Position numbers and translations under genes: made by a program
Part shown: positions 1-64,000 of the stretch, one piece after another
Numbering within the stretch: position 1 is the first letter of the stretch
Layout: each line of letters starts with the position of its first letter
Notes under the pieces: generated by a model
The model's input: the letters and a program-made list of their open reading frames with translations, nothing else
The model's database searches: none
Told to the model about the DNA's origin: nothing
Origin: Bacteroidetes bacterium GWF2_40_14
Lineage (GTDB): Bacteria > Bacteroidota > Bacteroidia > Bacteroidales > UBA932
DNA: 64,000 bases
Assembly: GCA_001769195.1 (NCBI GenBank)
Contig: MEOK01000001.1
Span: 169,853-233,852, forward strand
Direction of reading: 5' to 3'

Positions 1-690
1 TGAGACATTAAGAGAACCGATTGCACCTAATAGAGGAATTCTGGCTTTATCTGTCGCAAGACTTAAAACGGAATCGGAAATGCCCTTGTTTTCGGACCCC
101 ATTATAATGGCTGTTGGTTTTTTGAAGTCAATCTCATAAATGCTCTTTTTTGCCTTTTCATCAGCTGCAACTATTTGAAATCCAGATTCAATAAGATAAT
201 AAATAGCTACTCTTAGATTTGCAGCCTTAGATGTTGCTATTCTAAGCAACGCGCCAGCAGATGTCTTTATTGCATCAGCATTGACTGCTGCCCCTCCTTT
301 TGCTGGCAGGATAATACCGGCAACACCTGCACACTCTGCTGATCTGGCAATTGCTCCAAAATTTCTTACATCACTTACCCCGTCAAGTAGTATAAACAAA
401 GGAGCTGCACTCTTTTTCATTGCGTTTTCGACCATATCTTCAATTGGAATATACTCAACCTGAGAAATGAATGCAATGACACCCTGATGATTACCGTTTG
501 TAATACTGTTTAATTTTTCTGCCGGGGCAAACTGTACAGGAATCTCTTTCTCCTGTAGCCTCTCAATCAGCTGGCGAAACTGTATTCCCTCCAGACCTTG
601 TTTAAAAAGAACTTTTTCAATTTTCTTATTGCTTTCCAATGCCTCCATAACAGAATGCATTCCATATAGATAATGTGTCTTTTGTTCCAT
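1..690 (-). CDS. rlmB: TrmH/SpoU-family RNA 2'-O-methyltransferase (23S rRNA RlmB-like), 3' end runs off the window
   Basis: Not in ORF track. Hand translation from ATG at 690: MEQKTHYLYGMHSVMEAL...LLDGVSDVRNFGAIARSAECAG...IIMGSENKGIS...IGSLNVS, containing the SPOUT motifs; open to position 1. Confidence 0.88.
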   Translation of the reverse strand, partial: MEQKTHYLYGMHSVMEALESNKKIEKVLFKQGLEGIQFRQLIERLQEKEIPVQFAPAEKLNSITNGNHQGVIAFISQVEYIPIEDMVENAMKKSAAPLFILLDGVSDVRNFGAIARSAECAGVAGIILPAKGGAAVNADAIKTSAGALLRIATSKAANLRVAIYYLIESGFQIVAADEKAKKSIYEIDFKKPTAIIMGSENKGISDSVLSLATDKARIPLLGAIGSLNVS

Positions 691-723
691 TTTTGTGTTT
701 CTTTTTGTAAATATAACTTTATT

Positions 724-2640
724 TTAACTCTGTTGGGTGGCCCACTCCTCCAACTTCAAATCCAGTTCAAGTTTGTAACCATTATACTCTTTCAAAATTT
801 CATCAAGAGTGTTGTTTTTTTGAGGATTAGCGAGGATTATTTCAATTTCTGCTATCTTTTTTTCCAACCAGTCGATTCTCTTCTCACAAGCCTCTATAAT
901 ATTTCTTTTTTTACGAGACTCTTTTTCAATCTCCTTTTGCTCCTGATGCGACAATAACTCTTTTTTATTATCCCTGACAACTCCTGTATCTTTTTTGTCA
1001 GGTGAATGGAATTCAAGTTCTCTTAAATTTTCCATTTTCTTTCGTGACAAAAATTCCATTACACCTCCAAGGTGCTCCTTTACCCGACCGTCTTTAAATT
1101 CGTATACCTTATTTACAAGTCCGTCAAGAAAATCTCTATCATGCGAAACCAGTATCAATGTGCCATCAAAGTTTGCAAGAGCCTGCTTCAAAACATCTTT
1201 AGATCTTATATCCATATGATTTGTAGGCTCATCCAACACTAATAAATTTCGTGGTTTAAGTATGAGTTTTGCCATTGCCAGTCTGGCTCTTTCGCCACCG
1301 CTTAGTACTGCTGTCTTTTTATTTACATCTTCACCCTTAAAAAGAAATGCCCCCAGAATGTCCCTGAGTTTTGTCCTTATGTCACCAACAGCAATTTTAT
1401 CCAGAGTCTCCAGGACAGTATCATTTTTATCCAATAAATCTTCCTGATTTTGGGCATAGTATCCAAGGGATACATTGTGTCCAAGCTCAAGGATACCACT
1501 TTTAGGACTTATCTCGTTTGCTATAAGTCTTATAAAAGTAGTTTTGCCCTCACCGTTCCTTCCTACTAAAGCAACCTTCTCTCCACGTTCGATTGTGATA
1601 TTTGCTTTGTCAAATACTACCTTCTCTCCGAACTGCATTTTCAGGTCCCTTGCATTTATAACAACCTGTCCAGACCTTGGGGAAGGTGGAAATTTGACAG
1701 CAAGAGATGATTTATCCTCATCATCAATCTCTATCCGTTCAATTTTATCCAGTTGCTTTATCCTTGATTGTACCTGATTGGATTTTGTTGCCTTATATCT
1801 GAACTTTTCAATAAACTCTTCAGTCTTCTCAATTTTTCTCTGCTGATTGTCATATGCCGCTCTTTGTTGCTCAATTCTCTCTTTTCTCAACTCAAGATAT
1901 CTGGAATACGGGACTTTATAGTCGTAAGCCTTGCCCAGCATCAGCTCCACGGTCCTGTTGGTGGCATTGTCAAGAAATTTTCTGTCATGGGAGATTAAAA
2001 CCAAAGAACCGTAGTAATTCTCGAGATACTCCTCCAGCCATTGGATAGATTCAATATCTAGATGGTTGGTAGGTTCATCCAGCAACAGGACATCAGGTTT
2101 TTTGAGCAATACTTTCGCCAGTTCTATCCTCATGTTCCATCCCTGGCTGAATGTATGTGTTGGCCTGTCCAGTTCATTACGGTTAAAACCCAATCCTATA
2201 AGTGTTTTCTCAGTTAATCCCTCAGGATTTTCCGATCCGTAATAGTGTATTTTGTCGCTGATATCATTTATACCAACCATGAGTTTATGGTACTCATCAC
2301 TCTCATAATCATCTCTGTTTGCCAATTCATGACTTATTCGTTCCATCTCTCTTTGCAAATCAAAAAAATACAAAAAAGCAGTAAGAGCCTCCTCAAACAC
2401 AGTCTTATCTTTTGCATGCTCCATCTGTTGAGGGAGATAACCAATTGATATCCCGACAGGTTTTACAACAAGACCTTCAGTTGGTTTGTTTATTCCCATG
2501 ATTAACTTAAGCATGGTAGATTTTCCGGAACCGTTTTTCCCTACGAGCCCAATTCTGTCCTTTTCGCTGATATGGAAATTAATATCATTTAAAAGCGTAA
2601 ACCCGCCAAAGGAAACGGTTAGGTTATTTATCGATATCAC
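724..2640 (-). CDS. ABC-F family ribosome-associated ATPase
   Basis: Two ABC domains (GKNGSGKST, GRNGEGKTT; LLLDEPTNHLD, LVLDEPTNHMD), helical linker, no TM segments, C-terminal coiled coil. Confidence 0.92.
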   Translation of the reverse strand: MISINNLTVSFGGFTLLNDINFHISEKDRIGLVGKNGSGKSTMLKLIMGINKPTEGLVVKPVGISIGYLPQQMEHAKDKTVFEEALTAFLYFFDLQREMERISHELANRDDYESDEYHKLMVGINDISDKIHYYGSENPEGLTEKTLIGLGFNRNELDRPTHTFSQGWNMRIELAKVLLKKPDVLLLDEPTNHLDIESIQWLEEYLENYYGSLVLISHDRKFLDNATNRTVELMLGKAYDYKVPYSRYLELRKERIEQQRAAYDNQQRKIEKTEEFIEKFRYKATKSNQVQSRIKQLDKIERIEIDDEDKSSLAVKFPPSPRSGQVVINARDLKMQFGEKVVFDKANITIERGEKVALVGRNGEGKTTFIRLIANEISPKSGILELGHNVSLGYYAQNQEDLLDKNDTVLETLDKIAVGDIRTKLRDILGAFLFKGEDVNKKTAVLSGGERARLAMAKLILKPRNLLVLDEPTNHMDIRSKDVLKQALANFDGTLILVSHDRDFLDGLVNKVYEFKDGRVKEHLGGVMEFLSRKKMENLRELEFHSPDKKDTGVVRDNKKELLSHQEQKEIEKESRKKRNIIEACEKRIDWLEKKIAEIEIILANPQKNNTLDEILKEYNGYKLELDLKLEEWATQQS

Positions 2641-3406
2641 GACTTACTACTATGCTAAATTCATATAGAAGATAAAGAGGCGCTCCGACAACAAAAAGGG
2701 TAAAAGCGTCGCCGCTTGGTGTTATCACAGCGGCTAAAATTATTAGAAATACAAAGGCATGTTTTCTGTATTTCTTAAGAAATGACTTATTTATGATTCC
2801 CATCCTGGAAAGAATACTTGCCAAAGCCGGCATTTCAAATACAATTCCCATTATAAGAATAAGCCATGTAAACATGGATATATAGGACTTGAGTGAAATT
2901 TGGTTAACCACCCAGTCACTCACCTGATATGTTCCTAAAAACCTGACTGTTAATGGAAATACGAAAAAATATCCAACTAAAACGCCAATAAAAAACAGGA
3001 TTCCGGCAAAACCGAATGCTTTATTTATGGCTCTTTTCTCTTTTTCGTAAAGCCCAGGTTTTACAAAGTTCCATAACTGATATAAAATGAATGGCACAGA
3101 AAGAATAAATGCCAGTGTCATTGAGATATTTACATGCGTAAAAAACTGAGCAGAAAGTTCTATGTTGATCAGATTCAAATGAAAAGGTTCCGGTGCAATT
3201 GCAGGATATGAAAGTAAAACAGAGAGTGCACCAAACCACTTATAAAGTATAAAATCAGAGTCAATAGGTGCAAAGATGATTTTGTCAAAAACAAAATTCT
3301 TGTTCAGGAAAATTACAACCATCAGAACAATAATGACAATGGCAGATCTGAACAAGACTTTTCTAAGCTCATCCAGATGTTCCCAAAATGTCATTTCACC
3401 ACTCAC
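2624..3406 (-). CDS. tatC: Twin-arginine translocase subunit TatC
   Basis: N-terminal [11 protein letters not shown] motif, about 6 TM helices, ITPSGD motif. Confidence 0.95.
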
Positions 3407-3612
3407 TGCTTATCTTCCTTTTTCTCTTCGTTAATGGTGTCTTTCATCTCTTCTTCTACTCCTTTCATCCCATCCTTAAAGCTTTTCACACCTTTACCAA
3501 TGCCCTTCATCAGTTCAGGAATTTTTTTTCCTCCAAAAAGAAGAAGCACTATTAGAGCGACAATTATTATTTCAGTTGCTCCTACTGTTCCAAAAAGTAA
3601 TAGATGATTCAT
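3403..3612 (-). CDS. tatA: Twin-arginine translocase subunit TatA/E
   Basis: [24 protein letters not shown] signature; overlaps the tatC start by 4 nt. Confidence 0.95.
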
Positions 3613-3633
3613 ATTAATATTATTTAGTAATTA

Positions 3634-4041
3634 TTATTCAAAGAAAAGGGCAAATTTTTCTGCTATATATTCAGGTACCCTGGTGGGTTTTCGTGTATCT
3701 TTGTGAATGAAGCCCAATGTAACACTTCCATCGCATACAATTTGATTTTCCTCATTGTAAATTGTTGTTTCAATGACAATTCTTGCTTTAGGAGGCTCAG
3801 TGACCGTGCTCACAATTCTTAACTTCTCTCCTTGTCTGGCTGGAACCTTGTAGTTACAAATCACATTTACCACAGGCATCATTATTCCGGCATCCTCAAT
3901 CTTCTGAATTGGTAGCCCCAGATCTATTAACGCCTGGTTCCTTCCACATTCGAAATACCTTATATAATTGGAGTGATGAACCACCCCCATTAGGTCAGTT
4001 TCGTAGTATCTTACTTCAAGGGTTGTTTCAGAAACAAACAT
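3634..4041 (-). CDS. Acyl-CoA thioesterase (YbgC/4HBT hot-dog family)
   Basis: VRYYETDLMGVVHHSNYIRYFE motif. Confidence 0.9.
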   Translation of the reverse strand: MFVSETTLEVRYYETDLMGVVHHSNYIRYFECGRNQALIDLGLPIQKIEDAGIMMPVVNVICNYKVPARQGEKLRIVSTVTEPPKARIVIETTIYNEENQIVCDGSVTLGFIHKDTRKPTRVPEYIAEKFALFFE

Positions 4042-4044
4042 AAT

Positions 4045-6693
4045 CTATTTTTTTAGTTCCCGTTTTAATTGAGTCAATTTAGAAATCTTTGTCATAGCAT
4101 CACTCTGCTTCTTATATTCCATTTCAACTACATCCTTAGAAGCATTGGCTACAAATTTCTCGTTAGATAGCTTTTTGTTTACAGCAACAAGAAAACCTTC
4201 CAGATGTTTTATTTCGCTCTCTATCCTTGTAATTTCGTCATCTTTATTCACAAGATTTCCGAGTGGCAGGAAAAATTCTACAGTGCCAACCATAAATGAT
4301 GACCCATTGAGTGATTCTTCTTTTTCTGAATATGGTTTGATTGCATTAATATTGGCCATCTTCTTTATGATGCAGTATAAAGCTTCTGAAAAATCTCCCT
4401 TAATATAAAGGGAAAGTGGCTCTTTAGGTGATATGCTTTTTGACTGTCGGATGCTCCGGATGTTTACGATTGTTGCTTTTGCCTGCTCCACGTTCAAAAT
4501 AAGATCAGTTGAGTATTTCTCAGCCTTTGGCTGCTTAAGAATCATTATGCTCTCACCATCTTTAGTATTACTGAGATTTTGCCATAATTCTTCTGTAATA
4601 AAAGGCATAAAAGGATGGAGAAGTTTCAGTAATTTGTCGAAATAGACCAAAGTGGCCTCATGAGTGCCCTTGTCCATAGCTCCACCCTGAACAGGCTTTA
4701 TTATCTCAAGATACCACGCACAGAAATCATCCCAGAAAAGTTTGTATAGAAGCATAAGGGAGTCAGAAAGACGGAACTTTTCAAAATGGTCATTCATTGT
4801 CTCAATTGACTGAGATAGCAGACTGTCAAACCATTCAACAGCAACTTTGTTTTGGGGAGATGTGGTTAAAGAGTCGTCAACCTGCCAGCTCTTTATGAGT
4901 CTGAATGCGTTCCATATCTTATTAGAGAAGTTTCTTCCCTGTTCTACCTGACTCTCGTCAAATAGTATGTCGGTGCCTGCACTGCTACACAACAGCATGC
5001 CTACACGTACCCCGTCAGCACCAAAATTTTCCATCAGTTTTATTGGGTCGGGCGAGTTGCCTAGCGATTTTGACATCTTCCTTCCCGACTTGTCCCTTAC
5101 GGTACCTGTCAGATAAACATTCCTGAAGGGGAGGCCTCCGCAGAACTCATGCCCTGCCATCACCATACGGGCTACCCAGAAAAAGAGAATTTCAGGGGCA
5201 GTGACCAAATCGTTTGTTGGATAATAGTAAGCAAGTTCCTTATTTGGCTCTCTATCAGGAAATCCTGGTTTTCCTGCATCAAATACTGATATTGGCCACA
5301 ACCATGAAGAGAACCATGTATCAAGCACATCATTGTCCTGTTGTAGGTCAGAAACTGACAATTCCGGATTTATTTTTTGAGCTGCCTTAAGTGCTTCTTC
5401 CTTGTTCGATTCAACTACAAATTCTCCATTCGGCAGGTACCATGCCGGTATTCTCTGACCCCACCAAAGTTGTCGGGATATACACCAGTCATGTACATTC
5501 TCCATCCAGTGCCGGTATGTATTCTTGTACTTGTCAGGAATCAGCCTTATTTGGTCACTTTCTACATACTTCAAAGCATTTTCAGCAGCTTCATTCATTT
5601 TTAAAAACCATTGTAAAGAAAGTCTTGGTTCAATGACAGCATTTGTCCTTTCGGAATAACCAATCTGAGATGTATATGGCTCTTCTTTCTCAAGATTGCC
5701 CGCCTCTGCAAGCATCTTTACAATTTTTCTCCTTGCAGCAAACCTCTCTTCACCTATCAATATCTGTGCTTTATCATTCAGTTTGGCATACTTGTCAAGA
5801 ATGTCAATTACAGGGAGTTTATGTCTCAGCCCAATTTCATAGTCATTGATATCATGTGCCGGAGTGATTTTCAAACAACCAGTTCCAAAATCCATAGAAA
5901 CATAATCATCCTCAATAACCGGAATCTCCTTGTTGATTAGAGGAATTAGTACCCTTTTGCCTTTCAGCCAGTTATAACGTTCATCCAGTGGATGCACACA
6001 AATGGCAGTGTCTGCCATAATTGTTTCTGGACGTGTTGTTGCAATTACAATGAATTTATCTGTGGTTTTACCATTTTCAGATATAAAGTATTTAAGATAG
6101 AAGAGTTTCGACGGGGTCTCTTTACGGATTACCTCCTCGTCGCTGACTGCTGTTTGTCCCTCAGGGTCCCAATTCACCATCCTTACGCCTCTGTAAATCC
6201 ATCCCTTCTTGTAAAAGTAAACAAATGTATTTACTACACTGGAACTTAAATCTTCATCCATAGTGAATTTTGTCCTTTCCCAGTCACAAGATGCACCAAG
6301 CTTTTTCAGTTGTTCCAGGATAATACCTCCGTGCTTCTCCTTCCACTCCCAGGCATGTTTCAGAAATTCATCTCTTGATATATCTGTTTTCTCTATTCCC
6401 TCAGTTTTAAGTTTTGCTACAACCTTCGCCTCCGTGGCTATGGATGCATGATCTGTACCCGGAACCCAGCAGGCGTTTTTTCCCAACATTCTAGCACGTC
6501 TTATCAACACATCCTGTATGGTATTGTTAAGCATATGTCCCATGTGAAGGACACCAGTAACGTTAGGAGGAGGAATTACAATTGTATAGGCCTCTCTGTC
6601 ATCTGGTTCAGAATGAAAAAAATTATTCTTTAACCAATAAGAATACCACTTATCTTCTGTTAAAGACGGGTCATATTTTGCGGGTAAATCCAT
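4045..6693 (-). CDS. valS: Valine--tRNA ligase
   Basis: PPPNVTGVLHMGH (HIGH-like), KMSKS, WCISRQLWWG, C-terminal coiled-coil arm. Confidence 0.98.
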   Translation of the reverse strand: MDLPAKYDPSLTEDKWYSYWLKNNFFHSEPDDREAYTIVIPPPNVTGVLHMGHMLNNTIQDVLIRRARMLGKNACWVPGTDHASIATEAKVVAKLKTEGIEKTDISRDEFLKHAWEWKEKHGGIILEQLKKLGASCDWERTKFTMDEDLSSSVVNTFVYFYKKGWIYRGVRMVNWDPEGQTAVSDEEVIRKETPSKLFYLKYFISENGKTTDKFIVIATTRPETIMADTAICVHPLDERYNWLKGKRVLIPLINKEIPVIEDDYVSMDFGTGCLKITPAHDINDYEIGLRHKLPVIDILDKYAKLNDKAQILIGEERFAARRKIVKMLAEAGNLEKEEPYTSQIGYSERTNAVIEPRLSLQWFLKMNEAAENALKYVESDQIRLIPDKYKNTYRHWMENVHDWCISRQLWWGQRIPAWYLPNGEFVVESNKEEALKAAQKINPELSVSDLQQDNDVLDTWFSSWLWPISVFDAGKPGFPDREPNKELAYYYPTNDLVTAPEILFFWVARMVMAGHEFCGGLPFRNVYLTGTVRDKSGRKMSKSLGNSPDPIKLMENFGADGVRVGMLLCSSAGTDILFDESQVEQGRNFSNKIWNAFRLIKSWQVDDSLTTSPQNKVAVEWFDSLLSQSIETMNDHFEKFRLSDSLMLLYKLFWDDFCAWYLEIIKPVQGGAMDKGTHEATLVYFDKLLKLLHPFMPFITEELWQNLSNTKDGESIMILKQPKAEKYSTDLILNVEQAKATIVNIRSIRQSKSISPKEPLSLYIKGDFSEALYCIIKKMANINAIKPYSEKEESLNGSSFMVGTVEFFLPLGNLVNKDDEITRIESEIKHLEGFLVAVNKKLSNEKFVANASKDVVEMEYKKQSDAMTKISKLTQLKRELKK

Positions 6694-6725
6694 ATTTTAT
6701 CAACACTTTTTTTGAATCTAAGCTA

Positions 6726-6786
6726 CAAAGTTAATCAATTATAAAACGCATACAAAATTCGCTTATAAGAAAAAATCTTATCTTTG
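6726..6786. promoter_or_regulatory. Divergent Bacteroidota sigma70-type -7 elements for valS (-) and the DUF3467-etf operon (+)
   Basis: TAACTTTG on the minus strand (6726-6733) and TATCTTTG on the plus strand (6779-6786) both match TAnnTTTG, 27-33 nt from the respective starts. Confidence 0.65.
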
Positions 6787-6812
6787 CAGGGTTTTAACAC
6801 TAATAACATATT

Positions 6813-7121
6813 ATGAATACTGATAATGAGCTAAATATAGAGTTAAGCGGAGAAGTAGCGCAAGGCTCTTACTCAAACCTCGCAATAATCACACATTCCA
6901 GCAGTGAATTTATTATTGACTTTATAAGGATGATGCCTGGTGTGCCTAAACCACAGGTAAACAACAGAATAATAATGACTGCAGAACATGCCAAAAGACT
7001 ATTCCTTGCACTTGAGGATAATATTGCAAAGTTTGAAAAACAGTATGGAGAAATTGAGCTTCATAACGAGCAGAAAAACATGATTCCTATGGGCTTTGGA
7101 AGCAATTCAGCCGAAGCATAA
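6813..7121 (+). CDS. DUF3467-like conserved hypothetical protein
   Basis: VAQGSYSNLAIITHSSSEFIIDF...RIIMTAEHAKRL resembles the DUF3467 family (recognised from memory). Confidence 0.8.
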   Translation: MNTDNELNIELSGEVAQGSYSNLAIITHSSSEFIIDFIRMMPGVPKPQVNNRIIMTAEHAKRLFLALEDNIAKFEKQYGEIELHNEQKNMIPMGFGSNSAEA

Positions 7122-7137
7122 TATACATTAAACAAAT

Positions 7138-8013
7138 ATGACTAAAACCTTTAAAATTGTTGTACTGGCAAAGCAAGTGCCAGATACACGTAATGTTGGA
7201 AAGAATGCTATGAAAGAGGACGGAACTGTTAACCGTGCCGCTCTCCCAGCAATTTTTAATCCCGAGGACATGAATGCACTCGAACAAGCTTTAAGAATTA
7301 AGGACCGGTTTCCGGGAAGTAAAGTATTGCTTCTGACTATGGGACCATCCAGAGCTGCAGAGATAATAAGAGAGGGATTTTTCCGCGGTGCCGACGGTGG
7401 AGTATTATTGACAGACAGGAAATTTGCAGGAGCTGATACCCTGGCTACCTCATATGCTCTGGCTATGGCGATAAAGAAAATGAATCCTGACATGATAATT
7501 GCCGGAAGACAGGCAATTGACGGCGATACTGCTCAAGTGGGGCCACAGGTGGCAGAAAAATTGAATCTCCCACAAGTGACATATGCAGAAGATATTATGG
7601 GGTTTGAAAACGACAAGATAACCATAAAAAGAAGGCTTGAGAGAGGGGTTGAAGTGGTGACATCTACATTACCTGTAGTTATTACGGTTAATGCAACCGC
7701 CGCACCTTGCAGACCAAGAAATGCAAAGCAACTAATGCGATTCAAACATGCCCGAACCTTAACCGAGGAACAGGATAACGAGCATAACTCATATCTTCCC
7801 ATATTCAGTCTTGAGTCATTGATAATTCCCGAATGGGGTGTTGCTGATGTAGGTGGAGACGAAGCAAATTACGGGCTTTCAGGTTCTCCCACCAAGGTTA
7901 AAAAGATAGAAAACATTGTTTTTCAGGCAAAGGAATCCAAGAGACTTACTTCAGCTGACCAGGATATTGATTCGCTTATTAAAGAGCTTATCTCTTCTCA
8001 CACTATTGGTTAA
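7138..8013 (+). CDS. etfB: Electron transfer flavoprotein beta subunit
   Basis: KQVPDT, NPEDMNALE and GRQAIDGDTAQVGPQ motifs. Confidence 0.95.
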   Translation: MTKTFKIVVLAKQVPDTRNVGKNAMKEDGTVNRAALPAIFNPEDMNALEQALRIKDRFPGSKVLLLTMGPSRAAEIIREGFFRGADGGVLLTDRKFAGADTLATSYALAMAIKKMNPDMIIAGRQAIDGDTAQVGPQVAEKLNLPQVTYAEDIMGFENDKITIKRRLERGVEVVTSTLPVVITVNATAAPCRPRNAKQLMRFKHARTLTEEQDNEHNSYLPIFSLESLIIPEWGVADVGGDEANYGLSGSPTKVKKIENIVFQAKESKRLTSADQDIDSLIKELISSHTIG

Positions 8014-8030
8014 CAAATAATAAATAGACA

Positions 8031-9050
8031 ATGAATAACATTATAGTATATATAGAAACAGAAAACGGAAAAATCGGAGATGTGAGCCTTGAGTTGCTGA
8101 CAAAGGCGCGTTCTCTCGCTAAAGGGCTCTCATGCAACCTGGAGGCTTTAATGATAGGCCATAAAGTAAGTGAACTCCAGAATGAATTATTCGCATATGG
8201 AGTGCAAAAAATTCATATTGCCGACGATCCTAGGCTGATAAATTATCTTACACTTCCATATTCTGCAATTACAATATCCCTTTTTAAGGAGGAAAAACCA
8301 CAGGTAGCTCTTTTTGGAGCAACCAGCCTTGGTAGAGATCTTGCACCACGGGTTTCAAGTGCATTGAAAAGTGGTTTGACCGCAGATTGTACCTCATTGG
8401 AAATAGGTGATCATACTGATACAAAATCAGGCACAATTTATAAAAACCTTTTATACCAAATTCGTCCGGCATTTGGCGGTAATATTATTGCTACAATCAT
8501 AAATCCTGAGTGTCGTCCTCAGATGGCAACGGTAAGGGAAGGTGTAATGAAAAAAGAGCCTCTTGAATCTCCGGTAAAAGGTAAGGTAAACATTCTGGAT
8601 GTTAAATCGATATTGAACAATGAGGACTTTATTGTTGAAATTATAGAGAGGCACATGGAAGAGAGGAAAATTGACATAAAAGGCTCACCGGTAATAATTG
8701 CCGGAGGTTTTGGTGTTGGATCAAGGGATAATTTCAAGCAATTGTTTGATTTGGCTCATCTTCTGGGGGCAGAAGTCGGAGCGTCAAGAGCAGCTGTTGA
8801 TGCAGGCTTTGCCGACCATGCAAGACAAATAGGTCAGACGGGAGTTACAGTAAGACCAAAATTGTTTATCTCCGTAGGTATTTCAGGTCAGATCCAACAT
8901 ACCGCAGGAATGGACGAATCGGCTATGATTATATCGATAAACAGCGATCCTGATGCACCGATCCATCAGATTGCAGACTATGCAATCGTGGGTGATTTAA
9001 ATGAAGTTTTACCTAAGATGATACAGTCTTACAAAAAAAATAGCAAATAG
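8031..9050 (+). CDS. etfA: Electron transfer flavoprotein alpha subunit
   Basis: GLTADCT, RPAFGGN, GASRAAVDAG and QIGQTGVTVRPKLFISVGISGQIQH motifs. Confidence 0.95.
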   Translation: MNNIIVYIETENGKIGDVSLELLTKARSLAKGLSCNLEALMIGHKVSELQNELFAYGVQKIHIADDPRLINYLTLPYSAITISLFKEEKPQVALFGATSLGRDLAPRVSSALKSGLTADCTSLEIGDHTDTKSGTIYKNLLYQIRPAFGGNIIATIINPECRPQMATVREGVMKKEPLESPVKGKVNILDVKSILNNEDFIVEIIERHMEERKIDIKGSPVIIAGGFGVGSRDNFKQLFDLAHLLGAEVGASRAAVDAGFADHARQIGQTGVTVRPKLFISVGISGQIQHTAGMDESAMIISINSDPDAPIHQIADYAIVGDLNEVLPKMIQSYKKNSK

Positions 9051-9051
9051 T

Positions 9052-10779
9052 ATGGCAAACTTTTATAAAGATAATAAAGACCTTAAATTCCAGTTTCAGA
9101 ATCCGTTAATGAAAAAAATCGTGCAACTTAAGGAGCAGGATTTCAAGGATTCCGGCAAGTTTGATTACGCTCCATGTACAGGTGAAGATACTCTGGATTC
9201 TTACGAAAAAGTTATGGAGATCGCTGGTGAGATTTGTGGAGATGTCATTGCAGTAAATGCCGAGGAGGTGGATAAATGTGGACCACATCATGAAAATGGC
9301 AGAGTGACTTATGCTCCGGGTACACAACAGAATCAGGATGTATTGATTCAAGCGGGACTTTACGGAATGTCACTTCCAAGAGAATTCGGTGGCCTTAATT
9401 TTTCGATGGTTCCTTATGTAATGGCAGGTGAAATGGTAGCAAGGGCAGATGCCGGTTTTGCAAATATCTGGGGACTTCAGGATTGTGCCGAAACAATTCA
9501 TGAATTCGCATCAGAAGAGCTTAAAAACGAGTTTTTACCCAGAATAAATCAAGGTCAGACTTGTTCAATGGACCTTACCGAACCGGATGCAGGAAGTGAT
9601 CTTCAGGCAGTTATGCTTAAAGCCACATATAATGAGAAAACCGGAATATGGTATCTGAATGGAGTAAAACGGTTTATAACTAATGGAGATGCCCAGATTA
9701 AACTGGTACTGGCCCGATCAGAAGAGAACACTACCGATGGAAGGGGACTTTCATATTTTGTTTATGACAAGGACTGGGAAGGAGTTCAGGTAAGAAGGAT
9801 TGAAAACAAGCTTGGGATAAAGGGATCTCCTACATGTGAACTTGTATTCCATAACGCTCCCGCCAAATTAGTTGGTGAAAGAAGAATGGGGCTAATCAAG
9901 TATGTAATGACTCTTATGAATGGTGCTAGATTGGGAGTTGCTGCTCAATCAGTTGGAATATCAGAAGCTGCGTATCGTGAGGCTTTGAAATATGCTCATG
10001 AAAGGACACAGTTCGGTAAGCCGATTGTTCAGTTTCCTGCGGTTTACGAAATGTTGGCTATTATTAAGGCAAAACTTCAGGCCTCAAGAGCTCTTCTTTA
10101 TGAGACAACCCGTTTCGTCGATATTTACAAAGCTTATGGTTTTATAGCCGAAGAACGTAAACTCACACCTGAGGAGAGACAGGAATCGAAAAGTTACCAA
10201 AGGCTTGCAGATATGTTTACGCCAATCGTAAAACTTATGGCATCGGAATATTCAAATCAGAATGCATACGACTCACTTCAAGTGCATGGTGGTTCAGGAT
10301 TCATGAAGGATTATCCAATCGAGAGAATTTTCAGAGATGCCCGTATTACAACCATTTATGAAGGAACGTCTCAATTACAGGTAGTTGCGGCTCAGAGATA
10401 TGTGACAAACGGTGCATACCTAAACCAAATAAAGGAGTACGAAAAAACCGAGTTTAAGCCGGGTTTCTCTCAGTACAAAAAAACACTTGCCGAGATGGCC
10501 GAACAATATCAACAGGCTGTTGCTCTTGTTGCAGGTTCAGATAATGAAGTTATTGACTTTCATGCACGCAGACTGGTGGAAATGGCAGCACATATAATCA
10601 TGTCATACTTGTTGATCATAGACTCTCAGTCTGACGACAGTTTTGAAAATTCCGCATCTGTATATCTAAACATATCAAAAGCATGGAACGATGAACGTTA
10701 TTCTTACATTAAGGATTTCGCACCTTCAGACATAAATCCATTTGTTTCAATAAAAGAAGAAATAGTACCTGAAGCATAA
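9052..10779 (+). CDS. Acyl-CoA dehydrogenase (long Bacteroidota type with C-terminal extension)
   Basis: DLTEPDAGSD, KLGIKGSPT, QVHGGSGF and IYEGTSQLQ (catalytic Glu) motifs; follows etfBA. Confidence 0.93.
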   Translation: MANFYKDNKDLKFQFQNPLMKKIVQLKEQDFKDSGKFDYAPCTGEDTLDSYEKVMEIAGEICGDVIAVNAEEVDKCGPHHENGRVTYAPGTQQNQDVLIQAGLYGMSLPREFGGLNFSMVPYVMAGEMVARADAGFANIWGLQDCAETIHEFASEELKNEFLPRINQGQTCSMDLTEPDAGSDLQAVMLKATYNEKTGIWYLNGVKRFITNGDAQIKLVLARSEENTTDGRGLSYFVYDKDWEGVQVRRIENKLGIKGSPTCELVFHNAPAKLVGERRMGLIKYVMTLMNGARLGVAAQSVGISEAAYREALKYAHERTQFGKPIVQFPAVYEMLAIIKAKLQASRALLYETTRFVDIYKAYGFIAEERKLTPEERQESKSYQRLADMFTPIVKLMASEYSNQNAYDSLQVHGGSGFMKDYPIERIFRDARITTIYEGTSQLQVVAAQRYVTNGAYLNQIKEYEKTEFKPGFSQYKKTLAEMAEQYQQAVALVAGSDNEVIDFHARRLVEMAAHIIMSYLLIIDSQSDDSFENSASVYLNISKAWNDERYSYIKDFAPSDINPFVSIKEEIVPEA

Positions 10780-10794
10780 CATTGTTTCATAGTC

Positions 10795-11967
10795 ATGAGA
10801 AAATTATTCACGATTCTTGGCCCTTTTGTTTTGGTGGTTTTTATATCATCATCTTGTTCAAGAAAGATATATTATACTGAAAACAAGGAGCAACTGAACA
10901 AAAAAGTCTGGGCATGGATGTCTGGCAAAATTGCCATGACACCAGAACAATGGGAACATTATTTCAGTTGTGCCTCAAGTGCCGGAATAGATGCAATAAT
11001 ATTGGAGTGTCATGGGGGATATCCCGAGATACAAGGTGACACTACAGATTTCACAGACAAGGGGGCAATCACTATTATTAAAACAGCAATACCCTATGCG
11101 AAGAAATTCAATATTGAATTGCATGCATGGATCTGGACAACAAACCGTACAGAATTGAATCTCAGAGAGTCTCATCCTGAACTTTATCAGGTGAATGCAC
11201 TGGGTCAGTCATGTCTTGATATCAAATTGTACAACAGGGAACATTACAGGTGGCTATGCCCTACCCGACCTGGAACAACAGAATATCTGAAGGCTCGGGT
11301 GGCAGAGTTGGCAGAAATTGATGGCCTTGCAGGTATTCACCTGGATTTTATAAGGTATCCAGATGCAATTCTTCCATACGGTTTGCACAAGTCGCGTGGA
11401 GTTTTTCAGGACAAGGTATATCCTCTATGGGATCATTGTTACTGTGAAGCTTGCCGGTCGGCATTCAGCAAAAAAACAGGTATTGACCCCATTAAACTTG
11501 AAGACCCTACATCAAATACAGAATGGATGCAATTCAGATATGATGCCATAGCCAAAGTTGCAAGTGAACTATGCCATGTGATAAAATCGCATGGCAAAAT
11601 TGCTTCTGCTGCAGTTTTTGCATCACCAGTGGAGTCAAAAAAGCTTGTCCGACAAGATTGGGCCAACTTTAAGAATATTGATGTCCTTTTTCCTATGATA
11701 TACCATAAGTTCTATGACAAGCCTGATGAATGGATAGAAACTTCAACAAAAGAGGGAGTTAATGCACTCAGAACACACAAGAGCAGTGCATACCTTTGTT
11801 CAGGATTATTCGTGGGACATGTGACAAAAGAGAGAATTGACGAAATGTTTGATTATGCATCAAAAGGTGGATCAAAAGGAATATGTCTTTTCTCACTAGA
11901 GGGAGTAGACAAAACCGAGGGTTATTGGGATGCTCTCGGTGAAGCAATCATCAGATACAAAAAGTAG
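10795..11967 (+). CDS. GHL10/DUF187-like glycoside hydrolase-like lipoprotein
   Basis: Lipoprotein signal (…FISSSC); TIM-barrel-type motifs LHAWIW, WLCP, GIHLDFIRYPD, QDW and PMIY. Confidence 0.7.
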   Translation: MRKLFTILGPFVLVVFISSSCSRKIYYTENKEQLNKKVWAWMSGKIAMTPEQWEHYFSCASSAGIDAIILECHGGYPEIQGDTTDFTDKGAITIIKTAIPYAKKFNIELHAWIWTTNRTELNLRESHPELYQVNALGQSCLDIKLYNREHYRWLCPTRPGTTEYLKARVAELAEIDGLAGIHLDFIRYPDAILPYGLHKSRGVFQDKVYPLWDHCYCEACRSAFSKKTGIDPIKLEDPTSNTEWMQFRYDAIAKVASELCHVIKSHGKIASAAVFASPVESKKLVRQDWANFKNIDVLFPMIYHKFYDKPDEWIETSTKEGVNALRTHKSSAYLCSGLFVGHVTKERIDEMFDYASKGGSKGICLFSLEGVDKTEGYWDALGEAIIRYKK

Positions 11968-11976
11968 GTTCTTCTT

Positions 11977-12882
11977 TCAGCATTTCTCCTTATAACCACA
12001 ATCGCAAGCTTCGTCTGTATTCTCAAATTCTATTGTGAGGTGTCCGATTCCATACTTCTCCCCTATACAACGAATCTCTTGCTTGTATTTCGCAAGTTCC
12101 TCCAATGATGACTCTTTTTTCAATACAACATGCATAGTGAGAATGTGGTTCTCACCATCCAGGCTCCAAAGATGAAGGTCGTGAATAGATTCAATGGCAT
12201 TCATAATCGTGATTTCCTGTATAAATTCTTCTGTCTTCACTCCCCTTGGAATCTCCTGGAGCATTATTTTTAGTGTTTTGGACAAATTCTTATAGACATT
12301 AATTAAAACCCATATAGTTATTCCTATTGAAAGTAGAGGGTCTATGACCGGTAAGTTGACGAACATCATAACTACGCTTGCAATAAGCACTGCTATCCAG
12401 CCAAGTACGTCTTCCATCATATGAATCAACACTGCTTTTTCATTAAGCGAAGACCCTTTTTTTAGTCGTAATACAGCTGCTCCGTTGACGATTATCCCAA
12501 GGATAGCCAGCAGCAGCATTCCTGTGGCATTTGACTGTTGTGGTTCAATAACTCTTTTTACACTTTCAGCTATTATAAAAATCGAACTTACAGCCAGAAC
12601 AATAGATATGAATATTGATCCAAGAAGCGAAAATCGTTTATATCCATATGAATAAAATTCATCACTTTTTTTACCCGCTCTTTTTTGCAGATAATATGCA
12701 ACTCCGAGAGATATACTGTCGCCGAAATCATGCAGTGCATCTGAAAGTATTGCAACACTATTAGTAAACAATCCGCCTGCCAGCTCAATTATAGCAAACA
12801 GAAAGTTTAAAACAAAGGCCATTTTTATGTTTCCTGAAGATATCGAATTGGCGTTGTCGCCATTATGTTCTTTTGAATCCAT
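11977..12882 (-). CDS. Cation diffusion facilitator (CzcD-like Zn/Co/Cd exporter)
   Basis: SDALHDFGD, YGYKRFSLL, IHMMEDVLG and HDLHLWSL motifs. Start moved to ATG 12882 because a TAnnTTTG (TAGTTTTG, minus strand, 12912-12919) lies inside the longer ORF. Confidence 0.9.
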   Translation of the reverse strand: MDSKEHNGDNANSISSGNIKMAFVLNFLFAIIELAGGLFTNSVAILSDALHDFGDSISLGVAYYLQKRAGKKSDEFYSYGYKRFSLLGSIFISIVLAVSSIFIIAESVKRVIEPQQSNATGMLLLAILGIIVNGAAVLRLKKGSSLNEKAVLIHMMEDVLGWIAVLIASVVMMFVNLPVIDPLLSIGITIWVLINVYKNLSKTLKIMLQEIPRGVKTEEFIQEITIMNAIESIHDLHLWSLDGENHILTMHVVLKKESSLEELAKYKQEIRCIGEKYGIGHLTIEFENTDEACDCGYKEKC

Positions 12883-12977
12883 ATTTATATTATTTCTAAG
12901 AATATCTGATGCAAAACTACTAAGAAATTTATTGATCAAAAATATTTACCTTTGCTCAATATAGTAACAATCCGGCT

Positions 12978-14231
12978 ATGAACAATAATCTGAAAGTCGT
13001 AATCTTCTCATCTTCCTTACATGATTCATCAACTCTTCTTGATACCAGAGTTGAGTTATTCAATGAATTAAGATCTGAATATGAAGTCGAACTAATTGAC
13101 AGTTCACAAGTTGTAAGCTCTTTAGCAGGAGAAGACCTGGTTATCGCATTTATTGCGACAGGTGGAACAGAAGAGAAGTTTGCCGGAAAATACCAATTGC
13201 TCTCTAATCCTGTCGTTATCCTCAGCGATTCTTATCACAACTCACTTGCAGCCTCATTGGAAATCTCTTCATGGCTTAGTAATAAAGAGGTTAAACACAA
13301 ACATTTAAACTTTCCGCTTTCACCATCGAGAAGATTCTGCGAAGATTTTAAACAGGAGGTATCTGCATTAATGCAAATCCAGTTGGCTCGTTATAAATTG
13401 TCTAAAGCTGTTGTTGGTCTTATTGGCGGTGAATCGTCGTGGTTAATCTCCTCCAAAGTGAATCTCAATTTTGTGTCAGAAAAATTTGAGACAAAATTTC
13501 TCCCCATAAATATTTCCGAACTGGAGGAATTATATAAAAATGAGGATGTTTCATTCAGTATTAATGAACCATTGATTCAGGAGATGACAGATAAAAGGGA
13601 TGGTGACAGATCTCAAAAAGACATTACTGATGCAATTAAAATGTATCTGGCTTTGAATAAACTAATTGATGTTCACAATTTGAGTGCTCTTACAATAAAG
13701 TGTTTCGACTTGTTATCATCTTGCAGGACAACATCATGCCTGGCTTTATCATTGTTGAACGATAGAGGAATTGTAGCTGGTTGTGAGGGTGATATTCCCT
13801 CTTTATGGTCAATGTTGATTGCTGACGCGCTTTGCGGGACTGCATCGTTTATGGCAAACCCATCATCAATAGAGGTTGATGAAAAAAGTGTCGACTTTGC
13901 TCATTGCACAGCTCCCGTAAGTTTGTCAAAGAGCTATACCCTTCCTTCTCATTATGAATCAAAGATTGGAATTGGTATTGCTGCACAACTACCTCTTGGA
14001 AAGTATACTATTTTTAAATGCAGTGGGGAAAACCTGGATAGATACTACGCATATGAGGGAGAAATTGTCCAGAATACAAGTGTAGTTGAACGATGCAGGA
14101 CGCAGGTTAAATTTATTTTCAAGTCCGCTCTTGATTTAGATGAATTTCTTAACAGTCATTCAGGAAATCACGCTATAATTCTACCAGGAAAGCATAAAAA
14201 AATATTGAGTGAATTTTTTAATCTTAATTGA
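12978..14231 (+). CDS. L-fucose/L-arabinose isomerase-like protein
   Basis: ALTIKCF...CLALSLLND.GIVAGCEGD and FAHCT motifs, C-terminal GNH; TACCTTTG element at 12947-12954. Confidence 0.65.
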   Translation: MNNNLKVVIFSSSLHDSSTLLDTRVELFNELRSEYEVELIDSSQVVSSLAGEDLVIAFIATGGTEEKFAGKYQLLSNPVVILSDSYHNSLAASLEISSWLSNKEVKHKHLNFPLSPSRRFCEDFKQEVSALMQIQLARYKLSKAVVGLIGGESSWLISSKVNLNFVSEKFETKFLPINISELEELYKNEDVSFSINEPLIQEMTDKRDGDRSQKDITDAIKMYLALNKLIDVHNLSALTIKCFDLLSSCRTTSCLALSLLNDRGIVAGCEGDIPSLWSMLIADALCGTASFMANPSSIEVDEKSVDFAHCTAPVSLSKSYTLPSHYESKIGIGIAAQLPLGKYTIFKCSGENLDRYYAYEGEIVQNTSVVERCRTQVKFIFKSALDLDEFLNSHSGNHAIILPGKHKKILSEFFNLN

Positions 14232-14238
14232 TTCAACA

Positions 14239-15633
14239 ATGAAATATATCATGTCAAAACACATAAATTCAATACGTAAAACAATATTGTTAATATTAAC
14301 AACAATTGTGTTACTAGGTGCTAATGAAGCATTCTCGCAACAAATTGATAATCTTGACCCAGTAATAATTAATGCCGTCTCCTCTATCTCTGCTGATAGT
14401 ATTAAAAATTATGTCGCAGATCTTCTTAAGTTCCATACAAGACATAATCTTAGTTCAAAAAGTGATAAGAACAAAGGAATAGGAGCTGCATCAGATTATA
14501 TTTTCAATAAAATCAACTCATTTACCAAAGAATCCGGGCCTGTAATATCTGTGGAAAGAATAGAATACAAAGCAGGAGGAAAAGGAAGCAGGCTGGGCAG
14601 AGAGATTGTATTATCCAACATAGTTGCTACGATAAAGGGTTCTTCTGCCAAAGATAAAAGAGTGATTGTTCTACTTGCCCATTACGACAACCGTATTGAC
14701 AATAATAACGATTCAACCTCGTTTGCCCCCGGGGCTAACGACAACGGAAGCGGAGTATCTGCTCTGATTGAGATAGCGAGGGTATTATCTTCTTACAAAC
14801 TACCAGTAACAATAAAACTTATTTTTTTGTCCGGAGAGGAACATGGCCTTCTGGGGGCAGACCATATGGCCCAGATTGCTATGGACGAAAAATGGGATAT
14901 TGTCGCTGTCATTAATAATGATATGATAGGAAACTCGGCTGCAAGCGAAACAGACAGCAGGAATAATACCAGGGTGAGAATCTTTTCCGAAAATATTCCA
15001 GCCTTGGAAAGTGATGATATGAAAAAAGAGAGACTCTTCAATTCATCCGAAAACGACAGCCCTTCGCGTCAATTAGCAAGATATATTAAGGAAACAGGAG
15101 AAAGGTATGTATTGAACCTGAACATTAGCCTTATATACAGGAATGATAGGTTTGGCCGTGGTGGAGACCATACTCCATTCAGTAAGAGAGGTTTCACATC
15201 AGTTAGGATTTGCGAATACTATGAGAACTACAACAGAACACACCAACCAATTATTTTCAAAAATGGAATCCAATATGGTGACCTTATTGAAGGAGTCGAC
15301 TTTGAATATGTAAGAAAGAATGCCTCGGTCAATCTTTCAACTGTGATGAACCTCTCTTTAGCTCCTTCAGTTCCTGCTGAAGTAAAAATTGACCTCTCCT
15401 CTTTGTCCGGTGAAAGCAAAATTACATGGAGGTCTCCTGAAACAGGGAAGAAACCAGATGCTTACTATTTGTTAATTAGGGAAACAGATAAATCTCAGTG
15501 GGAAAGAAAAATACTTGTTAAGACGAATAGTATTATTGTCCCTTTAAGCAGAGATAATTTTTTCTTCGGCATTCAATCTGTAGATAACATAGGGCATGAA
15601 AGCCTGCCGGTGCTTGCAACCGGCACCAGATAA
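14239..15633 (+). CDS. M28 family metallopeptidase, secreted, with C-terminal Fn3-like domain
   Basis: AHYD, PGANDNGSG, SGEEHGLLGA, NNDMIG and GGDHTPF motifs; signal peptide. Start uncertain (14239 or 14251). Confidence 0.88.
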   Translation: MKYIMSKHINSIRKTILLILTTIVLLGANEAFSQQIDNLDPVIINAVSSISADSIKNYVADLLKFHTRHNLSSKSDKNKGIGAASDYIFNKINSFTKESGPVISVERIEYKAGGKGSRLGREIVLSNIVATIKGSSAKDKRVIVLLAHYDNRIDNNNDSTSFAPGANDNGSGVSALIEIARVLSSYKLPVTIKLIFLSGEEHGLLGADHMAQIAMDEKWDIVAVINNDMIGNSAASETDSRNNTRVRIFSENIPALESDDMKKERLFNSSENDSPSRQLARYIKETGERYVLNLNISLIYRNDRFGRGGDHTPFSKRGFTSVRICEYYENYNRTHQPIIFKNGIQYGDLIEGVDFEYVRKNASVNLSTVMNLSLAPSVPAEVKIDLSSLSGESKITWRSPETGKKPDAYYLLIRETDKSQWERKILVKTNSIIVPLSRDNFFFGIQSVDNIGHESLPVLATGTR

Positions 15634-15636
15634 TAT

Positions 15637-16467
15637 ATGAAAAACATGTACAGAATATCCTTCTGCGGGTCAGGAAACGTAGCATACCGATTGTCAATGG
15701 CAATAAAAGCGGCAGGTTTTCCTGTTCCGTATATTTGCGGACGTAATTCAGAATCGTCTGAAAAACTGGTTCATATCCTTAACAAGACCGACAATAATCC
15801 CCACCATATAACTGAAAGCACAAAGTATACAAATGAGATAAAAATGCTTGCCGATTCAGATATTGTAATCATGGCAGTTTCAGATGACGCAATTGAAGTA
15901 CTTGCAGACAATTTTGTCAAGGCTTTTACAGGGATTGTAAAGAAACCAATCTTACTTCATACCAGTGGTGCTTCTTCATTGAATCTGCTTTCCGGAAATG
16001 ATTCATATGGAGTAATTTACCCATTAATGACTCTAAGTAAGATAAAACCGGTGGATTTCAGACAAATACCTTTTTTTATTGAATTTTCAGACGATGATGT
16101 TAAAAATATTCTTACTGAAATTATCTTCTCACTAGGTGCAGAATACAGAATTACGGACTCACAGGAGAGGCTAAAAATTCATCTTGCAGCTGTTTATGTC
16201 AGTAATTTTGTCAACTATCTGACAGGACTGGCATTCGACATAGCAAAACCAAACCACATGTTTCTCATGCCCCTTGCAATAGAGACTGTCAGAAAGGCAT
16301 TTCTTTACGAACATCCATCTATTGTTCAAACCGGTCCAGCAAAAAGAGGAGATAAGAAAACCATTGAAAAGCACCTCTCTCTCCTCTCAACCATGAATGA
16401 ACACAAAGAGATGTATGAGGTTATCTCAAAACTGATAGCAGGACAAAAAACAAAAAAAAACATATAA
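15637..16467 (+). CDS. Rossmann-like and DUF2520 domain protein
   Basis: GSGNVA Rossmann motif, HTSGA, YPLMT, HLAAV..SNF and QTGPAKRGD motifs. Confidence 0.85.
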   Translation: MKNMYRISFCGSGNVAYRLSMAIKAAGFPVPYICGRNSESSEKLVHILNKTDNNPHHITESTKYTNEIKMLADSDIVIMAVSDDAIEVLADNFVKAFTGIVKKPILLHTSGASSLNLLSGNDSYGVIYPLMTLSKIKPVDFRQIPFFIEFSDDDVKNILTEIIFSLGAEYRITDSQERLKIHLAAVYVSNFVNYLTGLAFDIAKPNHMFLMPLAIETVRKAFLYEHPSIVQTGPAKRGDKKTIEKHLSLLSTMNEHKEMYEVISKLIAGQKTKKNI

Positions 16468-16476
16468 CAACCATTT

Positions 16477-17007
16477 ATGTCAAATTATAAAATCAAACTC
16501 TCTAAAATCAAAGCTTTTGCATTTGATGTAGACGGCGTATTCACCGATGGGACCGTACTTGCAACAGAGACTGGCGACCTTCTTAGATCACACAATGCAA
16601 AAGACGGCTTTGCTGTCAGAAAGGCAATTATTCAGGGTTTTCCTGTTGCAATTATTACTGGAGGAGCTTCAGAAAGTATTGTGAAACGATTCGCTCTCAT
16701 TGGAATGGATAGAAATGACATCTACCTTAAATCAAATTATAAAATCCCTGACTTCATTGACTTTTGTGAAAGGCACAAATTGCAGCCCGATGAGGTTCTG
16801 TTTATGGGTGACGATATCCCAGATATAGGTGTGCTTAAGTTGTGCGGTCTGGCAACATGCCCAGCAGATGCTGTTTCTGAAGTAAAAGAGATAAGTGAAT
16901 ACATTTCACTTTATCCTGGAGGCAAAGGATGTGTTAGAGACGTAATAGAACAGACACTTAAAATCCATAATAAATGGAACACAGATCCCGAAACATATTC
17001 TGGTTAA
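16477..17007 (+). CDS. kdsC: KdsC-like 3-deoxy-D-manno-octulosonate 8-phosphate phosphatase (HAD)
   Basis: FDVDGVFTDG, FMGDDIPDI and GGKGCVRDVIE motifs. Confidence 0.85.
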   Translation: MSNYKIKLSKIKAFAFDVDGVFTDGTVLATETGDLLRSHNAKDGFAVRKAIIQGFPVAIITGGASESIVKRFALIGMDRNDIYLKSNYKIPDFIDFCERHKLQPDEVLFMGDDIPDIGVLKLCGLATCPADAVSEVKEISEYISLYPGGKGCVRDVIEQTLKIHNKWNTDPETYSG

Positions 17008-17029
17008 TTTCACTGCTTAAGAAAAACAA

Positions 17030-17623
17030 ATGTTGCGAGATAAACTAAAAGGGTTTGATATTATCCTAGCCTCTGCTTCACCCAGGCGGAGACAGTTACT
17101 TGAAGGAATAGATCTGGATTTCACAATTGAAAATGGTGGGGATATCGAGGAGATATTTGATCCTACAATGAATGTAATGTTGGTCCCGGAATATCTGGCA
17201 GAACTAAAATCCAAAGAATTTGCCAGAGCGCTCAATCATAATGAAATTCTTATTACAGCCGACACTATGGTCCTGTGTGATAACGAAATACTTGGCAAAC
17301 CCCTTGACAGGCAGGATGCTGTAGCAATGCTTGTTAAGCTTTCAGGAAAAAAACATAAGGTATTAACCGGAGTATTTATAAGAAGCAACTCTAAAAGCAG
17401 ATCATTTACAGCAACTACAGATGTATATTTCAGAGATTTGTCAATGAAAGAAATTGAGTACTATGTAGACAAGTATAACCCTTATGATAAGGCTGGCGCA
17501 TACGGAGCACAAGAGTGGATCGGTTATATAGCAATAAGCCGGATTGAGGGTTCATACTTCAATGTCATGGGGCTTCCTGTTCAACGACTGTACATAGAAC
17601 TGGATAAATTCTTAAGTGACTAA
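17030..17623 (+). CDS. maf: Maf-family nucleoside triphosphate pyrophosphatase (YhdE type)
   Basis: [18 protein letters not shown] and DKAGAYG motifs. Confidence 0.93.
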
Positions 17624-19513
17624 AGAATATAGTTCGTTTTCTACTTTCACACCTTCTCTGTCAATAAGATCTCTCAGGATATGAATATACGTATCTGTCT
17701 CATCCTCCATTAATACAGAAATTTCATTTAATGACCTGGGAGCCAATGCCAAAAGTTCAATTAATTTTCTTTCTATCTCATATTCATAACTCCTCCCATC
17801 TCCAGCCTTTCGGTATTCAATGCAAACATCACAAAACCCACATTCAGGAGAATTGTCCTGACCAAAATATTTAAGTAACTGAATTGATCGACATTCTTCA
17901 TTGTCAGAAACATAAGAAATAATGCCATCAATTCTTGTCTGATATGTATTCTTGCGTTCCTCGTACTTCTTTGTAGAAATAAAAAGGTTTTTATTATCCA
18001 GCCTCTCTTCGTTTAATATTAGCAAAGGGGACCTCACACTAGGTATATAATTAATTATGTGCATTCTGGAGAGCAAAATCAGGTTTGATGCAACAGATGC
18101 CTTGCTGTTTCTTGAAACTCGCGCAATGTACTCTTCATCAATAGGTACAAATGCGGAAAAAAGTCCTGTGTATATCCTTAGTATGACCTTAATAAACGAG
18201 TCAAGAGAGGTACTCTTCAATTGTATTTTATACAGCTCATCTCTGTTTACAGTAAACATGATCCTGCTTGGGTTATCAATATCTTCTGTCAGATACCAGT
18301 ATCCCTCTGTCTGTATGTACTTGATGGCATGATAAGCCGACAGAGTATGCAATTTCATATTTTTGGCAAAATCAGCAAGATTGAATTTTATCACATCACC
18401 CTTTCCCGATCCATATGCAAGTCCAAGGTAGATAAACAGCTTTTGGTATATATCCTTTATATAGTCAATTTTCGGAAAAGTAAGATTAGTTATCTGACGA
18501 AGTCTGCTTATATCTGTCCTGTTCCATAGCAGAACCGCATATGCTCTCTCTTGGTCACGACCGGCTCTTCCTGCCTCCTGGAAATAGGCCTCAACAGACT
18601 CAGGCAGGTCATAATGGCACACGAATCTGACATCGCTCTTATCTATTCCCATCCCAAAAGCATTGGTTGATACGATTACTCTTGTCTCTCCTTTTTTCCA
18701 CGCATCTTGTTTTTTTGACCTTTCTAAAGAGTTGAATCCAGCATGATAAGCCTCAGCATCTATTCCTTGAGAAAGGAGAAAAGCAGCAAGTTCTTCTGCC
18801 CGTTTTCGTTCTCGCACATAAATAATTCCTGACCCCGGAACAGAGTGTGCAATTTTTAGAATCTGTCCGTTTTTGTCTTCTACATTCCTTACAACATATG
18901 AAATATTGGGCCTTTCAAACCCTGATTTTATCTGGTTAGGTTTTTTGAAACCTAGCTGATTCATTATATCTTCAGCAACTAAAGGGGTTGCGGTAGCCGT
19001 AAGTGCAATAATTGGGACATCCCCTATTATCTCCTTAAATTCTTTTATCGAGAGATAGCTGGGTCTGAAGTCATACCCCCATTGCGAGATACAATGAGCT
19101 TCATCAACTACCAGATAATTAATTTTCATCTGGGCAACTCTCACTTTAAGCATTTCGTTATGCAGCCTCTCTGGAGATATGTACAAAAACTTATAATCTC
19201 CATAGACAGCATTATCCAGAGCAATGTCAATCTCATTTTTCGTCATGCCTGAATGCACTGCCAATGCTTTAATATTTTTATTTCTAAGTGTCTCCACCTG
19301 ATCTTTCATTAAAGCAATAAGTGGAGAAACAACAATACAGACACCCTCGCGTATCAAAGCAGGAATCTGGAAACAAACAGATTTACCTCCTCCGGTAGGT
19401 AGAAGCGCCAAAGTGTCATAACCAGAAAGAGCAGAGTTTATAATCTCCTCCTGCATGGGCCTGAATGACTCATAGGACCAGTATTTTTCAAGTATTTCCA
19501 GAGGAGTGTTCAT
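17612..19513 (-). CDS. RecQ-family ATP-dependent DNA helicase
   Basis: [31 protein letters not shown] and Zn-binding C(R)...CG.CDVC motifs; no obvious HRDC domain. Confidence 0.95.
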
Positions 19514-19638
19514 AGCATTTTGGTATAAGGCAAATTTAGTAAAAATCGGGTGTTTATGGCAAGATTTTTGCTGAATTATAATGCGTTTTTATCGAATGAT
19601 AAGATAATAATATCGGTTTTAATAAAATTTTTATATAT

Positions 19639-21231
19639 ATGACAAATTTAGATCTAACCAAGTACGGCATTAAAAATGTTGAAAATGTTATCCACAACCC
19701 TTCTTACGAAGTTATGTTTCAAGCAGAAATGTCTGAGAAAAATGAAGGATTTGAAAAAGGCACCCTTACAAATACTGGAGCAGTAGCTGTTAAAACCGGA
19801 GTTTTCACAGGTAGGTCCCCCAAGGATAAGTTCATTGTTAAAGACTCAATAACCGAAAACACTATATGGTGGGATGGTACTATAAATAAACCTATTGAAC
19901 AAAAAGCATGGGCAGATTGCAAAGAATTAGTTCAAAATCAACTTTCTGACAAAGAGACTATTTATGTAGTGGATGCATATTGCGGCACAAACGAAGATAC
20001 CCGCATTAAGGTTCGTTTTATAATGGAAGTTGCCTGGCAGGCACATTTCGTAACGAATATGTTTATACGACCATCAAAGTACGAACTAACCAATTTCGGT
20101 GAACCAGATTTTGTTTTTTTGAATGGCTCAAAAGTTACAAATCCTAAATGGAAAGAACATAATCTGCATTCAGAAGTTTTCGTTCTATTTAATCTCACAG
20201 AGAAAATGTCTGTTTGTGGAGGCACCTGGTATGGAGGAGAGATGAAGAAAGGGATATTCTCTATGATGAACTATTATCTACCGCTTAAAGGAATAGCATC
20301 AATGCATTGTTCAGCAAATGTTGGAAATGATGGTGACGTTGCTGTATTCTTTGGCCTTTCAGGCACAGGAAAGACTACTCTTTCTGCTGACCCAAAAAGA
20401 TATCTCATTGGTGACGACGAGCACGGCTGGGACGAACATGGTGTATTTAACTATGAAGGTGGATGTTATGCAAAAACAATCAATTTGAGTGAAGAAAACG
20501 AACCTGATATATGGGGAGCAATAAAGAGAGACGCCCTTTTGGAGAACGTAACTGTAAATCCTGACGGTTCAGTAGATTATGCAGATGGATCAATTACCGA
20601 AAATACTCGCGTATCATACCCAATCTATCATATCAACAAAATAGTACTCCCATCAAAAGCCGGTCATGCAAAGAAGATAATATATCTTTCAGCTGATGCT
20701 TTTGGCGTTTTGCCTCCTGTTTCTATTCTTGACAAAGATCAGGCACAGTATCATTTCCTTTGCGGGTATACATCAAAATTAGCCGGAACAGAAAGAGGTA
20801 TAACAGAACCGGTTCCATCCTTCTCACCTGCATTTGGCGAAGCATTCCTTACTTTGCACCCAACAGTATACGCCCAGACTCTTGCTAAGAAAATGGATGA
20901 GCATGGTGCTAAAGCATATCTTGTAAACACCGGATGGAACGGTACAGGTAAAAGAATATCAATTAAAGATACACGTGCAATTATTGACTCGATTATTGAA
21001 GGTACGATTGATCAGGTTCCTACTGTTAAGATTCCTATACTCAACCTTACAGCTCCTGTAAAATTAAAGAATGTATCAGAGGGTATTCTTGATCCAAGAG
21101 ATACTTATACCAACAAAGAGGAGTGGGCAGAAAAGGCTAAGTCACTAGCTGCAAAATACATAAAGAATTTTGAACAATATTGCGACAACGATGCGGCAAA
21201 GGCTCTTATAGCTTGCGGACCAAAGTTGTAG
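19639..21231 (+). CDS. pckA: Phosphoenolpyruvate carboxykinase (ATP)
   Basis: [31 protein letters not shown] and EGGCYAK motifs. Confidence 0.98.
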
Positions 21232-21279
21232 TAACTGACATATGGGTTACATATCGTGTGCCCGATAATTTTACCTGAC

Positions 21280-21343
21280 AAACGGGAATTGACAGAAGTT
21301 GTACAACAACTCAATAATCTGCCAATTTCCGTTTTCTGTTTTT
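21280..21343 (+). terminator. Long hairpin after pckA, possible intrinsic terminator
   Basis: AAACGGGAATTGACAGA (21280-96) pairs with TCTGCCAATTTCCGTTT (21318-34) with one G-U and one mismatch; inner AGTTG/CAACT helix; followed by TCTGTTTTT. Confidence 0.45.
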
Positions 21344-21396
21344 ACTTAATGCAAATAGGAAAGAAAAATATTAATAACTTTAGAAAAAAATTAAAA

Positions 21397-23067
21397 ATGA
21401 ATAAAGCAACATTAATTTTTGCAGCATGCACGTTGTTTGTTAGCTGCACGAATCAGGACGAAATGAAGTTAAAAGAGATTATCAGTCAAACAGAGAGTAT
21501 TGTAAGGCCATTAGCCAAAGAGGCGAATCTTGCATACTGGAATGGAACAATTACAGGAGATACAGCAGAATTCAAAAAGTATTCCGATGCAAACATTAAA
21601 ATTACCCAGATTTTCTCTAATCCGGAAACTTTTGCATCTCTAAAACAAATTAAAGAGAGTGGAAAAATTAAAGATTCTCTTTTAATCAGACAACTTACCA
21701 TCCTTTACAACTCATTTCTGGCAAATCAGACAGATACAACCCTTCTTAATGCCATAATCAACAAGACAGCAGCTTTGGAACAGAAGTATGCAGAATTCAG
21801 AGCCAGCTTTAAAGGCAAAGATATATCAGACAATGAGGTTGAACGCATTCTGCAATCATCAAATGACAGTAAGGAGCTAATGGAAGTATGGATGGCACAT
21901 AAGAACATTGGACCACATGTTGCAACAGATGTTATAGAATTAGTTAAATTAAGAAACAGGGTTGCGGTTTCACTAGGGTTCGACAATTATCATACAATGT
22001 CATTGGAACTTTCCGGTCAGAATCCGGAAGAGATTTCTTCACTTTTTGATGAACTCGACTCTTTAACAAGAGGTACTTTTGATAAGTTGAAAGATGAGAT
22101 GGATTCTGCTTTTGCAATAAGGTATAAAGTTAAAAAGGAGATGTTGATGCCTTGGCATTTTCAAGGAAGGTTCTTTCAGGAATCGCCTCAACTATATCCT
22201 GTCGATCTTGACAAGTATTACAAAGGGAAAAATCTTGAACAATTGACCAGCGATTTCTACATGAGCATTGGTCTTGATGTCACTAAAATCATGGCAAACA
22301 GTGATTTGTATGAAAAACCAAAGAAAAACCAACATGCCTATTGTACAGATATTGACTCTGATGGTGATATAAGAGTACTTTGCAACGTCAGCGACAATGA
22401 ACAATGGATGGGAACAATGCTTCATGAATTCGGCCATGCCGTCTACTCACAGGGACATGATATACCGGAGAATCCGTATCTATTAAGAAATGCTGCACAT
22501 ACTTTCACAACAGAAGCAGTAGCAATGATTTTTGGCCGTCTGTCGCGCAACCCGCAATGGATGAAACAAAGCCTTGGAATTCCTCAGGAGGAGATTGACA
22601 AGATTGCAGATGATTGCAATAAGTCATTGAAATTGCAGCAATTGGTATTCAGTCGCTGGGTACAGGTGGTATACCGTTTCGAAAAAGCAATGTATGCCAA
22701 CCCTGATCAGGATTTGAACAAACTATGGTGGGATCTTGTAGAACAGTATCAGATGCTCCATCGTCCTCAAAACCGCAACTCTCCTGATTGGGCAAGCAAG
22801 ATTCACATTGCATTGTATCCTTGCTACTACCACAACTACCAGCTTGGAGAATTATTTGCATCTCAGATGCATTATTATATTGTCAACAATATTTCCAAAA
22901 CCGGTGATTTCAAAAATGAATCATACATTGGGAATAAAGAGATTGGCACATGGATGACAAAGAATATATTTAATGCAGGAATGAAATTTGAGTGGAATGA
23001 AATGATTGAGAAAGCAACTGGCGAAAAACTAACAGCTAAGTATTTTGCCGGGCAATTTGTTGATTAG
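21397..23067 (+). CDS. M2/M3-type gluzincin metallopeptidase lipoprotein
   Basis: Start at MNKATLIFAACTLFVSC (lipobox); HEFGH (HExxH), downstream TEAVA third ligand, YYHNY. Confidence 0.85.
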   Translation: MNKATLIFAACTLFVSCTNQDEMKLKEIISQTESIVRPLAKEANLAYWNGTITGDTAEFKKYSDANIKITQIFSNPETFASLKQIKESGKIKDSLLIRQLTILYNSFLANQTDTTLLNAIINKTAALEQKYAEFRASFKGKDISDNEVERILQSSNDSKELMEVWMAHKNIGPHVATDVIELVKLRNRVAVSLGFDNYHTMSLELSGQNPEEISSLFDELDSLTRGTFDKLKDEMDSAFAIRYKVKKEMLMPWHFQGRFFQESPQLYPVDLDKYYKGKNLEQLTSDFYMSIGLDVTKIMANSDLYEKPKKNQHAYCTDIDSDGDIRVLCNVSDNEQWMGTMLHEFGHAVYSQGHDIPENPYLLRNAAHTFTTEAVAMIFGRLSRNPQWMKQSLGIPQEEIDKIADDCNKSLKLQQLVFSRWVQVVYRFEKAMYANPDQDLNKLWWDLVEQYQMLHRPQNRNSPDWASKIHIALYPCYYHNYQLGELFASQMHYYIVNNISKTGDFKNESYIGNKEIGTWMTKNIFNAGMKFEWNEMIEKATGEKLTAKYFAGQFVD

Positions 23068-23089
23068 ATATCAAACATAGCAAATCGGC

Positions 23090-23120
23090 AGGCGCTTCAA
23101 TCTGAGGCGCCTTTTTTCTT
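23090..23120 (+). terminator. Intrinsic terminator overlapping the 3' end of the convergent MBL gene
   Basis: AGGCGCTTCA-atc-TGAGGCGCCT stem followed by a T tract. Confidence 0.8.
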
Positions 23121-23921
23121 ATTATCACTAATAGAACAATGGAACATGCTTCTCCTTGGCAGGCAGCATAATCTGAGTTTATCTCCTGCCGTAATCCCTA
23201 TTTCCGATAAGGAATCAAATGCTGCTTTATATGCAAGGTCAGGAGTATTGTTATTTTCACTCAAATGACACAAAAACAGCGATCTCAGGTCGGGATGATA
23301 AATCTCTTTCAATGCTTTTGCTGTTTCATTGTTGCAAAGATGTCCCTTTCCATTGCTGATTCTTTCAATTAGAACCTTTGGATAACTGCCACCAACAAGC
23401 ATATCATAATCATAATTTGATTCCAGTATCAAATGGTTGGCTCTCTTTGCATAACTGATTATTTCATCAGTGATCTTTCCAGCATCGGTAATAAGAGTGA
23501 ATTTTTCCCCAAAAAAATCAATATGAAAGCCAATAGTATCAGTAGCGTCATGTGAAATTTCAAAAGGAGTTATTTTGACCCCTTTATATTCATACTCCTG
23601 GTCTTTTACAATAATCCTGCGGCAATCAATCAATGTCCCCCTGGTGCAAGGGTGGTACAAAAGAGAATTATGGAGTTCTTCAGTTGCCCAGACAGGAATC
23701 CGGTAACGATCTGAAAATGAACCCAGATGTTTTACATGATCAATATGGTCATGTGTAACGAGTATCAGGTCAATAAGCCCAATCGGAATATTACATTCAG
23801 CGAGTCTCTTCTTTATTGTTCTTACTCCTACTCCCACATCAATCAAAATAGAAACATCTTCATTACCAATATAGTAACAATTTCCATTACTTCCGCTTGA
23901 TAAGCTTATAAAGTTTATCAT
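23097..23921 (-). CDS. MBL-fold metallo-hydrolase (YycJ/WalJ-like)
   Basis: SGSNGNCY, THDHIDH (HxHxDH), SHDA, TDAG, LESNYD, GHLCN and CHLSENNN motifs. Confidence 0.9.
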   Translation of the reverse strand: MINFISLSSGSNGNCYYIGNEDVSILIDVGVGVRTIKKRLAECNIPIGLIDLILVTHDHIDHVKHLGSFSDRYRIPVWATEELHNSLLYHPCTRGTLIDCRRIIVKDQEYEYKGVKITPFEISHDATDTIGFHIDFFGEKFTLITDAGKITDEIISYAKRANHLILESNYDYDMLVGGSYPKVLIERISNGKGHLCNNETAKALKEIYHPDLRSLFLCHLSENNNTPDLAYKAAFDSLSEIGITAGDKLRLCCLPRRSMFHCSISDNKKKGASD

Positions 23922-24529
23922 AGCATATTTCTTATTGCTGTTTCCAAATCACTCTCCTGTGTTGCCAGTAATGTTTTATATCCTAATAAAGATGCAGAAG
24001 CTAAATTTGCAGGTCCGTCATCAATAAAGAGAGTTTCATTAGCATCAATGGATGCATCCTCGAGAACTTTTGCGAAGATTCCCGCATCTGGTTTAGCCAT
24101 TTTCATTTGGTATGACAGGAACATTCTATGGAAATAGTCTTCCATTTTCTTGCCTTCAGTTTCAAAGAATGGTTTGACTGCCTTCATTGCGATAGGGTTT
24201 GTATTGCTTAGCAAGAAAATATTGTATCTGTTTTTTAATCTACTTATTGTTTGAAGTTTCTTTGTGGGTATCTCAACAAGAAAATCAGACATTGCCTGAT
24301 CAATTTCTGAATCGGTCACCTTATTTTTGATATTATCTCTTATAAATGACCTGAATTCATCTTCAGTTATTAGTCCTAACTCAAAATCCAGAAAGGGACC
24401 CTTTTGAACAAACTCATTAAGAATTCTTCCAAAATCATCAAATCCCAATTTTCTGAATGATTCTATGCAGGCATTTTTATCTAATCTTACAATTACACCA
24501 CCTAAATCAAATATAATATTCTTTATCAT
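23918..24529 (-). CDS. HAD-family phosphatase
   Basis: IFDLGGV, LLSNTN, KPD and FIDD motifs. Confidence 0.9.
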   Translation of the reverse strand: MIKNIIFDLGGVIVRLDKNACIESFRKLGFDDFGRILNEFVQKGPFLDFELGLITEDEFRSFIRDNIKNKVTDSEIDQAMSDFLVEIPTKKLQTISRLKNRYNIFLLSNTNPIAMKAVKPFFETEGKKMEDYFHRMFLSYQMKMAKPDAGIFAKVLEDASIDANETLFIDDGPANLASASLLGYKTLLATQESDLETAIRNML

Positions 24530-24536
24530 TTCAACA

Positions 24537-25583
24537 TTAAAAGTTATATGGGTATTTATAAATACCTTTTTCTGTAATTATACCGGTAATATTCTCTGAC
24601 CGTGTAATGTCAAATGCTGGATTATATACCTTAACTCCTCTTGGAGCCACACTGGATTTAAACATCAGATCTGTCACTTCATATGAAGGTCTCTCCTCTA
24701 TAATAATGTCGTCACCACATATGCAATTATCATCTATCGAAGAAGATGGTCCTAAAATATAGAATGGTATTCCCATATTTTTCGCTATAACGGCAAGGCC
24801 TGCTGTGCCAATCTTGTTGGCTACATCGCCATTTTTTGCTATCCTGTCACATCCTGTGAATACTATATCTATCCAGCCCTTGTCCATAACAGAATATGCC
24901 ATGTTGTCGCAAATTAAGGTTACATCAATACCATATTTCATCAGTTCGAATGCAGTCAGCCTTGAACCCTGCAATAAAGGTCTTGTTTCGTCAGCATAGA
25001 CTCGTATGTTATATCCGGCATCCTTTGCAAGATAAACAGGCCCTAATGCTGTTCCTAGTCTGGATACAGCAAGATGGCCTGCATTGCAGTGTGTAAGAAC
25101 TCCCATACCTGGTTTCAAAAGTGTCAGACCATACTCCGAGATGGATCCGCACATCTCTACATCCTCTGCCTTTATAGCATTAGCCTCCTCAAACATACAT
25201 TTTAATAACTCATCTGTTGTCCTATCTGGAAACTCCAATAACGATAATACCTTTTTTTTCATCCTCATCAGTGCCCATGAAAGATTTACAGCAGTGGGTC
25301 TGGATGAATTTAGTCTTGATATCACCTCCAGTGTTCTTGTTTTAAAACTATTTACATTCAATGACTTCTCTCTGTTCATAATAACACAGAGTCCAAATGC
25401 TGCAGCTATTCCAATTGCCGGTGCACCTCTTACTTTAAGAGTATATATCGCATCAAAAATTTCATTCTCTTCATTTAATTGAAGAAACACTTCTTTTGCC
25501 GGAAGTTGAGTTTGATCTAAAATGACCAGTAGAGAATTGTCCGAGGAGATATCGACCGAATCGTATGGAAATGACAATTCCAT
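24537..25583 (-). CDS. mtnA: S-methyl-5-thioribose-1-phosphate / 5-deoxyribose-1-phosphate isomerase
   Basis: ILDQTQLP, VRGAPAIG, SRPTAVNL, THCNAG, DETRPLLQGSRLT and GCDRIAKNGDVANKIGT motifs. Confidence 0.95.
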   Translation of the reverse strand: MELSFPYDSVDISSDNSLLVILDQTQLPAKEVFLQLNEENEIFDAIYTLKVRGAPAIGIAAAFGLCVIMNREKSLNVNSFKTRTLEVISRLNSSRPTAVNLSWALMRMKKKVLSLLEFPDRTTDELLKCMFEEANAIKAEDVEMCGSISEYGLTLLKPGMGVLTHCNAGHLAVSRLGTALGPVYLAKDAGYNIRVYADETRPLLQGSRLTAFELMKYGIDVTLICDNMAYSVMDKGWIDIVFTGCDRIAKNGDVANKIGTAGLAVIAKNMGIPFYILGPSSSIDDNCICGDDIIIEERPSYEVTDLMFKSSVAPRGVKVYNPAFDITRSENITGIITEKGIYKYPYNF

Positions 25584-26239
25584 TACTTAAAAAATCTTTT
25601 TTTGAGTTCGAGTAGTTGAGTAAGTTGTTTGTAGGAAAATTGTCTGGGAACAGCTTTTCTTGAATCAATCAGGTGTGATATTTTGCAGTGAGTTTCAACA
25701 ATTTCTGTCCTCCAGTATGCATCTCTTATACTTTCACCCCATGTAAGAAGACCATGATTTTGAAGTACGAGAACATTTTTCCCTCTTGAAAGAGTCTCTA
25801 CCTGTGATGCCAATTCATCTGAACCAGGGAGTGAATATGGCGCAAATATCATATCACCAATCCAAATAATTGCCTCAGGGCTTAAAAGTTGTGTAGGAAA
25901 ATGATCTGTATAGGCATATGAGCATGTGTAAGGCGGATGTGAATGTATTACTGACTGTGCCGATGGATTAGCCTTGTATACAGAAAGATGGGAAGATATT
26001 TCTGAAGTAACAATATTCTCTCCATAAAGCTGGACCCCGTTTTTGTCAATAATTGTAAGATCGTCAACTGTCAATCCTTTTTTTGAGTATAATGTTGGAG
26101 TAGCAACTATCAGAAATTCAGAGATCTTTAGCGTAACATTCCCCCCGTTTCCTTCAACAAAAGCTTTTTGCCATAGAAGATCTGAGTAGTAACATACACT
26201 CTCAGCTTCCGGATAATATTTTTTTGGTATTGGAGGCAT
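25583..26239 (-). CDS. Class II aldolase/adducin family protein (Ald2/DrdA/FucA-like)
   Basis: GNGGNVT, ATPT, TSE...H, HSH and QNHG Zn ligands. Confidence 0.88.
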   Translation of the reverse strand: MPPIPKKYYPEAESVCYYSDLLWQKAFVEGNGGNVTLKISEFLIVATPTLYSKKGLTVDDLTIIDKNGVQLYGENIVTSEISSHLSVYKANPSAQSVIHSHPPYTCSYAYTDHFPTQLLSPEAIIWIGDMIFAPYSLPGSDELASQVETLSRGKNVLVLQNHGLLTWGESIRDAYWRTEIVETHCKISHLIDSRKAVPRQFSYKQLTQLLELKKRFFK

Positions 26240-26253
26240 AATTCTGATATTAA

Positions 26254-27075
26254 TTATAAATTAGTGACCAAGTTAATAAATAATTGCGACATTTTTTCTG
26301 CAGCCTTGTTTGCAGCATCAATAACATCGTTTCCATCATTGACAAAGTCTTCTGCAAAGGAAAATGCCTCGTTGGTAATGACAGATACTCCAAAAACCGG
26401 AATATTTGAGTGTCTTGCAACAATAACTTCCGGTACAGTTGACATACCAACAGCGTCCGCTCCTATTTTTGAAAAGAATCCATACTCTGCCGGTGTCTCA
26501 TAAGTTGGACCTGTACCAGCGAGATAAACACCCTTTTGCAAACTTATCTGAAGTTTAAGGGCAATTCCCTCAGCTTTTTTTATTAAACCAAGGTCATAAG
26601 GTCTTGTCATATCCGGGAACCTCGGACCAAAATCATCAAGATTTTTCCCAATTAGTGGATTAGGCATTAAATTAATGTGGTCCCTGATTATCATAAGGTC
26701 TCCTACTCTGAATGAAGGATTTACTCCACCAGCAGCATTTGAGACAAAAATATAGCTGACCCCGAGTTGCTTCATTACTCTGATTGGCAATGTTACCTGG
26801 TCCATACCATAACCCTCATAATAATGAAACCTACCTTGCATAGCCACAACAAACTTGCCTCCTATCTCTCCAGCGATAAGATTTCCTTTATGACCAATGG
26901 CTGTTGACTGTGAAAAATGGGGAATAGTTGAATAAGGGATAACAATTTTATTATCAATCTTTTCTGCAAGATCTCCAAGTCCACTGCCCAATACAATCCC
27001 TACAAATGGTATCTTTCCCGAAATTCTTTTTTTTATAAACTCAGTAGCTGAATTTATTTTTTCTACGTATTCCAT
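26254..27075 (-). CDS. Purine nucleoside phosphorylase (trimeric, inosine/guanosine type)
   Basis: [29 protein letters not shown] and SVITN (Asn243 equivalent) motifs. Confidence 0.93.
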
Positions 27076-27086
27076 AATTAAAAAAT

Positions 27087-28340
27087 TTATAATAAATCCA
27101 TATACAGTTTATTGGCCATACGAAGAATTTCTTGTTCTCCCTCAATTATTCTGTTTTCCATCAATATCTTACCATCACATATAACGGTATCGACACAAGA
27201 ACTATTGGCAGAATAGATAAGGTTTGCCAGGAAATTTATGTTTGGAGTAAAAGCAACTGAATTTGTGTCTATTATTACCAAATCTGCCAGATAACCCTCT
27301 TCTATGACTCCGCATTTAATTCCAAGTGACTTACCTCCATTAACAGTTGCAAGTGAAATGAGTTCATCAAGAGGCAATTCTCTCGGATCTCCTCTCCACC
27401 CTTTCTGCACCAATGCAGTTGTTTTCATGGTCTCAATCATATCAAGATTATTCGATGATGCACAACCATCTGTCCCCAGAGAAACAGTTAAACCCGCATC
27501 TCTGAACTCGTTATATCTGAATTTATAGCCGGATGCAATTTTCAGGTTAGAATTGATATTGTGAACTATTTTCACGTCTCTTTTTGCAAGTAAGTCAATA
27601 TCTGCATCATCCATCCAAAGGCAATGGGCTGCTATCATTTTTGAGTTAAGCACCCCTAACTGCTCAAGATAATACGTGGAACTAACTCCATGCATTGCTA
27701 ATGACCTATCGTTTTCTCCTTTAGTCTCCGAAAGATGAATATGGACAAGCATATCTCTCTTCTGAGCGAATTCGCTGGCCCACACAATCATATTTCTTGA
27801 AACACTGTATGGTGCATGCAATCCAATTGCAAATTTGTTTCTACTGCTCCATTTACCAGACAGTTCATACATTTTTTCACACTCATACTTGATTTTTTCT
27901 GAATTCGATTCATCAAGAAGATCCAAAATTACATATGGCTGGAAAGATCTCATACCCATCTCGTCAGCAGCTTGTACTGCATATGGAAGACTCCAGTACT
28001 GATCATTAAAACATGTAGTTCCCGATTTTATCATCTCCAGACAGGCAAGTTTTGTTCCCCAATATACCATCTCGTCTGTAAGTTTTCTCTCTGTTGGCCA
28101 TATTTTTGACTCAAGCCATTCCGTAAGCGATAAATCCTCACCAATACCTCTCATCAAAGTCATGGCAGCATGAGTATGCATATTTACCAACCCCGGTATC
28201 ACCGATCGTCCATTTCCATTAATAATTCTATCAGCCTGAAAATCTATATCTTCCGAAATTTTGTCAATAAGATTGTCTTTTATCAGGATGTCTGTTAATT
28301 TGTTATTTAAGACTATATTTTTTATTAATATCGATTTCAT
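27087..28340 (-). CDS. Amidohydrolase, MTA/SAH/5'-deoxyadenosine deaminase-like (MtaD/DadD)
   Basis: [33 protein letters not shown] and [14 protein letters not shown] motifs. Confidence 0.85.
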
Positions 28341-28445
28341 ACATTTTTCTTTAATCTTGTAAAAATAGTTAGATTTTTGTAGTAACTCAAATATTTTTTG
28401 CTAATATTGTTATCAAAACCAATTTAACGCTCTAAAAATATTATT

Positions 28446-28604
28446 ATGAAATACATTTGCGTTGTATGCGACTATATCTATGATCCACAGCTAGGTGATC
28501 CTGATGGAGGAATAGCTCCAGGTACCGAATTCAAAGATATTCCTGATGACTGGGTATGTCCCCTGTGTGGAGTAGGAAAAGAGGATTTTGAGCCACTTCA
28601 ATAA
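28446..28604 (+). CDS. Rubredoxin (52 aa)
   Basis: Not in ORF track. Hand translation: [52 protein letters not shown], with two CxxC motifs and the classic rubredoxin pattern. Confidence 0.97.
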
Positions 28605-28630
28605 TTGGAAACTAAAAACAAAGGAGATAT

Positions 28631-30268
28631 ATGAGGCTGATCTGGTTAGATATTAATGCCTCTTACTCACACTCTTCGCTGGCTCTTCCGGCACTCCATG
28701 CGCAACTAACAGATTATCAATCAGAAACTTTAGTATGGCATGTTGTATCAGGAACAATTAACAGTGATCCTTCACTATTATTGCTTGAAATATCAGATTT
28801 TAACCCCGATATAATTCTTTCTACTGCATGGCTGTTCAACCATACATTTATCCTTAATTTATTAGGGCGCTATAAAAGGTTGAACCCAAGTGCATCAATA
28901 ATTATTGGAGGGCCAGAATTCTTTGGAGAAAACAAAGGTTATCTGACAACAAACAGATTTATAACTGCCGTTTTCAGAGGAGAGGGTGAAGAGTCCTTTC
29001 CGTTATTGGTTGACACCCATTTTAAACCTTCATTTTGGAACATAATACCAGGGATGTGCTGGATAAATGAGAGTGGGGACTATGTCGATAATGGAGAGGC
29101 GCTAGTTTCTCATTTTTCAATGCTCAAACCTCCTGAAACATCGCGCTTCTTTAGCTGGGGCAAGCATTTCGCTCAAATAGAAACATCAAGGGGTTGCTTT
29201 AACAGCTGTACTTTTTGTGTCAGTGGGGGGAGCAGAAAGGTACAAAATATTACTCCATCTAAAATTCGTGAAAGACTCAATTTTTTCTTTCTCAAAGGGA
29301 TAAAGGAGATAAGGGTATTGGACAGAACATTCAATGCTAACGCTGAAAGAGCGGAAGAACTTCTTGATGTATTCAACGATTTCAAAGGGAAAATGAGATT
29401 CCATCTGGAAATCCACCCTGCACTACTGTCAGAAAATGTCAGAAGAAAACTCGCGATGGTAGAACCAGGATTATTGCACCTGGAGGCAGGACTGCAGAGT
29501 CTGGACAACAACGTTTTGATAGCATGTAAAAGAGCAGGCAGCAGCGAGAAATCTGTTGAAGGAGTGAAATTTCTTGTCTCATTAGATAAATTCGAGCTGC
29601 ATGTCGACCTGATAGCGGGACTACCTTTTTATACTTATGCTGCAATAATTGAAGATGTCAAATTTTTACTAACACTTGGGGTAGAGGAGATTCAGATTGA
29701 GCTACTCAAGCTTCTTCCCGGAACTAAACTTAAAGAAGATGCTTATAAATATGAAATTGTCTACTCTCCCACTCCACCATATGAAGTTCTTAAAACCAGC
29801 ACAATATCTGTTAATGAACTGCATAAAGTAACCATTCTCTCAAAAATGATAGACATTTGGTACAATAACACAATCTGGCGTGATACCTTCAAAAAACTGC
29901 ATCAGGAAAATCCAACATTTTTAGAAGCATTTTTAGATAATGTGTTGACAAATAATTTGCTTTGTAACAGACTTAGTCAGGAAAACAACGGTATATTGCT
30001 TTACGAATTCTGTATAGAATATTATAAAAAAGCAGTTTTTGATGTAGCCTCAGCTTGGGTAATTGCAGGTTTTTCTCTCAAGAAAGGACCGGGTAAATTA
30101 GCAGAACCATGGATCAGAGGTATATCAAAGGAGAATAATCCATTATATAACAAGTCTGAAGAGCCAAATATGTTTAATTATTATTACATTCAAGGAGAAA
30201 ATGAAAAACTTTGGTTTGCTATGGACAAGAAAGACAAAAAGGGCAAACCAGCAAAAATTTATTTATAA
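28631..30268 (+). CDS. B12-binding-domain radical SAM protein
   Basis: N-terminal cobalamin-binding-like region (IIIGGPE, GEGE), ETSRGCFNSCTFC (CxxxCxxC), DRTFN, HVDLIAGLP and PPYEVL motifs. Confidence 0.88.
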   Translation: MRLIWLDINASYSHSSLALPALHAQLTDYQSETLVWHVVSGTINSDPSLLLLEISDFNPDIILSTAWLFNHTFILNLLGRYKRLNPSASIIIGGPEFFGENKGYLTTNRFITAVFRGEGEESFPLLVDTHFKPSFWNIIPGMCWINESGDYVDNGEALVSHFSMLKPPETSRFFSWGKHFAQIETSRGCFNSCTFCVSGGSRKVQNITPSKIRERLNFFFLKGIKEIRVLDRTFNANAERAEELLDVFNDFKGKMRFHLEIHPALLSENVRRKLAMVEPGLLHLEAGLQSLDNNVLIACKRAGSSEKSVEGVKFLVSLDKFELHVDLIAGLPFYTYAAIIEDVKFLLTLGVEEIQIELLKLLPGTKLKEDAYKYEIVYSPTPPYEVLKTSTISVNELHKVTILSKMIDIWYNNTIWRDTFKKLHQENPTFLEAFLDNVLTNNLLCNRLSQENNGILLYEFCIEYYKKAVFDVASAWVIAGFSLKKGPGKLAEPWIRGISKENNPLYNKSEEPNMFNYYYIQGENEKLWFAMDKKDKKGKPAKIYL

Positions 30269-30349
30269 AACTAACTCATCTAATAATATTAACCTAAAAT
30301 CAATTTTTTCGTTACTTATTATTATATTTGTGGCCAAAATTCTTTAAAT

Positions 30350-32401
30350 ATGATAACAAAACAGCTCATTTCGCCAAAAAGTATAGTTATTGTCGGTGGT
30401 TCAGACGACAAACAAAAGCCTGGAGGTAGCGTTCTTAATAATTTGATTGACACCGGATACAAAGGAAAATTATATGTTGTAAACCCTCGGTCAGAAATAG
30501 TACAAGGTGTTAAAAGTTACAATAACGTAGATGAACTGCCCCAGGTAGATCTGGCAATTCTGGCCATCCCTGCCCATCTTTGTCCGGATAGCGTTGACAT
30601 ACTATGCAACAAGAAAGACTGCAAGGCAATAATCATTTTATCTGCCGGGTTTCATGAAGATAGTAAGGAGGGTGCAATTTTAGAAGAGAAGATTGTCGAA
30701 ATTGTCAACAACGCAAGAGCATCATTAATTGGTCCCAATTGTATAGGTGTCATGACTCCTGGCTATACAGGGATATTTACAAAACCTATTCCAAAACTTG
30801 TTGAAACCGGGGTCGACATCATTTCCGGATCAGGTGCGACAGTTGTATTTATTCTGGAGGCAGCAATGCAGCTGGGATTGCAATTTTCTTCTGTCTTTTC
30901 GGTTGGTAACAGTGCGCAGCTTGGCATAGAGGAGATTTTGAAGCATCTTGATGAAACATATATACATGGAAAAAGTGCTCCTGTCAAACTCTTGTATATT
31001 GAGAGTATAAGCAAACCTGAAATGCTGTTAAAGCACTCAATATCTCTTATTAAAAAAGGAGCAAGAATTGCAGCAATAAAATCAGGGTTCAGTGAGGCAG
31101 GAAGCAGAGCGGCTTCTTCTCATACCGGAGCAATGGCGAGTCCAGATAAAGCAGTTACAGCTCTTTTCAGAAAAGCGGGCATAATAAGATGCTACAGCCG
31201 TACTGAACTTGTAACAGTAGCCTCTGTGCTAATGCATCGTCATCCGGGAGGAAACAAAGTAGCTATTATCACTCATGCCGGTGGCCCTGCTGTCATGCTT
31301 ACCGATGTACTATCAGAAAATGGAATAGACATTCCTCATATATCAGGACAAAAGGCAGACGAACTTCTTGCAAAACTATATCCTGGCTCATCAGTTTCAA
31401 ACCCTATCGACTTTCTGGCCACAGGGACTGCTAATCAGCTGGAAAAAATAATCGATGCCTGCGAAAATGATTTTGATGTTGATTGTATGGCAGTAATTTT
31501 TGGCAGTCCTGGTCTGACTCAGGTATATGATGTTTATGAGAAGCTTATCGATAAGATAAAGAAATGCAAAAAGCCAATCTATGCCATTTTGCCCTCAACA
31601 GTAAATGCCAAAGATGAAATTGAAATGTTCAAGGAGAAGGGTGGCATCTGTTTTCCCGATGAAGTGCAGTTTGGCAAGGCTCTTTCTACTGTAATCAATA
31701 CAAAGGAGGCGATAACAGACTGCCAGTTGCCACCAGTTGACTTTAAGATGATTCGTGATGTTATCAAATCAAGCGATAGCGGGTACCTTCACCCGGAACA
31801 GGTTCAGAAGTTATTGGATGCCGCAGGAATAAACAGAGCAAAAGAGGCTGTTGTAGACAATATACAAAGTTTGAAAAAGGCAGTTAAGGATATCGGCTAC
31901 CCTTTGGTAATGAAAGTCGTTGGCCCAGTTCACAAATCCGATGTAGGAGGTGTCGTACTAAACGTTACCGAAGAAGAGACACTTATAATTGAGTTTAACA
32001 GGATGATGAATATCCCTCAGACAAAGGCAATTATGATACAACCAATGTTAAGCGGAACACAAATATTCATTGGGGCAAAAAGAGAAGATAAATTCGGACA
32101 CCTTATTTTGTGTGGTCTTGGAGGCATTTTCGTAGAGGCACTTCATGATATAAATACCTCTTTATCTCCGGTTTCTAAAAGCGAAGCAGACGAAATGATC
32201 AAAAATTTGAGAGGTTATAAACTGATTCAGGGTACAAGAGGACAAGAGGGAGTGAATGAATCTCTTTTTAATGAAGCAATCAGAAGGGTGTCTGCTCTTT
32301 GCAGTGCCGCACCAGAAATATTTGAGATGGATCTTAACCCTCTTTTAGGTAACGCCAGGCAGGTTATTGCTGTTGATGCAAGGATCAGGATAGAAAAATA
32401 G
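30350..32401 (+). CDS. ADP-forming acetate/acyl-CoA ligase, fused alpha-beta single chain
   Basis: CoA-binding N-terminus (IVIVGGS, IGPNC.G), SHTGA phospho-His motif, ATP-grasp C-terminus (MKVVGPVHKSDVGGV, DLNP); TATATTTG at 30323-30330. Confidence 0.9.
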   Translation: MITKQLISPKSIVIVGGSDDKQKPGGSVLNNLIDTGYKGKLYVVNPRSEIVQGVKSYNNVDELPQVDLAILAIPAHLCPDSVDILCNKKDCKAIIILSAGFHEDSKEGAILEEKIVEIVNNARASLIGPNCIGVMTPGYTGIFTKPIPKLVETGVDIISGSGATVVFILEAAMQLGLQFSSVFSVGNSAQLGIEEILKHLDETYIHGKSAPVKLLYIESISKPEMLLKHSISLIKKGARIAAIKSGFSEAGSRAASSHTGAMASPDKAVTALFRKAGIIRCYSRTELVTVASVLMHRHPGGNKVAIITHAGGPAVMLTDVLSENGIDIPHISGQKADELLAKLYPGSSVSNPIDFLATGTANQLEKIIDACENDFDVDCMAVIFGSPGLTQVYDVYEKLIDKIKKCKKPIYAILPSTVNAKDEIEMFKEKGGICFPDEVQFGKALSTVINTKEAITDCQLPPVDFKMIRDVIKSSDSGYLHPEQVQKLLDAAGINRAKEAVVDNIQSLKKAVKDIGYPLVMKVVGPVHKSDVGGVVLNVTEEETLIIEFNRMMNIPQTKAIMIQPMLSGTQIFIGAKREDKFGHLILCGLGGIFVEALHDINTSLSPVSKSEADEMIKNLRGYKLIQGTRGQEGVNESLFNEAIRRVSALCSAAPEIFEMDLNPLLGNARQVIAVDARIRIEK

Positions 32402-32410
32402 CAAAATTAA

Positions 32411-32563
32411 ATGTTTAAAAAAATATATAAAGCCTTTCAAGATTTAAACCCGAATGTTCAAGGGTTTATAATACTTATTGTTATTTTGATAATAGGAATT
32501 ATTATACGGTGGGATTACATAATTGATAATATTATACGCGGTTTTAAATATTTTTCTAAATAA
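32411..32563 (+). CDS. Small (50 aa) single-TM membrane protein of unknown function
   Basis: Not in ORF track. MFKKIYKAFQDLNPNVQGFIILIVILIIGIIIRWDYIIDNIIRGFKYFSK*; starts 10 nt after the ligase stop; basic N-terminus plus hydrophobic helix. Confidence 0.7.
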   Translation: MFKKIYKAFQDLNPNVQGFIILIVILIIGIIIRWDYIIDNIIRGFKYFSK

Positions 32564-32649
32564 TTGTCGTTTTTACATTACGATTTGTTGCTTTTTTAGA
32601 GAATTTTATTTACATTTGTAAAAATTTATAAATTAAACTATTAGTAAAT

Positions 32650-32871
32650 ATGGCATTAAAAGGAGCTATAGTAGTTGACAGAGAAAAATGCAAGGGATGT
32701 GGTGTATGTCTTGTAAACTGTCCTACAAATACCATTGCTTTAGCTAAAGAGGTTAACAGCAAAGGTTACAATTTTGCTTTTATGGCGTCACCGGAAAGTT
32801 GCACAGGATGTACCAATTGCGCAACGGTGTGCCCTGACACATGCATTACAGTTTATCGGGTTAAAGTATAA
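32650..32871 (+). CDS. 2x[4Fe-4S] ferredoxin-like delta subunit of 2-oxoacid:ferredoxin oxidoreductase
   Basis: CKGCGVCLVNCP and CTGCTNCATVCP motifs; TACATTTG at 32611-32618. Confidence 0.93.
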   Translation: MALKGAIVVDREKCKGCGVCLVNCPTNTIALAKEVNSKGYNFAFMASPESCTGCTNCATVCPDTCITVYRVKV

Positions 32872-32895
32872 CTGAATAATATTAAAAATTTCAAT

Positions 32896-33978
32896 ATGGC
32901 AGAGAAGATTTTAATGAAAGGGAACGAAGCAATCGCACATGCTGCAATTCGTTGCGGATGTGATGGTTACTTTGGATATCCTATAACTCCTCAATCAGAG
33001 ATTATGGAAACCCTGATGGAAGAGCAACCGTGGGAAACCACTGGAATGGTGGTTTTACAAGCAGAAAGTGAAACATCATCAATAAACATGATATATGGCG
33101 GTGCCTGTTGTGGTAAGAAGGTGATGACATCTTCAAGCAGCCCGGGCGTTAGCCTTATGTGCGAAGGTCTCAGCTACCTGGCTGGTGCCGAACTACCATG
33201 TCTGGTAGTGAATGTAGTAAGAGGTGGTCCTGGTCTGGGAACAATACAACCTGGTCAGGGGGATTATTTTCAAGCTGTTAAGGGTGGAGGTCACGGCGAC
33301 TACAAGATGGTTGTTCTTGCGCCATCTTCAGCTCAGGAGATGTACGATTTTGTTGACCTTTCATTCGAACTGGCATTCAAATACAGAACTCCGGCAATGA
33401 TTCTTGCTGACGGAGTTGTTGGTCAGATGATGGAAACCGTTGAGTTACGTCCGATGAAGCCAAGGCTGACAAATGAGCAAATCATAGAAAAATACTCTTC
33501 ATGGGCCACAACCGGAAAAACCCCGGGAAGAAAACAAAATGTGGTTACATCTTTGGCTTTGGATTCAATTATTCACGAACAGCTGAACAATACTCTTCAG
33601 GCAAAGTACAGAAAGATGGAAGAAGATGACGTACGCTTTGAAGAGATAATGTGTGACGATGCAGAACATGTAATAGTTGCATATGGTTGTATGGCAAGAA
33701 TATGCGAGAGTACAGTAGAAATGGCCCGAAAAGAGGGAATCAAACTTGGTTTATTGAGGCCAATAACTCTTTTCCCTTTCCCTACAAATGAGATAAACAG
33801 GCTTGTACCCCAGCTTAAAACAATGATGTCGGTAGAACTTAGTGCCGGCCAGATGGTCGAGGATGTAAGACTTGCAGTGAACGGAAGAATTCCCGTAAAT
33901 TTCTTTGGACGTCTAGGTGGTATTGTTCCATCTCCGGATGAGGTATTTGAGGCATTTAAAAAAGCTATTAACAAATAA
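32896..33978 (+). CDS. 2-oxoacid:ferredoxin oxidoreductase alpha subunit (ketoisovalerate oxidoreductase VorB-like)
   Basis: GNEAIA, GYPITPQSE, QAESE, TSSSSPG and RGGPGLG motifs. Confidence 0.92.
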   Translation: MAEKILMKGNEAIAHAAIRCGCDGYFGYPITPQSEIMETLMEEQPWETTGMVVLQAESETSSINMIYGGACCGKKVMTSSSSPGVSLMCEGLSYLAGAELPCLVVNVVRGGPGLGTIQPGQGDYFQAVKGGGHGDYKMVVLAPSSAQEMYDFVDLSFELAFKYRTPAMILADGVVGQMMETVELRPMKPRLTNEQIIEKYSSWATTGKTPGRKQNVVTSLALDSIIHEQLNNTLQAKYRKMEEDDVRFEEIMCDDAEHVIVAYGCMARICESTVEMARKEGIKLGLLRPITLFPFPTNEINRLVPQLKTMMSVELSAGQMVEDVRLAVNGRIPVNFFGRLGGIVPSPDEVFEAFKKAINK

Positions 33979-33992
33979 TCAAAATTGCAATC

Positions 33993-34754
33993 ATGGATGT
34001 AAATGATATAATCAAACCAGAGAACATGGTGTATTCAAAGACACCTGTTCTTACAAGTACAACTATGCATTATTGCCCGGGTTGTTCTCACGGTACCGTA
34101 CACAAATTAATAGCAGAGGTAATAGACGAGATGGGTATCCAGGAAAAGACCATTGGAGTCTCTCCAGTTGGATGTGCCGTGTTCGCTTACAATTATGTTG
34201 ATATTGACTGGCAACAGGCAGCTCACGGAAGAGCACCCGCTGTGGCCACAGCAACAAAGAGACTTCATCCGGAGAAATATGTATTCACATATCAGGGTGA
34301 CGGAGATCTGGCTTCAATTGGTACCGCTGAAATAATGCACGCATGTAACAGAGGTGAAAACATTGTTGTAATTTTCATCAACAATGCAATATATGGGATG
34401 ACCGGGGGGCAGATGGCTCCTACTACCCTGCTTGGAATGAAGACAGCTACGACTCCTTATGGAAGGACAAAAGAGCTCCACGGATCACCACTCAGAATAA
34501 CAGAACTTCTTGCACAGCTAGAAGGCACCTGTTATGTAACACGTCAATCGGTACATAATGCAGCTTCTGCCCGCAAAACTAAAAGAGCAATCAGAAAAGC
34601 ATTTGAAAATTCAGCTTTGGGAAAAGGCACATCATTTGTAGAAGTTGTAAGTACATGTAATTCTGGCTGGAAACTTAGCCCTGTAAAGGCTAACGAATGG
34701 ATGGTAGAAAATATGTTCCCAAAATACCCTGTTGGAGATATTAAAGATTTGTAA
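33993..34754 (+). CDS. 2-oxoacid:ferredoxin oxidoreductase beta (TPP-binding) subunit
   Basis: YCPGCSHG, HGRA, QGDGD...NN and YGMTGGQMAPTT motifs. Confidence 0.93.
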   Translation: MDVNDIIKPENMVYSKTPVLTSTTMHYCPGCSHGTVHKLIAEVIDEMGIQEKTIGVSPVGCAVFAYNYVDIDWQQAAHGRAPAVATATKRLHPEKYVFTYQGDGDLASIGTAEIMHACNRGENIVVIFINNAIYGMTGGQMAPTTLLGMKTATTPYGRTKELHGSPLRITELLAQLEGTCYVTRQSVHNAASARKTKRAIRKAFENSALGKGTSFVEVVSTCNSGWKLSPVKANEWMVENMFPKYPVGDIKDL

Positions 34755-34768
34755 AAACAGAAAGTGAT

Positions 34769-35320
34769 ATGAAAGAAGAAATAATTATAGCTGGTTTTGG
34801 CGGACAAGGAGTATTGTCTATGGGCAAGATCTTAGCATATTCCGGAATCATGCAAGGACAGGAAGTTACATGGATGCCCTCTTACGGACCGGAGATGCGT
34901 GGCGGAACTGCCAATGTTACGGTAATTCTGAGCGATAAAAAAATCAGTTCTCCAATCTTAAGCAAATTTGATACTGCAATTATATTGAACCAGCAGTCGA
35001 TGGATAAGTTTGAAGATGGTGTAAAACCCGGTGGATTACTTATATATGATCCAAATGGAATCACTCGTCATCCAAAAAGAAAAGATATTAACGTATGCAC
35101 CATTGCTGCTGTTGATTTGTCTGCAGAATTAGGCAATTCCAAAGCATATAACATGGTAGTATTAGGTGCATTTCTCAGCAAAAAACCGATCGTAAACCTG
35201 GAAAATGTCATTAAAGGATTAAAGAAATCAATACCCGAGAGACATCACTCCCTTATTCCAATGAATGAACAAGCTATTAAGGTTGGAATGGAGAAGATTC
35301 AGGTTATTAACAGCCTGTAA
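34769..35320 (+). CDS. 2-oxoacid:ferredoxin oxidoreductase gamma subunit
   Basis: AGFGGQGV and PSYGPEMRGGTA motifs. Confidence 0.93.
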   Translation: MKEEIIIAGFGGQGVLSMGKILAYSGIMQGQEVTWMPSYGPEMRGGTANVTVILSDKKISSPILSKFDTAIILNQQSMDKFEDGVKPGGLLIYDPNGITRHPKRKDINVCTIAAVDLSAELGNSKAYNMVVLGAFLSKKPIVNLENVIKGLKKSIPERHHSLIPMNEQAIKVGMEKIQVINSL

Positions 35321-35340
35321 GGGGTAAATAAATACTTATT

Positions 35341-35373
35341 AAGGCTGCCTGATTAGTTTTAGGCAGCTTTTTT
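35341..35373 (+). terminator. Intrinsic terminator after the oxidoreductase operon
   Basis: AAGGCTGCCT / AGGCAGCTTT stem, 10-nt loop, T6 tract. Confidence 0.85.
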
Positions 35374-35396
35374 GCTTAATACTTTTTAAATTTTAT

Positions 35397-35404
35397 TATC
35401 TTTG
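35397..35404 (+). promoter_or_regulatory. -7 promoter element for the zapB-like-zapA-(RNA)-rny unit
   Basis: TATCTTTG matches TAnnTTTG, 19 nt before the ATG at 35424. Confidence 0.65.
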
Positions 35405-35423
35405 TGACATTGCATAACAAAGT

Positions 35424-35717
35424 ATGAGCAAAGAATATCAAATAGTCATAAACAATCTTAAACAGAAGATTGAACTTATAATATCGAGATATGAACAGGT
35501 TGTGACTGAAAATCAGAGATTATCTGCCGAGCTCCTCTACTGTAAAGATGCATTAAGCAGTAGTATTAACAACGTAAAAGAATTAGAAGAAAAAGTAAAT
35601 AAATTACAGTTAGTTGAAGCTTTCAAGACATCCTCGCAGGATGTCAAGGAGGCAAAGCAGAAAATTGGCAGAATGGTGAAAGAGATAGACAAATGTATTG
35701 CACTTTTAAATGACTAA
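35424..35717 (+). CDS. Coiled-coil protein, ZapB-like partner of ZapA
   Basis: 97 aa with an all-helical heptad pattern, directly upstream of zapA. Confidence 0.6.
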   Translation: MSKEYQIVINNLKQKIELIISRYEQVVTENQRLSAELLYCKDALSSSINNVKELEEKVNKLQLVEAFKTSSQDVKEAKQKIGRMVKEIDKCIALLND

Positions 35718-35723
35718 GTATTA

Positions 35724-36017
35724 ATGGAACAACAATCAATACGGATCAGCATTGCAGACAGATACTATCCTCTCAAAATAGCTATTTCAGATGAGGAGAA
35801 GATAAGGGCCGCAGCTAAAATTATTAATGAAAAGGTAGATTTATATAAAAAAAGGTATATAAATCGCGATACACAGGATGCTCTTTCGATGGCTCTTCTT
35901 CAGTTCGTGATTCGTTTGATAGAATCTGAACAAAAAGAGGAGAGCAATCAGATAATTGACGAACTGCAAAATCTGGATACTCTTCTTGATGAGTACATCA
36001 AGGTCAATATTTCTTAA
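35724..36017 (+). CDS. zapA: Cell division protein ZapA
   Basis: IRISIADRYYPLKI...EEKIRAAAKIINE...QDALSMA pattern. Confidence 0.9.
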   Translation: MEQQSIRISIADRYYPLKIAISDEEKIRAAAKIINEKVDLYKKRYINRDTQDALSMALLQFVIRLIESEQKEESNQIIDELQNLDTLLDEYIKVNIS

Positions 36018-36034
36018 ATTCAACTATAGTGCTT

Positions 36035-36217
36035 AGCCGTTGGTTTAGCTCTTTGCCAAAATCAACACTAAAAAATTACCGGGCGAAACTCGACAGTCAA
36101 AAACAGGCCTATTTACCCTCACGGGGATTCCATTCTGGGACGTTGGACGTTTGCGACACAAGTCGGTGCTCAAATCTTATTATTAAGGTTTTTGACTAAA
36201 CAGCTCTTCCAACGGCT
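36035..36217 (+). ncRNA. Probable 6S RNA (ssrS-like)
   Basis: 183 nt bounded by a perfect 9-bp stem AGCCGTTGG/CCAACGGCT; further helices GTTTAG/CTAAAC, CAAAA/TTTTG and ACCG/CGGT; A/U-rich central bubble; lies immediately downstream of zapA as in E. coli zapA-ssrS. Confidence 0.65.
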
Positions 36218-36251
36218 TTTTTGAAAATTACAACACTATATATATACACAA

Positions 36252-37787
36252 ATGGAAATAATTTTAACAATTCTACTCCCCGCAATAGCCGGTTTTGGTA
36301 TAGCGTACTATGTGGGCAACAATATTTTACTTAAGAAACGCAGAGAAGAGATAATTAAATGTGCAGAACAGGATGGTGAAAACATCAAGAAAGAGAAGAT
36401 CTTTCAGGCGAAAGAGAAGTTTCTGCAACTAAAAAGTGACCATGAGCAACAAATACTTGAAAGGAGCAATCAGGTAGTCCAACAGGAAAACCGATTGAAA
36501 CAGAGAGAGCTGGTTCTTAACCAGCAGGCATCTGAGATTCAGAAAAAGAACAAGGAGGCTGAGACAATAAAGGACAACCTTAAATTACAGTCTGACCATC
36601 TTGAGAAAAAGCAGGAGGAGTATGAAAAACTAAGGATAGAGGCAATTCAGAAGATTGAGAACTTAGCCGGAATGTCTGCTGTAGAAGCTAAAAACCAATT
36701 GGTCGAAACTATGAAGTCGGAGGCGAAATCAGAAGCAATGTCGTATATAAGCGAAGTTGTAGATGAAGCCAGGCTGACAGCAAGTAAAGAGGCTAAAAGA
36801 ATAGTAATAAACACCATACAAAGAATTGCGCCGGAAACTGCAATTGAAAATGCGGTTACAGTGTTCAATATCGAAAGTGACGAAATCAAGGGAAGAATTA
36901 TTGGAAGGGAAGGAAGAAACATTCGTGCACTGGAAGCTGCAACCGGTGTGGAGATTGTTGTGGACGATACACCTGAGGCAATTTTGTTGTCAGCATTTGA
37001 CCCTGTAAGGAGAGAGGTTGCCAGATTGGCTCTTCATCAGCTTGTTACAGATGGAAGGATTCACCCTGCAAGAATCGAGGAGGTTGTTGCTAAGGTTCAG
37101 AAACAGCTCGATGATGAAATTATGGAGACCGGCAAGAGGACTTGCATAGACCTTGGTGTTCACGGACTTCATGTAGAACTTATTAGACTTATTGGAAGAA
37201 TGAAGTACCGTTCTTCATATGGGCAGAATTTACTTCAACACTCAAGGGAAGTTGCGAATATTTGTGCCACAATGGCTTCTGAACTAGGGCTTAACACCAA
37301 GACAGCTAAACGTGCTGGTTTGCTCCATGATATAGGAAAGGTTTCAGATGAGGATCCTGAACTTCCACACGCTATTCTTGGTATGAAGCTCGCAGAAAAA
37401 TACAAGGAAAAACCTGAGATTTGCAATGCAATTGGCTCTCACCACGAGGAGGTTGAGATGACCTCTCTCATTTCGCCTTTGGTTTTAGTGAGTGATGCAA
37501 TATCAGGAGCAAGACCAGGAGCAAGAAGAGAGGTTATTGAGTCTTATATCAAGAGATTGAAGGAGATGGAAGATCTAGCATTGGCCTACCCTGGAGTGAC
37601 TAAGACATATGCCATACAGGCAGGCAGGGAACTTAGGGTTATTGTTGGAAGCGAAATGGTTTCCGATAAAGACTCAGAACAATTGTCAATGGATATTGCA
37701 AAGAAGATTCAGGACGAAATGGTTTATCCCGGCCAGGTGAAAATTACGGTTATCCGGGAAACCCGGGCAGTAAGTTTTGCGAAATAA
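36252..37787 (+). CDS. rny: Ribonuclease Y
   Basis: N-terminal TM anchor, coiled coil, KH domain ([13 protein letters not shown]), HD domain (LLHDIGK). Confidence 0.97.
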
Positions 37788-37802
37788 GAATTGGCCCTGT
37801 TG

Positions 37803-38975
37803 TTATTTGAATTTTATAAGCATCAGCACAGGATTGTCATTTTCGTTCATTTGGTCGGTTATCCGTTTTAAGGTATCGGACAGCTTATCATAATTATCTT
37901 TAAGGTTATGATAATATAACCTTTTTGCTAGATAATTTGGATTTAACGTTAGATAAAATCCGAAAATTTTCATATCTTCTGTATAGGATGAACTTGAGTC
38001 ACCTCTAATTTTATAGATGCTATTCTTGGCTTTATCGTACACCAAAAATTTAACATTGCTGAAAACTGATTCTTTGTCGAGTGCAATAGCTGATGTCAAA
38101 AATATATATTTGTCTGTTTCCAGTACTGGAAATATGCACATTTCACCTCTATTCTGATATTTAGTAACATCTACAAATTTTGGAGTAATTTTAAGAGAAT
38201 CATCCATAAAGAAAGTTGTGTCAGATCTGAATGAAAAAAAATAACAACCTTTACTAGTAGTAGTAATGGACATTCCTGAAGTTCCTATTTTGCTAGTATG
38301 TATCCTGGAGAAATTAATATCCGGAACATCAAGCAGCGTCAGGCTATCCTTGTCAATATAACTTAATGATCTTCTTCCAAAATTCATAACCTTATTTCCT
38401 TTGGCTATCCATTCAGGTTGGTAATAAATTGCCTTAGGGTTAAATCCAACCAGAGTTGTATTATTGATATTTTCAATGTTATTAAATGATAAACTCGAAC
38501 CATAATCTTTTTTTGATTTTTTATATTGCCCCTCTAAGCTGAATACATATAATTGTTCTTCCCTGGTACCCCAAATATAGACCTCCTTTTTAATTGTGTC
38601 AACCGAGAAACAAAAAGATCCTGATACCAATTCGCCTGGTCCATTGCCCTTATCACCTATTCTGTATAAAGGTTCTCCTTTAAGACTATATACAACTATT
38701 TTAGGATCAATTGTATTAATATCTCCTAAAAATATTCTGTCGCTTGTTACAAACACTTGTCTTGGAAGCTCGCCAATAATAGTCATTGTATCTTTTCCAA
38801 ATTTTAGCGGGATATATGAGATATCCGCAATATCGCTAAGTCTTAGATCGAGTTCTGGGTAGTTCTTGTTTGCATCAATTTCAATAATTTTATCATGGGG
38901 TTGCGTGCTACATGATAAAATTATGATAAAAATAGCAGTGCTTACAAAAAACCATTGATTTAATTTATTTGTCAT
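37803..38975 (-). CDS. 6-bladed beta-propeller lipoprotein (DUF4934/DUF5128-like)
   Basis: Lipobox (IIILSC); IGDKGNGPGE motif; NENDNPVLMLIKFK C-terminus typical of this family. Confidence 0.7.
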   Translation of the reverse strand: MTNKLNQWFFVSTAIFIIILSCSTQPHDKIIEIDANKNYPELDLRLSDIADISYIPLKFGKDTMTIIGELPRQVFVTSDRIFLGDINTIDPKIVVYSLKGEPLYRIGDKGNGPGELVSGSFCFSVDTIKKEVYIWGTREEQLYVFSLEGQYKKSKKDYGSSLSFNNIENINNTTLVGFNPKAIYYQPEWIAKGNKVMNFGRRSLSYIDKDSLTLLDVPDINFSRIHTSKIGTSGMSITTTSKGCYFFSFRSDTTFFMDDSLKITPKFVDVTKYQNRGEMCIFPVLETDKYIFLTSAIALDKESVFSNVKFLVYDKAKNSIYKIRGDSSSSYTEDMKIFGFYLTLNPNYLAKRLYYHNLKDNYDKLSDTLKRITDQMNENDNPVLMLIKFK

Positions 38976-40150
38976 CTTAATACCTGATTAAAATCATTCT
39001 TTAATATAAAATAGCACAGAATAAGATTGTTTTGTGTCGGATTCTCAGCAAGATAGGGAGGTAAATTAATTCCGGGAAGATTACTATTCATGACTTTGAA
39101 AAGCTTTCTCTCAATAGAATTAATATAAATCAAGTCGTATGCTCCAATACTGAAAACAGTTCCTGGAAGGTACCATTCCATGATGGTGGTATTATATGAC
39201 ACAGTATTATTGTAGACTTCCATTTGGTTATTACATATTGTAAATAACTTGATTGTAATCAGTTTCTCCTTATGTTTAAATTCGTGATTCCATCTTACAA
39301 GCCATTTATCTTCTGAAAGCTGCCATAAACCGGTAAGAGCCATTTGACCTGCTTTTGATTTGACCTTCTTTTTAATGAGTTTTGGTCTGTTGGCCTTATC
39401 GATATTCACTAAAATAACAGAATCCTTCGTGTCGAACTTATATCTGTATACAATGTCCTCGAAAAGATACTTTACCAAAACCCCACTGTCACTTTTAGTT
39501 ATAATATTAACAGGTGCTATCTTGGAAAGAATTGTATCATATAGCTCTTTATCGGGAGTAAAGCTTTTTTTAGAAGGATAATCAATTTGTTTCACGTTCC
39601 CTTCTCTAAGGTCTGCTACAAACGTAACTGGAACCGGTAGACTGCAAGTTGTAAGAAGAAGATGAGTTTTATCAAGAAACACTAACTTATCGTACTTATA
39701 TGCAGGATCTAATTTTATTTCATCGATTTGTTTTCCAAGAGTATCCTGACTTATGATTTTTGTGGATTTTGCTTCAAGGGCATATACTATCTTACTATCC
39801 CTATCTATATCAAACGAAATGAAATCATAATTGGCGTCTTGTGTTTGAAAGGTAACATCCAGTAACCCGGTAATTAAATTATATCTCCTTATTTTGTTTT
39901 TAACGAGAATGTATACTTCATTCTCTATACTGATAATCTGTTTTACATCATTTTGGGAGAAACTGTCGGTTTTTTCTAGAAAAACAGCTTTATATTCTTT
40001 AAAGTATTCATTATAACGGTCTTCTAACGATACAATTTTATCTTTGTTAAATTTTTGCAGATCTATGACTTTTAGGTTTTTCTTGTCGTCTGAACAATTA
40101 TACAGAATAATTATCGATAGCAGCGAAAGGATGATTCCCAATTTTCTCAT
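38972..40150 (-). CDS. Divergent beta-propeller-type lipoprotein
   Basis: Lipobox (ILYNCSDD); blade-like beta repeats; 4-nt overlaps with both neighbours; lacks the GxGPGE motif. Confidence 0.5.
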   Translation of the reverse strand: MRKLGIILSLLSIIILYNCSDDKKNLKVIDLQKFNKDKIVSLEDRYNEYFKEYKAVFLEKTDSFSQNDVKQIISIENEVYILVKNKIRRYNLITGLLDVTFQTQDANYDFISFDIDRDSKIVYALEAKSTKIISQDTLGKQIDEIKLDPAYKYDKLVFLDKTHLLLTTCSLPVPVTFVADLREGNVKQIDYPSKKSFTPDKELYDTILSKIAPVNIITKSDSGVLVKYLFEDIVYRYKFDTKDSVILVNIDKANRPKLIKKKVKSKAGQMALTGLWQLSEDKWLVRWNHEFKHKEKLITIKLFTICNNQMEVYNNTVSYNTTIMEWYLPGTVFSIGAYDLIYINSIERKLFKVMNSNLPGINLPPYLAENPTQNNLILCYFILKNDFNQVLR

Positions 40151-41226
40151 TTCATTCTAAATTTAATAATTAGTGGATTTTTGTCACTTTCTGTCTGACC
40201 TTTGATCACCAGTATATCTTTGGTAGAAGACCCTTGAAAAACTAAGTCCCGACTGCCTAAAGTTAGAAGACTATCTTTTTTATCTTTAATCTTTACATTC
40301 TGATTGTAGCTGCCGGATTCAATATTGTACAGTGATAAAAATGAATTTCTAACTTTTTCCTGAGCATTATTGACTTGGTAAAAAAAGAAAATGAAGTCTC
40401 CCCCCTGCACTATATTGCGCATATAGAGTTTATTTCCTTCTAATGCCTGCATATTTTCCATAGAAAGCTCTTCAAAATTTAATGTCATTTTATTTGTCTG
40501 GATCAGAAATTCAGGGTTAAGCTTTTTGTTTCGCAGACGGAATAATGTGTCATTAAAGTAATTATAAATGTATGGATTCTGTCTGTCCCCGAAAATAAAG
40601 ACATTCCCAATTATTAGCTCACCTGGTTGCATTTCTCTGTCAATTTTTGAAAGTAAAACCGGGTTGTCTAAAGAATAATTGTATAAGAACAAATCCATTC
40701 CGGATGAGTTATTGGAAGTATAAAACAACAACGAATCTCTATATGGAAAAAATGATTTAAGGTATAAAAGAGTATCTTTAAAATCAGGTTTAAACGAAGA
40801 GAGAAAATTACCCTCTCTATCATATTTCAAAAGTTTCTGGCTGGGAAAATCAAATAGATTCACACTACTGTCTTTTTCATTGACAAAGATTTTTTTAACA
40901 AACAAGAATTCTCCAGGACCTCTGCCTTGAGTTCCTATTTGACGGACAAATTTTCCTGTTTTCTCATATTCATAAACATTTTTTTCGTCGGAAACAATGT
41001 AGTATGATTGATAAGATTCATAAAGATCAGAAATTACACCGATAATTGGAGCCTTTTCAGAATTATCCAGCTCAATGACTTCTGTGCTGCTTACTATGGA
41101 ATCAAGGGGAATTGTGATACAGTCTGCTTTCTTTGACAAATCGTGCAGTGTAATTACTTTCAGGTTTTCATTCCTGGAACAAGATGCCAATATAAGTATA
41201 GAGAATACTAATAGTAATTTTTTCAT
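40147..41226 (-). CDS. 6-bladed beta-propeller lipoprotein (DUF4934/DUF5128-like)
   Basis: Lipobox (LILASC); GKFVRQIGTQGRGPGEF motif; KNPLIIKFRMK C-terminus; TAGTTTTG on the minus strand at 41261-41268. Confidence 0.75.
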   Translation of the reverse strand: MKKLLLVFSILILASCSRNENLKVITLHDLSKKADCITIPLDSIVSSTEVIELDNSEKAPIIGVISDLYESYQSYYIVSDEKNVYEYEKTGKFVRQIGTQGRGPGEFLFVKKIFVNEKDSSVNLFDFPSQKLLKYDREGNFLSSFKPDFKDTLLYLKSFFPYRDSLLFYTSNNSSGMDLFLYNYSLDNPVLLSKIDREMQPGELIIGNVFIFGDRQNPYIYNYFNDTLFRLRNKKLNPEFLIQTNKMTLNFEELSMENMQALEGNKLYMRNIVQGGDFIFFFYQVNNAQEKVRNSFLSLYNIESGSYNQNVKIKDKKDSLLTLGSRDLVFQGSSTKDILVIKGQTESDKNPLIIKFRMK

Positions 41227-41293
41227 ATATATACTTTTATTAAGATTCTGAAAATCAATCCAAAACTAATAAAAAATATACAAATAAAAAATA

Positions 41294-43027
41294 TTATCTG
41301 TCTTTAAATAGCAGGTTGTAGTCTCTTACTGCAGCCCTCTTTACGAATTTTTCAGGGACAAACTTCCATTGATTGAGTTTGGTTGCTTTGATTGTTCCGT
41401 TTTGCTTCAGTTTGTCGTATATCAATCCTCTGATATCGGTAGAACGGCTTATGACCCTTCCATCCAGTTCACTTCTTGGAATCTTTGCTCCTTGCTCCAG
41501 TATATCGCCTCCTCCGTTGGCCCTGTATGATGAGAGTGCCACCTTGTATTTTGATTCGGGATTAAACTCCATACCGTTGGACATCGATTTAATCGTAATC
41601 CTCTCTCCGTCTTCCTTTTGAACATCAACCTCGTATATTATACCTGCGGCAGAATCGAAATTGAAATTCATGTTTTTAAACCTGTACCGGCCGTCATCAC
41701 CACGAATTTCTATGTTCAACAAATGGTCGTCAGCGCTTTTCATCTGATTTATCCATTTTGAATATGAATACTCCAGATAATCTTTTATCTCCTTGCCGGT
41801 CATCTCAATAACATACAATTGATTCTCGAAAGGGTAAAGGTTGAGCAGATCCTGGTAGTTCAATTCTCCGGCAGGTATGGTAATATCAAGAGAAAGTGGG
41901 GCTGCAAATGAGATATCGGCATTTGATTTTTCAAGCTGTATTGTATGTATCATATCTATATACTCAGATGACCCGAAATAGGAATCGCGTGATGTAACAG
42001 TATTTTCAAGCCTTCCAACAACAGTAATTGTAAATTTCTTGACAGCAAAGAATTCTTTATGAAACTTATTAGTATACTCTATATCTGCAGCAACACCCTT
42101 CATCGGAATTGTCTGCGGCTCGTATCTCTTTGAGACAACCTTGCCATCTTCAACTTTAAGATTCACTTTAACGAACGAAAGAGATGATGCCCTGCTGCCA
42201 CCCTCTAATACCAGAACACTGTCTTGTCCATTCTTGACAAACTCTGCAACTGTTTTATGATCATGTGCAGCCATTACAATATCGATTCCCTTGACATTTT
42301 TTGCTACATACCTTGCCGGGTCTTCCATCTGGTAACTGTTCTCATCTCCCAGCCCAGCATGCAAAGCAGCAATAATCAAATGGGGCTTCTCTTTTCTTTG
42401 AATATTCACTACAAGATTATCCACCAAAGGGATTATCTCTTCAAATCGCATTCCGCTCCATAACTGCTGAGATAGCCATTTGCTGATATTAGGATTTGTC
42501 ATTCCTATAACTGCAATTTTAATCCCCTGCCTTACTATTATTGTATATGGTTCGAAATATGGTTTACCGGTTTTTACATCTGTCGCATTAGCTGCAAGAT
42601 ATGGTGGATTGAGCTCTTTTACTATTTTGTCGTAAACAGGATGCCCTGCCTCAATATCATGATTTCCAACTACAACAGCATCATATTTAAGATAATTTGC
42701 CACTTTGCTGAAAATATGCTCACTTTTTGTATCAACATAGTTGTAGTAAAACACAGAATTGTCTCCTTGAAGGTGGTCCCCGATATCGAGAAGTACTACT
42801 GAGCCCTCTCCTGCCCTCTCACGTGCCCCATTTATGTACGTTGATACAGACGAAAGAGAGAATGCATGAGTTGTAGTATCTGTATATAATGAATCAAAAA
42901 TACGCCCATGCAGGTCGTTTGTGGCATATATCTCTATTGAGTAGGTTCCATCTTTTATCTTTTCACCCGTGCATCCGGTAAGTGAAACAAAAAGAATTAT
43001 TATTATATGAAAGAAATATCGTCTCAT
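41294..43027 (-). CDS. Bifunctional metallophosphatase/5'-nucleotidase (CpdB/UshA-like) lipoprotein
   Basis: TNDLHG, DIGDHLQG, VGNHD and AHDH motifs; 5'-nucleotidase C-terminal domain (LYPFENQL, YRANGGG). Confidence 0.9.
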   Translation of the reverse strand: MRRYFFHIIIILFVSLTGCTGEKIKDGTYSIEIYATNDLHGRIFDSLYTDTTTHAFSLSSVSTYINGARERAGEGSVVLLDIGDHLQGDNSVFYYNYVDTKSEHIFSKVANYLKYDAVVVGNHDIEAGHPVYDKIVKELNPPYLAANATDVKTGKPYFEPYTIIVRQGIKIAVIGMTNPNISKWLSQQLWSGMRFEEIIPLVDNLVVNIQRKEKPHLIIAALHAGLGDENSYQMEDPARYVAKNVKGIDIVMAAHDHKTVAEFVKNGQDSVLVLEGGSRASSLSFVKVNLKVEDGKVVSKRYEPQTIPMKGVAADIEYTNKFHKEFFAVKKFTITVVGRLENTVTSRDSYFGSSEYIDMIHTIQLEKSNADISFAAPLSLDITIPAGELNYQDLLNLYPFENQLYVIEMTGKEIKDYLEYSYSKWINQMKSADDHLLNIEIRGDDGRYRFKNMNFNFDSAAGIIYEVDVQKEDGERITIKSMSNGMEFNPESKYKVALSSYRANGGGDILEQGAKIPRSELDGRVISRSTDIRGLIYDKLKQNGTIKATKLNQWKFVPEKFVKRAAVRDYNLLFKDR

Positions 43028-43809
43028 TAATAAATTATTTCAAAGTTGTCTGCATCCTGCCATGCCTTGAATTTTTGTCTGAATATCACAAGGTCATTAA
43101 TGTCAAGATTATAGGTTTTGTAATTAAATTCATCAGAAAAAAGTTTGGGTGTCATTGGCTCTCCTTTATAATCCGATACGAATCCTACAGGATTGTAGCT
43201 GTTAAGAGGGTCATTGCCGGATCTATTTGTAAATGCATAATAGCTTAAGTTTTCAATAGCCCTTGCACGTACCATAGGCTCTATTACACTCTCCCGGGAA
43301 GAGGGCCAGTTTGCCATATTGATTACAAGGTCGTAAGAAAGGTTTTTATTTCTTGACCATACAGGGAACCTGAGATCATAGCAGACCTGCAGTAAAATAT
43401 TGAAGCCTTTATAGTTCACTATTGTATTGGAATCGCCTCTGGTATATACCATATCTTCTCCTCCATAACTGAAAAGGTGCCTTTTATCGTAATGGTGTTC
43501 AGTTCCGTCCGGTTTAACAAAATATGCCCGATTGAACAGTCTGTCACCCTCTTTTATTGGAATAGTTGCAACAATGGCAACATTATACTGCATGCTTTTC
43601 TCTCTCATCCACGAAAGTGAAGGTCCGTTTATACCCTCCGCAATCTCTCTATTCATAGTGAAGCCGTATGTAAAAAACTCAGGAAGTATCACTATGTCCG
43701 TTCCTGAACTTTTAGTTGTGAATAAGTCTTCTAAAAGTCTTTCACAGTTGCTTATATTTTCTATTGCTTTTTCCCAGACTATCGGGATCTGACATAAAGT
43801 TATTCTCAT
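43027..43809 (-). CDS. Nitrilase-family carbon-nitrogen hydrolase (omega-amidase YafV-like)
   Basis: ILPEFF, YDKRHLF and VCYDLRFP (E-K-C triad). Start set at MRITLCQ (43809) because TACCTTTG (minus strand, 43825-32) overlaps the longer start. Confidence 0.9.
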   Translation of the reverse strand: MRITLCQIPIVWEKAIENISNCERLLEDLFTTKSSGTDIVILPEFFTYGFTMNREIAEGINGPSLSWMREKSMQYNVAIVATIPIKEGDRLFNRAYFVKPDGTEHHYDKRHLFSYGGEDMVYTRGDSNTIVNYKGFNILLQVCYDLRFPVWSRNKNLSYDLVINMANWPSSRESVIEPMVRARAIENLSYYAFTNRSGNDPLNSYNPVGFVSDYKGEPMTPKLFSDEFNYKTYNLDINDLVIFRQKFKAWQDADNFEIIY

Positions 43810-43882
43810 ATTAACAAATATTACCAAAGGTAGCTATTCAAATTGAAAAAAATAAATTAGGTTTGTTACAAAATTGTGTGAC

Positions 43883-46555
43883 ATGACGCTTCATTTCTCA
43901 GTACCTTATATAACGGATTTTGGGCAACAAATGTTCATGACAGGGTCTGTTCAGGAGCTCTTCTCGTTTGATACAAAAAATGGCATTCCTTTAACATTCA
44001 GAGACAATGAATGGACATGCACACTTGAAAAGGAGGAACTTGTAAGCTTTGAATATTCATATCAACTGATTAACCAAGATGGCAGTATTGAATTCGAGGC
44101 TGGTCCGGCAAGAAAATTCATATACTCTCCTAAATACAATGAATATTTCATAAAAGATGAATGGAAGCAGTTCAGCGATGAGTCTCCGTTTCTATCGATG
44201 GCATTTAAAAATGTCCTTTATTTCAATTCGGGGCATTCCCTCAATGAGGCTGGAGATATCACCATAAGATTATCAGCGAATAATATTGCCATTAATTCTG
44301 ATATTGCAATTTGCGGGGATTGTCCTTTCCTTGGAAACTGGCAACCTGAGTTATCCAAAAAAATGCATTTGAATAGCGATGGTTTTTGGGAAATCATATT
44401 TAATAAAAACGAGATTCCGGAAGAAATTGAATACAGATTTATTCAGGTTGTAAACGATACGGATGTAAAATACCGATGGGAAGGTGGGACAAACCGAAAG
44501 ACCAGTATTCCCCATCTGGATTCTTGCTCATCTCTGATTATTAATCATTTTTCAATTAATATGGCCGCTGTAAAAGCCAGAATTGCAGGGACAGCCGTAC
44601 CTGTGTTTTCATTAAGAAGTGACGATAGTTGTGGTATCGGAGATTTTCTTGACCTTAAGAAAATGATAGATTTCCTGAAAGTTACAGGTCAGAATGTTTT
44701 ACAGTTACTGCCGGTGAATGACACAACAATGACCCACACCTGGCATGATTCCTACCCATACGAAGCAATTTCTATTTATGCACTACACCCTATATATATA
44801 AATCCGGAAGCCGTTGGTAAAATTTCTGATGGTGAATTTTTAAAATCATTTTACTGTAAGGTTAGCAGGTTAAATAAACTGGAAAAGACAGATTACGATG
44901 CTGTTGAAAAAATAAAGTGGTCCTATCTGAAAAAGATATTTGAGCAGGAAGGCGATAAAACACTGGAAAGCGAAGGTTATAAATTATTTTTTGATCATAA
45001 CAGTTATTGGCTTGAACCCTATTCGGCGTTCTGTTTCCTCAGAGACAAGTATAAAACGGCTGAATTCAAAAATTGGCCAGAATATTCAGTTTATTGTGAC
45101 GAGGAAATTAAGAATCTACCGAATGAATCTGGTAATACATTCCGTTCTGTCTCATTACACCGCTTTGTGCAATATCATCTCCATAAACAACTATTATCTG
45201 TCCATGATTATGCCCGTCAGAATAAAATAATCCTCAAGGGAGATATACCTATTGGAGTAAACAGGAATTCTGTTGAAACGTGGGTGGAGCCATCTCTTTT
45301 TAATTTTTCAGGACAGGCCGGAGCTCCACCCGATGACTTTTCTGATAAAGGGCAAAATTGGGGATTTCCAACATATGATTGGGTAAAAATGGAAGCTGAC
45401 GGTTACTCCTGGTGGAAGAGAAGGTTCAGGAAAATGGCTGAATATTTTGATGCATATAGAATTGACCATATTTTAGGGTTTTTTAGAATTTGGGAAATAC
45501 CTGAGGATTCAATTGAGGGAGTAATGGGCCATTTCAACCCTTCATTGCCGTTGTCGTCTTATGAGATTCAAAGTATGGGATACATGTTTGACAATAATAG
45601 AGATTGCAAGCCAAATATTCAGGAATCCGTTCTTGATAAGTATTTTGGAATCAATAAGGACAAAATTAAAACGCTTTTTCTGGATTTTACAGAACGAGAT
45701 AAATATGAACTAAAGGAGAGCTTCTGTTCGCAGAGGAAAATAGAAGATTACTTCTTAGCTAACCCAGTATCAGATCTTAAAGTTTTTAAAGAAGGATTAT
45801 TATCACTATGTTCGGAGCTCTTGTTCCTGAAAGACCCTATAGATCAGAGTAAATACCATCCAAGAATCTCTGCTCAGTTCACAGAATCATACAGGGCTAT
45901 GGACAATAATCAAAAAGAATGCTTCAACAGTATATACAATCACTATTATTATCATAGAAATGACTTTTTATGGTTCCACACAGCAATGAATAGACTTCCC
46001 CCTCTTATATCTGCTACCGGGATGCTTGTTTGTGGAGAGGATTTAGGGATGATCCCATCATGTGTCCCTTCTTTAATGCAATCTTTGAGAATAATGAGTC
46101 TGGAGATACAAAGAATGCCAAAAGCTCCTGAAGAGAAGTTTGCAAACACATCAAAATATCCTTATCTCTCTGTCTGCTCTACCGGAACTCACGATACGAG
46201 TACTCTAAGAGCATGGTGGGAAGAGGATTATGATTCAAGTAAAAGGTACTTCAAAGAGGTTCTGGGAGAGGAGGGTATTGCACCTGTCTCATGCGAACCA
46301 TGGCTTTGCAGGAAAATCATTGAGTTGCACCTGAATTCGCCATCTATGCTTGCAATATTTCCGTTACAGGACTGGTTGTCTGTTTCCGGAAGATCAAGAA
46401 GATTCAATCCTAATGACGAGAGGATAAATGTACCATCAAATCCCAGACATTATTGGAGATACAGGATGCATTTATCTATTGAAGCTTTACTTAAAAATGA
46501 AGAGTTAATTAAAAATATCAGAACAATGGTTAAAAGTTCAGGAAGAGTATTTTAA
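43883..46555 (+). CDS. malQ: 4-alpha-glucanotransferase (GH77, DPE2-like with N-terminal CBM20s)
   Basis: AGTAVPVFSLRS, GIGDF, LKGDIPIG, GQNWGFPTY, YRIDHILGFFRIW and GEDLG motifs; TAGGTTTG at 43858-65 favours the ATG at 43883. Confidence 0.95.
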   Translation: MTLHFSVPYITDFGQQMFMTGSVQELFSFDTKNGIPLTFRDNEWTCTLEKEELVSFEYSYQLINQDGSIEFEAGPARKFIYSPKYNEYFIKDEWKQFSDESPFLSMAFKNVLYFNSGHSLNEAGDITIRLSANNIAINSDIAICGDCPFLGNWQPELSKKMHLNSDGFWEIIFNKNEIPEEIEYRFIQVVNDTDVKYRWEGGTNRKTSIPHLDSCSSLIINHFSINMAAVKARIAGTAVPVFSLRSDDSCGIGDFLDLKKMIDFLKVTGQNVLQLLPVNDTTMTHTWHDSYPYEAISIYALHPIYINPEAVGKISDGEFLKSFYCKVSRLNKLEKTDYDAVEKIKWSYLKKIFEQEGDKTLESEGYKLFFDHNSYWLEPYSAFCFLRDKYKTAEFKNWPEYSVYCDEEIKNLPNESGNTFRSVSLHRFVQYHLHKQLLSVHDYARQNKIILKGDIPIGVNRNSVETWVEPSLFNFSGQAGAPPDDFSDKGQNWGFPTYDWVKMEADGYSWWKRRFRKMAEYFDAYRIDHILGFFRIWEIPEDSIEGVMGHFNPSLPLSSYEIQSMGYMFDNNRDCKPNIQESVLDKYFGINKDKIKTLFLDFTERDKYELKESFCSQRKIEDYFLANPVSDLKVFKEGLLSLCSELLFLKDPIDQSKYHPRISAQFTESYRAMDNNQKECFNSIYNHYYYHRNDFLWFHTAMNRLPPLISATGMLVCGEDLGMIPSCVPSLMQSLRIMSLEIQRMPKAPEEKFANTSKYPYLSVCSTGTHDTSTLRAWWEEDYDSSKRYFKEVLGEEGIAPVSCEPWLCRKIIELHLNSPSMLAIFPLQDWLSVSGRSRRFNPNDERINVPSNPRHYWRYRMHLSIEALLKNEELIKNIRTMVKSSGRVF

Positions 46556-46558
46556 TAA

Positions 46559-47734
46559 TTATTTACTCCTCTCTTTTGAATATATCTTGTCAATTACTAA
46601 AGCAATTGCACCATCCCCTGTAACATTGCAAGCTGTTCCGAAACTATCCATCGTTATATATAGAGCAATCATCAATCCTATTAAAGTTTCATCAAATCCC
46701 AGCATTGACTGTAGTATTCCAACAGCTGCCATTATTGCACCACCTGGCACACCCGGGGCTGCGACCATAATGATTCCCAGCATAAAGATAAATCCTGCAA
46801 AGAGATCTATTCCAACCGGCATGTTCATCATCCACATTATTGCAAAAGCACATGCAACTATTTTTAATGTGCTACCAGCCAGGTGTATTGTTGCACAAAG
46901 CGGTATTACAAAGTCTGCTATTTCAGGGTCAACTCCATTCTTCTTTGTCTGTGCCAATGTTACAGGAATTGTTGCTGCAGAGGATTGGGTCCCTAAGGCA
47001 GTCATGTATGCTGGTAACATATTTATAAGAGACTTAATTGGATTCCGGCCTGTAATTGCCCCCATCACAAAAAATTGAAAAAGCAATAATAATATGTGCA
47101 TCACAAAGATTACTATTATAACCTTAAAGAAAAGCCCCATAATGAGTGAGACTTGTCCCTCTTCCGTTATTTTTAGGAAAATGCCATAAATATAGACAGG
47201 CAATACTGGAATTATTGCTTTCGTAATAACAATCGTTATAAGATCTCTGAATTCAAATAATGATCTCTTAATAAGATCGCCTTGAACGACCGCCAAACCT
47301 AAACCTATAATAAAAGCCAGTACTAGAGATGAAGTAACTCCCATAATTGGGGGCATATCTATGGAGAAAAATGGAGGAATCGCATTAGTAGTAAGATTTC
47401 CCAGATTCTCCAAAGACAATGACTTATCCATCAAAAGAGGGAGAGAAAACTTTGTTGTGAAATATGAAAAAAATCCCGCAAAAAGCGTTGAACCATATGC
47501 TATCAAGGCAGTTATACCAAGTAACTTCCCAGCTCCTTTACCCAGATCGGCTATTCCGGGGGCAACCAGTCCAAGAATTATCAATGGTATGACAAAGCCA
47601 AGAAAATTACTGAATATTGAATTAAATGTCACGAAAATCCGGACTATTGAGACAGGAAAAACAAATGATGAGAGAATACCAAGAATTATTGCAATTATAA
47701 TCTTAGTCAGAAGCCCTGTTTTGAATTTAAACAT
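46559..47734 (-). CDS. Dicarboxylate/amino acid:cation symporter (DAACS, SstT/GltP-like)
   Basis: TQSSAATIPV, PLCATIHL, APGVPGG and GTACNVTGD motifs. Confidence 0.92.
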   Translation of the reverse strand: MFKFKTGLLTKIIIAIILGILSSFVFPVSIVRIFVTFNSIFSNFLGFVIPLIILGLVAPGIADLGKGAGKLLGITALIAYGSTLFAGFFSYFTTKFSLPLLMDKSLSLENLGNLTTNAIPPFFSIDMPPIMGVTSSLVLAFIIGLGLAVVQGDLIKRSLFEFRDLITIVITKAIIPVLPVYIYGIFLKITEEGQVSLIMGLFFKVIIVIFVMHILLLLFQFFVMGAITGRNPIKSLINMLPAYMTALGTQSSAATIPVTLAQTKKNGVDPEIADFVIPLCATIHLAGSTLKIVACAFAIMWMMNMPVGIDLFAGFIFMLGIIMVAAPGVPGGAIMAAVGILQSMLGFDETLIGLMIALYITMDSFGTACNVTGDGAIALVIDKIYSKERSK

Positions 47735-47764
47735 ACCGTTTGCGTTATTATCTTTATTATTATC

Positions 47765-48745
47765 TTATTTTAGAATGCCAACCCCATAGCCCCCTGATGC
47801 TTTTGCCCAAGCTCTATTCATCATTTGAGTATTGAATACCATTGATATATTTCCTGATTTGTCAACTGCAATTATTCCGCCACCGGATCCACCCATAGGA
47901 TCAATTTTATTAAATATTACCTCTCTTGCAGCTTGCTCCAGTAAGAGCCCCTTGTACTCCATTAATGCAGAAATATCATATGCTACCACTCTACGAATCC
48001 ATAATTCCCCATGACCAGTTCCGGAAACAGCAACAGTGTTGTTATTTGCATAGGTTCCAGCTCCTATAATTGGGACATCTCCTACCCTGCCCCATTTTTT
48101 TCCCGACATTCCACCCGTAGAAGTTGCTGCAGCAAGATTTCCTTTGCTGTCCAGTGCCACACAGCCTACTGTTCCCCTTGGATCTGGGTTTTCCTTCTGC
48201 TTTTTTATGCTATTGATTTGCTCAACCCTCTCTTTTGTTGAAAAATATGAGTTTTCTACAATCTCCTCTCCCATGGATTTTGCAAAGGCAGATGCCCCTT
48301 CACCTATCAGAAGTACATGTTGTGTACTATCCATGACTAGTCTTGCCGTCTTAATCGGGTTCTTTATATCTCTGACACCTGCAATTGCTCCTGCCTTAAG
48401 GTTGGAGCCATCCATTATTGCCGCGTCAAGTTCGTGAATACCTTCAATATTTAATACTGCTCCTTTACCCGCATTGAACAGTGGACAATCTTCCAGGTAG
48501 ACAACCACCGCCTGAACAGCATTGAGACTACTCTCTCCGCTTGCGAGCATGTCAGTACCAATTTTAAGTGCAGCAAGCAGATGTTTTTCATACACTTTCT
48601 TCTTTTCATCAGTAAGAGATGCTGAGCTTCCTGCTCCCCCATGGATGGCAATAGCCCATTTTTCCTGCACTCTTTTTTCCTGACAAATAACTAATTGACT
48701 ACTAATCATGGTCAATATCAATGACGTAATGAGCTTAACTTTCAT
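47765..48745 (-). CDS. iaaA: Isoaspartyl peptidase/L-asparaginase (Ntn hydrolase), signal peptide
   Basis: AIHGGAG, FNAGKGA, GTVGCVA (autocleavage Thr), ATSTGG and GRVGD motifs. Confidence 0.92.
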   Translation of the reverse strand: MKVKLITSLILTMISSQLVICQEKRVQEKWAIAIHGGAGSSASLTDEKKKVYEKHLLAALKIGTDMLASGESSLNAVQAVVVYLEDCPLFNAGKGAVLNIEGIHELDAAIMDGSNLKAGAIAGVRDIKNPIKTARLVMDSTQHVLLIGEGASAFAKSMGEEIVENSYFSTKERVEQINSIKKQKENPDPRGTVGCVALDSKGNLAAATSTGGMSGKKWGRVGDVPIIGAGTYANNNTVAVSGTGHGELWIRRVVAYDISALMEYKGLLLEQAAREVIFNKIDPMGGSGGGIIAVDKSGNISMVFNTQMMNRAWAKASGGYGVGILK

Positions 48746-48782
48746 AATTTCTTATTAAATTTATACGAAATTAGTTAAAAAA

Positions 48783-49406
48783 ATGAAAAGTATTTATATT
48801 GTTTTGACACTCTGTTGTCTCACCGCTTTCCTGACATCAAATGCTCAGTCGGCATCTGGTAAGATGGTCGAACTATTTAACCCTTCTACGGTAAGGAATG
48901 TATACGAAATTGTAAAGTATGTTCCTCTGGGGGAGGCTAAGCAAATAGCATTAGCTAAGTTAATCGAAAAGGAGGACCTTTTCTTTGCAAAATGTCTCAA
49001 GGATGATCAAGTAATAAGTACCCGGAATAAAAATATTCTCTTAGCCATGAGGAAGGAAAGCCTTCAAAATGTTCTGTCAGAAAAGGAAATAGACCAGTAT
49101 TACAGGGGAATAAGCGATTCTGAAGCAGAAGCGATGGCTATAGAAGTAAGAGAAAAAACGAAAATACAATTAGGGACATCATATCAAGAAGGTAAGTTCA
49201 TTTTTGCCTCTTTTTACAAAATATTCCTTGAATCAAAAGTGGCTGAACTGAAATATGCTGACTCCCCAAAACAACGGGATTTAGTATTAAAGAAGATAAA
49301 AGATGATGAATTGAAGGTTTTACTTGAGAAAAGCGGTCTTTGGGTAGATGAAAACCTTATAGCCAAAAGAGTATGGAGATTCAAACCAAATACACCATTA
49401 AGATAG
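48783..49406 (+). CDS. Exported helical hypothetical protein
   Basis: Sec signal ending SNA-Q; charged alpha-helical body; 18 nt upstream of the sulfatase. Confidence 0.7.
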   Translation: MKSIYIVLTLCCLTAFLTSNAQSASGKMVELFNPSTVRNVYEIVKYVPLGEAKQIALAKLIEKEDLFFAKCLKDDQVISTRNKNILLAMRKESLQNVLSEKEIDQYYRGISDSEAEAMAIEVREKTKIQLGTSYQEGKFIFASFYKIFLESKVAELKYADSPKQRDLVLKKIKDDELKVLLEKSGLWVDENLIAKRVWRFKPNTPLR

Positions 49407-49424
49407 ATAATAATAAAAGCCATT

Positions 49425-50975
49425 ATGATGAATTCCAAAAGATTGACAAAATACGCAATTGGTATAGGATCTCTTGCTATTTCAGGGACGTTATTACCGA
49501 TATCTGGCAATGCTCAGAATCCAAAAAATGCTAATAATCATTTGAAAAGACCCAACATACTTTTCATTGCTGTTGACGATCTCCGGCCGGTAATATCTGT
49601 CTATGGCGACAAGATGGCCCATACCCCAAATTTCGACCGTCTGGCAAGATATAGTGTTACTTTTACAAGTAACTACTGCCAGATGGCACTTAGTGGCCCA
49701 ACAAGGGCTAGCCTGCTCACTGGTCTCCGTCCCGATCATATCGGTGTCTGGTCACTACAGGGCAATTTCCGTATAAACAATCCTCAAGCCATAACTCTTC
49801 CTGAGATTCTAAAGATTAATGGTTATGAAACAGTCGGTATAGGTAAGATATTCCACCCACTGGATAATAAAAAGTTCCGTGATGATCCTCAATCCTGGAG
49901 TCTGCCATATATAAAAACGCCCTCTCCCACATATTTGATTGCAGGTGGCAGAAAGGCAACAGAATGCGCAGATGTTCCCGACAACGCTTACGAAGATGGA
50001 ATTATTGCTGAAAGGGGTATTGAACAGCTTAAGTCATTGTCAAAATCTGAAAAACCATTTTTTCTTGCGGTAGGGTTCAAAAAACCTCATGCTCCATATG
50101 TTGCTCCCAAGAAATATTGGGATATGTACGACAGGGACAAGATGCCAATTGCAGAATATCAGGGTATGTCATCTGATCCTGTTTTATATGCCTATCATCC
50201 TTCAAATGAACTTAAAGTATATTCCGATATCCCCCATTTCCATAGTTACGAGGACACAAAGCATCTTGATGAAGCAACTCAACGCAGAGTTATACATGCT
50301 TACTATGCATGTGTTTCCTATATTGATGCTCAGCTAGGAAAGATTCTGGATGAACTTGAAGGGCTAGGATTAGCAAACAACACAATTATAGTTTTGTGGA
50401 GTGATCATGGATATCATCTTGGAGACCATGGCCTTTGGAACAAGACAACAAATTTTGAAACATCTACACGTACTATCTTGATGATTTGCGCACCAGGAAT
50501 GAAGAGGGATGTCTTCTCAAATTCAATCTCCGAATTTGTTGATGTATATCCTACAGTTTGTGATTTAGCAGGAGTAGATGCACCAGAAAATCTTGATGGA
50601 AAAAGTTTGGCGCCTGCACTTAAGAACCCTTCTATTAAGATAAACGAATATGCTTACGGTCAATATAACAGAGGAAATATTAACGGCTATTCATGCAGAA
50701 ATTCTAAATATCGTATGGTTGAATGGATTAAAGACTTCAGGACATATGTCCCGTTTGAAGGAAAAGAGATGGTAGGGATTGAGCTGTATGACTATGAAAA
50801 AGATCCTCTTGAAACCAAAAACGTTGCTAAGGACCCTCACTATAGAAAAGTTTTCGATAAAATGCAAAAGGACCTTCACTCTTATTATCAGCAACATTTT
50901 GAGAAAAGCAAGAAGTATCGAATTGCAGAACTATTCCCAATGAATCAGAAAGCAAGAGATGATGAAGAGGAGTAA
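49425..50975 (+). CDS. Ser-type sulfatase, iduronate-2-sulfatase/choline-sulfatase-like
   Basis: PNILFIAVDDLRP, LSGPTRASLLTG (SxPxR), GKIFH, KPH and SDHGYHLGDHG motifs. Confidence 0.9.
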   Translation: MMNSKRLTKYAIGIGSLAISGTLLPISGNAQNPKNANNHLKRPNILFIAVDDLRPVISVYGDKMAHTPNFDRLARYSVTFTSNYCQMALSGPTRASLLTGLRPDHIGVWSLQGNFRINNPQAITLPEILKINGYETVGIGKIFHPLDNKKFRDDPQSWSLPYIKTPSPTYLIAGGRKATECADVPDNAYEDGIIAERGIEQLKSLSKSEKPFFLAVGFKKPHAPYVAPKKYWDMYDRDKMPIAEYQGMSSDPVLYAYHPSNELKVYSDIPHFHSYEDTKHLDEATQRRVIHAYYACVSYIDAQLGKILDELEGLGLANNTIIVLWSDHGYHLGDHGLWNKTTNFETSTRTILMICAPGMKRDVFSNSISEFVDVYPTVCDLAGVDAPENLDGKSLAPALKNPSIKINEYAYGQYNRGNINGYSCRNSKYRMVEWIKDFRTYVPFEGKEMVGIELYDYEKDPLETKNVAKDPHYRKVFDKMQKDLHSYYQQHFEKSKKYRIAELFPMNQKARDDEEE

Positions 50976-50982
50976 AATTTCG

Positions 50983-51017
50983 AAAAAAAAACCGGCTCAA
51001 AAGAAGGCCGGTTTTTT
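50983..51017. terminator. Bidirectional intrinsic terminator between the sulfatase and the SusCD operon
   Basis: AAAAAACCGGC / GCCGGTTTTTT stem with an A9 tract on one side and a T6 tract on the other. Confidence 0.88.
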
Positions 51018-51034
51018 AATTGATATATAATTTC

Positions 51035-52297
51035 TTAGTTAGGTATCAGCACCTTAATGTCGTCGAGGAATATCCTATTTTTTCCTGCACCAACTCCTGA
51101 CAAAGCGTAATCTCTGCCCAGGAACTTGATTTGAGTTTCAGATGTTGCTCCGGTAATTGTAAACGACCTTTCTGTGGCAATATCAGCCCAAATAGCAGTA
51201 CATGTTGGGTCAGTTGTAAAATTAGGCCAGTTATCTATTGTAAATGTGCTGGTACCTATTGTACCTGGACCAATAATGCTTACAACAAGAATATTGTCAT
51301 CTTTTGTACCTGCTGCAGTCATATATGGAACCGCCTTGAATTTAACCAATAGATTCTTTGTCCCTACAAGTGCTGTTAATTTTGGAGAGATTAAATCACC
51401 CCCATAACTGGTCAATCCCAATTTTACAAACCCTGGACGAGCATATAATGCAACTTTTGTGTAGAAAGGATTTACGGTAGTTGTCCACCCCCTGGTTTGC
51501 TCTGCAGTTGTCCAAGAATCGTATCTTGTTTCACCTGTTGTAGTATAGAATACTGCGCTACCGTATGTCAACCAGTTAAAGTCTTCAAACAATACAATTG
51601 TTCCTTCGCTCTTGCCTTCTTGTTTAACAACAAGTGTCACATTCAAATTTGGGAAAGCAGTGCAAACAAATGAAACATTAGCAGTTCTTGGAGCAGTTTG
51701 TGTATTTTCTGTTGCGGCAAAGGTCAGATCTGTGCCGGATGCTCCCAGAACAGAACTCTTTAGAGTCAGCCATGTAGCATCTGAACTGTAGGTGTATGTA
51801 ACATTTGCTTTTACATTAACTTTCACGTCTTGGGCAAGTGTATTGATATTCTTGCCTGCAACAATATCAGATACAGTGAGGTATGGAGTAGCTTTATCCT
51901 GATTGACAGTGAATAAAACAGGTTGTTCCTTTCCATCAACAATAAATGTGAACTGCATCTGACGATCTACGAATGTATTGTTCTGCTGAACAATGACTTT
52001 CACTATACCATCATCATCACCCTCATTTGGGAAAAATTTCACCCAGTTGTTGGCGGTTTTTTCCACAATTTTCCAACTCTGATTTGAGCGGATAATATGC
52101 TTTAATCCAGTAAGGTTGCCCGCATAACCTACTGTGTACCCGGTTGGACTTGTTTGCTCTGTAGCATCTTTAAAAAGAAAATACGGGTCTCCTGTATTCT
52201 CTGTCAACTTTTTCTCACATGAAGTTAAGACAGCAACCACGAAGAGAAGCAGTATATAAATATTTTTTGTTTTCATACTTAAATAATTGTTTTTCAT
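51035..52297 (-). CDS. BACON-domain surface lipoprotein (candidate substrate-binding protein)
   Basis: Lipobox (VLTSC); two BACON-like repeats (SNQSWKI..NWV, ANVTYT..SDATWL..N...R); C-terminal beta-sandwich ending FLDDIKV. Start may be 52276. Confidence 0.75.
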   Translation of the reverse strand: MKNNYLSMKTKNIYILLLFVVAVLTSCEKKLTENTGDPYFLFKDATEQTSPTGYTVGYAGNLTGLKHIIRSNQSWKIVEKTANNWVKFFPNEGDDDGIVKVIVQQNNTFVDRQMQFTFIVDGKEQPVLFTVNQDKATPYLTVSDIVAGKNINTLAQDVKVNVKANVTYTYSSDATWLTLKSSVLGASGTDLTFAATENTQTAPRTANVSFVCTAFPNLNVTLVVKQEGKSEGTIVLFEDFNWLTYGSAVFYTTTGETRYDSWTTAEQTRGWTTTVNPFYTKVALYARPGFVKLGLTSYGGDLISPKLTALVGTKNLLVKFKAVPYMTAAGTKDDNILVVSIIGPGTIGTSTFTIDNWPNFTTDPTCTAIWADIATERSFTITGATSETQIKFLGRDYALSGVGAGKNRIFLDDIKVLIPN

Positions 52298-52319
52298 ATT
52301 AATGGTAATATGCTAAATT

Positions 52320-53888
52320 CTATTTTATTGCTTGCTTACTCCACCAAACCGGTGTTTTCATATCATTTGCGCCACCCATATCAAGCAATGCTGCTTTGGC
52401 ATTCTCTGCATTCGTAGACATTGTTGTATTCGGATATCCAAAACGTGTAGGAAGGATATTGTCATTGTAAACTGTACCGGCTCCTATTGTCAGGACAGGA
52501 TAACCTGTTCTGCGATACTCGTGATAAGCTTCCATACCAACCCAGAATAGAGCCAGATATTTTTGATTACCAAGAAATTCTGCTTTGTTTGTTGCCAAAT
52601 CCCATGAACCAAGTGGAGAAGCCAGATAAGTATCAACGTTTGCTGTAGTTATAGATACAGGAGGAACACAATATGCACCCTGTGCCGACCATTTCTCCAT
52701 CGATGCCCTGACACCTGCCTCGTAATAAGTTTTAGCAGCAGCAGTACCTCCACTGATAAATCCTTTAAGTGCGGCTTCTGCAAAAATGAATTTTACCTCT
52801 GCATAATCCATATAGGTTGCAGGAGCGTCTTTCCTGCAGAAAACCAGATAGTTTAACCATGAAGTTCCAACATCTACTGTGCCTCTTTCCTGGTCAGTAC
52901 AGCCAGATTTTGTTCCAATCCAGATATTAAAAGGATTGACAGCTACGGTAGGATTTTTCTTTCCAATTATTGGCAACCGTGGATCTACGTATGACTGACT
53001 TCCGTTTTGGTCAGTATAAACGGTCATTTTGATAAGTTGTGTAGTTAGTTTTCTTCCACTTGAAGTAAAACCGCTTTCCGTAGTTGTTCCAAAATTGCTT
53101 AAGTATGGATCAACCCCGGAAAATTTAACAGTAGCATTATCGCTATTAGATGTGAATATTGGATACTTGGTTGAATTGCCCAATATCTCTGTCATCTTGG
53201 TTCCTACATTCATCTCAGTACGTCCGCTCACCCTGCATAAAAGTCTTAGATATAAAGAGTTGTTGAATTTTCTCCATAAAGCCATATTGCCTCCGTACAT
53301 ACCATCCATAGAAGGTTTCTGTAATGTAGGATTTGTTGCATAAATTGTATTTGCTGCTTCAAGGTCGGCAAACATGAACTGGTATATCTCTTTTTGTGAG
53401 TTGAATTTTGGGGTAAGTGTACCGCCAAGTTTTCTCCCTGAGAATGCCTCTTCATAAGGAACACTGCCAAACATATCTGTCATATTAGAGAAGAAAAGAA
53501 CTTTAAATGTCAAAGCAATAGCTTCTAACGATTTGTCTCCTTCCTCTACAGCCAATTCATGCATGTGGTCCACGTTTTTTCCGTAAGTAGCGTAATGATT
53601 CCAAAAACCGGCCCAATCCCTCGATTCCTCTAGAAAATAGAGATGCTCTCTACGTGTTATACCTCCAGTATGTGCCGTAAATTGAATAAGCTCATTGTTA
53701 TAATACCAGGTGCGCTCAAGCCATTGATTGGCAGAATTGTATAAAATGGGTTCAAACATGTTGGATGCTTGTATCATACCAACTATTGTCCTGTTTGGAT
53801 TTGTATTAGTCTCCTGGAAATTCTTCGTACAAGAACTAATTGTTCCTAGAACAAACCCACACAATATTATTAATTTCAGTTTTTTCAT
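52320..53888 (-). CDS. SusD/RagB-family lipoprotein (SusD-like_2 type)
   Basis: Lipobox (TISSC), NTNPN, TDMFGSVPYEEA, WRKFNNSL.LR, QKYLALF and EYRRTGYP motifs; follows SusC. Confidence 0.92.
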   Translation of the reverse strand: MKKLKLIILCGFVLGTISSCTKNFQETNTNPNRTIVGMIQASNMFEPILYNSANQWLERTWYYNNELIQFTAHTGGITRREHLYFLEESRDWAGFWNHYATYGKNVDHMHELAVEEGDKSLEAIALTFKVLFFSNMTDMFGSVPYEEAFSGRKLGGTLTPKFNSQKEIYQFMFADLEAANTIYATNPTLQKPSMDGMYGGNMALWRKFNNSLYLRLLCRVSGRTEMNVGTKMTEILGNSTKYPIFTSNSDNATVKFSGVDPYLSNFGTTTESGFTSSGRKLTTQLIKMTVYTDQNGSQSYVDPRLPIIGKKNPTVAVNPFNIWIGTKSGCTDQERGTVDVGTSWLNYLVFCRKDAPATYMDYAEVKFIFAEAALKGFISGGTAAAKTYYEAGVRASMEKWSAQGAYCVPPVSITTANVDTYLASPLGSWDLATNKAEFLGNQKYLALFWVGMEAYHEYRRTGYPVLTIGAGTVYNDNILPTRFGYPNTTMSTNAENAKAALLDMGGANDMKTPVWWSKQAIK

Positions 53889-53906
53889 TTCTTATTAATA
53901 TTTTAA

Positions 53907-56900
53907 TTAAAATGACAGTTTTAAGTTTACTCCATAAGTGCGGGTCATTGGAAATGAACCTGCTTCAATACCATTGAATACATTTGTTCCAGTCATCATA
54001 CCTCCTTCAGGATCATATTGCGGCCAATTGTCGATAGAGAAGATATTAGTTGCAAAAACAGCAATATTGGCTCCTTGAAGGAATCCGGTTCTTTTGCACA
54101 GCTTTTCAGGAATATTGTATTCCAGTCTTGCCTCTCTGAATTTCAGGAAGGATGTATCATAAGTATGCGCCTCTCCATTATATCTGTCTAGAGTAAGTGC
54201 TTGATAATAAGTGTAGATGTTTTCTGTTATTGTGTTGTTTACCTTGCATGTAGTAGTACCATCTGTATTAGTGGTAACCAGATTTACTCCCTCTGCAACT
54301 ATACCATCATAACGTCCATTTAGTGAGTTTGTCAGTTTTCCCTGATAAGACAAAATTCCGTCGGTAACTGAGAATCTGTTACCACCCCACTGATAAGAGA
54401 AAGACATGTTCAGAGTAAGGTTTTTATATCTGAGAGATGTATTGAATCCCCCCCTCCAGTCAGGATTAACTTTTCCGAGATAATTATCAGCTGTGGAAAC
54501 AACTGATGGTAGACCTGTTTGTTCGCTAAGAAGGACTTTTCCTGAGCAATCCACCTTGTTGCCAGATGCATCTAGATAAAATGAACCTTCGGGTGCTTTT
54601 TTCATTGCAAACCCATATAACTGATGCATCTCTTGTCCAATATATGAATATACATGCAACCTGCCACCAATTGTTGTACCCATGTCTGTTTCCAGCGGTT
54701 TGGTTGGATCCCAGCCATCTTGAAGACTTACAAGTTTGTTAATGTTTTTTGACCAGTTGGCATTAAATATCCATGTAAAATCTTTTGTTTTAACAGGAGT
54801 AGTATTCAAAGAGATTTCAATTCCTTTATTATTTATCTCGCCAGCATTGATTTTCATTGAAGATGCACCCACTATAGGATCAATGTCTACTGCAATAATT
54901 TGGTTTGTAGTTGTAGAGTTGTATACAGCTATATCAAGACCTAAACGGTTCTTGAAGAATTTTGTCTCAAGACCTAGTTCCCAGCTCTCAACATTTTCCG
55001 GTTTAATCATAGGGTCAGGAATAACTGATGGTAAAGTATATCCACCGCTTATTGCAGCAGCTGAATAATACTGGTCTAGTGAATACGGACCTGTGTCATT
55101 ACCTACGTTTGCCCATGAAAGACGAAGCTTTGCAAATGAAATTACAGGAGCATTATTCTGAAAATCAAAAATCTTGTCTAGTAATATACTACCGGCAACT
55201 GAAGGATAGAAATACGACCAGTTACCTTTTGACAAAGTGCTTGACCAGTCATTACGGCCTGTAATATCTAGATAGTAAGTATCTTTCCAGCCAAGAGAGA
55301 CCAGCCCGTATAAGCTGTTGATTATTTTGGAACTTCTGTAGTTAGTCGGAATCGGATTTATTCCTGTAGGCACATTGGATGTGTTGTATACTCCGTCAAG
55401 ATTTAATTCATTCAGCTGAATATTATTCTTTAGATATTGTGTCGACATATTGTTTCCGCCAAATGCAGCAGTTAAAGAGAGGCGGTTGTCAAACATCTCT
55501 TTTTGATATTTCAACAGAAAGTCTGTATTGAATTCATAGTTGATAAGTGTCTCTTCCCTATAGAATCCGTTGTTCCATACAGCAGTTAATTTTGGTTTCC
55601 TTTGTGTTCTGAATTCAACACCCATATCCATCCCCGACTTAACATCAAGGGTAAGTCCTTTAGCAATATTGAATGTAAAACCTGCAGAACCGAAAACCCT
55701 GTCCTTATTTGTTGAGTTAAGTTCCTCGTAAAGAATACGGTAAGGGTTATACGAACCTGTCCCGGCAAAAACCAGGCTGTTCCCGTTTTCAGAAATAGTA
55801 GCATTTCTGTTTATTGCATTGAATCTTCCCTGAAAATACTCATCCCTCCAGTTACTCATCGAATTTGAATTATAGCCCCACATCAAGTCATACATAACCG
55901 TTGTCTCATGATAACCTGCCATTGGCATATTGTCGCTATCTGTACGATAATAGTTAACTTTTGAATTAAACTTTATCCATTTGTTAACCGGCGATTCAAA
56001 TGAAAATGAATAAGATTGTTTCTTGTATCCGGTATTAGGTAATATCCACTCATTCTTTATGTCGGCCATCGAGAATCTTACATTTGTACCTTCTCCGTTG
56101 CTGCCGTTAATTGAAAATGAGTTGTTGTAAGTAACACCATTTCTAAAAATTCCTGTAAACCAGTCATCTTGATAAACAAATGGTGTCATTGAAATTTTTC
56201 CGGTTTCCCAGTTTTTACCTTCATATTGATAACGAAGTTTATTTGGATCAAATTTTTCTCCCCATGCATATCGTGAAATGTTTCTTGCAGGAAAATCAGA
56301 TGTACCAACTAAATCGGAATTTAAAGTCCAGAAATTGTATGGATTAAGCCCCATATCTGATCCTGATCCATATTCAGTCTGAAAAGATGGCCAGTAACCT
56401 GCTCTTTCAACTACCACAGATGAGTTTACAGTTACACCAATCCCTTTATTCTTACGACCGGTTTTAGTTGTAATTACAATTGCTCCATTAGCTGCACGAG
56501 AACCATATAGTGCTGTTGCAGCAGGTCCTTTCAACACCGATACAGATTCTATGTCTTCCGGATTAAGGTCACTTGCACCATTTCCAAAATCTACAGGAAA
56601 ATCTGCTCCAGAATTTGTATAGCTACTGCTTGAAGAAGTTGCTGTCGTTCCTGATCTGATAGGAACGCCGTCAACAACAAAAAGCGCTTCATTACTACCA
56701 TAATTCAATGACTGATCACCTCTCAAGGTTACACGTTGTGAGGAAATCGGTCCTGAACTTGCTCCGTTAAAGGTAAGACCTGCGACTTTACCCGCCATAC
56801 CATTTAGCCAGTTACCAGAAACAACCTGAGTAAGTTCCTCGCTTCCAACTTTTGTCACAGCATAACCAAGAGACTTCTGGTCACGAGTCAAACCTAACGC

Positions 56901-57233
56901 TGTTACTACAAGTCCTTCAAGCTGCCTTGTTGAAAATGCTAGTAATACATCAATTTGATTTTGCTTGGCAACAGTAACGCTTTTTGCATCATAACCAATA
57001 CATGTGAATTCAAGTACCTGTCCTTCATTGGCTTTTATGCTATAAATTCCATTCAGATCTGTAACTGCTCCACGTGTAGTACCTTTAACCATGATGGCAC
57101 ACCCGATTACAGGCGTTTTTCCATCTGACTCATACACGGTTCCTTTAATTGTGGTCTGAGCCCATAGTTGCATAGCAAACAATGAGACTGTAACCAGAAC
57201 CAAGAACTTTTTTAAGTAATTTTTTAGATTCAT
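53907..57233 (-). CDS. SusC/RagA TonB-dependent transporter
   Basis: N-terminal extension, plug motif DIESVSVLKGPAATALYGSRAANGAIVITTK, RLSWANVGND, C-terminal Phe; no STN/FecR extension. Confidence 0.96.
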   Translation of the reverse strand: MNLKNYLKKFLVLVTVSLFAMQLWAQTTIKGTVYESDGKTPVIGCAIMVKGTTRGAVTDLNGIYSIKANEGQVLEFTCIGYDAKSVTVAKQNQIDVLLAFSTRQLEGLVVTALGLTRDQKSLGYAVTKVGSEELTQVVSGNWLNGMAGKVAGLTFNGASSGPISSQRVTLRGDQSLNYGSNEALFVVDGVPIRSGTTATSSSSSYTNSGADFPVDFGNGASDLNPEDIESVSVLKGPAATALYGSRAANGAIVITTKTGRKNKGIGVTVNSSVVVERAGYWPSFQTEYGSGSDMGLNPYNFWTLNSDLVGTSDFPARNISRYAWGEKFDPNKLRYQYEGKNWETGKISMTPFVYQDDWFTGIFRNGVTYNNSFSINGSNGEGTNVRFSMADIKNEWILPNTGYKKQSYSFSFESPVNKWIKFNSKVNYYRTDSDNMPMAGYHETTVMYDLMWGYNSNSMSNWRDEYFQGRFNAINRNATISENGNSLVFAGTGSYNPYRILYEELNSTNKDRVFGSAGFTFNIAKGLTLDVKSGMDMGVEFRTQRKPKLTAVWNNGFYREETLINYEFNTDFLLKYQKEMFDNRLSLTAAFGGNNMSTQYLKNNIQLNELNLDGVYNTSNVPTGINPIPTNYRSSKIINSLYGLVSLGWKDTYYLDITGRNDWSSTLSKGNWSYFYPSVAGSILLDKIFDFQNNAPVISFAKLRLSWANVGNDTGPYSLDQYYSAAAISGGYTLPSVIPDPMIKPENVESWELGLETKFFKNRLGLDIAVYNSTTTNQIIAVDIDPIVGASSMKINAGEINNKGIEISLNTTPVKTKDFTWIFNANWSKNINKLVSLQDGWDPTKPLETDMGTTIGGRLHVYSYIGQEMHQLYGFAMKKAPEGSFYLDASGNKVDCSGKVLLSEQTGLPSVVSTADNYLGKVNPDWRGGFNTSLRYKNLTLNMSFSYQWGGNRFSVTDGILSYQGKLTNSLNGRYDGIVAEGVNLVTTNTDGTTTCKVNNTITENIYTYYQALTLDRYNGEAHTYDTSFLKFREARLEYNIPEKLCKRTGFLQGANIAVFATNIFSIDNWPQYDPEGGMMTGTNVFNGIEAGSFPMTRTYGVNLKLSF

Positions 57234-57265
57234 AGATTAAATAATTAGGATTAATATAAGAAATT

Positions 57266-59239
57266 TTATTGCATCGATGTTTTGAACTCCTTTGGACGTG
57301 TCATTGTTTCTGTAAAAACATTACCGTTCCGGTCGGTTAATTTAATTTCAAGTGTTGATGTTGCACTTGAGGCAGTTACTTCAAAAATATGAGATGAATT
57401 ATTCGTAATAAAAGATGATGTTGGTTCAGCGTTATAATTAAGCCTTTGCATCTCATATGATATTATATGCAGTGGATCCTTTTTATACTTACGCGTCACA
57501 GTAAGTGGTAAACCATTCTCTTTAACTTCCAGACTACAGGAATTGTCGTAATTAAACACATTTATCATAACAATGTTTCCCTTGTTTTGTGTATTGTACT
57601 CTCCTGCATATGTTGGAACCATTGCTTTATAAGTATCACTAGCACTTGGGGTGAAATTTGCAGCATTAATCTCAATAGTATTTCTGTCGTAAGTCCGGAA
57701 TTGCTTGTTTTTATTGTATCCGATGCCCTTAAACGTATACTTGACAACCTTGTCATTAACTTCAAAAATTCCATAACCTCCCGGAGAACCGTCTTTGCAG
57801 ATATGATTTCCTGCATATCCGCTTTTTCCTGTCCACCACCATGTAGCACTAATTGCTGCAATATTATGTTCATACATATTGCTTGAAATTTCCACATTAT
57901 AATTAATATGTGTGTGACCCGAAATGAACTTTACATTTGAAAATCCATTAAACACAGCCTTAAGTTCAGTTCCATTTGTCAAATCATTTCCAGTTACCTG
58001 CTGACCAGAGGAATTAACAGAAACTGAGTGAACAGGCGTGTGAAGTGCTACAATAACAGGTGTGGTTTTATCGGTTACTTCTGCCAGGTCCTTTCCCAGC
58101 CAATTTATTTGTTCTGCAGATACAACTTCAAGATAATCTCTGGCTCCTATGACACCTTGTGATCCACCTGCATTTATATACTGCACATCATCTAGTATTA
58201 CATAATGTACCTTACCAATATTTATTGAATAATATGACGGACCTATAATTTGTTTAAATGGAGATTCTGCAGGAAAATCAAATGCTTTATATGGATCGTT
58301 ATCATGATTTCCCATAATATTGAATATTTGAAATCCAATACCATCAATTTCATTAAGGTAATTACTAAGTGCATAAGAGTTTTCATACCAATAGGCATCC
58401 CAACTCATATCTCCCAACGCAATACCATAAACCTTAATACCGGAACTCTTAAGTTGACTAGCATAAGAAGAGGCTTCTGCATAGAAACCGCTTTTAAATT
58501 GAGAAATATCATTATTCCGGTTTGCCAGATGCATATCAGCCATCGCAATTATGACATGATTTTTGTTGTCGACTTCAGAAAGTTCAAAATTACGCTGGTC
58601 GACAACAGTTGTGCTGCTTGTTAAATATTCAAAGAATGCCGGTAGCTTATTCTTTGTTGCAACTTCGTAGTTTGATGGTATCGATATAAATACATAACCG
58701 TGTTTTTTGGCAGACTGCAGGTAGTATATTCCGTCTGCATTTGTTTTTGTCACTTCTATTCCGTCTGAAACAACAACATTTGCAATGCCTTTACCGTTGC
58801 AATAAACAATTCCTTTAATGTTTTTGCCGGCAATATCCGGGATATTTGTGTTTGACTGTATGCTTAATGTTGTAGATCCCAATGTAATTTCTTTTGTCCC
58901 TCTAACTGCCGAGATATTATACCTGCCTGAATTAATTGTTGCCCCTATATTAATAGTGACTCCGGTGCTTGTAACGTTACTAACAGTAAACTCATGTTTC
59001 ACACTTGCATTGTCTACAGATGTGAATTTCAATTTATCCCCGGCAGCAAATCCGTTTCCAACAATGGGTATATCAGAATTCAGAGCAACCGAAATAGTGC
59101 CTGGTATTGATATACCTGTAAGTTTAAAAGTATCTGTCGGAATTGGTTCTGGTACTGTTGATTTTCCACATCCTACTATAAGCATAGTGCTTATTAACAG
59201 AAGATTCAGACTTAAAATATTTAGAACTAATTTTTTCAT
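57266..59239 (-). CDS. Calcineurin-like metallophosphoesterase lipoprotein
   Basis: Lipobox (LIVGC), Ig-like N-terminal domain, VVVSDG linker domain, intact motifs ADMH, LGD, GNHD, ALH and SGHTH, DGSPGGY C-terminal domain. Confidence 0.9.
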   Translation of the reverse strand: MKKLVLNILSLNLLLISTMLIVGCGKSTVPEPIPTDTFKLTGISIPGTISVALNSDIPIVGNGFAAGDKLKFTSVDNASVKHEFTVSNVTSTGVTINIGATINSGRYNISAVRGTKEITLGSTTLSIQSNTNIPDIAGKNIKGIVYCNGKGIANVVVSDGIEVTKTNADGIYYLQSAKKHGYVFISIPSNYEVATKNKLPAFFEYLTSSTTVVDQRNFELSEVDNKNHVIIAMADMHLANRNNDISQFKSGFYAEASSYASQLKSSGIKVYGIALGDMSWDAYWYENSYALSNYLNEIDGIGFQIFNIMGNHDNDPYKAFDFPAESPFKQIIGPSYYSINIGKVHYVILDDVQYINAGGSQGVIGARDYLEVVSAEQINWLGKDLAEVTDKTTPVIVALHTPVHSVSVNSSGQQVTGNDLTNGTELKAVFNGFSNVKFISGHTHINYNVEISSNMYEHNIAAISATWWWTGKSGYAGNHICKDGSPGGYGIFEVNDKVVKYTFKGIGYNKNKQFRTYDRNTIEINAANFTPSASDTYKAMVPTYAGEYNTQNKGNIVMINVFNYDNSCSLEVKENGLPLTVTRKYKKDPLHIISYEMQRLNYNAEPTSSFITNNSSHIFEVTASSATSTLEIKLTDRNGNVFTETMTRPKEFKTSMQ

Positions 59240-59296
59240 CAATAAAATTTTGTAATTTAATTACATAACAAGCTGAACCTATTAAAGTTCAAACAT

Positions 59297-60754
59297 TTAA
59301 CAAATATTGCACAGAGTGGCTTTCTCTCTCTTCCATGTAGTTGCGGAGAAGATTATTGCTAAGACACTGGCTGCTATAAATATCCAGAAGGTGGCATTCC
59401 ATCCCAGATTTTGATTACTTGCAACTGCTCCTATTAATACTTTTGAGAGCAGAGCATCACCAATAAGATAACCAAATAACCCTACAAATCCAGCTGCTGT
59501 TCCGGCTGCATTTTTAGGCACCAGATTAACAGCCTGAACACCAATCAAAGCGACAGGGCCATATATAAAAAAGCCGATTGAGATTAGTGAACCGTATACA
59601 ACAGCTACTCTTGTAGCTAAAAGTTCAGTTGAAAAAGTTTCAGAAACAAAAGCAGCGACAGGTGCTGCTTTCCAATATAAAATTACAGACAACAATACAA
59701 GCGCCATATAAATGACATTTGCCGGAGCACATCTGCCCTTAAACAATTTTGAAGAAATTAATCCACAAACAATTGTCCCTGGAACCCCAGCATAATTATG
59801 AAGTGAAAAAGCCATTTTACTTTGTTCACTATTCAACAAACCAGCCTCCTGACAATATGTGGGCGACCAGTCCCCTATGCCATAACGGACTAAATATACA
59901 AAAATGTTTGCCAGGGCTATGAGCCAAAGAACCTTGTTCTTGAATATGTATTTTACAAATAGTTCCGAGACAGGAATTTTGGCATCTGAAGTCATCTCCT
60001 TCTTAACAGTACAGTCATTTCTGTACTTATCGATAGCAGGCAATCCACATGCTTGAGGATTGTCTCTGAGTGCCCACCAGCAAAAAACTGCTACAATAAG
60101 CGCAACTGCAGCAGGAAATACAAAAACGGCTCTCCAACTCTGATCAACCATAGTTCCTCCTCCAATATCGACAAGAAAGAAACCGCCCATAACCACTGTG
60201 CCTACTGCTGCAAGATTACCCATCAAGCCACTTCCGAATGTATGCGATGTGTTCCATATAGACATTTTGAAACTTCGCTCATTGTGAGAGAACCAATATA
60301 CCATCACTCTTCCGCAAGGGGGCCAGCCCATACCGGAGAGCCATCCTATTACCAGCATAAAGAAAAATATTATAGCTACAGAACTGGTTGCAAAAGAGAA
60401 CAAGCCCACAGACATCATTATTGCTGACGACAGGATAAGTCCGATTACCAGAAATTTACGGGCATCGGACCTGTCGGAAAGGGCTCCCATTAAGAATTTG
60501 CTGAATGAATATGCTATTGCAATTGCAGACATGGCAATTCCCAATTCAAGCTTCGAATACCCCAAACCTCCATTTTCAACGGATTGTATCATCCCGGGAA
60601 TAGCTAAGGCAAGATTTTTTCTAACCAGGTAATATGCTGCATATCCTAAAAATGCACCTAAAAAAACCTTAAGTCTCATTTTTTTGTACTCCGATGCAAT
60701 TTTATCTTCCGGGAGTAGTGGTTTAGCGGCTGGAGGGTCTAAATATTTCAACAT
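59297..60754 (-). CDS. glpT: Glycerol-3-phosphate:Pi antiporter (OPA family MFS)
   Basis: GYAAYYLVRKN, SKFLMG, GMGWPPCGR, WNTSH and VYLVRYG.DWSPTY align with E. coli GlpT segments carrying R45, K80, H165 and R269. Confidence 0.85.
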   Translation of the reverse strand: MLKYLDPPAAKPLLPEDKIASEYKKMRLKVFLGAFLGYAAYYLVRKNLALAIPGMIQSVENGGLGYSKLELGIAMSAIAIAYSFSKFLMGALSDRSDARKFLVIGLILSSAIMMSVGLFSFATSSVAIIFFFMLVIGWLSGMGWPPCGRVMVYWFSHNERSFKMSIWNTSHTFGSGLMGNLAAVGTVVMGGFFLVDIGGGTMVDQSWRAVFVFPAAVALIVAVFCWWALRDNPQACGLPAIDKYRNDCTVKKEMTSDAKIPVSELFVKYIFKNKVLWLIALANIFVYLVRYGIGDWSPTYCQEAGLLNSEQSKMAFSLHNYAGVPGTIVCGLISSKLFKGRCAPANVIYMALVLLSVILYWKAAPVAAFVSETFSTELLATRVAVVYGSLISIGFFIYGPVALIGVQAVNLVPKNAAGTAAGFVGLFGYLIGDALLSKVLIGAVASNQNLGWNATFWIFIAASVLAIIFSATTWKREKATLCNIC

Positions 60755-60842
60755 AAATCTTATTTTATTGATGGTAAAAATAGGTTTATAAAGTTACCAT
60801 TTGATTACAAAATAATGAAAATTGAGCTAATCACAATATATA

Positions 60843-62411
60843 TTACTTAATAATGTAATTATCTGCAATGCTATTAAAACTGGCAATCTGTAAATCTATC
60901 CATTTCTGGTCATATCCGAATTCCCTGGCCATAACTTCAGCTACCTTTGGCGCAGCCTCTACTGCTGCTCTTGCATCAATATATAATAATCTTACACGAC
61001 GCGAAAGCACATCTTCTACATTTCTGGCCATCTCTTCTCGAACTGCCCAAACAACTTCTGCAACTGAATATCCATATTTTGGATGAATCTTAACCGCCAT
61101 TTCAGGGTCTTGATTAATCATCATTTCTATGGCAGCCATGTCAGAACCATAAACATACATATGATTAGACAAATCCGGATCTTGTCTGTAACCATGAATC
61201 CTGAAATTCTTTGACACACATTTTTTAGGGCTAATCAATTGCATTTTAATCGCCTTATCAACTGTATCTTCTGCCATACGCCTATATGTTGTCCATTTCC
61301 CGCCGGTTATTGTTATCAGGTTATTATCCGAAACAATTATCTTATGACTTCTTGATATCTCCTTAGTACTTTTCCCTTCTTTCTTTGGGGCTGCGAGTGG
61401 TCGCTGTCCTGCAAACAATGAAAGGATGTCTTTTCTTTCAGGTTTACGTACCATATATAGTGCGGCTGTCTTCAGTATGAATTCTATCTCTTCTTCCATT
61501 GGTACAGGTTCAAGTTCTGCATGTTCCCTAACAATATCTGTTGTTCCTACAACCACTTTTTCATGCCAAGGGACGGCAAATAAAACCCGTCCGTCAGAAG
61601 TTGCAGGTATCATCAATGCATAATCACTGTTGAGAAAAGATTTGTCAAAAACCAAGTGTACTCCCTGACTTGGTTTGACCAATCTGTGGTTTGAAGGTTC
61701 ATCCATTTGTATTATATCATCAACAAAGACGCCTGTGGCATTTATTACGGATTTTGACCTTACTGAATAAACTACCAGCGACTCTAAATCCTGAACTTTA
61801 ACACCAGAAACATTTCCATAGTCGTCGTGGATGATTCCTGTTACTTTCATATGATTTATCGGGTTTCCGTCATTCTCAGCACAGGATTGGGCAAGATTGA
61901 TTGCCAGTCGGGAGTCATCAAATTGACCGTCATGATATATAACCCCTCCCTTAAGGCCTTCAGTTTTTACTGTTGGCAAATATTTTGCAGTTTTGCTCTT
62001 ATGTATAAACAAAGACCTGCCTAAACTCAGGCCTCCCCATGATAACATGTCGTAAAGTGTCAATCCGCAAGTATACATCAAATTGTCAAAATATGTGTAA
62101 TTTGGTATTACAAATGATTGATCTTTCACAAGATGAGGTGCATTATGCTTTAAACGGCCTCTCTCTGTCAATGCTTCTCTAACTAATGCAACATCACCCT
62201 TCTGGAGGTAACGGACTCCTCCGTGTACCAGTTTTGTACTTCTGCTTGAGGTGCATTTTGCAAAGTCATCTTGTTCAAACATTGCTACTTTATATCCTCG
62301 TAATGCAGCATCCAAAGCAACACCTAATCCTGTTGCACCTCCACCAATTACAACCATATCCCAAATAGTTGTTTCATCGGCGACTCTCTTTAATAACTCT
62401 TCGCGTTTCAT
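60843..62411 (-). CDS. glpD: FAD-dependent glycerol-3-phosphate dehydrogenase/oxidase
   Basis: VIGGGATGLG, TSSRSTKLVHGGVRYL, DGQFDDSRL, GTTD and GGKWTTYRRMAE motifs. Start at MKREELL (62411), downstream of TAGATTTG. Confidence 0.93.
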   Translation of the reverse strand: MKREELLKRVADETTIWDMVVIGGGATGLGVALDAALRGYKVAMFEQDDFAKCTSSRSTKLVHGGVRYLQKGDVALVREALTERGRLKHNAPHLVKDQSFVIPNYTYFDNLMYTCGLTLYDMLSWGGLSLGRSLFIHKSKTAKYLPTVKTEGLKGGVIYHDGQFDDSRLAINLAQSCAENDGNPINHMKVTGIIHDDYGNVSGVKVQDLESLVVYSVRSKSVINATGVFVDDIIQMDEPSNHRLVKPSQGVHLVFDKSFLNSDYALMIPATSDGRVLFAVPWHEKVVVGTTDIVREHAELEPVPMEEEIEFILKTAALYMVRKPERKDILSLFAGQRPLAAPKKEGKSTKEISRSHKIIVSDNNLITITGGKWTTYRRMAEDTVDKAIKMQLISPKKCVSKNFRIHGYRQDPDLSNHMYVYGSDMAAIEMMINQDPEMAVKIHPKYGYSVAEVVWAVREEMARNVEDVLSRRVRLLYIDARAAVEAAPKVAEVMAREFGYDQKWIDLQIASFNSIADNYIIK

Positions 62412-62456
62412 TAAGCAAATTTTATGAATATATATTTCTTTTCGTAAGGCTACATA

Positions 62457-62570
62457 TTTGTATCGAAACAAATCTAAGCACTTATTTTAATATTTCAAAA
62501 TTAATTATTGATTTTTACTTTCATTTCGACATTTTTCAGACAAATAATTAAATATAGATTTCGTTACAAA
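62457..62570. promoter_or_regulatory. glpD promoter and two candidate GlpR operators
   Basis: TAGATTTG (minus strand, 62469-76); TTTCGATACAAA (minus strand, 62457-68) and TTTCGTTACAAA (plus strand, 62559-70) are 11/12 identical. Confidence 0.55.
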
Positions 62571-62664
62571 AGAAAAAAACAGCTATACTTGCGAGTTTTT
62601 GATAAAAATTTCTAATTGTAAAACAAAGTGGTATATTAGTATTCAAATTTAACTCTCAAAAGTT

Positions 62665-63462
62665 ATGGTAAAAAATCTTCAAAACTCAAATATTAACATA
62701 TTGAATGAAAGGCATGAATATATACTTGACACTCTTAGAAAGCAGAGTTCAGTTTCAGTTACATCTTTTGCCAGTCAGCTAAATGTTTCTGAAGTCACTA
62801 TAAGAAAAGACCTTAGCTATCTTGAATCTTTAAATATGCTTTATAGGGCACATGGGTGCGCAATATTGATTAATCCATACATTAATGACAGGCATATTAA
62901 CGAAAAGGAAAAAATCAACACAGAGAAGAAACGAGCAATCGGAATTAAAGCAGCCTCCTTAATTACTGACAATGATTCAATTATAATTGCTTCTGGAACC
63001 ACTATGCTCTCTCTGGCTCGTGAGATTAAAACGAATACTCATTTAACCGTTGTTACTGCGGCAGTCAATGTTGCTTCAATTTTGTCCAGAGATAAAAATA
63101 TTGATGTAATACAGCTGGGTGGAATTCTAAGAAACAGTTCAATATCTGCAGTTGGTTCATACGCAGAGATGATGATACAAGACTTTTCCTGCAGCAAACT
63201 TTTCATTGGTGTAGATGGTTTTGACACCAGCTTTGGTTTGACAACAACAAATCTGATGGAGGCAAATCTTAACAGATTGATGATGAATGCCGCACAAAAG
63301 ATAATTGTTCTGGCAGACTCTTCAAAATTCGGGTTAAGAGGATTTAGTAAGATTTGTGATATTTCAGAAATTGATCAGGTTATAACAGATGATAAAGCTC
63401 CAAAGCATTTTATAGATAAATTAAACGACATGGGAATAGAAGTTTCCATCGTTTCCGAATAG
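62665..63462 (+). CDS. DeoR/GlpR-family transcriptional regulator
   Basis: HTH motif VSEVTIRKDL and sensor domain (EKKRAIG, SGTT, FIGVDG, LADSSKFG); divergent from glpD. Confidence 0.93.
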   Translation: MVKNLQNSNINILNERHEYILDTLRKQSSVSVTSFASQLNVSEVTIRKDLSYLESLNMLYRAHGCAILINPYINDRHINEKEKINTEKKRAIGIKAASLITDNDSIIIASGTTMLSLAREIKTNTHLTVVTAAVNVASILSRDKNIDVIQLGGILRNSSISAVGSYAEMMIQDFSCSKLFIGVDGFDTSFGLTTTNLMEANLNRLMMNAAQKIIVLADSSKFGLRGFSKICDISEIDQVITDDKAPKHFIDKLNDMGIEVSIVSE

Positions 63463-63465
63463 GAG

Positions 63466-63957
63466 ATGGATAAAATATCCAATGTTCTGAATTTCCTTGA
63501 AAGTTTGTCTATACCCTACACTCTTTTCAGACATCCTTCTCTACCTACAATAGATATTGCTATGGAGTATTGGAAAGAAATAACCGGCACTCATTGTAAA
63601 AACATTTTCCTAAGGAACCATAAAGGAGATAAGCATTATCTGGTAATTTTTGAATGTCACCATGAGCTCAACATTCATGATCTTGAAAAAAGACTCAGAG
63701 AGGGCAAGTTATCTTTTGCATCTCCTCAAAGACTAGAAGCAAACCTTGGCCTATCTCCGGGATCGGTCTCTCCTTTCGGTTTGGTTAATGATACAGAGCA
63801 TAAGGTAAAGGTTTTTATAGATATTAATCTGCTTGCAAGTGAATATCTCTCTTTTCACCCAAACGACAATACTGCTACCTTGTTAATAAAAACAGACGAT
63901 TTTAAAAATTTCTTGAAAATATGCAAAAATGAATGCCATTTTCAGGAACTTTATTGA
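63466..63957 (+). CDS. Prolyl-tRNA editing protein (ProXp-ala/PrdX, YbaK superfamily)
   Basis: HCKNIFLRN, LSFAS, GSVSPFGL and FHPNDNTAT motifs. Confidence 0.88.
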   Translation: MDKISNVLNFLESLSIPYTLFRHPSLPTIDIAMEYWKEITGTHCKNIFLRNHKGDKHYLVIFECHHELNIHDLEKRLREGKLSFASPQRLEANLGLSPGSVSPFGLVNDTEHKVKVFIDINLLASEYLSFHPNDNTATLLIKTDDFKNFLKICKNECHFQELY

Positions 63958-64000
63958 AGATCATATGCATATTTAGCTGCCCTGTTTATCAAATTATTAA

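Follow-up and report, generated by a model that had tools for sequence, protein, structure and literature searches.

The chemistry of the DHAP shunt and of the Drd pathway is established (PMC6079011; PMC13474568), and for the former a 2026 review recognises two characterised entries only, MtnP or MtnN/MtnK (PMC13474568). In Rhodospirillum rubrum and ExPEC E. coli the shunt proceeds from either entry through MtnA to the aldolase Ald2, and the Drd pathway of Bacillus thuringiensis (DrdK-DrdI-DrdA) salvages 5-deoxyribose-1-P with an MtnA paralogue and a class II aldolase. Deamination ahead of phosphorolysis has also been described: Methanocaldococcus jannaschii employs DadD, an MTI phosphorylase and an MTR-1-P isomerase in succession (PMC6302742; PMC6079011), and Pseudomonas aeruginosa possesses an MTA deaminase (PA3170) and an MTI phosphorylase, MTIP (PA3004), in agreement with what an earlier sequence-only reading of the DNA treated here had stated (PMC6302742). 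[quoted passage not shown]

The window, i.e. the whole 64-kb stretch of DNA that was analysed, derives from an uncultured groundwater Bacteroidales bacterium and carries a six-gene co-oriented minus-strand run at 23097-28340. The features of this run and its surroundings are:

28340..27087, minus strand: deaminase gene (417 aa), first of the operon
27075..26254, minus strand: purine nucleoside phosphorylase (PNP) gene (273 aa)
26239..25583, minus strand: aldolase-family gene (218 aa)
25583..24537, minus strand: mtnA (348 aa)
24529..23918, minus strand: HAD-IA hydrolase gene
23921..23097, minus strand: MBL-fold protein gene, last of the co-oriented run
23090..23112, no strand assigned: GC-rich hairpin plus T-run, resembling a terminator, where the MBL and M3-peptidase genes converge; end of the run
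28341..28445, no strand assigned: AT-rich intergenic region of 105 nt, common to the operon and the divergent rubredoxin/radical-SAM genes
28446..28604, plus strand: rubredoxin gene, divergent neighbour
28631..30268, plus strand: B12-binding radical-SAM/DUF4080 protein gene, divergent neighbour

In the ORF list, 11 nt lie between the deaminase and PNP genes and 14 nt between the PNP and aldolase genes, and 1 nt is shared by the aldolase gene and mtnA; with the family searches, this bears out the four-gene operon of the sequence-only reading. The end which that reading had set at 24537 did not hold, the run continuing after a 7-nt gap into the HAD gene, which in turn overlaps the MBL gene by 4 nt. 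The hairpin at 23090..23112 has a stem of 10 bp with six GC pairs and is weak evidence of a terminator, since such sites are overall no commoner than in shuffled sequence. At the other end, 28341..28445 is the sole room for an operon promoter; sequence searches of this region found no Rfam family or riboswitch, and a sigma-70 scan gave matches at chance level. The B12-binding radical-SAM/DUF4080-type enzyme encoded beyond it would make 5'-dA and SAH and would be no more than a putative member of the unit. Its adjacency, with the rubredoxin gene, is kept throughout the lineage but says little, because the entire neighbourhood is kept too.

We consider it fairly probable that the operon is a deaminase-first entry into a DHAP-shunt-like salvage of SAM-derived 5'-deoxy-nucleoside by-products. 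Its role would most likely be to dispose of the toxic radical-SAM by-product 5'-deoxyadenosine (and of methylthioadenosine) by conversion into central metabolites. The MtaD/DadD-type amidohydrolase would turn 5'-deoxyadenosine, and probably also MTA and adenosine, into the inosine derivative; the PNP would split 5'-deoxyinosine or methylthioinosine into hypoxanthine and 5-deoxyribose-1-P or methylthioribose-1-P; MtnA would isomerise these to the corresponding ribulose-1-phosphates; and the class II aldolase, of a clade that we term PE-type, would cleave the latter to DHAP plus acetaldehyde or methylthioacetaldehyde. All substrates and products named here are those we infer for a locus at which gene order, protein families, key residues, conservation and recurrence of the modules were observed. 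The order of steps is the one put forward in the sequence-only reading; it is partly supported and nothing we found contradicts it, the qualifications including a wider occurrence of the deaminase-PNP pair, the separate clade of the aldolase, the two further genes and the archaeal precedent. In favour of the pathway we counted the tight spacing, the family matches of deaminase, PNP and MtnA, the conservation in about 21 species, a PNP-deaminase-MtnA trio in Ponticoccus, the genomic contexts of PE-type proteins, the aldolase fold and the routes known from the literature. Against it we counted deaminase scores below equivalog cut-offs, a stand-alone deaminase-PNP pair in P. distasonis, lineage-wide synteny, one copy of the unit without mtnA and an MtnB-like Glu in the aldolase.

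From the sugar-1-phosphate on, the logic is that of the DHAP shunt: a class II aldolase-family enzyme comes after MtnA in the absence of MtnC, MtnD and MtnE, and the predicted products are the same. The Pfam gene tables for the matching region of the nearest genome list no ARD/cupin or aminotransferase gene, and the HAD protein has no MtnC or MtnX match, in line with the absence of mtnC, mtnD and mtnE claimed previously. The locus differs from the shunt in its entry, where a deaminase and a 6-oxopurine PNP take the place of MtnP or MtnN/MtnK, and from the Drd pathway in the absence of a kinase. Its front end resembles that of M. jannaschii, which likewise deaminates 5'-dA/MTA, phosphorolyses the inosine derivative and isomerises the sugar-1-phosphate. 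The archaeal phosphorylase, however, belongs to the MTAP family, no single operon is described for the archaeal genes, and the product there is proposed to go to 6-deoxy-5-ketofructose-1-P and on to aromatic amino acids instead of undergoing aldol cleavage to DHAP. Given this archaeal precedent, the statement that the locus 'combines both strategies' overstated its novelty (PMC6302742). P. aeruginosa shares deamination before phosphorolysis, and its records also show mtnA and the deaminase gene to be adjacent, but its phosphorylase is an MTAP homologue and its downstream route is aerobic methionine salvage with no aldolase. The deaminase and PNP are predicted to form a third entry into an already known pathway and not a new kind of system.

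The deaminase, a probable member of the MtaD/DadD group of amidohydrolases, is predicted to act on 5'-deoxyadenosine, MTA, SAH and adenosine. It matched Pfam Amidohydro_1 (4e-67), and its top NCBIfam models were PRK06038, PRK08393, PRK09045 and PRK07228 ('5'-deoxyadenosine deaminase'), the best being archaeal ones. All matches fell below the equivalog cut-offs (e.g. 422 bits against 609 for PRK06038, 288 against 522 for PRK07228 and 234 against 779 for PRK15493). The best solved relative was the MTA/SAH deaminase 4f0r (4e-67), and alignment with it showed that the HxH, HxxE, AAH and GTDG metal/catalytic motifs are all kept.

The next gene product classes as a trimeric-type PNP of the 6-oxopurine-specific (inosine/guanosine) type rather than as an MTAP. 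It matched Pfam PNP_UDP_1 and passed the model for inosine/guanosine-specific PNP (TIGR01700, 362.6 bits, cut-off 293.35). The MTAP model (TIGR01694, 75.8 bits, cut-off 274.85) and that for the P. aeruginosa-type MTI phosphorylase (NF006599, 48.1 bits, cut-off 223) were rejected. The Asn of the 'SVITN' motif, which the sequence-only reading had equated with human Asn243, is residue 235, indeed aligns with that position and is invariant in nine of nine aligned PNPs; adenine nucleosides should therefore not be taken. In the same alignment, for which the human reference was confirmed to be identical to PDB 1pf7, the equivalents of Glu201, His86, Tyr88, Arg84 and Met219 are likewise invariant, and human His257, which contacts the 5'-OH, is replaced by Gly. 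Cleavage of 5'-deoxyinosine and methylthioinosine to hypoxanthine and sugar 1-phosphate is a prediction for an enzyme whose nearest structure is 4ns1 (2e-114).

By model scores, the 24537..25583 product is MtnA, the isomerase for 5-methylthioribose-1-P and 5-deoxyribose-1-P. It belongs to Pfam IF-2B, passed both TIGR00512 (390.4 bits, cut-off 279) and NF004326 (408.9 bits, cut-off 271), and has identities of 49% with B. thuringiensis DrdI and 57% with MtnA of P. distasonis. These scores bear on a ribose route, a bacterial counterpart of the haloarchaeal pathway, in which adenosine or inosine would give ribose-1-P and then ribulose-1-P (by the MtnA-type enzyme directly, or through the bisphosphate and the HAD phosphatase) and end as DHAP plus glycolaldehyde. 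In a kinase-free form, from adenosine through inosine with the MtnA-type enzyme acting directly, the route would be a shortened version of the haloarchaeal one that needs neither phosphopentomutase nor the pentose phosphate pathway; the operon might then not be limited to 5'-deoxy by-products, and the large PE-type aldolase clade would gain its first function. The PNP is of a type that serves inosine and guanosine in general, and the families present (6-oxopurine phosphorylase, eIF-2B-family isomerase, HAD phosphatase and class II aldolase) match the haloarchaeal pathway in all but the kinase (PMC9700705). That pathway, however, needs a ribose-1-P kinase, which the operon lacks, and a true R15P isomerase, whereas the MtnA-type protein here failed the ribose-1,5-bisphosphate isomerase model (TIGR00511, 176.1 bits against a cut-off of 314.1). 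The aldolase reached only 56.7 against a cut-off of 300 on the haloarchaeal Ru1P aldolase model, and the HAD protein is widely conserved in Bacteroidales and absent from some copies of the unit. We regard the ribose route, and with it the broader substrate range, as very unlikely, and retain the deaminase-first salvage of 5'-deoxy-nucleosides.

The 25583..26239 product is a class II aldolase-family protein (Pfam Aldolase_II, PF00596, 2e-36), predicted to be an aldolase for 5-deoxyribulose-1-P and methylthioribulose-1-P. No NCBIfam model was matched at its cut-off (FucA_Meth, 98 bits), and assignment to the DrdA/FucA family was rejected on PRK06833 (61 bits, cut-off 264; DrdA itself scores 411) and TIGR01086 (52.6 bits, cut-off 400). 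BLASTP gave 100-113 bits with PE-type proteins, 57 with DrdA, 61 with Ald2 and 32 with B. velezensis MtnB, where the one Ald2 compared is the FucA-like E. coli ATCC 25922 protein. A neighbour-joining tree also set the protein with the PE-type group, apart from Ald2 and DrdA. On these comparisons it stands outside the families of E. coli Ald2, DrdA, FucA and MtnB in a separate clade, a point that the sequence-only reading had missed. 'PE-type' is a name coined here for this large, unannotated and uncharacterised clade. The metal ligands His99, His101 and His162 are invariant among 17 relatives and the base Glu80 nearly so; they align with FucA His92, His94, His155 and Glu73 and with the corresponding residues of DrdA and Ald2. 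The structure model (pLDDT 82.8) found its best fold matches in YgbL, FucA and DrdA (TM 0.79-0.88).

One residue points elsewhere. Glu122 occupies the position of Tyr113 in FucA, DrdA and E. coli Ald2 and aligns instead with the catalytic Glu of MtnB (QE(M/I)IK motif, QEMIK), the Lys of this motif not being shared; the region of the model that holds it has a low confidence (pLDDT 52-67). An MtnB-like dehydratase might then be envisaged which, acting alongside the HAD phosphatase and possibly the MBL protein, would form an oxygen-independent branch resembling methionine salvage; the HAD gene directly follows mtnA, and MtnB and aldolase activities can overlap (PMC8102628). Yet the MtnB model (TIGR03328) gave only 57.4 bits against a cut-off of 137.05 and matched residues 23-104 only, and the protein keeps the FucA-like 'APY..PGS' loop without the PII(E/D)N ('PIIDN') insertion of MtnB. 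PE-type aldolases, moreover, fill the aldolase slot of one fucose operon and of FGGY-kinase operons, and adjoin MtnA and nucleoside phosphorylases or transporters in Brevibacillus, Ruminococcaceae, Pusillibacter and one Bacillota MAG, in clusters from which MtnC, MtnD and MtnW genes are absent and which include MtnA clusters devoid of a HAD gene. These neighbours, MtnA in Firmicutes and the sugar operons, argue for true aldol cleavage over MtnB-type dehydration. We take the dehydratase to be very unlikely, the least probable of the alternatives considered, and keep to an aldolase as the last step of the salvage route.

The synteny survey called for by the sequence-only reading traced the six-gene unit through a single uncultured lineage of Bacteroidales, in which about 21 GTDB species carry it, with aldolase identities down to 42%; in one copy (L018) the aldolase is kept and mtnA is missing. 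Within this lineage the conserved gene order is a weak sign of functional coupling, because the whole neighbourhood is syntenic. Outside it, P. distasonis has the deaminase and PNP genes adjacent (50% and 63% identical) with no mtnA or aldolase gene nearby, its mtnA being located elsewhere, which implies a role of the pair wider than feeding the shunt. Monoglobus and a Priestia plasmid likewise carry the two genes side by side. The pair may thus serve general adenosine/purine salvage, and its tie to MtnA here could be partly positional. Taken to its end, this would make the transcript a composite of two unrelated modules, a deaminase and PNP for general adenosine/purine-nucleoside salvage and an MtnA and aldolase fed from elsewhere (MtnN and MtnK, or MTAP), as the close similarity of the PNP to the ordinary bacterial PNP structure 4ns1 and the housekeeping HAD and MBL genes riding in this transcript might suggest. 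However, 5'-deoxyinosine or MTI processed by the pair would still give the exact substrates of MtnA, and neither the 64-kb window nor the neighbourhood tables showed an MtnK, MtnN or MtnP gene. In addition, a plasmid of Ponticoccus alexandrii (Rhodobacterales) bears an independent PNP-deaminase-MtnA operon whose back end differs and which adjoins a nucleoside-type ABC transporter; this operon links the three functions directly. Two separate modules therefore seem unlikely to us, and a single salvage route is preferred.

The two genes that close the run are most likely co-transcribed housekeeping genes. The HAD-IA protein (Hydrolase/HAD_2) is probably a sugar-phosphate or nucleotide phosphatase of this kind, with a possible role as an overflow phosphatase. 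Its best model was the YihX glucose-1-phosphatase (71.6 bits, cut-off 295), the MtnC (enolase-phosphatase) and MtnX models were absent from its 12 NCBIfam hits at E <= 1e-3, and its PDB matches, 4dcc (4e-47) and 2i6x (4e-42), are both HAD proteins without assigned function. Two genomes (L024 and L028) lack the HAD gene in their copy of the unit, and orthologues of both the HAD and the MBL protein occur elsewhere in unrelated contexts. The MBL-fold metallo-hydrolase (Lactamase_B_2, 6e-18) is probably a passenger, its orthologues in P. distasonis, Bacteroides and Prevotella (37-44% identical) lying beside an asparaginase or a BamA gene.

The four genes that the sequence-only reading had placed at 24537-28340 were found there in the ORF listing, including the spacing of 11 nt, 14 nt and then a 1-nt overlap between the aldolase gene and mtnA. 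The end of the operon at 24537 had to be revised, since the co-oriented run goes on with HAD and MBL genes:

28340..27087, minus strand: deaminase, Amidohydro_1 by Pfam/NCBIfam, 417 aa
27075..26254, minus strand: PNP, PNP_UDP_1 by Pfam/NCBIfam, 273 aa
26239..25583, minus strand: aldolase, Aldolase_II by Pfam/NCBIfam, 218 aa
25583..24537, minus strand: MtnA, IF-2B by Pfam/NCBIfam, 348 aa
24529..23918, minus strand: HAD-IA hydrolase, starting 7 nt past mtnA
23921..23097, minus strand: MBL-fold protein, 4-nt overlap with the HAD gene
23090-23112: GC-rich hairpin between the MBL gene and a convergent M3 peptidase gene
upstream of the deaminase gene: AT-rich spacer of 105 nt, before the divergent rubredoxin gene
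28446..28604, plus strand: rubredoxin, 52 aa, divergent from the operon
28631..30268, plus strand: B12-binding radical-SAM/DUF4080 gene, 3' of the rubredoxin gene, divergent from the operon

The operon has a G+C content of 0.37, similar to that of the remaining window, and a search of sequencing runs detected the sequence solely in DNA metagenomes (groundwater, sediment and soil). No riboswitch or other RNA family was detected with Rfam in the whole window or the leader region, scans of the window for sigma-70 promoters and terminators performed no better than on shuffled sequence, and inspection of the leader by eye revealed no convincing Bacteroidetes-type promoter motif. The divergent arrangement with the rubredoxin and radical-SAM/DUF4080 genes is kept across the lineage, and an enzyme of the latter type would itself make 5'-deoxyadenosine (5'-dA) and SAH.

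Radical-SAM enzymes are inhibited by 5'-dA, and anaerobes rich in them must clear it. We favour, as the moderately probable function of the operon, a deaminase-first pathway of four steps. The analysis established the protein families, key residues, operon layout and recurrence, and all substrates and products are predicted. The deaminase would convert 5'-dA or MTA to 5'-deoxyinosine or MTI, from which the PNP would release hypoxanthine and 5-deoxyribose-1-phosphate or methylthioribose-1-phosphate; MtnA would isomerize these to the matching ribulose-1-phosphates, and the aldolase, of a clade that we call PE-type, would split the latter into DHAP and acetaldehyde or methylthioacetaldehyde. Such chemistry can be anticipated from modules already known. 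The predicted front end resembles the DadD/MTIP/MTRI route of M. jannaschii and the MTA deaminase/MTIP pair of P. aeruginosa (PMC6302742), and the predicted back end resembles the DHAP shunt and the Drd pathway (PMC6079011, PMC10986504, PMC12632272). The DHAP shunt has only two characterised entries, a phosphorylase route and a nucleosidase plus kinase route (PMC13474568); the operon falls outside the canonical shunt both by its entry enzyme and by its aldolase family. A literature search, with the 2020 DHAP-shunt survey lying outside it, turned up no account of a version that starts with a deaminase, nor one of this Bacteroidales cluster. If correct, the pathway would represent a third entry into the shunt, would allow MtnA to be fed where the sole purine nucleoside phosphorylase is 6-oxopurine-specific, and would connect, within bacteria, aldol cleavage with the deaminating front end known from archaea and Pseudomonas.

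The top NCBIfam models for the deaminase were those of the archaeal and bacterial MtaD/DadD group (PRK06038, 422 bits; PRK09045, 331; PRK07228 '5'-deoxyadenosine deaminase', 288; and PRK15493 'MTA/SAH deaminase', 234), with every equivalog score under its cut-off. Its closest solved structure was the MTA/SAH deaminase 4f0r (4e-67), and the HxH, HxxE, AAH and GTDG motifs are kept in the alignment of the two. The PNP scored over the NCBIfam cut-off for TIGR01700 'inosine and guanosine-specific' (362.6 vs 293.35 bits) and under those for the MTAP (75.8 vs 274.85) and MTI-phosphorylase (48 vs 223) models. This match, together with the Asn of SVITN (residue 235) falling at human Asn243, bears out the inosine-type enzyme first proposed. 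In an alignment of human PNP (reference sequence identical to PDB 1pf7 over 289 residues), the window PNP and seven relatives, this Asn was invariant, as were Glu201, His86, Tyr88, Arg84 and Met219. Asn243 confers the 6-oxopurine specificity of PNP, N243D shifting the human enzyme toward adenosine, and the 5'-hydroxyl is contacted by His257 in the human protein. The His257 position is occupied by Gly in all Bacteroidales PNPs aligned, by Glu in Ponticoccus and by Ala in Brevibacillus, a loss compatible with room for 5'-deoxy or 5'-methylthio groups. A solved bacterial trimeric PNP that is 53% similar (PDB 8swt) combines Asp ('SVVTD') at the Asn243 site with a retained His257 equivalent; variation at the specificity position thus exists inside the subfamily, which makes this position informative. 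The isomerase scored over the MtnA cut-off (TIGR00512, 390.4 vs 279 bits) and under the NCBIfam cut-off for ribose-1,5-bisphosphate isomerase (176 vs 314 bits). We regard as very unlikely a ribose-1-phosphate/ribulose-1-phosphate shunt akin to the haloarchaeal non-carboxylating pentose bisphosphate pathway, which comprises the same protein families and a kinase (PMC9700705).

No NCBIfam model reached its cut-off with the aldolase (FucA_Meth, 98 bits; OtnC, 94; the DrdA-type PRK06833, 61; MtnB, 57 against 137; FucA, 52.6 against 400), and the MtnB alignment was confined to residues 23-104. Labelled comparators were B. thuringiensis DrdA (from the drdK-drdI-drdA cluster), B. velezensis MtnB (from a complete methionine-salvage cluster), the aldolase of a Caballeronia mtnK-mtnA-aldolase cluster and Ald2 of E. 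coli ATCC 25922, an experimentally used DHAP-shunt enzyme located via yjhU (in K-12, then in ATCC 25922); all Ald2 comparisons refer to this E. coli enzyme. DrdA, Ald2, the Caballeronia protein and FucA have 'xYMIA' in common (Tyr113), a site at which the window aldolase reads 'LSPE122AIIWIG'; the metal ligands His99, His101 and His162 and also Glu80 are kept. BLASTP scores from the window aldolase were 61 bits for Ald2, 57 for DrdA, 47 for the Caballeronia protein and 32 for MtnB, and 86-113 for proteins with a Pro/Ala-Glu motif. A rough NJ tree, with no bootstrap, placed the PE-type proteins (Glu at the Tyr113 site) apart from the FucA/DrdA/Ald2 group and from MtnB. The class II family of the original assignment stood, and the enzyme is not of the DrdA/Ald2/FucA type, given Glu122 for Tyr113 and the separate position in the tree; judged by sequence, the enzyme is a fourth type beside the FucA/DrdA/Ald2 and MtnB comparators. 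MtnB likewise has Glu at this site (QEMIK), as would suit an MtnB-like dehydratase branch; however, PE-type proteins retain the FucA-like 'APY..PG(S/T)' loop without the insertion of MtnB, and fill the aldolase slot of ordinary sugar operons. The AlphaFold model (pLDDT 82.8), whose confidence is low exactly near Glu122 so that it cannot settle the active-site geometry, also argues against a dehydratase, its top matches being YgbL/OtnC, FucA and DrdA (TM 0.79-0.88), and we consider this branch highly improbable.

An exhaustive profile search with the aldolase, at E <= 1e-30, retrieved 1,309 representative clusters; the motif '..LPE.EVF.G..APY.TPG(S/T)' is present in most of the matches that have a single domain. 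Many PE-type matches (among proteins P0023-P0172 of the searches) are roughly 425 aa long and contain two aldolase-II domains in tandem; others are extended at the N or C terminus. Source labels of the relatives are generic ('class II aldolase/adducin' or 'L-fuculose-phosphate aldolase'). In Staphylococcus casei a PE-type gene belongs to a fucose operon (fucI, FGGY kinase, MFS, PE-aldolase, FucU); others were found in an FGGY-kinase/DeoR/aldolase/SDR cluster of Rhodobacter and in an FGGY-aldolase pair of metagenomic origin. PE-type genes adjoin mtnA in Brevibacillus laterosporus (PunA-type PNP, NupC, DeoR, MtnA, aldolase), in a Ruminococcaceae MAG (ABC permeases, two DeoD-type phosphorylases, MtnA, aldolase) and in a Bacillota MAG, and lie near it in Pusillibacter faecalis; these MtnA-linked clusters include nucleoside phosphorylases or transporters, and MtnC, MtnD and MtnW are absent from them. 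In the NJ tree the Brevibacillus MtnA-linked aldolase was nearest to that of the S. casei fucose operon. Together, the two kinds of context and this tree neighbourhood suggest that the PE-type clade consists of ketose-1-phosphate aldolases repeatedly recruited to MtnA, a predicted role to which, by sequence, they have come independently of Ald2 and DrdA. The clade is large and unannotated, and offers a clear target for biochemistry and for correcting 'L-fuculose-phosphate aldolase' annotations. The Pusillibacter faecalis cluster (NZ_AP023421.1, loci L095/L097) runs PE-type aldolase, DeoR, Cupin_5 (DUF985), SDR and MtnA, followed by a BMP binding protein, DeoD, three ABC transporter genes and an amidohydrolase closer to 8-oxoguanine deaminase than to MtaD.

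When GTDB species were scanned, each through a single genome, the aldolase clade turned up in 21 loci (L010-L030; 42-95% identity), all from uncultured Bacteroidales or Bacteroidetes MAGs, the next matches having at most 33% identity. The nearest relative was OW818649.1, a complete 3.53-Mb metagenome-derived chromosome with a 95% identical aldolase and equal gene order. The synteny survey proposed with the sequence-only reading, done by tblastn with six proteins, recovered the deaminase-PNP-aldolase-MtnA-HAD-MBL order in nearly all 21 loci. The flanks (ADP-forming acetyl-CoA synthetase, radical-SAM gene, M3 peptidase and PEPCK) are syntenic too, indicating a single syntenic lineage, and conservation of order alone is therefore weak evidence of coupling. 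Exceptions to the unit are informative: L018 has every gene of the unit except mtnA, and L024 and L028 have no HAD gene, the L024 deaminase being just 43% identical.

Close solved relatives of the HAD protein are 4dcc (4e-47) and 2i6x (4e-42), 'putative HAD' proteins of unknown function from Bacteroides thetaiotaomicron and Porphyromonas gingivalis, and the glucose-1-phosphatase YihX is only a distant one. MBL orthologues lie beside unrelated genes in Parabacteroides, Bacteroides and Prevotella. Candidate roles as MtnC/MtnX (HAD) and as a pathway enzyme (MBL) were set aside, as no model matches and the orthologues of both occur in unrelated contexts; we treat the two as co-oriented, putatively co-transcribed housekeeping genes. 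A side role of the HAD protein is possible, though speculative, e.g. dephosphorylation of excess 5-deoxyribose-1-phosphate, by analogy with that reported in Synechococcus (PMC8102628).

Parabacteroides distasonis has its deaminase (50% identical) and PNP (63%) genes as neighbours, 11 nt apart with nothing related downstream, and mtnA (57%) lies away from them; the pair is therefore older than its linkage to mtnA and the aldolase gene, and serves a wider role. That the operon holds two independent modules sharing one transcript seems unlikely to us. No close PE-type aldolase of P. distasonis was among the best plasmid-collection matches. In this P. distasonis mtnA region (L090, 7072-8981), the gene 14 nt upstream of mtnA encodes a 285-aa predicted lipoprotein, dropped as a partner enzyme because it has no Pfam domain and a lipoprotein-like signal with Cys. 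Monoglobus and a Priestia plasmid likewise carry the deaminase and PNP genes side by side.

On a Ponticoccus alexandrii plasmid (L099, NZ_CP047170.1, 124000-138000), PNP (Asn conserved), MtaD-type amidohydrolase and MtnA genes form one overlapping run, with molybdopterin oxidoreductase, split transketolase and RuBisCO-like protein (RLP) genes in its 3' part, facing a BMP-family ABC transporter. Here deaminase, 6-oxopurine PNP and MtnA have been joined independently and to another back end; this run is, by analogy, the best comparative support for a deaminase and PNP that would feed MtnA; we know of no description of a deaminating front end with an RLP/transketolase back end. The deaminase-PNP(-MtnA) module is thus portable and joined to differing back ends, an aldolase in Bacteroidales and an RLP, transketolase and molybdoenzyme set in Ponticoccus. 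On a Ruegeria sp. THAF33 plasmid (L106, 4980-8189), mtnA is directly followed by a gene for a 678-aa 'bifunctional aldolase/short-chain dehydrogenase', possibly representing a form of the shunt in which aldolase and aldehyde reductase are fused.

Elsewhere in the window, the minus-strand region 37803-43027 has a G+C content of 0.32-0.34 (vs ~0.38 in the rest) and contains three tandem ORFs of ~360-390 aa adjoining a UshA-like 5'-nucleotidase gene, two with a DUF5128 six-bladed beta-propeller domain and one without a Pfam match. A 417-aa plus-strand ORF at 12978-14231, also without a Pfam match, is flanked by genes for a cation-efflux protein and an M28 peptidase.
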